A stretch of DNA of 32,000 nt from the NCBI GenBank assembly GCA_030167145.1, contig CP126532.1:3810001-3842000 (forward strand), in the 5' to 3' direction. The notes beneath the pieces were generated by a model that saw nothing but the letters and a program-made list of their open reading frames with translations, ran no database searches and was not told the DNA's origin. Positions 1-32,000 of the stretch are shown in pieces. Within the stretch, counting starts at the first letter, position 1; every line of letters starts with the position of its first letter. The DNA is from Ktedonobacterales bacterium (GTDB lineage Bacteria > Chloroflexota > Ktedonobacteria > Ktedonobacterales > JADMIN01). Both the position numbers and the translations under genes were made by a program.

Positions 1-868
<868 letters not shown>

Positions 869-895
869 GGCGAGCAAACATCCTGATCGTTGTAG

Positions 896-1876
896 TCATG
901 TGCCAAACGTGGCGTCCGCGAGCGCGGGATGGCCGCGCAGCACGTCCGCGCTGGGCAGGGCGCGGCGGCCCTCCAATTGTACCACGTCGAGCGCGAGCGC
1001 CCCCTCGCCACAGGCGCAGGCGAGCGCGCCGTTTGGCAGCAGAAAGCACGTCCCTGGCGTGCGCTCACCAGCCACCTCAGCAACGGCATGCGCTGCCAGC
1101 AGCTTCACCTGATGTCCATTCCACGTGGTGAACGCGCCGGGCCAGGGCGTATACGCGCGCACCTGACGTGCGAGCGCGCTGGCGGGCTGGCCCCAGTCAA
1201 TGCGGCCATCCTCTTTCTTCAGCGGACGGGTCATCGTCGCCAGCGCCTCATCCTGGGCGCGCGGGATGATCTCGCCCGCCAGCCAGCGCGGCAGCGTGCG
1301 CAGCAGCAGATCTGCTCCTAACGTGGCGAGCCGGTCGAAAAGCTGTCCGACGTTCTCATCGGCGCCGATGGCTGTGCGCGCGTCGGTGAGCATCGGGCCG
1401 GTGTCGAGTCCTTCATCCATCAGCATGATTGTGACTCCGGTCTCAGCGTCGCCTGCGAGGATCGCCGCGTTGATCGGCGACGCGCCCCGCCAGCGCGGCA
1501 GCAGCGAGGCATGGACGTTCAGGCAGCCGTGGCGCGGCAGGCGCAGCACCTCTGACGGCAATATCTGGCCGAAGGCGGCGACGACGATGAGATCGGGCGC
1601 GAGCGATTGCAGCAGCGCGAATGCCTCTGGCTTGCGCAACGGACCCGGCTGGTAGACCGGCAGCACTGCTTCCAGCGCGAACTGCTTGACTGGCGCATAC
1701 GCCACCTGCCGACCGCGTCCGGCGGGCTTATCGGGGCGCGTCACCACGCCCACGATGTCCATGCCGCTGGGGAGCAGCGCGCCAGGCGCAGCACACTCAG
1801 CCAGCGCGCGCAGCGCTGGCACGGCGAAATCAGGCGTTCCCATGAAGAGTACGCGCATCGGTTCAGTTGCTGTCAT
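896..1876 (-). CDS. fmt: Methionyl-tRNA formyltransferase
   Basis: ORF 896..1990. Motifs MRVLFMGTPDFAVPAL and NVHASLLPRWRGASPI. The start is placed at the internal ATG 1876 (MTATEPMRVLF...), which is preceded by GAGGGGG. The upstream 38 codons look non-coding. Confidence 0.9.
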   Translation of the reverse strand: MTATEPMRVLFMGTPDFAVPALRALAECAAPGALLPSGMDIVGVVTRPDKPAGRGRQVAYAPVKQFALEAVLPVYQPGPLRKPEAFALLQSLAPDLIVVAAFGQILPSEVLRLPRHGCLNVHASLLPRWRGASPINAAILAGDAETGVTIMLMDEGLDTGPMLTDARTAIGADENVGQLFDRLATLGADLLLRTLPRWLAGEIIPRAQDEALATMTRPLKKEDGRIDWGQPASALARQVRAYTPWPGAFTTWNGHQVKLLAAHAVAEVAGERTPGTCFLLPNGALACACGEGALALDVVQLEGRRALPSADVLRGHPALADATFGT

Positions 1877-1991
1877 CGTTGTCTTACCCCCTCTAGGCGC
1901 CTCGTTCGCGCACCTGCCCGCCCACAGAGTATACTCATAGTCCGCAGGCGCATGCGGGCAAGCGCCGCTGGATGCGCGGGAGGACAACACT

Positions 1992-2453
1992 ATGGCAAAG
2001 AGTGGGCGGATAGATCGGGATGCCTTGATAGCGGCGGCGCGGACGGCGGCGGAGTTCGCCTATGCGCCGTATTCGGGATTCCGTGTGGGTGCGGCGGTGG
2101 TGGTGCAGACCAGCGAGGGGCCGCGTATCGTCACCGGCGCGAATATCGAGAACGCTTCGTTCGGGCTGACGCTGTGCGCCGAGCGCAACGCCCTGGCCGC
2201 CGCGCTGATGCGCGAAGACGCGACGCTCGTCCCGGACGCGCGGCCAGCCGCGCGCAGGCCGCGTATCACCCACGTTGCCATCGCCTGCATAGATGTAGAC
2301 GACGATGCCCCCGCCTGGAAACGCAGCCCCTGCGGGGCGTGCCGCCAGTGGCTCGCCGAGCTTGCGCCCGACGCCGTGTATTACGTGGACGGCATCCCCG
2401 ACGACCTGCATCTTGCCGATCTGCTGCCCTATGCTTTCCGCCTGGAAGAATAG
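1992..2453 (+). CDS. cdd: Cytidine deaminase
   Basis: 153 aa. Zinc-ligand motifs CAERNA and PCGACRQ, plus YAPYSGFRVGAA. GGGAGGA RBS upstream. Divergent from fmt. Confidence 0.9.
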   Translation: MAKSGRIDRDALIAAARTAAEFAYAPYSGFRVGAAVVVQTSEGPRIVTGANIENASFGLTLCAERNALAAALMREDATLVPDARPAARRPRITHVAIACIDVDDDAPAWKRSPCGACRQWLAELAPDAVYYVDGIPDDLHLADLLPYAFRLEE

Positions 2454-2471
2454 TCTGCGCCTACATACAGT

Positions 2472-3329
2472 ATGGGGATCTTCGAGATGCGACGACTGCT
2501 TATCACCGGAGCAAGCGGCACCCTTGGCCGCAATGTAGCGCCGATTGCTCAACAGCAGGGATGGGAAGTCTGCGGAACCTACTATACCAATCCTCCCCCG
2601 TTGCCTGGGCAGTGGTACCGGCTGGATGTACGTGACTGCCAGGCGGTCATGGCATTGATGTGTCAGATCCAGCCGGACGCTGTGGTGCATACCGCGTACC
2701 AGCCGCGTGGCCCAGAGTTGTGGGCCGCGACTGCGGAGGGGGCCGCATACGTCGCGCAGGCGGCGCAGGAACTTGGCATTCGCCTCGTCCACGTGTCGAG
2801 TGATGCGATCTTCGATGGAACGAACAATCTCTACACCGAGACGGCCAAGCCCAACCCGGTTACGCCCTATGGCGCCGCCAAGGCCGCAGCGGAGTTGGCA
2901 GTCAGCGCCATTGCCCCACGGTCTGCCATTGCGCGTACCTCGTTGACCATCAGCCGGGAGCCACTTGACCCGCATACACGCTTGGTTCTGGACCTCACCT
3001 CCGGGCAATCCTCCGGGCAGCTTTTCACCAATCAATATCGTTGCCCAATTGGCGTAGATGACCTGGCGGGGGCGCTGGTGGAGCTGGCTGCTGGCGACTT
3101 TGCGGGGATCATCAATGTAGCTGGGGCAGAGGCGCTGAGCCGGTATGACCTGGGATGCGTGATTGCCCGCGCCTATCAGCTCGATGCGGCAAAGCTTCCG
3201 GCAGCCCCGATCCCGCCACACGCTGCCTCAAAGGTGGTCGCCGATGTCCGAATTGATTCGACACTGGCGCGCTCGCTCCTGAAGACGCGCCTGCGAGGGA
3301 TAGAGGATTGGTTCGGCGTCAAGCGGTGA
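2472..3329 (+). CDS. Extended-SDR NAD(P)-dependent reductase/epimerase, RmlD (dTDP-4-dehydrorhamnose reductase)-like
   Basis: 285 aa. Rossmann motif LLITGASGTLG, VHVSSDAIFDG, and the YxxxK pair in PYGAAKAAAE. The start could instead be ATG 2487 (MRRLLITG). Confidence 0.75.
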   Translation: MGIFEMRRLLITGASGTLGRNVAPIAQQQGWEVCGTYYTNPPPLPGQWYRLDVRDCQAVMALMCQIQPDAVVHTAYQPRGPELWAATAEGAAYVAQAAQELGIRLVHVSSDAIFDGTNNLYTETAKPNPVTPYGAAKAAAELAVSAIAPRSAIARTSLTISREPLDPHTRLVLDLTSGQSSGQLFTNQYRCPIGVDDLAGALVELAAGDFAGIINVAGAEALSRYDLGCVIARAYQLDAAKLPAAPIPPHAASKVVADVRIDSTLARSLLKTRLRGIEDWFGVKR

Positions 3330-3352
3330 CGGCTGCCGTCTGTGCTACCGGC

Positions 3353-3383
3353 TTGACGCACGGCTGGCCCGCGTGCCTATACT
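3353..3383 (+). promoter_or_regulatory. Possible sigma70-type promoter for tRNA-Pro (TTGACG ... TATACT)
   Basis: TTGACG at 3353-3358 and TATACT at 3378-3383, 13 nt before the tRNA 5' end. The 19-nt spacer is longer than optimal. Confidence 0.3.
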
Positions 3384-3396
3384 ATCAGCGTCCTCG

Positions 3397-3473
3397 CGGG
3401 GTGTAGCGCAGCTGGTCAGCGCGCATGGTTTGGGACCATGAGGTCGCCGGTTCGAATCCGGCCACCCCGACCA
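3397..3473 (+). tRNA. tRNA-Pro (anticodon UGG), CCA encoded
   Basis: Hand-folded cloverleaf. Acceptor CGGGGTG/CACCCCG, anticodon stem CATGG/CCATG with loop TTTGGGA (TGG), T-arm GCCGG-TTCGAAT-CCGGC, discriminator A, then CCA. Confidence 0.93.
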
Positions 3474-3702
3474 CAATCAGGCAGCCAGTGTTTCTTGGCT
3501 GGCGCCTCGAAGTAGCGAGCATTTCCGCGATTGCCTTGCCTACGCCCGCGAAGCCACTGCGCATTTCGTTGCGCAGATCTTCGACCCTCATCACACATTT
3601 CGCTTCGGCGCGGGACATTCTCTCTTCAAAACGTTACCTCAAGTCTCGCTTCGTTCTGCGCAAACCGCGAGGCGATGCACTGTTCTGGCAGTTTCAGTAG
3701 CA

Positions 3703-4428
3703 TCACGGCTGAGCAATATAGACGAATTCGCGGCCTGGGCGGTCAGGTGCGCCGCGCATCGCTTCCACCGTGAGTTGGGCACGGGACAGCGCGTCGGTTA
3801 TCTCTGGCTGGGTACGGAACCGTAGGGTTGAATCGGACGTCAGTGTCCTTCCGTTCTTTTGGAAGACGAATACGTGGCGGAACGAGACCAGTGGCATCTG
3901 CACACCCACCAGCTCCACCCAGGACTCAATCCTGCCGACATCGGGCGCTTCGATCACCTGGTAGGAGTTCTCTCTATTCCAATCTTTCCACGCCTCCTTT
4001 GCGGGGTCGCGCGTCTCAAAGACAAGGCGTCCGCCTGGAGTAAGGGCCGCACGGCAGGCACGAAGCGTGACCACCCACTCCGCATCTGTTATGAACACTT
4101 GCGCCACATTGGCAGTCATTGTGATGAGGTCGGCCTGCAATCCTTGCATTTGTTCGGCTGAGCCAGTAATCCAACGCACATGGTCAGCGTAGGCTTTCCG
4201 TTGCGCAACCGCCAACGAAGCGGCCGCCGGATCGATCCCTATGACCTCTTTCCCTAGTGCCGCTAACCGACAGGCAAGGACGCCAGTTCCGCAGCCGAGG
4301 TCAATGACGGAGTGAGCGTTGAACTCGTCTACCATCGCGACATAAGGCGTTAGGTCTGGCCGTTCAGGGCTGTCGAGCAGGTCATAGATTTCAGCCAGTT
4401 CTGGGGTGGCGAATAGCGCGTCAGGCAT
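3703..4428 (-). CDS. Class I SAM-dependent methyltransferase
   Basis: 241 aa. Motif I VIDLGCGTGVLACRLA, followed by the acidic-loop GIDP. More A/T-ending codons than the flanking housekeeping genes (by eye). Confidence 0.85.
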   Translation of the reverse strand: MPDALFATPELAEIYDLLDSPERPDLTPYVAMVDEFNAHSVIDLGCGTGVLACRLAALGKEVIGIDPAAASLAVAQRKAYADHVRWITGSAEQMQGLQADLITMTANVAQVFITDAEWVVTLRACRAALTPGGRLVFETRDPAKEAWKDWNRENSYQVIEAPDVGRIESWVELVGVQMPLVSFRHVFVFQKNGRTLTSDSTLRFRTQPEITDALSRAQLTVEAMRGAPDRPGREFVYIAQP

Positions 4429-4446
4429 TAAGGAAAACCCTCTTTC

Positions 4447-4473
4447 ACTTGAATCTGGTTATCCCGACCTATC
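4447..4473 (+). repeat. Degenerate copy A of the tRNA-Pro 3' end (T-loop to acceptor)
   Basis: ACTTGAATCTGGTTATCCCGACCTATC. 16/21 identical to tRNA-Pro 3452-3472 and 21/27 identical to copy B at 5484-5510. Same orientation as the tRNA. Confidence 0.5.
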
Positions 4474-4528
4474 AGACACATCATCATCCCTTCGCGCCAA
4501 GGAGGTCTCTGGCAATCTGGCGGCGCGC

Positions 4529-4891
4529 TCATGCCTCTGAGCCAAAGCGCTGCTCTAACCATGCAACGGCAAACCCGGTGAGGCCCGCCGCGTCAAACAA
4601 GTAGGAAGAGGCGTTCCCGACCTGGCCGTGCGCGCCTCCGCCCGCTGCCAAGTACGCCTGCGCGATTTCCTCGAAGCTGTAGGCATCGTGGGCTTCGCTC
4701 GTGTTGTAGTCTTCGACATCAATCCAGATCGTCTGCCCGTCTTGCAGGACTGGACATTGATAGTGTATGACCGCCTTGTGCCGTAACTGGGCAAGGTATT
4801 CCGCGTGGTGCAGTAGCGTAATGGTACCAAGCGGCGCGCCCAGCATGAGTACTTGTCCTTGCCAGGCAAAGAATGTGGCCAAGGGACTCCG
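4529..4891 (-). pseudogene. Truncated aminoglycoside 3-N-acetyltransferase (AAC(3)/Antibiotic_NAT family); C-terminal ~45% only
   Basis: SPLATFFAWQGQVLMLGAPLGTITLLHHAEY...SSYLFDAAGLTGFAVAWLEQRFG aligns colinearly with the C-terminal half of AAC(3)-II type enzymes as I recall them (...GKALLLGAPLNSVTALHYAE...CYLFDAQDIVTFGVTYLEKHFG). The ~150 N-terminal residues are missing. The track's 'M' is a TTG at 4882, and similarity stops about 35 nt from the stop codon of the upstream ABM gene. Confidence 0.75.
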
Positions 4892-4924
4892 AAGCTGTAG
4901 CCGTAGTCTCGGGGATGGCGCCGC

Positions 4925-5224
4925 TCACGAGGCGACCACCACCGGCCCATCGTAGGTGTGGAGCGAGAGATGTTCCATGATCCCACTGCTCTGCATCCAC
5001 TCCCGATATCGCTGAGCGCCCGCCCGACCGAGATCCTCCGATTCCCACTCAGCCACCGCGACAGTGGTGCGCGCATCGGCCCGCATCAGCCGATAGCGGA
5101 TGAAGCCGGGCTGCTGGCGGAAGACCGTCAGTCCTCCCTCTTCAATCCGGCGAATCAAATCCTGCCCCACAGCGGATGTCAGGTCGATGTCCCAGTTGGC
5201 TATGGTGGAGCGGAGATAGGTCAT
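4925..5224 (-). CDS. ABM (antibiotic-biosynthesis-monooxygenase-like) ferredoxin-fold protein, ~100 aa
   Basis: Internal ATG at 5224 is preceded by AGGAGGG. MTYLRSTIANW...FRQQPGFIRYRLMRADARTTVAVAEWESEDLGRAGAQRYREWM fits the ABM pattern (pGf..y.l...d....v.v..Wes.e). Confidence 0.6.
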   Translation of the reverse strand: MTYLRSTIANWDIDLTSAVGQDLIRRIEEGGLTVFRQQPGFIRYRLMRADARTTVAVAEWESEDLGRAGAQRYREWMQSSGIMEHLSLHTYDGPVVVAS

Positions 5225-5442
5225 CGCTCGTCCCTCCTGTCTTCTCTTCCGACTCATTTGTCGGCCTGGGTGCGCAGCACCGCTCATGCGCCCGCGTAGT
5301 TCTCCGCCGATTATAGCATTAGGCATCGCTGGGTGAGGTACGTGAACATTCTCACTCAACTGGTCATGCATTCGCCAACGGCGGGTCTGCGGTATATACT
5401 AGGGAGAAGTCGGACTGGTAGCCGCTAGCTTTGGTTGATCTG

Positions 5443-5477
5443 CCGAGCCATCGCATACGTAGTGCGCGATGGCTCGG
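5443..5477. repeat. Perfect 12-bp-stem inverted repeat (hairpin)
   Basis: CCGAGCCATCGC (5443-5454), an 11-nt loop containing TACGTA, then GCGATGGCTCGG (5466-5477). No T/U tract on either strand. Lies 6 nt before repeat copy B. Confidence 0.8.
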
Positions 5478-5483
5478 TGTTCA

Positions 5484-5510
5484 ACTTGAATCCAGCCACG
5501 CCGACCTATC
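5484..5510 (+). repeat. Degenerate copy B of the tRNA-Pro 3' end
   Basis: ACTTGAATCCAGCCACGCCGACCTATC. Positions 5486-5506 match tRNA-Pro 3452-3472 at 18/21. The sequence upstream cannot form a T-stem, so this is a partial 3'-end copy, not a tRNA pseudogene. Confidence 0.55.
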
Positions 5511-5644
5511 GAGCTTCTTACTAAGCCTATTCCCTATGATCTCGTGACGCGAGCCGTACGTTTTCTCCTGATAGAGAGTTAGGCCAGCCAACGCGCGAAT
5601 ATTGCGGAATGTCGTCTCGTACATGCCTGCGCGCCAAGGCTTCG

Positions 5645-6709
5645 TTAACTGAGATCGCGGACGATGCGGCGGGCAATGCCTGGTCCTTCATAGATGAAGC
5701 TCGTGTAGAGTTGCACCAGGACTGCACCGGCATCCAGCATACGGCGGGCATCCTCGCCTGTGAAGATACCACCGCAGCCGATAATCGGCAGCCGGTCGCC
5801 CGCACGCGCATGCAGCCGCCGCACGACGCTGAGCGCGCGTTCGCGTAGCGGGCGCCCACTCAATCCTCCCTGCTCAGCGCGCAATGCTTGAGGCACGCCC
5901 GCGCTGAGGCCGTCGCGGCTGACGGTGGTATTGACGGCGATCAGCCCGCTGGCTTCGCGATCCAGACACACCGCTACCACCTCATCCAGCGCCGCGTCAT
6001 CCAGGTCCGGCGCGACCTTCACGAAGAGCGGCTTGGGCGCGGCGCGGCCATCGTTGGCGGCGCGATAGCGCAGCCGGGCGGCCAGCGCGGCGAGCAGCGC
6101 ATCCAGCCGGTCGCGTTCGTGCAGCGCCCGCAGCCCTGGCGTATTCGGCGAGCTGATATTGACGGCAAAGTAGTCGCCATAGGGATAGAGCAGATCGAGC
6201 GATTGCAGATAGTCGTCGAGCGCCTCATCCAGCGGCGTGATCTTCGACTTGCCCAGGCTGATGCCCAGCGGCACGGGCAGCTTCGGCATGCGCGCGAGCC
6301 GCGCGGCGACCGCTGCCGCGCCCTGGTTGTTGAAGCCCATGCGGTTCACCAGCGCCTCGTCGCTCGTCAGGCGGAAGAGCCGTGGCCGTGGATTGCCGGA
6401 TTGGGCATGGTAGGTGACGGTGCCAATCTCGACGAAGCCGAACCCCAGCGCCACAAGCGCTGGCACGGCGACGGCGTTCTTATCGAAGCCAGCGGCAAGC
6501 CCGATGGGATTGGGGAAGCGCAGCCCGCATACCTCACGGGCCAGTGTGTCGCTCGCGGGCTGGCCCAGCCGCGAAGCAGCGGCTAGCGCGGCGGTGAGCG
6601 TGGGCGAACGCGAGACGCTCGCCAGCATGCCAAGCACGCGCTCGTGTATCGTCTCCGCATCGCGTCCGACGCCGAAGAGCGCGGGGCGAATCGCCCGCCG
6701 GTAGAACAT
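5645..6709 (-). CDS. pyrD: Dihydroorotate dehydrogenase (quinone), class 2
   Basis: 354 aa. [36 protein letters not shown]. Last gene of the pyr operon. Confidence 0.92.
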
Positions 6710-6714
6710 CGCCG

Positions 6715-7359
6715 CTACGCCCCCGCCTGATACGCGCGCACGCGCGTATAGGTCTCGTCATCTATGCCGCCGCTGGCGCGCCAGTAGTCGAGCAACTGGC
6801 TCAGGCGGACGGCGGCATGCAGCGTGTAGCCCGCACTGGCAAGCTGCGCTGGTCCGCCCTGCTCGCGGTCCACCAGCACCACGATATCGCGCACGCGCAG
6901 ACCGTTGGTTTCCAGTACGCGCGCCGCTTCTAGCTTGCTATCCGCGTGGCTGACCACATCGTCTATCGCCAGCACCGTCTCCCCCGTCGTAAATGTGCCG
7001 TTGATCGAACCGCCCGCGCCGTGCGACTTCACCTCGCGCGGGGTAATCATCGGCACGCGCGTCATGTGCGAGAGAACGGCGACCAGCGGCGTCGCGGCCA
7101 TCGGGATGCCCGCGTAGCGGGTGAAACTCAGGTTGCGCGTGGCGATCAACTCACCCAGAACGGCGACGGCGGCATCCAGCGCATCGGGATAGGATTGCAG
7201 CACGCGCAGGTCTACGTAGATCGGCGAGAGCGGCGCGTCGGGCTGCGTCTCGTGCAGCTTCAGGCGGAATGCTCCGAACTTTACCGCGCCCACCGCCAGC
7301 AGCGCATCGGCGAACGCGCGCTGCTTCTCCGTCATCGTCTCCGTCTCAGGCTGGCTCAT
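6715..7359 (-). CDS. pyrE: Orotate phosphoribosyltransferase
   Basis: 214 aa. PRPP-binding loop [13 protein letters not shown], and [12 protein letters not shown] start/stop overlap with pyrF at 7356-7359. Confidence 0.9.
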
Positions 7360-8267
7360 GCGCTTGCTCCTTGTGCCGCGTGGCGTAGCTCGTTGATGGC
7401 CGTTTGCAGCCGTAGCGCCTCACGCCGCGCCGCCGCCGCGAAGTCGTCTCCGCTGCTGGCGTAGAGAATGCCGCGCGATGAGCTAATTAGCAGCCCCGCG
7501 CGCTGGCTATCCAATCCGGCGCGCACCGTCCCCTCAAGGTCGCCGCCCTGCGCGCCGATGCCCGGCACGAGAATCGGGATATTTCCGGCTACCCCGCGCA
7601 CGCGCCGCAGCTCATCGGGATAGGTGGCGCCCACCACCAGCCCGCAGTTCCCGCGCGCGTTCCACTCGTTCGCCACTCGCCGAGCCAGCGCCAGATACAG
7701 CGGCTCCGTGCTGCCGTCATCGCGCGGCACCGGCAGATCCTGGAACTCGCCCGCGCCCGGATTCGAGGTGCGGCAGAGGATGAACGCGCCGCGCTCGCTG
7801 CGCTCCAGAAACGGGGCGAGCGCCTCGCGGCCCAGATACGGGTGCAACGTCACCGCGTCCGCGCCGTACACATCGAAGATCGCGTGTGCATACGCCTGGC
7901 TGGTGCTGCCGATGTCGCCGCGTTTGGCGTCGAGCAGCACGGGCACGTCGGGATGGCGCTCGTGGATATGCGCGATGGTGCGCAGCAGGGCGCGCTGCCC
8001 GGCGAGGCCGTGCGCTTCGTAGAAGGCGGCATTCGGCTTGAACGCGCAGACCAGATCAGCGGTGGCGTCTATGATCGCGATATTGAAGGCGACGATGGCC
8101 GCTTCGATATGCTCATCCGTATCCCCGCCCGCGCGCACGGCGGCGGGTAGCCGCTCGAATTCGGGGTCCAGCCCAACGCAGAGCAGCGCATCCGCGTCGC
8201 GCCAACGCGCGCGCAGCCGCTCCATGAACGCGCTACTGCTGCCGTCTGTGTGTCCGTTCACATCCAT
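7356..8267 (-). CDS. pyrF: Orotidine-5'-phosphate decarboxylase (long, type 2)
   Basis: ORF 7356..8513. LCVGLDPEFERLP, LLDAKRGDIGST, LVPGIGAQGG. The start is placed at ATG 8267 (MDVNGHTD...); the Cys/Arg-rich upstream 82 codons look non-coding. Confidence 0.88.
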   Translation of the reverse strand: MDVNGHTDGSSSAFMERLRARWRDADALLCVGLDPEFERLPAAVRAGGDTDEHIEAAIVAFNIAIIDATADLVCAFKPNAAFYEAHGLAGQRALLRTIAHIHERHPDVPVLLDAKRGDIGSTSQAYAHAIFDVYGADAVTLHPYLGREALAPFLERSERGAFILCRTSNPGAGEFQDLPVPRDDGSTEPLYLALARRVANEWNARGNCGLVVGATYPDELRRVRGVAGNIPILVPGIGAQGGDLEGTVRAGLDSQRAGLLISSSRGILYASSGDDFAAAARREALRLQTAINELRHAAQGASA

Positions 8268-8382
8268 TCTCGTCCGCTCCCGCTCGTCATCTGTCCCGCT
8301 ATTGCGCGCAAGCCCGCTCGATGGCGCAATCTCCGCTATTGTACCAGCGCATGCAGGGCCAGCACCAATGAAACGGCTACGG

Positions 8383-8928
8383 CTAGCCGTCTTCGCGGCG
8401 GGCGCTGCGCGGCGGCAGCACCGGCAGCGACAGCACCAGATCGAAATCGTCATCGGCGGCGATGCGGTTGAAGCGCTCGAAGCCGCAGCCGAGGCAGCGA
8501 TGGACCAGCACATGCTCGCCGTTGGGCCGCTGGAACGCGCCGATTGGCTCCATCAGCGAACGGCATGTGCTGGCGCGGTCGCCGGAGCGGGTCGCGTCCA
8601 CATGGCGCGAGTAGAGGCAGAGCGGGCAGTGGTTGCGATGCGAGCCGCCGCTGGGCAGCAACCCGATGAAGCGGTGGCAGTGGCCGCAAGTGAAGGTTTG
8701 CTCCAGCGTATGGCCGTGCCCCCGCTGCGGGTGGCGCTGCGGAATCTCTTCGCGCGGCATGCGCGTGCGGCGCGGCTCGCCATCCTGTCGCCGCCCCTTG
8801 CCCTGCGCGCCAGGATTGCCGGGGTGTCCCGCATCGCGTTCACGGCGCTTGTCGTGTGCGGATACGTGCGTGCTGTCCATGTGCGCGTCGTCGCGCGGCC
8901 AGCGTTTGGATTTGGGCGTGGATGCCAT
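8383..8928 (-). CDS. RNHCP-domain zinc-finger protein with a basic, low-complexity N-terminus
   Basis: FTCGHCHRFIG...HRNHCPLCLYSRHVD...HRCLGCG matches the RNHCP-domain Cys/His pattern. The start is taken at ATG 8928 (MASTPKSKR...). Confidence 0.7.
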   Translation of the reverse strand: MASTPKSKRWPRDDAHMDSTHVSAHDKRRERDAGHPGNPGAQGKGRRQDGEPRRTRMPREEIPQRHPQRGHGHTLEQTFTCGHCHRFIGLLPSGGSHRNHCPLCLYSRHVDATRSGDRASTCRSLMEPIGAFQRPNGEHVLVHRCLGCGFERFNRIAADDDFDLVLSLPVLPPRSARREDG

Positions 8929-8941
8929 ATAACCTACCACT

Positions 8942-9601
8942 CTATGCTGTTTGGGGCGTGAAAAGGCGCACATATTCGCGCGACAGGTCGTGTGGAATCG
9001 TGCCGGAGCCGTCGAGAATCAGCGAGGCACGATTCTGGGGCCGTTGGGAAGCGATATAGCGATCTTCGGCAATCATCCAGTCGTTTTCCCATCGCTCGCG
9101 TATCTGTTCGCCACTTCGCGCGATGCCCCGCGCCAGACGTAGCTCGCGCGGACATTCAACCCAGATAGTGAAATCATAATACGAAGCCAATGCGTCGCGT
9201 GTGGAATAGACACCTTCGACGATCACGATAGCGCCAGGCGGGACACAATGCTCTTCGGCGAGGCGGTCGGTTTCCCAGTCGTAACGCCGATACGCCGCTG
9301 TACAGCGTTTCGAGAGCGGGCGAAGCACCTGATCGCGAACACGCCACCAATCGAAGTCGCCACCGATTGGCTTGGTAAGCGGATCGTCTGCTGACCGCTC
9401 AGCCGAAGGGAGAAAGAAGTCGTCCATCTCTACGACCGCTGCGTTTGGCATATCCTGCGCCAGCGCTCGCGCGAAGACACTCTTACCTGCCCCACCTGGT
9501 CCATCTACGCCAACCAGCAAGGTAGCGCCCTGGTGATGCATGGATACCAGCATCGCGCGCAGTGCGGCTATTGGCTCGACAACGAAGTGTTCGCTCAGCA
9601 T
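8942..9601 (-). CDS. P-loop NTPase, uridine-kinase-like
   Basis: Walker A GVDGPGGAGKS. VVEMDDFF, and IVIVEGVYS as a Walker-B-like strand. Start at ATG 9601 (MLSEHF...) avoids overlap with panC; the longer track ORF begins at 9718. Confidence 0.7.
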   Translation of the reverse strand: MLSEHFVVEPIAALRAMLVSMHHQGATLLVGVDGPGGAGKSVFARALAQDMPNAAVVEMDDFFLPSAERSADDPLTKPIGGDFDWWRVRDQVLRPLSKRCTAAYRRYDWETDRLAEEHCVPPGAIVIVEGVYSTRDALASYYDFTIWVECPRELRLARGIARSGEQIRERWENDWMIAEDRYIASQRPQNRASLILDGSGTIPHDLSREYVRLFTPQTA

Positions 9602-9641
9602 GTTGGATACTGTTCGCAGACAGCGGCGCAAGAGATGCTCG

Positions 9642-10577
9642 TCATCGTGTAGAATCCTGACCCCCGATTCGCCGCCCCATATTCCAGCTTCCGTCGCGAT
9701 TGAGCAACACGTTGTCAATTAGCCGCGCCGGACCAACACGCGCGGCGATGGCGAGCAACATTGGCGCGCGTAGCTCCGCCAGCGGCTCGAAGGTAGCGGG
9801 ATCGCAGACATCGGCGTAGTCCAGCGTGGCACGCGGCTCAGCGGCCACCGTCTCGATCATCGTCCGCCGCAACGACGCGATGGTGGTATCAGCCGATGCG
9901 TTGAAGGAAGCCGCGGCAGCCTGAAGCGCGCGGAACAGCGCCGTCGCGGCGAGGCGATCTTCCGCGCCCAGATAGCTGTTGCGGCTGCTCATCGCCAGCC
10001 CATCCGCCTCGCGGATCGTCGGCAGCGCGAGCAATTCCACCGGCACATTCAGGTCGGTGAGCATGCGCCGCAGCACCGCGACTTGCTGCGCGTCTTTCTG
10101 GCCGAAGTACGCCCGGCTCGGCTGCACGAGATTGAAGAGCTTGAGCACCACGGTCGCCACGCCGCGAAAGTGCCCTGGGCGCACGGCGGCCTCGAGCCGC
10201 TCAGCCAGCGCGCCGCTCGGAACGACGTAGGTGTTGAAGTCGGGGGGATAGATGTCGTCAGGCGCGGGCGTGAAGACAATATCCGTGCCAGCCGCTTCCA
10301 GCAGCGCCAGGTCGTGCGGCAGGTCGCGGGGATAGCGCGAGAGGTCTTCGCTGGGAGCAAACTGCGCCGGGTTGACGAAGATGCTGACCACCGCTACTTC
10401 GTTCTCGCTACGGGCCTGCTCGACCAGCGAGAGATGCCCCGCGTGCAGATAGCCCATGGTCGGCACGAAACCGCAGGACTGCTTCTCGCCCATCCATGCC
10501 TCGCGCGCGGCGGCAAGTTCCGCCAGCGTCGTGATCACTCGCATCGTCCGCTGCTCTCCCATCTCAGATCGCGTCAT
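9642..10577 (-). CDS. panC: Pantoate--beta-alanine ligase
   Basis: FVPTMGYLHAGHLSLV (HxGH), FVNPAQF, YFGQKDAQQ, SSRN. An alternative start at ATG 10544 (MRVITT...) is equally plausible. Confidence 0.9.
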   Translation of the reverse strand: MTRSEMGEQRTMRVITTLAELAAAREAWMGEKQSCGFVPTMGYLHAGHLSLVEQARSENEVAVVSIFVNPAQFAPSEDLSRYPRDLPHDLALLEAAGTDIVFTPAPDDIYPPDFNTYVVPSGALAERLEAAVRPGHFRGVATVVLKLFNLVQPSRAYFGQKDAQQVAVLRRMLTDLNVPVELLALPTIREADGLAMSSRNSYLGAEDRLAATALFRALQAAAASFNASADTTIASLRRTMIETVAAEPRATLDYADVCDPATFEPLAELRAPMLLAIAARVGPARLIDNVLLNRDGSWNMGRRIGGQDSTR

Positions 10578-10621
10578 TCCAGGGAGATTGTATCACGCGG
10601 TTGAGATGCTATTATGCCCGG

Positions 10622-11992
10622 CTAGCCGTTGACGGCGGCAATCTCGGAGGCGGGGGCGAGCGGCAGAGCGGGCGCGATGATATGTGCGGCGCTGTCCGCG
10701 GCGAGCAGCACACCAAAGCGCCAGATAAAGAGGCCCATCTTGCCGCCTTCGTGCGCGAGCAATTGCAGCGCGCACCCCGCCAGCCCCGCATCGTGGGGCA
10801 CAGCGATGCTCCCGTTCACCTGTTGCGCCAGCGGTTGCAGCATGCTCTGCCCCTCGTCGCAGACACGCCATTGCAGTTCGTCGGCGAGCGTCTGGCCGAA
10901 CGCTAGCGGTATCGGCGGCTGCGGTATGCTCCAACCCGTCGTATCGCTGTACGTCAGGAAGAACTGCGCAGGCTCCGGCGTGGCCAGTACCCCGGAGTAG
11001 ACCTGAGAACCCACCCCAGAGGTGAATCGCCAACGCAGCGAGACGGGCATGAAGACCGACCAGATACGCGCAGTGCTGGGTAGGTCGGTATTGATGTCGA
11101 GTCCAGCCGGGCAGAGGCTTCCCGCGACACAATCACCAGCGGCGGCGCTGGCCGGACTAAAGAGCAGGTCCGCCACGAGCGGAGCGGAGGCGATGGCGGC
11201 GGTAATCTGGCCCTGGCTGTCATAGCCGGTGGCGTAATACTGGCCCGGCGGAACCGTCGTCGTCAGTGCCACGCCGTTGATGGCGCGCGATGCGGCGTCA
11301 TTGGCGCTCGCCTGGAGGTCAGGCGGCATGTCAGTGGCGCGCAGCGGGATATAGAGCGTGAAGAGCGCCAGCACCGCCTTGCCTTGGATGGCATAGAGCG
11401 ATCCGGCATGTCCGGCCTGGCAATCGCCGGTAATATGCTGCTCCGGCCACGCCATATGGCAGGCATGTGGCGCAAACGGCGGCGCTGTGAGGGTGATCGC
11501 ATTGTCGCCCTGGATCGGCGTGAAGACGAAAGGCGGCGGACCGGCGAGCGCGTGGCCGTTGACACTCGCCGAGCCGTAGGAGGCATTGCTGACAATGACG
11601 ACGGGTCCGTGCAGCGGTGGCGCCGCAATTGCTGGCACATCCGTCATCGCGCTGGATTGCGCCACCTGATAGGCGATGAGACGGTGAAGAATACCAAGCG
11701 CCATGAAGATGATAATCGCCACACCGAATAGGTTCCAGATGCGTTGGCGGTTCGTGCGCCGTGGCCGCAACAGATCGTTCAGGTTGTCTGGTGGGGCATC
11801 TTCCTGGTCTGTGGGGATAGGGGCGAGCGGGTGTTGCGGCTCTGGGCGCATGTGCGGCGGTGGCCGGTATAGCGTGCGATAGCCCAGCAGCGCGCGCCCA
11901 TAGTAGCCCGCTCGCAACGGGGGCAGAGCCTCGCTGGATGGGGCAGCGCGCTCGCGTTCGCGCTGGATGTCATCGGGTGGCTGCTGGGACAT
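10622..11992 (-). CDS. Uncharacterised single-pass membrane protein, paralogue 1 (disordered N-terminus, TM, Cys-conserved ectodomain)
   Basis: ORF 10622..12064. Start placed at ATG 11992 (MSQQPPDD...), preceded by GAGGAAA and a promoter. TM helix IWNLFGVAIIIFMALGILHRLIA after an Arg-rich segment. Colinear similarity to the next gene: VSN.SYG..(S/T)VN...L, GDNAITL.A.PF.PH.CH..WPE, GLFIWRFGVLLAAD.A.H. Confidence 0.7.
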   Translation of the reverse strand: MSQQPPDDIQRERERAAPSSEALPPLRAGYYGRALLGYRTLYRPPPHMRPEPQHPLAPIPTDQEDAPPDNLNDLLRPRRTNRQRIWNLFGVAIIIFMALGILHRLIAYQVAQSSAMTDVPAIAAPPLHGPVVIVSNASYGSASVNGHALAGPPPFVFTPIQGDNAITLTAPPFAPHACHMAWPEQHITGDCQAGHAGSLYAIQGKAVLALFTLYIPLRATDMPPDLQASANDAASRAINGVALTTTVPPGQYYATGYDSQGQITAAIASAPLVADLLFSPASAAAGDCVAGSLCPAGLDINTDLPSTARIWSVFMPVSLRWRFTSGVGSQVYSGVLATPEPAQFFLTYSDTTGWSIPQPPIPLAFGQTLADELQWRVCDEGQSMLQPLAQQVNGSIAVPHDAGLAGCALQLLAHEGGKMGLFIWRFGVLLAADSAAHIIAPALPLAPASEIAAVNG

Positions 11993-12035
11993 TGCGGCTT
12001 TCCTCGCCACGTGCGACGCCCAATGGTTGTATGGA

Positions 12036-12064
12036 AGCATAGCAAAGTGCGACGGACTTCGCAA
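12036..12064 (-). promoter_or_regulatory. Putative sigma70-type promoter for paralogue 1 (TTGCGA-N17-TATGCT)
   Basis: On the minus strand, TTGCGA (12064-12059), a 17-nt spacer, then TATGCT (12041-12036), ~45 nt upstream of ATG 11992. Confidence 0.4.
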
Positions 12065-12131
12065 GCGCTATTTGGGCGACTGCGTCCGGTCACTGTGCGC
12101 TGGCTCTTGATGGCCGCGATGCCTGTGCGCA

Positions 12132-13403
12132 TCAGGGTGGCGGAAGCTGGCTGGCGGTCGTGGCGGCGATGACCTCGGCAGGCGGCGCGAGTGGGACATC
12201 GGGAAATGTCGCATGGGTCGCGGCATCGGCGGCGAGCAGCACGCCAAAGCGCCAGATGAAGAGTCCCGCGCGCGTGCCGCTATTGGGCTGCAACAGTTCG
12301 AGTTGACATCCAGCCAGCCCGTTATCCTGCACCCAGTTGATGGTTGCCGCGCTATTCCTTTGCCGCTCATCGGCGAGGTTAGCGAGCGTTAGTGCGCCCA
12401 CGCCACAGATGCTCGCCGTAAGCTGCTGGGTTAGTGGCTGTCCGCCAATGAACTGCTCCGCGTGACGCAGAACCTGCCAGCCAGAGGCGCTGGTATAGGC
12501 GAGCACTAGCTCAACCTGAAATTGTGAGAGCAGGGGAGGAAGCGTGGTCGGGATTCCCGCGGCAGATGTGAACTGCCAGGAGACGGTGACGGGCGTGAAG
12601 ACCGCCCAGGCGCGCACAGCGGGATGCGCTTCCGTCGCCGCCGGATTGAGCGCGCCCGCACAGAGAAGCTGGCTATCGCAGTAGGCAGGCTGCCTGGTCC
12701 CGGATGCGGGCAGCGCGAAGTGGACCACGGCGTTGAGCGGTGCGGGGGCAGGCTGGCTGAGGATGTTGCCCGTAGAGTCGCGCCCGATAGGATAGTACTG
12801 GCCGGCGGGCACGCTGGTCTGCGGCTGCACGGCGTCTAGCGCCTGGGCAATGGCGCTGAGTGCGCCTATGCGGAGGTCAGGCGCAAGATCAGCGGCGGTG
12901 ATGCGCAGATAGATGACCAGATTCGCGACGACAAAGTGGTCCGCGATGGGAAAGACGCCGCCACTGCCAGAGCCGCACGTGCTGGATACAACGCCCTCCG
13001 GCCAGCGTACATGGCAGGTATGGGGCAGAAACGGCGCGGCGCTGAGCGTGATGGCATTGTCGCCCTGGCGTAACGCGATCACCTGCGGCAGCGGCGCGGT
13101 AAGCGGTTGGGCGTTGACGGTGACAGCGCCATACGAGAGATTGCTGACGAGCACGATAGAGGCAGCAGTAGTGAGCGAAGGTGCGCGCGAGGTTTGGGAT
13201 GGCAGCGAAGAAATGGAGCGCAGAATGAGACCTGCGACCACAAGCAGCAGTACGACTACCATACCCATCCGCAGCGCACGGCGGCCCACGGAGACGCGGC
13301 GCAGCAGCAGGTGGTCGAGATCCACGGTGCGCGGCGTAGGATCGGCATCGTCAGCGTGGTTTTCGTTGTCGGCGCGCCCGTGGTCATCTGCTGGCTGTCG
13401 CAT
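12132..13403 (-). CDS. Uncharacterised single-pass membrane protein, paralogue 2
   Basis: 423 aa. Acidic/His-rich N-terminus, then the TM helix LRMGMVVVLLLVVAGLILRSI after RRVSVGRRA. Its ectodomain shares the motif set and six Cys positions with 10622..11992. Confidence 0.7.
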   Translation of the reverse strand: MRQPADDHGRADNENHADDADPTPRTVDLDHLLLRRVSVGRRALRMGMVVVLLLVVAGLILRSISSLPSQTSRAPSLTTAASIVLVSNLSYGAVTVNAQPLTAPLPQVIALRQGDNAITLSAAPFLPHTCHVRWPEGVVSSTCGSGSGGVFPIADHFVVANLVIYLRITAADLAPDLRIGALSAIAQALDAVQPQTSVPAGQYYPIGRDSTGNILSQPAPAPLNAVVHFALPASGTRQPAYCDSQLLCAGALNPAATEAHPAVRAWAVFTPVTVSWQFTSAAGIPTTLPPLLSQFQVELVLAYTSASGWQVLRHAEQFIGGQPLTQQLTASICGVGALTLANLADERQRNSAATINWVQDNGLAGCQLELLQPNSGTRAGLFIWRFGVLLAADAATHATFPDVPLAPPAEVIAATTASQLPPP

Positions 13404-13579
13404 GCCCGCGCCCTTTCGCTGGTCTGTCTCTCTGTGTGAGATAGGGTCGTTGTGGTTCGGGACGGTTGCCTATACTGTCTATAAAGGTACGACAGAGGTT
13501 GTGGCAGGGGCCAGTGGCGTGGTGGTCCCGCGTGCGACGACGGGTGGCGCGCAGACGCGAGGGGAATGGACGCGGAGCC

Positions 13580-15064
13580 TTAGTTGCGGTTGGCGGCTCT
13601 GGGCTGCGGCTTTGGCTGACCTGGGGCGGTGCGTCCGAGGCGGGGCAGGCGGGTCTGGCTGGCCTGGGGCATCTCTGGCAGCAGCGCGTTCGGTGGCGCG
13701 GGGAGGGCATCCACTGGGGCGCTGCCGGGAACTGGCGGCGCGGCTTCGACCGGCGCGGCGGCAAGAAGTGGTTGCTGCTGGTCCTGTCGCCTCCATAGGA
13801 AAGCAGCGACGAGCGCGACGAGCAGGCAGGGTAATCCCGCGACCACCCAGCTTGCCGAGACTCCCCCACGCGCGGCGACGCCGCTGACGATGAGATTGCC
13901 GATGGGTGTGGTGCCGACGAAGACCATCGTATAGACGCTCATCACGCGTCCGCGAATCGCCGCCGGGCTGGAAAGCTGGGTGCGGGTGTTGGCAGAGGCG
14001 GAGAACGAACTCATGAAGAAGCCGGAGAGCGCGATGAGCAACATCGTGGTGAGAATCGAGTGCGTCAAGCCAATGGTAGCTTCGAGGATACCGAAGCCGG
14101 CAGCCATGAACACCAGTTGTTTGTTCGTGGGGCGTCCGCCGCGCTTCGCTAGCGTCAGCGCGCCGATCAATGCGCCCGCGCCGAGCGCGGAAGACAGCCA
14201 GCCGAAGACTGCGGGGCCAGCGTGTAGCACGCTATACGCTTCGAGCGGTAGCACGACGTTGAAGTTGAAACCCATGGTGCCGATGACGGCGATCATCAGA
14301 AAGGTGACGCGCATCGTCGGGTCGGAGAGGATGAAGCGGAAGCCGTCGCCCAGGGCACGGATCCGCGCCATGCCCTGCGCGAACTCGGCGCGGGGCACCG
14401 GCATCAGATCCTTGAGATTCATCATCAGCAAGCCAAAGATGACGGCGATGAAGCTGACGGCATTGAGCAGGAAGAGCGGTGGCACACCAAATAACGCGAT
14501 CAGAGCGCCCGCCAGCCCCGGGCCGACGATGCGCGAGGCATTGAATTGGGCGGAATTGAGCGAGACGGCGTTGAGCAGGCTATCGGCGGGAACCATCTCG
14601 CTGACGAAGGCCTGCCGTGTGGGCATGTCCACGGCATTGACGATGCCGAGCATCAGCGCGAGCACGTAGACCTGCCAGAGTTGGACGGCATGGGTGACGG
14701 TGAGCGTAAAGAGGATCAGCGCGAGCAGCCCAGCGGCGATTTGCGTTGCCACCAGCACGTTGCGGCGTGGCCAGCGGTCGGCGATGGCGCCGCCAAAGGG
14801 GATCAGCAGCGGGCCGAACTGGAGCGCGCCGACGATGCCGAGGGCCAGTGGATTAGGGGTGAGGGTCAGCACGAGCCATTGCTGGGCCGTGCTCTGCATG
14901 AAGGTGCCGGTGACGGAAACGAGCTGGCCGAACCAGAAGAGGCGGTAGTTGCGATGGCGCAGCGCAGAAAAAATACCATCCGGCGTCTTGCTTCCGCTGG
15001 ATGGCCGCGATTGCCGCAACACCGGCCAGCCGAACGCTGGCCGCGCCCCTCTTCGGATAGTCAC
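13580..15064 (-). CDS. MFS transporter (EntS/MFS_3-like) with a Pro-rich C-terminal tail
   Basis: 494 aa with a GTG start and many hydrophobic helices. RNYRLFWFGQLVSVTGTFMQ and ADRWPRR are typical of this MFS subgroup. Confidence 0.85.
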   Translation of the reverse strand: MTIRRGARPAFGWPVLRQSRPSSGSKTPDGIFSALRHRNYRLFWFGQLVSVTGTFMQSTAQQWLVLTLTPNPLALGIVGALQFGPLLIPFGGAIADRWPRRNVLVATQIAAGLLALILFTLTVTHAVQLWQVYVLALMLGIVNAVDMPTRQAFVSEMVPADSLLNAVSLNSAQFNASRIVGPGLAGALIALFGVPPLFLLNAVSFIAVIFGLLMMNLKDLMPVPRAEFAQGMARIRALGDGFRFILSDPTMRVTFLMIAVIGTMGFNFNVVLPLEAYSVLHAGPAVFGWLSSALGAGALIGALTLAKRGGRPTNKQLVFMAAGFGILEATIGLTHSILTTMLLIALSGFFMSSFSASANTRTQLSSPAAIRGRVMSVYTMVFVGTTPIGNLIVSGVAARGGVSASWVVAGLPCLLVALVAAFLWRRQDQQQPLLAAAPVEAAPPVPGSAPVDALPAPPNALLPEMPQASQTRLPRLGRTAPGQPKPQPRAANRN

Positions 15065-15117
15065 TCGAAAACGCCCCCTATGCGCAAAATGCTGAATATT
15101 CCATCAATACTACACGA

Positions 15118-15146
15118 AGTATAGCAAGGATTTACGTACACGTCAA
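15118..15146 (-). promoter_or_regulatory. Near-consensus sigma70-type promoter for the MFS gene (TTGACG-N17-TATACT)
   Basis: On the minus strand, TTGACG (15146-15141), a 17-nt spacer, then TATACT (15123-15118). It lies in an AT-rich intergenic stretch ~55 nt upstream of GTG 15064. Confidence 0.55.
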
Positions 15147-15191
15147 TGTTAGAAACCCATATCGCGTATGATAGACATCATACACGAGGTC

Positions 15192-15231
15192 AAGAAAAAG
15201 AAGCCCACCCGCCCGATGCGCGGAGGGCTTC
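15192..15231 (-). terminator. Rho-independent terminator of the small CxxC...HxxH gene
   Basis: On the minus strand, GAAGCCC(t)CC ... GG(t)GGGCTTC forms the stem and is followed by TTTTTCTT. It begins ~35 nt after the stop at 15265. Confidence 0.55.
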
Positions 15232-15264
15232 CGATACCCTCGGAGTGGCAATCGCCAGGATCGC

Positions 15265-15453
15265 CTAGCCGATGGTGAAGTGGTTCTTGTGATAGTAGGT
15301 CATGCCCTGGCCCATCACCTTGACCGGCAACAATTCCTTGAGCATGATTGGCTCGCCACACTTCTCGCAGATGCGATTGGTGGCGAAGTTGACATCGTCG
15401 CGCTGCGCCAGCGAGGCGCGCGCCGTCTTGGAAAGCTCGCCCTTCTTTGCCAT
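15265..15453 (-). CDS. Small (62 aa) putative zinc-ribbon/TRASH-like protein
   Basis: MAKKGELSKTARASLAQRDDVNFATNRICEKCGEPIMLKELLPVKVMGQGMTYYHKNHFTIG. Metal-ligand spacing is C-x2-C-x22-H-x2-H. A strong AGGAG RBS and its own terminator indicate a monocistronic gene. Confidence 0.6.
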   Translation of the reverse strand: MAKKGELSKTARASLAQRDDVNFATNRICEKCGEPIMLKELLPVKVMGQGMTYYHKNHFTIG

Positions 15454-15582
15454 GTTCTTCCCTTACTCCTGGTATGTTCTTTATCGTTCGTCACTGCGGT
15501 TCGCCGCGCCTGTCGCGGAAGCCGCACGTGGTATCTCGTACACGCGGTACATATCAGTATACCACAGATATGGGACGGCCCG

Positions 15583-17055
15583 ATGGCGCGGGACGGTGGC
15601 GCTGATCTCTGGCCCAAAAGATGCTCTAAAGCGGGTATGCGCATTGATTATGACAAACGGCAACCCGTCTACCGGAGTATGCCCCAGAGCTTCGCGGGAC
15701 AACTGATCGCCCGGCTCGGCCAGCTACGCGCCCAGGCCAGCGGGGGGCAGAATCAGACGCGCCAGCCGTATACGCGCGGTGGGGTGGGGTTTGGGCCGCC
15801 GTCCTGGCTGCAAACGGCGCGGCGCTGGTCGCCGGGCATCGTGCCGCCGATGCTGGGTGGGCTGCTGTTGCTGGTGGGGGTCGTACTGGCCACACAACGC
15901 GGCACGCAGCGCCCGCTGATCGCGCCGCACTCACTGTTGCCGCTCTTCCTCATCTATTTGATCTTTGGGACCATCTACGGCCTGGCGCTGCACTTCGCGC
16001 CGACGACCTATGCCTGGCTGGGGGTGCTGGCTGGCGGCGCGCTGGTCTACGTCGCGGTGACACTCTGGGTAATCGGCGGCGTGGCGCCGCTGGCGATCTT
16101 TCTGATCGTGCTGCTCATCGTGGCATACGTCTATGTACGCACCCACATGCGAACCGTGGCGAAGAATCAGGTGATTGTTACGGAGCTTGCTGGCGGGCAT
16201 TCACGCACACTGGGCACGGGCGCGCACGTGTTGCTTCCGGGCGAGCAGGTGCTGGCGACCGTGGAGATTGGTGAGCGCCAGCTTGCCGTGCCCGCGCAAC
16301 AGGTGGAGCTTGCCGATGCGAGCGGCGAGCCGTATGTGGCGCAGGCGGCGGCGCTATTGGCATTTGTGATTCAGCCGGATCAGGCGCATCTGGTGGCGCT
16401 GGGGCCAGAGGAGTGGGAAGACGAGCTGCGCGAGCGGGCAAGCGCGGCGCTGCGGCGCAGTTTGGCGGAGTGGGGCAGACGCATGCTGACGGATGACGAG
16501 GAGCTGCCCGAAGGCATGATGGCGAAGACGGCGCTGCGGCTGCTCTCGGATCGTATGCGGCCACGCGGCCTGCGTATTCGCTGGATGCGCGTGCGCGACA
16601 TCTGGCTGCGGCCAGCAGGTGAGGTGGTTCCGGTGGATGACTGGGAGCACGAGCAGCAGCCGCCCGCAGAGCAACGCCCGTGGACGCCGCCCGCCGCTCC
16701 TGCGCCACCCGCGCCGTATGTCGCGCCACACGCAGACCCACCGCCGCTGTACCCACCGCGCGGAGAGATACGCGCACCGATGCGCGGACCCGCACCGCGC
16801 CCCGCGCTGCCGCAACCGGCACATGAGCCAGATGTGGCCGACGAGGCGTTCCCACCGGAGGCGCTGCGCGATGCGTATGAGGCGGTGCGAGCGAATCAGA
16901 TCACCGATCCCCAGACGATTCGCGAGATCGCGCAGGGTTTTCTGCATGTAGCGCACAATCCGGCGCTGGCCGAGACGCTGACCTTCGACGCGGGAGCCGC
17001 CGCGCGCATTTTGCTGGATCGCGCGGCGGCAATTGAGCAGCAGTCGCCACATTAA
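15583..17055 (+). CDS. Polytopic membrane protein (4 predicted TM) with a tentative SPFH/band-7-like domain and a Pro-rich region
   Basis: ORF 15280..17055. The first ~100 codons overlap the opposite-strand small gene, so the start is taken at ATG 15583 (ATG 15637 is also possible). There are four hydrophobic helices. After them, VAKNQVIVTELAGGHSRTLGTGAHVLLPGEQVLATVEIGERQ...RGLRIRWMRVRDIWLRP follows the SPFH beta-alpha pattern only loosely. A PPAAPAPPAPY-type tract follows. Confidence 0.6.
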   Translation: MARDGGADLWPKRCSKAGMRIDYDKRQPVYRSMPQSFAGQLIARLGQLRAQASGGQNQTRQPYTRGGVGFGPPSWLQTARRWSPGIVPPMLGGLLLLVGVVLATQRGTQRPLIAPHSLLPLFLIYLIFGTIYGLALHFAPTTYAWLGVLAGGALVYVAVTLWVIGGVAPLAIFLIVLLIVAYVYVRTHMRTVAKNQVIVTELAGGHSRTLGTGAHVLLPGEQVLATVEIGERQLAVPAQQVELADASGEPYVAQAAALLAFVIQPDQAHLVALGPEEWEDELRERASAALRRSLAEWGRRMLTDDEELPEGMMAKTALRLLSDRMRPRGLRIRWMRVRDIWLRPAGEVVPVDDWEHEQQPPAEQRPWTPPAAPAPPAPYVAPHADPPPLYPPRGEIRAPMRGPAPRPALPQPAHEPDVADEAFPPEALRDAYEAVRANQITDPQTIREIAQGFLHVAHNPALAETLTFDAGAAARILLDRAAAIEQQSPH

Positions 17056-17142
17056 CGCCACATTGACGCGCCGCTGACGCCACACTGACGCGCCGCTGAC
17101 GCCACACTGACGCGCCGCTGACGCCACACTGACGCGCCGCCG
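17053..17142. repeat. Tandem repeat: ~4 x 22 bp, equivalent to 8 x 11 bp phased (T[GA]ACGC + alternating GCCGC/CACAC)
   Basis: TGACGC starts at 17064, 17075, 17086, 17097, 17108, 17119 and 17130 (exact 11-bp spacing), plus TAACGC at 17053. The 22-bp unit is ACGCCACACTGACGCGCCGCTG. The array begins on the stop codon of the upstream gene and ends 15 bp before the tRNA-Arg -35 box. Confidence 0.9.
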
Positions 17143-17156
17143 GTTGCGCATGCTCC

Positions 17157-17185
17157 TTGAAGCGCGGGTCGCTGTGTGCTACACT
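17157..17185 (+). promoter_or_regulatory. Putative promoter of tRNA-Arg (TTGAAG-N17-TACACT)
   Basis: TTGAAG at 17157-17162, a 17-nt spacer, TACACT at 17180-17185, 28 nt before the tRNA 5' end. Confidence 0.45.
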
Positions 17186-17213
17186 GGTGGCAGACGTGTT
17201 TCACGTGCCGCTA

Positions 17214-17288
17214 GCCCCCATAGCTCAGCGGATAGAGCACCGGCCTCCGGAGCCGGGTGCGGGCGTTCGAGTCGCCCTGGGGGCACCA
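17214..17288 (+). tRNA. tRNA-Arg (anticodon CCG), CCA encoded
   Basis: Acceptor GCCCCCA/TGGGGGC, D-arm AGCTCAGCGGATAGAGC, anticodon stem CCGGC/GCCGG with loop CTCCGGA (CCG), T-arm GGGCG-TTCGAGT-CGCCC, then A and CCA. Confidence 0.93.
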
Positions 17289-17290
17289 CA

Positions 17291-17324
17291 AGCAGGCACC
17301 CTCGTGTGGGGCCTGCTCTTTTTT
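17291..17324 (+). terminator. Rho-independent terminator after tRNA-Arg
   Basis: Stem AGCAGGC(a)CCC / GGGGCCTGCT with a 6-nt loop, followed by a run of six T (17319-17324). Confidence 0.7.
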
Positions 17325-17379
17325 GACTTGCAAAGTCCTTCTCTACTCGTTCTCAGCTCGCTCTCATCGTGCCGTCCCC

Positions 17380-17408
17380 TTGCGCGATGCCACCCCTTCC
17401 GCTATCCT
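17380..17408 (+). promoter_or_regulatory. Possible promoter of the TIR gene pair (TTGCGC-N17-TATCCT)
   Basis: TTGCGC at 17380-17385, a 17-nt spacer, TATCCT at 17403-17408, ~65 nt upstream of ATG 17474. Confidence 0.3.
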
Positions 17409-17473
17409 GGGCGCGGAGGTGTCGTGCCCGCCGTGGATTCGCGGTCGGCGTAGGATGCGAGATGGAGTCGAGG

Positions 17474-18673
17474 ATGCCGGGGAACGGGAAGGTATTTGTT
17501 TGCCACGCGCACGCGGATAATGCACTTTGCGCCCCATTGCTCGCCGCGTTACAAGCATGGGGCGTGGACTACTGGTTTGATGCCGCCGCGATGGAGGCGG
17601 GCGCGGACCTCACGATGCGCATCCAGCAGGCCATCGCGGAGCGCGACATCTTCATCCGCGTCTGCACGAACGCCGCACAGCAATCGTATTGGGCGCGGAT
17701 TGAGACGAGCGCCTTCCGAGGCTTGCAGGCGCAGGCCCATCGTGGTGGAGAGGATGGCCGCCGTGTGCTCATCAACCTCATCCTCGACCCAGACTACCAG
17801 CGCGAGCCATTCGACCTGGTGGCCATCTTCATAGACGCCACACACCAGCCACTATCCGCCTGGCTCGATGCGTTGCGGCGAGCATTGGGCCTGCCTATCC
17901 CGAATGCACCTGTTGGATCGGCTTGGCCCCAGGAAGCAGCCTCCCCCACGGCGCCGCCCACTGTCAGCGCGTCGCCCGCCACAACGCCACACAAGTCGCG
18001 GCCCGTACGCCGTCGCGGCTCGCACAGCCGCGCTGCCATCCCGGCGGCGGTCGCGTTCGCCATCATCGTCGCGTTCACTGGGCTGCTCCTAAGCCAAACG
18101 GGCAAACCATTGCGAAGCGGCCACCTCCAGCCCAGCCCCACCGCGACCTGGACCTTGCCGCCAGCGCCAACCGCTACCCAGACACTGGTTCTCACTCCCG
18201 CCGGGCAAACAGCGGGGCCAGGGCCGCAACAATACACCTTCGCCGACGCCCACATTTCGATCCGCATTCCGCTGGATTGGGGCACCCCAAACGATGAGGG
18301 TCTTTGTTCGGCTTGCCATGCCGTTGTGATCAACGTGCCAGGACCATCGAACGCCTTCGCCACCATCGAATTGCTCACCGACCAGTGGGCCAGCGCATCC
18401 GACCCGCAGGTGGTGAACAATGCCGACGGCTGGTTTCTGGTGCAGGGCGGCGTCACTGAGCGAAGCCGCACGACAGTGACGGTCGGCGGCGAATCCTGTG
18501 TGCGCGGCGAGTTCACCTTCGCCACCAATGGTAACAACGTTACCTCCTGGCTGTTCGGCTGCCACCACGCGAATCATGAGTACATGCTGTATTTCTATGC
18601 GCTTTCATCCAAGTGGGCGGCCCAATCCAAAGGCGATATCGCCAGCATGGTCAATTCCATTCATTGGCTGTAG
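17474..18673 (+). CDS. TIR-domain membrane protein A (N-terminal TIR, 1 TM, PT-rich linker, C-terminal ectodomain)
   Basis: ORF 17369..18673. Start placed at ATG 17474 (MPGNGKVFVCHAHADN...), after GGAG and at the same start as the paralogue. TIR_2-like pattern: KVFVCHAHAD..., WFD...M..G.DL...I..AI.ERDIF, SYWARIE. TM helix AAIPAAVAFAIIVAFTGLLL follows RPVRRRGSHSR. Confidence 0.8.
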   Translation: MPGNGKVFVCHAHADNALCAPLLAALQAWGVDYWFDAAAMEAGADLTMRIQQAIAERDIFIRVCTNAAQQSYWARIETSAFRGLQAQAHRGGEDGRRVLINLILDPDYQREPFDLVAIFIDATHQPLSAWLDALRRALGLPIPNAPVGSAWPQEAASPTAPPTVSASPATTPHKSRPVRRRGSHSRAAIPAAVAFAIIVAFTGLLLSQTGKPLRSGHLQPSPTATWTLPPAPTATQTLVLTPAGQTAGPGPQQYTFADAHISIRIPLDWGTPNDEGLCSACHAVVINVPGPSNAFATIELLTDQWASASDPQVVNNADGWFLVQGGVTERSRTTVTVGGESCVRGEFTFATNGNNVTSWLFGCHHANHEYMLYFYALSSKWAAQSKGDIASMVNSIHWL

Positions 18674-18723
18674 GCGGGTCAGCGTGACACACCCACCCAG
18701 CACCATCTTGCGGGAGTATTGCT

Positions 18724-19833
18724 ATGCCGGGCAATGGGAAGCTATTCGTCAGCCACGCCAGCGCGGACATTCCGCGCTGCCAGCCATTGCTCGCGCTGTT
18801 GCAGGTGTGGGGTGTGGATTTCTGGTTCGACGCCCAGCAAATGAGCGCGGGGGAAGATCTCACCCAACGCATCCAGGCTGCCATCCGCGAGCGTGACATC
18901 TTTGTCCGCATCTGCACCCCCGCCGCGCAGCAGTCGTACTGGGTCCATCTCGAAGCCAGCGCCGCTCGTGGGCTGGCCGCGGCCAGCCCGCCGGGGCAGC
19001 GCACGTTCATCAATCTGATCCTGGATGCCGCGTACCAGCCTGAGCCATTCGATCACGGCAGCGTCGTCATAGATATGGTGCGCCAGCCCAAGGAAACGTG
19101 GCAGCGTGAACTGCGCCATGCGCTTGGTGTGCCGGAGTCTGCCCGGCAGCATGCGCCCAAAGAACGGAAAGCACGGCCAGCATGGCCCCGGACGCCCCCC
19201 TCCGCTCCAAAGCGGGCCGCGCTCGTGCCGCTGATCGCGCTCGTCTTGCTGATTGCGGTTGCGGGTGTGGCCTTCGCGTCGGGGGGCGCGCCGCTCGCGT
19301 TCTTTGCGCGTGCGACCCCCACACAACCCCTCACTGCTACTCTGTCGCCGACGTCTTCCCCCACTGCCTCGCCCACGCCGCTGCTGCCCGCCACGTTAGC
19401 CAGCACGGCCACGCGGGGCCCGTTCGGCCTCTTCACCATACGCTTCCCCGCCAGGTGGAACGTTGTCAATCCGGGGGCGCAGAGCTATGGCATGGAAGCG
19501 TCAGGGAACTACGCCTCTATGGACTTCAGCCTCGCCGACCCCAACCATGCGGACTGGTCGAATGATCAGTGGCTTGCTTTCATGTTGGAAAATGTAGCGC
19601 ATACCGCCTTCACTAAAGGCACGCGAACCATTGGCGGCATCCCCTGGGCCTGCTATAGCTTTCAAGAGCAGCTCTTTCCCAACGATCCTTCGACTATTGA
19701 AGGCGAGGCGATTTGCTTTGGACGCCGCAACGGCAACACCTACATCATTCAGCTTGAGGCCAGCGCCCCTGATTTCCATGCTGCCGACGTGATGTATTTC
19801 ACGCCGTCGCTGCGAACGTTCGCATTCACCTAA
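18724..19833 (+). CDS. TIR-domain membrane protein B (paralogue of A with a divergent ectodomain)
   Basis: 369 aa. MPGNGKLFVSHASADIPRCQPLLALLQVWGVDFWFDAQQMSAGEDLTQRIQAAIRERDIFVRICTPAAQQSYWVHLE. TM helix ALVPLIALVLLIAVAGVAFA follows KERKARP...PKR, then an STP-rich linker. GGGAG RBS; 50-bp gap from gene A. Confidence 0.8.
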   Translation: MPGNGKLFVSHASADIPRCQPLLALLQVWGVDFWFDAQQMSAGEDLTQRIQAAIRERDIFVRICTPAAQQSYWVHLEASAARGLAAASPPGQRTFINLILDAAYQPEPFDHGSVVIDMVRQPKETWQRELRHALGVPESARQHAPKERKARPAWPRTPPSAPKRAALVPLIALVLLIAVAGVAFASGGAPLAFFARATPTQPLTATLSPTSSPTASPTPLLPATLASTATRGPFGLFTIRFPARWNVVNPGAQSYGMEASGNYASMDFSLADPNHADWSNDQWLAFMLENVAHTAFTKGTRTIGGIPWACYSFQEQLFPNDPSTIEGEAICFGRRNGNTYIIQLEASAPDFHAADVMYFTPSLRTFAFT

Positions 19834-19923
19834 ATGTAGCCTCTGTCGTTCGCTATGGCACGGGCCTGGATTCTGCGATGACCTCTGAGGCCACGTATCT
19901 GGCGCGGCTGGCAGGGGGCATAC

Positions 19924-20631
19924 ATGGGACTTGTGCAGCAGATCCTCAACTTTGCGAGCCACCTGGCGCAGTACCTGCTGGCGGCCTTCGCTGAATACCA
20001 ACTGCTGACCTTATTTGTGGCGGTGGCGGTGGAAGAGGCTGGCGTGCCGATCCCGATTCCCAGTGATAGCCTGTTGATGCTGGCGGGTGCGCAGAATAAG
20101 CGGCTCACGCTCGAAGGCATCGTGCTGATGCTGGTGGCGGCGTTCTCGGCGGTGCTTGGCTCCTCGATTCTCTACGTTATCATGCGGCGTGGTGGGCGGC
20201 CATTTCTGCACAAGTATGGCAAGTATCTGCTACTCAATGAAGATCGCCTGGATTGGCTGGACCGCAAGTTCCAGAAATATGGACGCATCTCGCTCATCGT
20301 AGGGCGGTTGATCCCTGGGTTGCGTATTCTGGTAACGGTGCTGGCGGGTTTGTCTGGCATGCCGTATCCTGAGTTCTTTGTGACAGTGCTGATTGCCGCG
20401 CTGATCTGGGCAGGGGTCTACTACGGCATCGGGCTGGTGGCGGGCTATGGCGGGGGTATTCTCTTTACGGCGCTCTCAGACTTCCTCGATTTCGTGCCGA
20501 GGTGGCTGATCGTGGTGATCGCGCTGCTGCTGTTGGCGGGGATCGCGGTGGAGATATGGCACGCGCGCCGTGAGCGCCGCGAAGCCGAGCGACAGCAGCG
20601 CCCAACGGAGAAGCCCGCAGCCAGCGCCTAG
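19924..20631 (+). CDS. DedA/VTT-family membrane protein
   Basis: 235 aa. EEAGVPIPIPSDSLLMLAG and GRLIPGLRILVTVLAGLSGM are the two DedA signature re-entrant motifs. Confidence 0.85.
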   Translation: MGLVQQILNFASHLAQYLLAAFAEYQLLTLFVAVAVEEAGVPIPIPSDSLLMLAGAQNKRLTLEGIVLMLVAAFSAVLGSSILYVIMRRGGRPFLHKYGKYLLLNEDRLDWLDRKFQKYGRISLIVGRLIPGLRILVTVLAGLSGMPYPEFFVTVLIAALIWAGVYYGIGLVAGYGGGILFTALSDFLDFVPRWLIVVIALLLLAGIAVEIWHARRERREAERQQRPTEKPAASA

Positions 20632-20647
20632 ACTGAGACACGCTCTA

Positions 20648-21436
20648 CTATTCGGTCCCGCCGTCGGTGAGGGTGGGTACGCGGCGCGGCAGAGGTGTGG
20701 GTGTGGTGGCCTGCGCGGCGGCGACGGCGCGGGCGGTGTCGCGGCGGGCGCGCAGCCGGAGATAGAGGTCGGCGGCGAGCACGAAGAGGATGGGCACGGC
20801 GTGGACGAGGAGCGCTGAGGCGGGCAGGTGCTCCAGTTGGGGGCCAAGCTGCTCATCGTGAAGCAGCATATTGCCGGCCGTCCAGCCCAGCACCAGCGCG
20901 GCGACATCCAGGAGCCAGGGGAGCTTGTTGATGAGGGTGGCAACGATGGCGCTGCCGACCAGCACGAGACCTATGCTCAGCAGCAGTCCGCCTACCAGCA
21001 GGGGGATGTTGGCGGCGGCGAGCGCGCCGATGGCCAGCACGTTATCCAGGCTCATCGTCACATCGGCGACGAGGATGGTGGTCATCGCGCCGATGAAGCC
21101 GCGCTGGAGCTTTTCGCGCCGCGTCGCGTCGGGGAGGGTGGCGGGTTCGGCTTCAGGATGAATGTGGCCGCTACGGCCCGCGAGCAGCCGCACCGCAATC
21201 CACAGCAGCACGAGGCCGCCGATGGCCTGAAGCAGTGGGAATTGGAGCAGGAAGGTCGCGACGATGGCGAAGGTGATGCGCAGGACGATGGCGCCGCCGC
21301 CGCCGAAGACTATGGCGAGCCGCCGCTGACGTTGTGGCAGCCCTGCCGCCGCCGCGCCAATCACCAGAGCGTTATCGCCGCTAAGCGCCAAGTCTACCAG
21401 CACAATGCCGCCGAGCGCACCGAGAAATTCGAGCAT
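20648..21436 (-). CDS. TerC/YjbE-family integral membrane protein
   Basis: 262 aa. DLALSGDNALVIG and DVTMSLDNVLAIG are the duplicated TerC motifs, set in multiple TM helices. Confidence 0.85.
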   Translation of the reverse strand: MLEFLGALGGIVLVDLALSGDNALVIGAAAAGLPQRQRRLAIVFGGGGAIVLRITFAIVATFLLQFPLLQAIGGLVLLWIAVRLLAGRSGHIHPEAEPATLPDATRREKLQRGFIGAMTTILVADVTMSLDNVLAIGALAAANIPLLVGGLLLSIGLVLVGSAIVATLINKLPWLLDVAALVLGWTAGNMLLHDEQLGPQLEHLPASALLVHAVPILFVLAADLYLRLRARRDTARAVAAAQATTPTPLPRRVPTLTDGGTE

Positions 21437-21532
21437 CCGCTTCCGTCCTCACCTTGCGGGGCGCGACCCGCTCCACTTGTGCGCGCCGTGTCCCGCCGAA
21501 CAAGCTACACCATAGTCTATGCGTCTGAAGCT

Positions 21533-21546
21533 GTTCTGAGCAGAAC
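21533..21546. promoter_or_regulatory. Palindrome GTTCTG-AG-CAGAAC in the TerC / PhnD-like divergent intergenic region (candidate operator)
   Basis: Perfect 6-bp inverted arms with a 2-bp centre. Flanked by further YCTGAG copies at 21546-21551 and 21557-21562. Confidence 0.3.
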
Positions 21547-21578
21547 CTGAGCCAGATCTGAGAAGATCGGTATTATGT

Positions 21579-22448
21579 ATGAGCCGGTTGACCACGCGCC
21601 CAGGTATACTGCCCGCAATCGTCCGCGGTCTGCAAGAAAGCGTGCCAGCGATGCGCCCGATCCGATTCGCGACGTTCCTCGCGCCGAATATGCTGCCGGT
21701 CTATGAGGCAGTCGCAGCGTATGTGAGCCGCTGCCTTGGCATGCCGACTGAACTGGCGCCGGGGGAGCGATTCAGCGCGTTCGCTGCTGGTGAGGCAGAT
21801 GTGGGCTTCATTTGCGGGCTGCCCTATGTGGAACTGATGGGCGAGCGGGAGCCGTCTATCGAGTTGCTGGCGGCGCCGGTGCTGGCGGGCGAGCGTTATC
21901 AGCAGCGCCCGATCTACTATTCCGATGTGATCGTGCGGCGCGAGCAGCGTTGGCAGCGTTTCGCGGACCTGCGCGGCGGGTCGTGGGCATATAACGACAC
22001 CGATTCGCACTCTGGCTATAACGTGACGCGCTATGCGCTGGTGCGGCTGGGTGAGACTCGCGGGTTCTTCGGGCGCGTGGTGGAAGCGGGGTATCACCAG
22101 CGGTCTTTGCGCCTGGTGGCGGAGGGCGAGGTAGATGCGAGTGCGATTGACAGCCAGGTGCTGGCGATTGAGCTGCGGGAGCATCCAGAGCTGGCGGAGC
22201 GTGTGCGCGTGATTGATACGCTGGGGCCATCGAGCATTCAGCCGGTGGTGGCGGCGCGTTGCCTGCCCGCGACGCTGAAAGCGGATCTGCGCGCGGCGCT
22301 GCTGGGTATGGCGGCTGACGCCGAGGCGCGGGAGCGGCTGGCCCATGGCTATGTGAGCCACTTCGCGGCGGTGACGGATCACGACTACGACGATATCCGC
22401 GCGATGGTGGCGGCGGCTGAGGCGGTTGGCTTTCTGACGCTGCGCTGA
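21579..22448 (+). CDS. PhnD-like (phosphonate/phosphite-type) substrate-binding protein; no signal peptide evident
   Basis: 289 aa. IRFATFLAPN...GEADVGFICGLPYV...YYSDVIVRR...SWAYNDTDSHSGYN...VDASAIDS fits the PhnD/Phosphonate-bd fold pattern. ATG 21651 (MRPIRF) is an alternative start. Confidence 0.7.
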   Translation: MSRLTTRPGILPAIVRGLQESVPAMRPIRFATFLAPNMLPVYEAVAAYVSRCLGMPTELAPGERFSAFAAGEADVGFICGLPYVELMGEREPSIELLAAPVLAGERYQQRPIYYSDVIVRREQRWQRFADLRGGSWAYNDTDSHSGYNVTRYALVRLGETRGFFGRVVEAGYHQRSLRLVAEGEVDASAIDSQVLAIELREHPELAERVRVIDTLGPSSIQPVVAARCLPATLKADLRAALLGMAADAEARERLAHGYVSHFAAVTDHDYDDIRAMVAAAEAVGFLTLR

Positions 22449-22605
22449 AAGCCGCTCTGTTTGTGTATCTCGCTCACAGCGGATGCGCATCCGTGAAAAT
22501 GTGTATTCCATGCTCCTTGACCCCACCAGTATACTACGGTTGAGTTTGCTCCTCTCTGGCGGCTGTACTACGCCCATGACATAGACGACACGAAGGAAGG
22601 CTCAG

Positions 22606-24297
22606 GTGCCCAAGATCGAGATTCGCGGTGAGCAATTTGCGGCAGGAGATCTCTTCGGTGACAAGTTTGCCTTCTCTATCCCCCCGTATCAGCGCCCCTA
22701 TGTTTGGACCACCGAACATGCTGGTGAACTACTCGACGACCTGCTAGGGTCGCTTGGGGAGAGCGGCGAGGCAGTGGAAGAGCTAAGTCCGTACTTCCTC
22801 GGCAGTATCGTGCTTACCAAAGGCGACCGGCCAAACGCCCAGATTGTGGATGGACAGCAGCGCCTCATCACTCTTACCATCCTCCTCGCCGTGCTGCGCG
22901 CCCTCGTGCCAGAGCGTTACACTGAAAGCGTCACTCGGCGGCTGTACGAGCCAGCCGATCCGCTCAACAATATCCCCGCCCGCTTCCGGCTCCAGCCCAA
23001 GGAGCGTGACATTGGATTCTTCCAGGAATACATTCAGAGCGAGGGCGGCGTGGAGCGCCTACGCGGGCAGATACAGGGTGATCTGCCTGATAGCCAGCGC
23101 AACATGCGCGATAACGCGCTGCTCTACCTGCGCCAGCTTTCCAGTGTTCCGGAAGCCCAGCGTATTCGCCTCGCGCAGTTCGTCATTCAGCGGTGCCTGC
23201 TCGTTGTCGTTTCCACACCCGACCTTGATTCGGCGTACCGCATATTCTCGATTCTCAATGACCGCGGCCTGGATCTCTCCTACGCCGATATCCTGAAAGC
23301 GGAGATTATCGGCCGGATTCCGGAGCCAGAGCAGACTGAGTATACGGCCCGCTGGGAGCAGTTGGAAGAGTCACTGGGTCGCAAGGGCTTTGAGGAACTG
23401 TTTGGCCATGTTCGCGCCATCTATACCAAAGGATGGATTAGAGGCACTGTGCTCGACGGATTTCGCAAGCGTGTCATGGAGCCGTTAGGCGATCCCCAAA
23501 AGCTGATAGATGAGGTGCTGGCGCCCTTGGGCAATGCCTACTATGTGGTGCAAGGCGCTCGCTATGAGCACACCAATGGCGCTGACCAAATCAATATGCT
23601 CCTACGCTGGCTCCAACGTATTGACAATCACGATTGGCTGGCGCCAGCCGTGCTGTATCTTTCGCGCTACCACGACGCGCCTGATCGGTTGGCGCGCTTC
23701 TTCAGTGAGTTGGAGCGGCTTGCGGCCTCGATGATGTTGCGCCGTCAATACGGCGACAAGCGCGCACAACGCTACGCCCGCCTGCTGCGCGCTATCGAGA
23801 ACGGCGACAATCTGTCGCAACCCACCTCGCCAATTCAGCTCAGCCACGAGGAGTGTGAGGCAACTATCGGCGCGCTGAGTGGCGATGTGTATCTAATGCC
23901 CCCTACCGCTCGCAACTACCTGCTGCTGCGCTTGGATAGCTTTCTCGCGGCTAGTCTTGACCCTGGCTATGCGTATGGTACTCTCACTGTGGAGCACGTG
24001 CTGCCGCGCACTCCCAAAGCCAACAGCGATTGGGTGCGGTGGTTCCCAAATGCGCGTGAGCGGGCTACCTATGTGCATCGTTTGGGCAATCTTGTCCTGC
24101 TTTCTCGCGCCAAGAATGCCCAGGCGTCGAACTACGACTTCGACCACAAGAAAACCATCTACTTTGCGGGCGCGAACGGCGTTTCGCCCTACGCGCTGAC
24201 CACACAGGTGCTACGCGAGCACGAGTGGACGCCGCAGGTGATCGAACGCCGCCAGCAGGAATTGCTGCAATCGCTGAAGACGATGTGGCGGTTGTAG
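22606..24297 (+). CDS. GmrSD-family DUF262/DUF1524 protein (type IV, modification-dependent restriction-like)
   Basis: 563 aa with a GTG start after GAAGGAAGG. N-terminal DUF262 motifs FSIPPYQRPYVW and IVDGQQRLITL. C-terminal DUF1524 His-Me finger: TVEHVLPR...HRLGNLVLLSRAKNAQASNYDF. Confidence 0.85.
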   Translation: MPKIEIRGEQFAAGDLFGDKFAFSIPPYQRPYVWTTEHAGELLDDLLGSLGESGEAVEELSPYFLGSIVLTKGDRPNAQIVDGQQRLITLTILLAVLRALVPERYTESVTRRLYEPADPLNNIPARFRLQPKERDIGFFQEYIQSEGGVERLRGQIQGDLPDSQRNMRDNALLYLRQLSSVPEAQRIRLAQFVIQRCLLVVVSTPDLDSAYRIFSILNDRGLDLSYADILKAEIIGRIPEPEQTEYTARWEQLEESLGRKGFEELFGHVRAIYTKGWIRGTVLDGFRKRVMEPLGDPQKLIDEVLAPLGNAYYVVQGARYEHTNGADQINMLLRWLQRIDNHDWLAPAVLYLSRYHDAPDRLARFFSELERLAASMMLRRQYGDKRAQRYARLLRAIENGDNLSQPTSPIQLSHEECEATIGALSGDVYLMPPTARNYLLLRLDSFLAASLDPGYAYGTLTVEHVLPRTPKANSDWVRWFPNARERATYVHRLGNLVLLSRAKNAQASNYDFDHKKTIYFAGANGVSPYALTTQVLREHEWTPQVIERRQQELLQSLKTMWRL

Positions 24298-24299
24298 GG

Positions 24300-25346
24300 T
24301 TAGGAGCCGATGGCTGCGGTGGCAGGCAGGGCGTCACGGACCTTTTCACGGGTTCGCAATGGCGCGGTCCATTTGACCACGGCGGCGGCCCAGGTGAGGC
24401 CAGCGCCGAAGGCGACCATGCCGATGTGCGCGCCGGGGTAGACGCGGCCCTGCTCTATCGCCTCGCAGAGGGCGATAGGAATGGCGGCGGCAGAGGTGTT
24501 GCCATATTTTTCGATGTTGACGAAGACTTTCTCCGGCGGCAGGTTCAGCCGCTTGGAGGCGGATTCGATGATGCGCAGATTTGCCTGATGGGGAATGAAG
24601 AGATCCATGTCGGCGGCGGTCATGCCGGCATGGTCGAGCGCTTCTTCCATGGCGGTGCCCATGATGCGGGTGGCGAACTTGAAGACTTCGCCGCCTTGCA
24701 TCTGCACGTATTGGCGGTGGGCGCGCAGGCCCTCTTCTGTCACTGGCTCGGCAGAGCCGCCGATGGGAATCCAGAGCAGGTCGGGACGCGCGCCATCGCT
24801 GCCCATGGTGAAGCCGAGGACACCGCCCGGTTCGTCGCTGGCGCTGAGGACAACCGCGCCCGCGCCGTCGCCGAAGAGGACGCAGGTGGTGCGGTCGGTG
24901 TAGTCTATGACGCGGGAGAGCACTTCGACGCCGATGACGAGGATGTGCTTCATGCTGCCGTTGGCGAGGAACTGGTGGGCGGTGGAGAGGCCGTAGAGGA
25001 ATCCGCTGCACGCGGCCTGCATGTCGAAGGCTGGGCACTGTGCGCCGAGGGCGTGCTGCACGAGATTGCCGGTGGAGGGGAAGGGATAGTCGGCGCAGAC
25101 GGTGGCGACGATAATCAAGCCGAGGTCTTTGCCTTCGATGCCCGCACGTGCGAGCGCCTGACGCGCGGCGGCGATGGAGAGGGTCGAGGCGGACTCGCCC
25201 GGCCCGGCGACGTGGCGTTCTTTGATGCCGGTGCGGCTGGTAATCCACTCGTCAGAGGTTTCTACCATGCGTTCGAGATCGGCGTTGGTGAGGATTTTTT
25301 CGGGGACGGACATGCCCCAACCGGTGATCGCGCTATAGCCGCTCAT
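24300..25346 (-). CDS. fabH: 3-oxoacyl-ACP synthase III (KAS III)
   Basis: 348 aa. Cys-His-Asn triad contexts AACSGF, IPHQANLRI, YGNTSAA. N-terminus SDEWITSRTGIKERH. Confidence 0.9.
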   Translation of the reverse strand: MSGYSAITGWGMSVPEKILTNADLERMVETSDEWITSRTGIKERHVAGPGESASTLSIAAARQALARAGIEGKDLGLIIVATVCADYPFPSTGNLVQHALGAQCPAFDMQAACSGFLYGLSTAHQFLANGSMKHILVIGVEVLSRVIDYTDRTTCVLFGDGAGAVVLSASDEPGGVLGFTMGSDGARPDLLWIPIGGSAEPVTEEGLRAHRQYVQMQGGEVFKFATRIMGTAMEEALDHAGMTAADMDLFIPHQANLRIIESASKRLNLPPEKVFVNIEKYGNTSAAAIPIALCEAIEQGRVYPGAHIGMVAFGAGLTWAAAVVKWTAPLRTREKVRDALPATAAIGS

Positions 25347-25681
25347 TTAGAACTCCTACGCAATAGATAATGGCTTTTCGCGCGCATTTCTCACTTCGGT
25401 CGGATGGCCGGTTCACTCAGCGAAGGCATGTGGGAGCGCGCTGAAGATGTTCGCGGCCATTGTAGCATAGTTCACGGTTTTCTTGATACACCTTTCGCAA
25501 ATGTCCCATTATGAGCATCTTGCGACCATCCGCCTGTGATTTCGCCCTCGCCCTATGCACACCACCGCGCCACCTGCTACCATATCAGCAGGTCAATTTC
25601 CTGGTGTTCCGTGCCGCACGTGCGGATTGGCTACGCAGGACGCCAGCACCATAAAAGAACGATACGAAGGGAACGCGAGCG

Positions 25682-26065
25682 ATGGCGCAAGACGAAGATC
25701 CCAGATCGCTTGGCTCGGCGGCGGAGGCTGAGCGACCCATTGGCGAGCTGGTAGATCGCATTGACAACCCTGGCGGGGAGCTGAATGTCGGCGACGAGAC
25801 GCCGGGCGCTGAGGCGGCTATCGAGGCGAGCGAGATGGTGCGCGAGATGCCGTTCCGCACCGACGCGGAGGGCAGTTTTATTCCGGGCGCGATGCGCGAT
25901 AGTCTCAAAATCGCGCAGGGGCAGGCCGCTGGCGCGGCACACCTCAGCGGCGAGCGCATCTCGAACCTGCTCTATGGCGCGACGGAGATTCGCAAGCATA
26001 CGTCGCCCTACGATGCGAGCTATGCGCCGAATTACGGCGATGCGACGCGCGTCCGCGACGAATAA
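25682..26065 (+). CDS. Hypothetical acidic protein (127 aa)
   Basis: Strong G/C third-position bias in this frame and a GAAGGGAA RBS upstream. No recognisable motif. The overlapping minus-strand ORFs are Arg-rich shadows. Confidence 0.55.
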   Translation: MAQDEDPRSLGSAAEAERPIGELVDRIDNPGGELNVGDETPGAEAAIEASEMVREMPFRTDAEGSFIPGAMRDSLKIAQGQAAGAAHLSGERISNLLYGATEIRKHTSPYDASYAPNYGDATRVRDE

Positions 26066-26071
26066 CCCTGG

Positions 26072-26935
26072 CTATGAGGCAGCGCGGAGGGGCGGGGGGA
26101 CGAAGGCGGGGCGCTCAGCGGCGAAGCGCGGATAGTGCTCGCGGCTGAGTTCTAGCCCGCGCTCGGTCGCCCAGTCCCAGAAGGGGACGTAGTGCGTGCG
26201 CGCCGTCTGGTGTTCCAGCAGCATCAGTTCGGAGGCAAAGCTGTCGTCATCCAGGTAGCCGCTGTCGCGCCACGCCGCATAGAGCGGCTGGTGGTCATAC
26301 GGCACGGAGCGATGCTCGAAGCGCCACTGCGCCTCGGTGTTATCCCAGGTGAAGAGGCCGTACTGGGCGTTTACGTCGCCATTGAAGGGGCAGCCGGTCG
26401 CGCCGACGACCACGACATGCGTGCCCTGTACAGAACGCTCATAGGGGTAGTGGATGTGTGCGCCGATCACCGTCCGTTCCGTCACGCCCGCCAGCGCATC
26501 AGCTAACTGCGCATCGGTCTGCATGCGGCCCATGCCCTCGCGCGAGTGGCGCGGGCTGCCATGCACGATGCGCACCGGCTCCGCGCCGGGCAGCTCTAGC
26601 CGCAAGGTTGGCGGCAAAGATTCGATCCAGGCAACCCACTCTGGTGTGAGTTCGCCCGCTGCACGGCGCACCGGCGTCCACCAGGGAGTTTCCCAGGCGT
26701 CGGGCAGATTGACACCTTGCGCCAGTGAGGCGAGCCAGGTGTCGTGGTTGCCGCTGATGGCGGGGAAGCTGTAGGGCGCGATACGTTCGAGGACGGCGCG
26801 GCTCTGCGGCCCGCGATTCACGAAGTCGCCAGCGACGACGATGCGGTCGGGTCGCACGCGTTCGAGGTCGGCGAGGACGGCGTCGAGGGCTTGCAGGTTG
26901 CCATGGAGGTCGGCGAGGACGGCGAAGGTAGGCAC
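26072..26935 (-). CDS. Metallophosphoesterase (calcineurin-like / PPP-type phosphatase family)
   Basis: 287 aa with a GTG start 3 nt after the cyclophilin stop. Motifs LADLHGN, AGDFVNRG, GNHD, GAHIH. Confidence 0.85.
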   Translation of the reverse strand: MPTFAVLADLHGNLQALDAVLADLERVRPDRIVVAGDFVNRGPQSRAVLERIAPYSFPAISGNHDTWLASLAQGVNLPDAWETPWWTPVRRAAGELTPEWVAWIESLPPTLRLELPGAEPVRIVHGSPRHSREGMGRMQTDAQLADALAGVTERTVIGAHIHYPYERSVQGTHVVVVGATGCPFNGDVNAQYGLFTWDNTEAQWRFEHRSVPYDHQPLYAAWRDSGYLDDDSFASELMLLEHQTARTHYVPFWDWATERGLELSREHYPRFAAERPAFVPPPLRAAS

Positions 26936-26938
26936 AGG

Positions 26939-27451
<513 letters not shown>

Positions 27452-27507
27452 GTGGTATGTGCATTCCTCTCTGGTTCTGTTCATGGATGATGTGCTCGTT
27501 GCGCGGG

Positions 27508-27888
27508 TTAGCGCACGGCGAGCAGCTCTACGTCGAAAATCAGCGTCGCGTTGGGTGGGATGACGCCGCCCGCGCCGCGTGCGCCATAGCCGAGGTCCGG
27601 CGGGATAATCAGCCGCCGCTGGCCGCCGACACGCATGCCCGCGACGCCGAGATCCCAGCCTTTGATGACCTGGCCCTGGCCCAGGCCGAACTGGAAGGGG
27701 CTGTTGCGGGTGCGCGAGCTATCGAAGGGGGTGCCGTCGGTGAGCCAGCCGGTGTAGTGGACCGTTACCTGCTGCCCTGCTCGCGCTTCATCACCGCTGC
27801 CCGGCGCCACATCAATGTATTGCAAGCCGTTGGGCATGGCCGTTGGGGGGATATTGATGGGCGGAGGTCCGCCTTGTTGTCCTGCCAC
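27508..27888 (-). CDS. FKBP-type peptidyl-prolyl cis-trans isomerase
   Basis: [44 protein letters not shown]. Start placed at GTG 27888 ([15 protein letters not shown]...) because AAAGGAG lies 7 nt upstream; the track ORF extends to 27999. Confidence 0.88.
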
Positions 27889-28002
27889 GCATCTGCTCCT
27901 TTGTTTTGTTGGCGGGCGTATATCAGCACACGCGCCGCGTATAGAGTAGGCCACATGCGCGGGCTGTATTGCAAACCGAACTGTGTGGCGGGGCGCCACC
28001 TC

Positions 28003-28827
28003 TCAGCGTTCGATAGTGGCGGGCGCGGGGGCGAGGGTGGGCTGGTCGGGTGGCGTGGCAAGCGCGGTGGCGGGGGTGGGGAGGGTGTCGTAGCGCCCCA
28101 GACGCGCATTGCGGCGGACGCGCAGCACATCGCGGGTCATGCCCCAGGTGTCGCGCAGAGGGGAGATGTGGCTGCTGGGCGCGTAATACCACTCGATGGG
28201 CACTTCGACGACGCGATAGCCCCAGCGCCTGGCGAGGTAGAGCAGCTCGACATCGAAGCCGAAGCCGGAGATAGTCTGCGCGGCGGCCAGACGGCGGCCA
28301 ATGTCGGCGCGCAGACACTTGAAGCCGCACTGGGTATCCTGTATGTCTGGCAGGACCGCCGCGCGGACCAGACCATTGAAGACGCGCCCCATGAGGTGGC
28401 GGTGCAGTGGCTCACCGTAGCGGTGGGCGGCTGGCCCTTCGCGGGTGCCGATGGCTAGCTCGGTCTGTGGCAGCAGCGGCAGGAATTTCGCTAGCTCGGT
28501 GACTGGCATGGAGAAGTCGGCGTCGCAGATGAAGCTGTATGCGCCGCGTGCGGCCAGCAATCCGGCGCGCACGGCGCTTCCTTTGCCGCCATGCTCGGCG
28601 CGTAGCAGGCGCAGCGCGGACCAGTGGCGGGCGCGGTGGGCGACAATGGCGGCGGTGGCATCGGTACTGCCATCATCTACCACCAGCACCTCGACCGCGA
28701 GGGGGTGGCGGCGGAAATAGCGGCGCAGCAGTCGCAGTGTGCGTGGCAGGCGCGCCTGCTCATTAAATGCCGGAATAATCAGCGAGAGCAGTGGCATGTC
28801 GGCGGCAGCATCGCTCGTTTGTGTCAT
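28003..28827 (-). CDS. GT2 polyprenyl/dolichyl-phosphate glycosyltransferase (Alg5/DPM1/GtrB-like)
   Basis: LSLIIPAFNE, VVDDGSTD, ICDADFS and DTQCGFK are typical of polyisoprenyl-phosphate hexosyltransferases. Start placed at ATG 28827, after GAGGAG. Confidence 0.85.
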   Translation of the reverse strand: MTQTSDAAADMPLLSLIIPAFNEQARLPRTLRLLRRYFRRHPLAVEVLVVDDGSTDATAAIVAHRARHWSALRLLRAEHGGKGSAVRAGLLAARGAYSFICDADFSMPVTELAKFLPLLPQTELAIGTREGPAAHRYGEPLHRHLMGRVFNGLVRAAVLPDIQDTQCGFKCLRADIGRRLAAAQTISGFGFDVELLYLARRWGYRVVEVPIEWYYAPSSHISPLRDTWGMTRDVLRVRRNARLGRYDTLPTPATALATPPDQPTLAPAPATIER

Positions 28828-28838
28828 TGCTCGCGCTC

Positions 28839-28862
28839 CTCGTGTCCGCGTCTCGTGTCCGC
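28839..28862. repeat. Direct repeat 2 x 11 bp (CTCGTGTCCGC, 13-bp period) in the GT2 5' leader
   Basis: Copies at 28839-28849 and 28852-28862. On the coding (minus) strand this reads GCGGACACGAG-AC-GCGGACACGAG, with the proximal copy running into the GAGGAG RBS. Confidence 0.85.
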
Positions 28863-29154
28863 TTGCGCTCGGCCTGGTGATAGTGCGCACCGTGCCATGC
28901 ATTAGTCGCATTCTAGCACGCCATGCGCTGTCGCGCCGCACCACCGGACTTCTCAGATAGCGATGGGCGATTGACCTAACCCCGGCTCGGTGGACATCCA
29001 TTGGCCAATTTTCGTAGGCATAATTACTTATCCGTGTGGTTATGCGTCACAGTATTGGTATCATTCGTGCCAGGATACCGCTTGGATGAGGTAGAGTGTC
29101 GCTGGCGGCACACGTCAGGCTGCCTATCGGTGGCTTTGGGGTTTCCGCGGCGGC

Positions 29155-30651
29155 ATGCCAGCCACAGGATGTGAACCCATGTCTGTTTTCCACGCTTTGC
29201 GTGGAGCGTTCACGGATCGAGCGCGCCAGTCGCCCTCCTTCAATGCCAACGCTCCGCATAGATCATCGCGAGACACCGTGACGCCCACACCGGCAGGTGG
29301 CGCCGCAGCGCTGCGGCCACGCCCGCTGGCGGCGCGGCGCATCGTCATCGAAGCCAGCGCCATGTGGCTGGCCACGCGGCTGGCGATGGTGGCGCTCACC
29401 TATTTTGCCGTGACGCTGACACCCGATGGACGCGCACACGGCTACGATACCACGACACTGCGCCACCTGCTCTATACGTGGAAGCAATGGGATGCGGTAT
29501 GGTACACGCAGATCGCGCACATTGGCTATACCCGGTTGTATACCACCGCGTTCTTTCCGCTCTACCCGCTGTTGATTAAAACGGTGACGCTGGTGATCGG
29601 CGAACATTGGTTGCTCGCGGCGATGATCGTCTCGAATCTCGCGGCGCTGGGCGCGTTCATTGGCGTAGGTCTGCTGGCGGCGAATGAATTTGACGGCGCG
29701 AACGCGAGCCAGCGCGCGATCCGTGTCTTTGCCGCCTATCCGCTGGCGTTCTTTCTGACCGCGCCGTACACTGAGGGCCTATTTATCGGGCTGGTGGCAT
29801 TTTCGCTGTTCTTCGCGCGCCGGGGCAACTGGCGCTGGGCGGCGCTGACGGCGTTTCTGGCGGCGCTGACGCGGCCAACGGGGATTATTTTGCTGCCGCC
29901 GCTGGTGTGGGAGTTTGGGCGGCAGCATGGCTGGTGGGCGGCGGTCGCGAGCCTGCCGGTGTGGAGGCGACTGCGCGTGGCGGTCGCACGATATTTGCCG
30001 GGCCGGCGGGGCGGGGGAGCGCCGGTTGGTGGCGCCACGCAGGCGGCGCGTGGGGGCGATGAGGAGGCGTCTGCATGGCGGAGCGCGTGGCGGCGGGCGC
30101 GGGCCAGCACGTTCGAGCGCGGCACGCTGCTGGCGCTGGCGCTGGTGGTGATCGCTGTGCCGTTCGGCATTGGCCTGTATATGGCGTATCTGAAGCTGAA
30201 GTACGGTCATCCCTTGCTCTTCCTGCACGTGCAGGAATATTTCTGGCACCGGCAAACCGTCGCGCTGTGGGAGAGCATTCCGCAGGCGATTCAGCAGTGG
30301 CTGAGCCTGCCGGGCTTGAGTTTCTGGCAATCACGCGGCCTGATTGACCTCGTGCCGCTGGCGGTCTGCGCGCTGGTAGCGCTGGTGAGCATCCGGCGGC
30401 TGCCGTTCGCGTTCACGCTGTATATGCTCGGTCTGATCTATCTAACAGTCCGCAGCCCGATCTTTGAGCCAGCGTATCCTGATATACTCAGTTCATCGGG
30501 GCGCTTCATGCTGGCTGCGATACCCGTCTTCCTCATCCTTGGTCAGTGGACACGGCGGCGTCCCGGCCTGGAGATGCTCTTGATAAGCGGCGGATTTCTG
30601 CTTCAGGCACTCTTTGCGGCTTACTTTCTGTCGGGAGGCTGGCTGGTCTGA
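29155..30651 (+). CDS. GT-C-type integral membrane glycosyltransferase, PIG-V/mannosyltransferase-like, paralogue 1
   Basis: 498 aa and multi-TM. WDAVWYTQIAHIGY...TAFFPLYPLLIK, PYTEGLF, LTRPTGI. ATG 29179 (MSVFHAL) is an alternative start. Carries an Arg/Gly-rich ~60-aa insertion relative to paralogue 2. Confidence 0.7.
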   Translation: MPATGCEPMSVFHALRGAFTDRARQSPSFNANAPHRSSRDTVTPTPAGGAAALRPRPLAARRIVIEASAMWLATRLAMVALTYFAVTLTPDGRAHGYDTTTLRHLLYTWKQWDAVWYTQIAHIGYTRLYTTAFFPLYPLLIKTVTLVIGEHWLLAAMIVSNLAALGAFIGVGLLAANEFDGANASQRAIRVFAAYPLAFFLTAPYTEGLFIGLVAFSLFFARRGNWRWAALTAFLAALTRPTGIILLPPLVWEFGRQHGWWAAVASLPVWRRLRVAVARYLPGRRGGGAPVGGATQAARGGDEEASAWRSAWRRARASTFERGTLLALALVVIAVPFGIGLYMAYLKLKYGHPLLFLHVQEYFWHRQTVALWESIPQAIQQWLSLPGLSFWQSRGLIDLVPLAVCALVALVSIRRLPFAFTLYMLGLIYLTVRSPIFEPAYPDILSSSGRFMLAAIPVFLILGQWTRRRPGLEMLLISGGFLLQALFAAYFLSGGWLV

Positions 30652-31937
30652 TGGGTGGTGACAACCGCATCGTGGTGGGCGTGCGGGGGGCGCGTGAGCG
30701 TCTCTGGCGCGGTTGGCGCATGCCGCCGACGCACGGGCGTCTGCTAGACGCCCCTACGGGTGGCGCGCCGCCGCTGATGTGGAGGGCGATTGCGAAAGAG
30801 GCGGCAGTCTATTGGCTGGCGAGCCGCGCGCTGCTGCTGGTCTTCACCTGGGTCGCGTTCTTGGTCGGTGTCCCCGCCGCGCAGGGCCAGCCCACCAGCG
30901 ATCCCGCGCTGCTGCTGCACGCCTGGCTGCATTGGGATGGCTATTGGTACGAGGGCATCGCGCGGCTGGGCTATTGGAATGGGCAGTCAACCGCGTTCTT
31001 TCCGCTCTATCCGTTGCTCATCGGCGCGGGGACGTTGCTGATTGGCGAGCAGAATCGCTGGTTTGCGGCGCTGCTGGTGGCGAACCTTGGCACGCTGGCG
31101 GCGTTCATCGGCATGGCGCTGTTGGCGGCCAATGAGTACGGCGCGCGGACGGCAGTCGGCACACTGCGCGCACTGGTGGTGTATCCCGCCGCGTTCTTTC
31201 TCGCCGCGCCCTATACCGAGGGCATTTTTCTTGGCTGCGCCGCGTTCGGCCTGCTCTTTGCGCGACGCGGCGCGTGGGGTTGGGCGGCGCTCTGCGTGTT
31301 GCTGGCGTGCCTCACCCGAATCACCGGCGTGATTCTAATTTTGCCGCTGGTGTGGGAGTTCGTCCGCCAGCAACGGCAGACTGGCCTGCCAGCGGATCGG
31401 CGGGGACGCTGGCGAGCGCTGGCGACGCTGGCGATGGTGGCATGCGCGGGGCCGCTGGGCATCGGCGTCTACATGCTATATCTCTGGGGCAGGTTCGGCA
31501 ACCCTACGATCTTTCTCAGCGTGGAGCAGGTGTACTGGGGGCACAACACGACGCCATTGTGGGATTCGCTGGCGCTTGCCGCCGCACGCTACGGCGCGAT
31601 CCCGCCATGGACGATGTCGCATGCGCTGATGTTGATCGAGGTGAGCGCGCTGCTGATCTTCGCAGTCTTCACGCTGGTGACAATGCGCCGTATGCCGTTT
31701 GCGTTTACGCTGTATATGCTGGGTCTGTTGTATCTCTGCGTCTCGTCGCCGATTCTCAAAGTTCCCGACATCTATCAATCGTCCGCGCGCTATCTGATCG
31801 TCGGCGCGCCGTTCTTCGTGCTGCTGGGGCGTGAGATGCAGTGCCGCCCATGGCTGGATTTCTTGGTGGTGTGTAGCGGCTTCTTGTTGCAGGCGGTGCT
31901 GCTGGCGAACTTTCTGGCGGGGAACTGGGTGTTATGA
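30651..31937 (+). CDS. GT-C-type integral membrane glycosyltransferase, PIG-V-like, paralogue 2
   Basis: ORF 30546..31937. An in-frame ATG at 30651 overlaps the upstream stop (TGATG). WDGYWYEGIARLGY...TAFFPLYPLLIG, PYTEGIF, LTRITGV, and the tail FLLQAVLLANFLAGNWVL versus FLLQALFAAYFLSGGWLV. Confidence 0.7.
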   Translation: MGGDNRIVVGVRGARERLWRGWRMPPTHGRLLDAPTGGAPPLMWRAIAKEAAVYWLASRALLLVFTWVAFLVGVPAAQGQPTSDPALLLHAWLHWDGYWYEGIARLGYWNGQSTAFFPLYPLLIGAGTLLIGEQNRWFAALLVANLGTLAAFIGMALLAANEYGARTAVGTLRALVVYPAAFFLAAPYTEGIFLGCAAFGLLFARRGAWGWAALCVLLACLTRITGVILILPLVWEFVRQQRQTGLPADRRGRWRALATLAMVACAGPLGIGVYMLYLWGRFGNPTIFLSVEQVYWGHNTTPLWDSLALAAARYGAIPPWTMSHALMLIEVSALLIFAVFTLVTMRRMPFAFTLYMLGLLYLCVSSPILKVPDIYQSSARYLIVGAPFFVLLGREMQCRPWLDFLVVCSGFLLQAVLLANFLAGNWVL

Positions 31938-32000
31938 GCGAACACATGCCGCCGCGCAGGCAGGTCACGCTGGCGACGGCGCAGGCGGCGACGTATCGCT
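31934..32000 (+). CDS. 5' end of an unidentified gene, translationally coupled to the GT-C pair (partial)
   Basis: ATGA overlap at 31934-31937. Open frame MSEHMPPRRQVTLATAQAATYR... runs to the window edge; too short to classify. Confidence 0.3.
   Translation, partial: MSEHMPPRRQVTLATAQAATYR

Follow-up and report, generated by a model that had tools for sequence, protein, structure and literature searches.

A TIR–transmembrane–PsbP-like architecture predicted for a conserved pair of Ktedonobacterales proteins

Bacterial TIR domains have so far been understood as cytoplasmic enzymes that answer internal signals. Two adjacent genes of an uncultured soil bacterium of the order Ktedonobacterales (Chloroflexota) raise the question of whether such a domain may also be connected across the membrane to a binding domain on the outside; if so, bacteria also build receptor-type TIR proteins. 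The genes, called A and B here, lie in a 32-kb window (the whole stretch of DNA analyzed, part of a 5.07-Mb contig), and the initial annotation had described them as a Toll-like receptor layout in reverse order with no known partner effector.

The list of open reading frames agreed with the positions, the shared direction, and the 50-bp gap given in that annotation (Table 1). The start of gene A was backed by the family-wide N terminus M.GNGKVFISHA and by a GGAG located 6 nt upstream of the ATG, and the JGI call for this gene, 378 amino acids long, would remove strand beta-A. The protein of gene B is identical to P0065 and has the NCBI locus tag OJF49_003674. Gene B has a candidate ribosome-binding site of its own, as proposed, in the form of an SD-like GGGAG 9 nt before its ATG, and an SD-like purine run was the only element common to the A–B spacers of four lineages. 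The lack of a visible promoter for gene B also held: a consensus scan, uninformative for this organism, found no promoter- or terminator-like sites beyond chance for either gene, with no sigma-70-like site ahead of gene A and no terminator-like site in the spacer. The two neighbors that had been pointed out, a tRNA-Arg upstream and a GmrSD gene downstream (22606–24297, starting 2.77 kb past gene B), were both found. The tRNA is upstream context outside the A/B system. It is followed by a terminator-like hairpin (–19.4 kcal/mol, z –3.15) and then UCUUUUUUG, and gene A therefore needs its own promoter somewhere in 17326–17473.

Table 1. Features of the A/B locus, in positions of the window
Feature	Coordinates	Strand	Basis and remarks
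tRNA-Arg (anticodon CCG)	17214..17288	+	ARAGORN; 186 bp upstream of gene A
Terminator-like hairpin and U-run after tRNA	17291..17325	+	RNA fold
Gene A	17474..18673	+	ORF list, 399 aa; TIR_2, TM helix, PTS linker, PsbP-like ectodomain (A-type)
Gene A TIR domain, residues 1–135	17474..17878	+	Pfam TIR_2
Gene A Trp73–Glu77 codons, putative active-site W-x3-E	17690..17704	+	Alignment to AbTIR, BtpA/TcpB; Glu77 codon 17702–17704, within S-Y-W-x3-E
Gene A predicted transmembrane helix, residues 188–206	18035..18091	+	Kyte-Doolittle 2.47
Gene A Pro/Thr/Ser-rich linker	18092..18205	+	47% P/T/S
Gene A predicted PsbP-like extracytoplasmic domain, residues 245–399	18206..18670	+	Fold from about residue 252
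A–B spacer	18674..18723	+	50 bp; carries SD-like GGGAG of gene B
Gene B	18724..19833	+	ORF list, 369 aa; TIR_2, TM helix, PTS linker, PsbP-like ectodomain (B-type)
Gene B TIR domain, residues 1–135	18724..19128	+	Pfam TIR_2, AF2 model, Foldseek
Gene B Trp73–Glu77 codons	18940..18954	+	Motif alignment; Glu77 codon 18952–18954, within S-Y-W-x3-E
Gene B predicted transmembrane helix, residues 166–184	19219..19275	+	Kyte-Doolittle 2.87; AF2 helix 167–185
Gene B predicted PsbP-like extracytoplasmic domain, residues 228–369	19405..19830	+	AF2, Foldseek

Predicted architecture of the two proteins

The N-terminal domains were identified as TIR domains. Both proteins exceeded the 28-bit gathering score of Pfam TIR_2 (PF13676), with 54.4 bits for A (E 2.3e-14, residues 7–123) and 61 bits for B (E 2e-16, residues 8–128). 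A profile of the family TIR matched the NAD+ hydrolase AbTIR at 4e-8, BtpA at 3e-6, and SPARTA TIR-APAZ at 4e-6, the last match spanning the whole domain. The AF2 model of the gene B TIR (residues 1–135) reached a pLDDT of 86 to 97, except for the block 41–50 with 72, and in Foldseek it was placed on SPARTA 8oz6_A with an rmsd of 3.3 Å over 142 columns and on the SARM1 TIR 9mw2_A with a TMt of 0.74, TIR-1 being matched as well. A flavodoxin-like alpha/beta TIR fold is thus modeled for B, and the TIR of A is 62% identical to that of B over 131 residues.

In NADase-type TIRs, the helix that follows strand beta-C carries the catalytic Glu and, four residues ahead of it, a Trp. Alignment to AbTIR (kkdWtnyE) and BtpA/TcpB paired W73 and E77 of both proteins with the W and E of these TIRs, in agreement with the earlier assignment of Glu77 to the catalytic position of NADase TIRs. 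The two residues were invariant in a 19-sequence family alignment (A4), and about 80 of 97 members of the family kept the pattern [SP][YF]Wx3E. We take the aligned AbTIR residues to be W204 and E208, with E208 catalytic; the conserved Glu is needed for TIR NADase activity, yet is not enough for it. Judged from these alignments, both TIRs are probably of the NAD+-glycohydrolase type and are putative NADases. PADLOC and NCBIfam gave weak, partial TIR matches of 26 to 30 bits, those of PADLOC being to generic TIR models (ThsB, SAVED-TIR, Aga-TIR, RT-TIR, and PDC-S66, at most 30 bits). Known TM-containing TIR defense systems include the 2TM/1TM-TIR type, on which nothing was found in the literature searched.

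A single hydropathy peak follows the TIR in each protein. In A, it is preceded by RPVRRRGSHSR. Counted over 15 residues on either side of the helix, Lys plus Arg number 6 before and 2 after it in A and 4 before and 1 after it in B. No N-terminal signal peptide was present in either protein. Hydropathy, charge bias, and the AF2 helix, all of them predictive, are consistent with single-pass type-II proteins in N-in/C-out orientation, the TIR being cytoplasmic and the C-terminal domain extracytoplasmic. The linkers of the two proteins are 47 to 54% Pro/Thr/Ser, and that of gene B is disordered in the AF2 model. Tat export was considered and rejected, as A and B do not contain the SRRxxLG motif of the sister PQQ proteins; in the latter, the motif stands before the membrane segment.

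For the gene A ectodomain, the AF2 model (pLDDT 92.1, pTM 0.85) retrieved PsbP and CyanoP from the PDB with TMq up to 0.71 and E 2e-7, and further matches included EagT6, LpqN, Apa, and DcrB; all 33 PDB matches at E ≤ 1e-3 were PsbP-type folds or proteins grouped with them. The gene B ectodomain (pLDDT 80 to 96) retrieved PsbP 4rth_B with E 4.8e-7 and TMt 0.63. Both ectodomains are accordingly modeled as an antiparallel sheet with flanking helices that can be superposed on PsbP. At the sequence level, there was no direct Pfam match in the C-terminal halves at E ≤ 1, and a profile of the ectodomain reached PsbP among PDB sequences at E 1.4 only. An exhaustive HMMER search with this profile, used instead of a word-indexed search that gave one protein, matched 411 representative proteins, with gene B at the top (170 bits). 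Pfam PsbP was matched by 41 of 84 scanned relatives (best 2e-9) and PsbP_2 by 5 of the 84 (best 3.5e-17), and the homology of the A/B ectodomains to the PsbP family is in this sense transitive, established through relatives. About 140 of the best 150 relatives were inspected; all of them have the domain at the C terminus, and most have one hydrophobic helix ahead of it, those lacking the helix being mostly short and fragment-like; the N-terminal partners varied and included a zinc ribbon, a Ser/Thr kinase, and a TIR. We regard the ectodomain as a putative binding module. PsbP-like domains also serve in structural or chaperone-type roles.

Taken together, A and B are predicted to consist of a cytoplasmic TIR of the NAD+-glycohydrolase type, a transmembrane helix, a flexible stalk, and an extracytoplasmic PsbP-like domain. 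Most of what the initial annotation had read from the letters reappeared in this model: the TIR fold, the N terminus MPGNGK[VL]FV.HA.AD and the S-Y-W-x3-E shared by the two proteins, an Arg/Lys-rich segment followed by one hydrophobic helix, the Pro/Thr/Ser-rich linker, the TIR-inside orientation, and a PsbP/DUF1795-like fold. A C-terminal domain likewise exists, but its folded part is about 150 residues rather than about 170.

Paralogue types, relatives, and genomic setting

BLASTP aligned A and B with 42% identity over 282 residues (E 1e-54), the alignable part being the TIR, the TM segment, and the linker. TIR identity was roughly 66 to 72% over the first 60 to 85 residues, close to the figure of about 70% over 85 residues estimated by eye, and the ectodomains, said to be barely alignable, gave no pairwise alignment and 15 to 20% identity in the family alignment. 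In three orthologue pairs, the identities of TIR and ectodomain were 70 versus 53%, 80 versus 59.5%, and 72 versus 39%. By this measure, evolution is faster in the ectodomain than in the TIR, in line with the proposal of a conserved signaling end and a diverged outer end. The accompanying idea of a hypervariable ectodomain did not survive: orthologous ectodomains are 53 to 60% identical within each type, and the order A-type to B-type was kept in at least three other assemblies (L003–L006, L002, and L029). As orthologues are more similar to each other than A is to B, the duplication is older than the species splits, and sequence comparison defines A-type and B-type as old, stable paralogue types.

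The TIR subfamily of A and B was found only in Ktedonobacterales, and a word-indexed search with the TIR profile returned mostly fragments and short proteins, with no new architectures and no taxa outside this order. At 50 to 70% identity, the same TIR is also fused to beta-helix, PQQ propeller, FGE-sulfatase, VWA, FHA, and NUDIX modules, and the A/B pair appears as one branch of a subfamily in which one conserved TIR is combined with exchangeable sensor-like modules. Three members (P0026, P0046, and P0078) have the order ectodomain, TM, C-terminal TIR, and in P0176 a PsbP-like ectodomain of the A/B kind stands behind a Pkinase domain. In L002, a TIR-FGE_sulfatase gene of the subfamily adjoins the A/B pair.

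The tRNA and the GmrSD gene pointed out in the initial annotation are a weak hint of a defense island. The remaining genes of the window are housekeeping ones (fmt, pyrD, pyrF, panC, fabH, PPIases, and glycosyltransferases), and the GC content at A/B of 0.62 to 0.65 is like that of the flanks. With a single GmrSD gene, housekeeping neighbors, and no atypical composition, both defense-island and mobile-cargo readings were rejected; the housekeeping context, the stable synteny, and the location of the sister PQQ triplets beside recF in two genomes argue against a typical mobile anti-phage system. The tRNA-Arg was also rejected as an integration site, as there was no integrase, no compositional shift, and no tRNA beside family genes at ten other loci, absence being uninformative in L003, where the contigs stop just where the tRNA would be. 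No ThsA, SIR2, SLOG, or Macro gene was found in the 32-kb window or beside the related loci examined.

Comparison with known TIR systems

In SPARTA (TIR-APAZ), TIR-SAVED, TIR-STING, SARM1, and single-protein E. coli TIR systems, the TIR itself is the effector (PMC11350192). The observation that no known partner effector is present was right for the window, but it is no anomaly in view of these systems. They also resemble A and B in combining a W-x3-E TIR with a sensor-type domain in one polypeptide, and the nearest matches of the A/B TIR were SPARTA and SARM1 by structure and AbTIR by sequence. However, these fusions are soluble and sense cytoplasmic signals, whereas the sensor-type domain of A and B is PsbP-like and predicted to lie outside the membrane; a conserved paralogue pair is a further feature that sets A and B apart. 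The statement that characterized bacterial TIR defense systems rely on soluble TIRs with a partner or fused effector was overstated, as TIR systems including TM segments have been reported in E. coli (PMC11350192).

The likeness to Toll-like and IL-1 receptors goes no further than the layout. Common to both are a single membrane pass, a binding domain on the outside, and a TIR in the cytoplasm, as predicted for A and B. The animal receptors are type I proteins with a signal peptide and a C-terminal TIR, whereas A and B are reversed, being type II proteins that carry the TIR at the N terminus. The former have an LRR or Ig ectodomain and the latter a PsbP-like one, and the TIR of A and B retains the enzymatic Glu, resembles NADase TIRs, and has no adaptor proteins. 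Nothing indicates that the two architectures share a common origin.

In comparison with Thoeris, the TIR of A and B weakly resembles ThsB models (PADLOC, at most 29 bits, covering residues ~4–80), but Thoeris has ThsA; A and B are without ThsA, have a TM helix and an ectodomain, and are not located in a defense island. Other fusions of an effector and a sensor are TIR-FGS and TIR-NPCBM of multicellular bacteria (Kaur, Burroughs, Iyer, Aravind, eLife 2020/2021), part of a described theme of TIR and lectin-like sensor fusions (PMC8195603, PMC7159879). These have been described as cytoplasmic and are usually linked to STAND, vWA-MoxR, or EAD components; A and B have no such linked genes, and their sensor module is predicted to be extracytoplasmic. 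The fold of the C-terminal domains is shared with PsbP, CyanoP, DcrB, LpqN, and DUF1795 (EagT6), which occur in free, lipoprotein, or chaperone forms, whereas the domain of A and B is TM-tethered to a TIR. The type-II receptor layout is also that of receptor Ser/Thr kinases of Actinobacteria and Chloroflexi, the output being a kinase rather than a TIR. In the literature searched, we found no paper on a TIR–TM–PsbP-like architecture or on Ktedonobacterales TIR receptors and no experimental precedent for outside-in activation of a bacterial TIR; the receptor-like layout is undescribed there for bacterial TIR proteins.

A possible receptor function and its alternatives

The best explanation in our view, held with about even confidence, is a membrane receptor pair in which the ectodomain controls TIR clustering and NADase activity. 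In the mechanism we infer, A and B would be expressed together and probably act jointly. They may form a heteromer, an arrangement suggested by the conserved adjacency of the genes. An envelope-derived or foreign ligand on the PsbP-like domains, or a change in the state of the envelope, would alter the clustering in the membrane and bring the TIRs into head-to-tail assemblies, in which the active site is completed. This would switch on NAD+ cleavage, causing NAD+ depletion and/or the formation of an ADPR-derived nucleotide, and the affected cell compartment would stop growing or die. No separate effector would be required, as the TIR itself would be the output, as in other sensor-TIR fusions. 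Candidate roles are the surveillance of invaders or of the envelope, or a developmental cell-fate decision in filamentous bacteria.

The tethered TIR could instead sense from the inside. We think this reading rather unlikely: the TM helix and the PsbP-like domain would only anchor and position the protein at the envelope, for instance by binding the wall or S-layer, and the NADase would be triggered from the cytoplasm, as in soluble TIR defense proteins, with phage proteins or nucleotide signals as examples of triggers. Subfamily members without a TM helix (the beta-helix, FGE-sulfatase, FHA, VWA, and NUDIX fusions) must sense intracellularly, E. coli TIR systems detect phage components within the cell (PMC11350192), and the Foldseek matches include the envelope-associated or -binding LpqN, Apa, and DcrB. 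A faster-evolving ectodomain that comes in distinct, conserved, and paired types is, however, more typical of a specificity module than of a passive anchor, and the same kind of ectodomain also occurs on a Ser/Thr kinase in a receptor-like layout.

That the TIRs are nonenzymatic scaffolds, homotypic interaction modules that recruit other TIR proteins of the genome to a signaling platform as in animal TLR/IL-1R, appears improbable. The genome and its relatives do contain many paralogous TIR proteins as potential interactors, and the Trp/Glu motif has been lost in some members of the sister PQQ triplets (L012_3, L013_3, and L016_1), which implies that noncatalytic TIRs exist in the family. Against this, A and B retain W73 and E77, invariant in the core family alignment, their closest solved relatives (AbTIR, BtpA, SPARTA, and SARM1) are enzymatically active, and no adaptor-like partner gene is linked to them. 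Also quite improbable is a Thoeris-like mode, in which an ADPR-derived messenger would act on an effector (ThsA-like, SLOG, Macro, or SIR2) whose gene is unlinked within the 5-Mb genome. In its favor are the low-scoring ThsB matches and the ability of TIR domains to make signaling nucleotides (PMC7159879); against it, known Thoeris systems are operonic, and such an effector gene is missing from the window and from the related loci examined. The housekeeping neighborhood, inconspicuous composition, stable synteny, and positional orthology would also suit a reading of A and B as ordinary proteins of the envelope or of housekeeping, with a TIR-like domain that serves metabolism rather than conflict or signaling, e.g., by turning over NAD or nucleotides locally at the membrane. 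We consider this highly improbable for a lineage-restricted, highly modular family with sensor-type partners, unlike a core metabolic enzyme.

Returning to the receptor pair, a wider version of it can be put forward tentatively: outside-in TIR receptors in fixed heteromers would gate NADase activity and with it the fate of a cell in the multicellular Ktedonobacterales filament. Equally speculative is that they form an independently evolved prokaryotic counterpart of Toll-like receptors, in which a PsbP-like domain or the beta-propeller of a sister gene detects an extracellular or envelope cue. If this were true, one could ask whether TIR NADases are gated from outside the cell and by which ligands. 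The family is also a natural swap set, as the same TIR comes in both membrane orientations and is combined with PsbP-like, propeller, beta-helix, lectin-like, VWA, FHA, and NUDIX partners. It could help explain how sensor domains control TIR assembly and may bear on cell-fate control in multicellular Chloroflexota.

The heteromers of this wider version might, with the same reserve, be pairs as in A/B and triplets in the PQQ branch, some subunits being catalytically dead. In that branch, an SMC_N/AAA_23 gene beside a triplet, considered as a possible defense ATPase, was rejected as such and is RecF (TIGR00611, 296 bits).

Genes A and B and their TIR domains

The initial annotation had proposed two tandem genes for proteins with a TIR domain, a transmembrane (TM) helix and an ectodomain, and both reading frames were found precisely where it had placed them, on the forward strand and 50 bp apart. 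SD-like sequences lie 6 nt upstream of the ATG of gene A (GGAG) and 9 nt upstream of that of gene B (GGGAG). A strong hairpin (–19.4 kcal/mol, z –3.15) and a U-run come after the tRNA-Arg gene, so that gene A must be served by a promoter of its own; a consensus scan retrieved neither a promoter for gene A nor a terminator in the A–B gap.

Features of the window considered in the analysis
Feature	Position	Strand	Product
ORF	10622-12064	-	480 aa (JGI 456 aa)
ORF	12132-13403	-	423 aa (JGI 423 aa)
Multi-TM protein gene	15637-17055	+	472 aa
tRNA-Arg(CCG)	17214-17288		
Gene A	17474-18673	+	399 aa
Gene B	18724-19833	+	369 aa
GmrSD homologue	22606-24297	+	

The window lies on a 5.07-Mb contig from a Ktedonobacterales (Chloroflexota) metagenome-assembled genome (JGI 3300045419 Ga0494333_323, ~3.80–3.83 Mb; NCBI locus tags OJF49_), and the protein tagged OJF49_003674 has exactly the sequence encoded by gene B. 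The JGI call for gene A (L022 8814) is 378 aa long and starts 21 codons downstream of 17474. We consider this start too late, as it would cost the TIR domain its first beta-strand, and the start at 17474 is supported by the family-wide N-terminus M.GNGKVFISHA. The late public start may explain why a Logan contig is the only recorded source of the exact 399-aa protein.

Both proteins match Pfam TIR_2 well above the threshold of 28 bits (A, 54 bits; B, 61 bits). A profile built from 19 TIR domains of the family retrieved several solved TIRs: the NAD+ hydrolase AbTIR (E 4e-8), BtpA (E 3e-6) and, with the whole domain covered, the TIR of SPARTA TIR-APAZ (E 4e-6). In the AlphaFold model of full-length B, residues 1–135 have a pLDDT of 86–97, with one 10-residue block (41–50) at 72, and Foldseek aligned the TIR of this model with the SPARTA TIR 8oz6_A (rmsd 3.3 Å, 142 columns) and the SARM1 TIR 9mw2_A (TMt 0.74). 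The TIR fold read from the sequence was thus recovered by Pfam, by the family profile and by structure comparison. In the HMMER alignments, W73 and E77 pair with the W and E of AbTIR (kkdWtnyE) and those of BtpA/TcpB, placing Glu77, as originally proposed, at the position of the catalytic Glu of NADase TIRs. The AbTIR residues are W204 and the catalytic E208, which correspond to W638 and E642 of SARM1. Across the family alignment, W73 and E77 do not vary, and the motif [SP][YF]Wx3E is present in ~80 of 97 relatives. By all tests short of biochemistry, the TIR domains of A and B are of the enzymatic type.

As the proteins open with the TIR beta-A strand, they have no N-terminal signal sequence. 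Each contains a single strong hydrophobic helix (A188-206, B166-184; 167–185 in the AlphaFold model of B), preceded by a basic stretch (K+R before/after the helix: A, 6/2; B, 4/1) and followed by 35–45 residues that are ~50% Pro/Thr/Ser and disordered in the model of B. The predicted topology is N-in, C-out (type II).

The PsbP-like outer domain

The outer domains of A and B gave no pairwise alignment with each other and no match in a Pfam scan. Alignment of nine family members revealed a common skeleton, and when the profile made from this alignment was run in an exhaustive HMMER search, it found 411 representative proteins (E ≤ 1e-3). The A ectodomain was modeled with high confidence by AlphaFold from a 36-sequence alignment (pLDDT 92.1, pTM 0.85), and Foldseek against the PDB matched it to PsbP and CyanoP (E 2e-7, TMq up to 0.71), with further matches to EagT6/DUF1795, LpqN, Apa, MTC28 and DcrB; the picture was the same for the B ectodomain. 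The resemblance to PsbP/DUF1795 that the initial annotation had guessed by eye was therefore correct. The PsbP-like fold is a versatile module binding proteins, peptides and lipids.

Pfam recognized PsbP in 41 and PsbP_2 in 5 of 84 scanned ectodomain relatives. The domain was C-terminal in every relative inspected (~140 of the best 150), mostly with one hydrophobic helix ahead of it; the few proteins lacking the helix were mostly short, fragment-like sequences. The typical N-terminus consists of a zinc ribbon and a disordered region, and in one protein of a Ser/Thr kinase. Type II membrane proteins with an N-terminal zinc ribbon, a long disordered region, a TM helix and the PsbP-like domain make up a large family (411 representatives; P0100–P0242), which is the main carrier of the ectodomain seen in A and B. 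In three relatives (P0168, P0178 and P0201), the ectodomain stands behind an N-terminal, alpha/beta-looking domain of ~110 residues (..SAIIAAP..LAEALAA.LRNLGW.VVVTDQ.GPY..) that matched no Pfam family.

Conservation of the pair, its setting and its possible role

An A-type gene followed ~50 bp later by a B-type gene was also found at the related loci L003–L006, where the pair consists of P0003 and a 370-aa TIR protein, and at L002 and L029; equal spacing was seen in an additional TIR-TM pair at L026. Gene A and its orthologue P0003 are 70% identical in the TIR domain and 53% in the ectodomain, and the corresponding figures are 80 and 59.5% for B and its orthologue P0056 and 72 and 39% for B and P0064. 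The paralogues A and B share 62% identity in their TIR domains. By these orthologue and paralogue identities, the A/B duplication is older than the divergence of the host organisms, and both copies and the A-then-B order have been retained. Judged by the same alignments, the outer domain diverges faster than the TIR, yet it is not hypervariable: The ectodomain identities between orthologues do not bear out the hypervariability for which the initial annotation had suggested a survey. The sole element common to the A–B spacer across lineages is the SD-like purine run. This is in line with co-transcription of the two genes and with proteins that would act together, possibly as a heteromer.

At L002, from a related organism, a TIR-FGE_sulfatase gene (1849-2943, –; FGE-sulfatase 4.9e-43, TIR_2 1.2e-12) comes after the pair in convergent orientation, indicating that different members of the TIR subfamily cluster. 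The L026 pair is flanked on both sides (429-1400 and 4236-5168) by paralogous secreted lipoprotein-like proteins of 323 and 310 aa, which are 41% identical, carry lipobox-like motifs (LLSAC/LLAAC) and have no Pfam match.

The only defense-type gene in the 32 kb is the GmrSD homologue (Pfam GmrSD_N/C; PADLOC "Orf5", E 1e-183). The remaining genes with a family match have housekeeping, membrane or transport functions (methionyl-tRNA formyltransferase, dihydroorotate dehydrogenase, OMP decarboxylase, pantoate ligase and FabH; peptidyl-prolyl isomerases and glycosyltransferases; an MFS transporter, DedA, TerC and a phosphonate-binding protein), and several ORFs have none. No SIR2, SLOG or Macro domain was found in the window, and the GC content at the pair (0.62–0.65) is in line with that of its flanks. 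With housekeeping neighbors and a single GmrSD gene, we rejected a defense island. Other members of the TIR subfamily adjoin hemC/hemD or recF, and the adjacency to a tRNA was not found at the other loci examined.

The GmrSD gene (DUF262/DUF1524) stands alone between the phosphonate-binding protein gene and fabH, with other defense genes absent nearby. Directly upstream of tRNA-Arg lies the gene for the multi-TM protein, which matches SPFH/Band_7 weakly (E 0.002) and ends in a Pro-rich C-terminal tail. The two adjacent large ORFs on the reverse strand, without a match in Pfam, PADLOC or NCBIfam, lie in a stretch of markedly positive GC skew (0.12–0.18).

In SARM1, SPARTA, TIR-SAVED and TIR-STING, sensor-driven oligomerization turns on the TIR, and a separate effector is unneeded. 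Following this logic, the outer domains of A and B would bind something within or beyond the envelope, and binding would alter the clustering of the proteins in the membrane. The TIR domains might then assemble as an active NADase, and the loss of NAD+ or an ADPR-derived product could stop or kill the cell. At best guess, A and B would work as sensor-TIR fusions do, with the membrane between sensor and TIR. The observation of the initial annotation stands, and its interpretation is borne out in part; the missing partner effector is no puzzle, as fusions of this kind need none.

The main rivals to signaling across the membrane are a TIR merely tethered to it, with the trigger on the cytoplasmic side; a scaffold TIR without catalysis; a Thoeris-like producer of a signal whose effector is encoded elsewhere; and an ordinary envelope protein. 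For the pair, candidate roles are surveillance of invaders, surveillance of the envelope and developmental control of cell fate; the stable, non-mobile context argues somewhat against a typical anti-phage cassette. A and B are TIR-family members with a PsbP-like fold; they do not belong to Thoeris, and their likeness to Toll-like receptors is one of analogy only. Protection of E. coli against phages by single-protein and by TM-containing TIR systems is already known (PMC11350192). Our literature search found no paper on the membrane-spanning members of the present TIR subfamily or on the family in the Ktedonobacterales lineage. The TIR family and the sensor-TIR fusion are known; new here is a receptor-type bacterial TIR, kept as conserved pairs.

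Other layouts of the TIR subfamily

The TIR relatives are 50–70% identical, and their named sources are Ktedonobacterales or Chloroflexota assemblies only. A strong TM helix separates the TIR from the PsbP-like domain, and a weaker, Ala-rich membrane segment separates it from a PQQ beta-propeller; other members lack a TM helix and are fused to a right-handed beta-helix, FGE-sulfatase (lectin-like "FGS"), VWA, FHA or NUDIX. The reverse layout, a signal peptide, outer domain, TM helix and C-terminal TIR, was found in three proteins (P0026, P0046 and P0078). The subfamily is lineage specific, with a constant TIR and swappable partner modules deployed on either side of the membrane. The three reverse-layout proteins, all metagenomic, have the true Toll-like order with SYWxxxE intact.

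The TIR-PQQ genes occur as conserved tandem triplets whose members are orthologous by position (L012/L023 6001-11000 and L013–L016; also L018, L019 and L020): L012_1 shows 53–61% identity with the genes in first position at L013 and L014, as against 35–43% between positions. Upstream of the triplets is recF and downstream GT2+UbiA, each in two genomes; together with the orthology, these flanking genes mark a stable chromosomal locus. At residues ~140–175, the L012–L016 triplet proteins carry a twin-arginine-like vSRRxxLGlGaa ahead of the membrane segment, which hints at an internal signal anchor of the Tat type, by which the folded propeller would be exported and the folded TIR kept cytoplasmic; the motif recurs in the kinase relative P0176 (GISRRTIVLGLG). 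The active-site Trp and/or Glu has been lost in L012 gene 3, L013 gene 3, L016 gene 1 and L015 gene 1 (degenerate motifs SFWMSMA, SYSMSLD, SVAMNLQ and SLGVNME), while the neighboring triplet genes are intact, suggesting that the triplets may mix catalytic and non-catalytic subunits.
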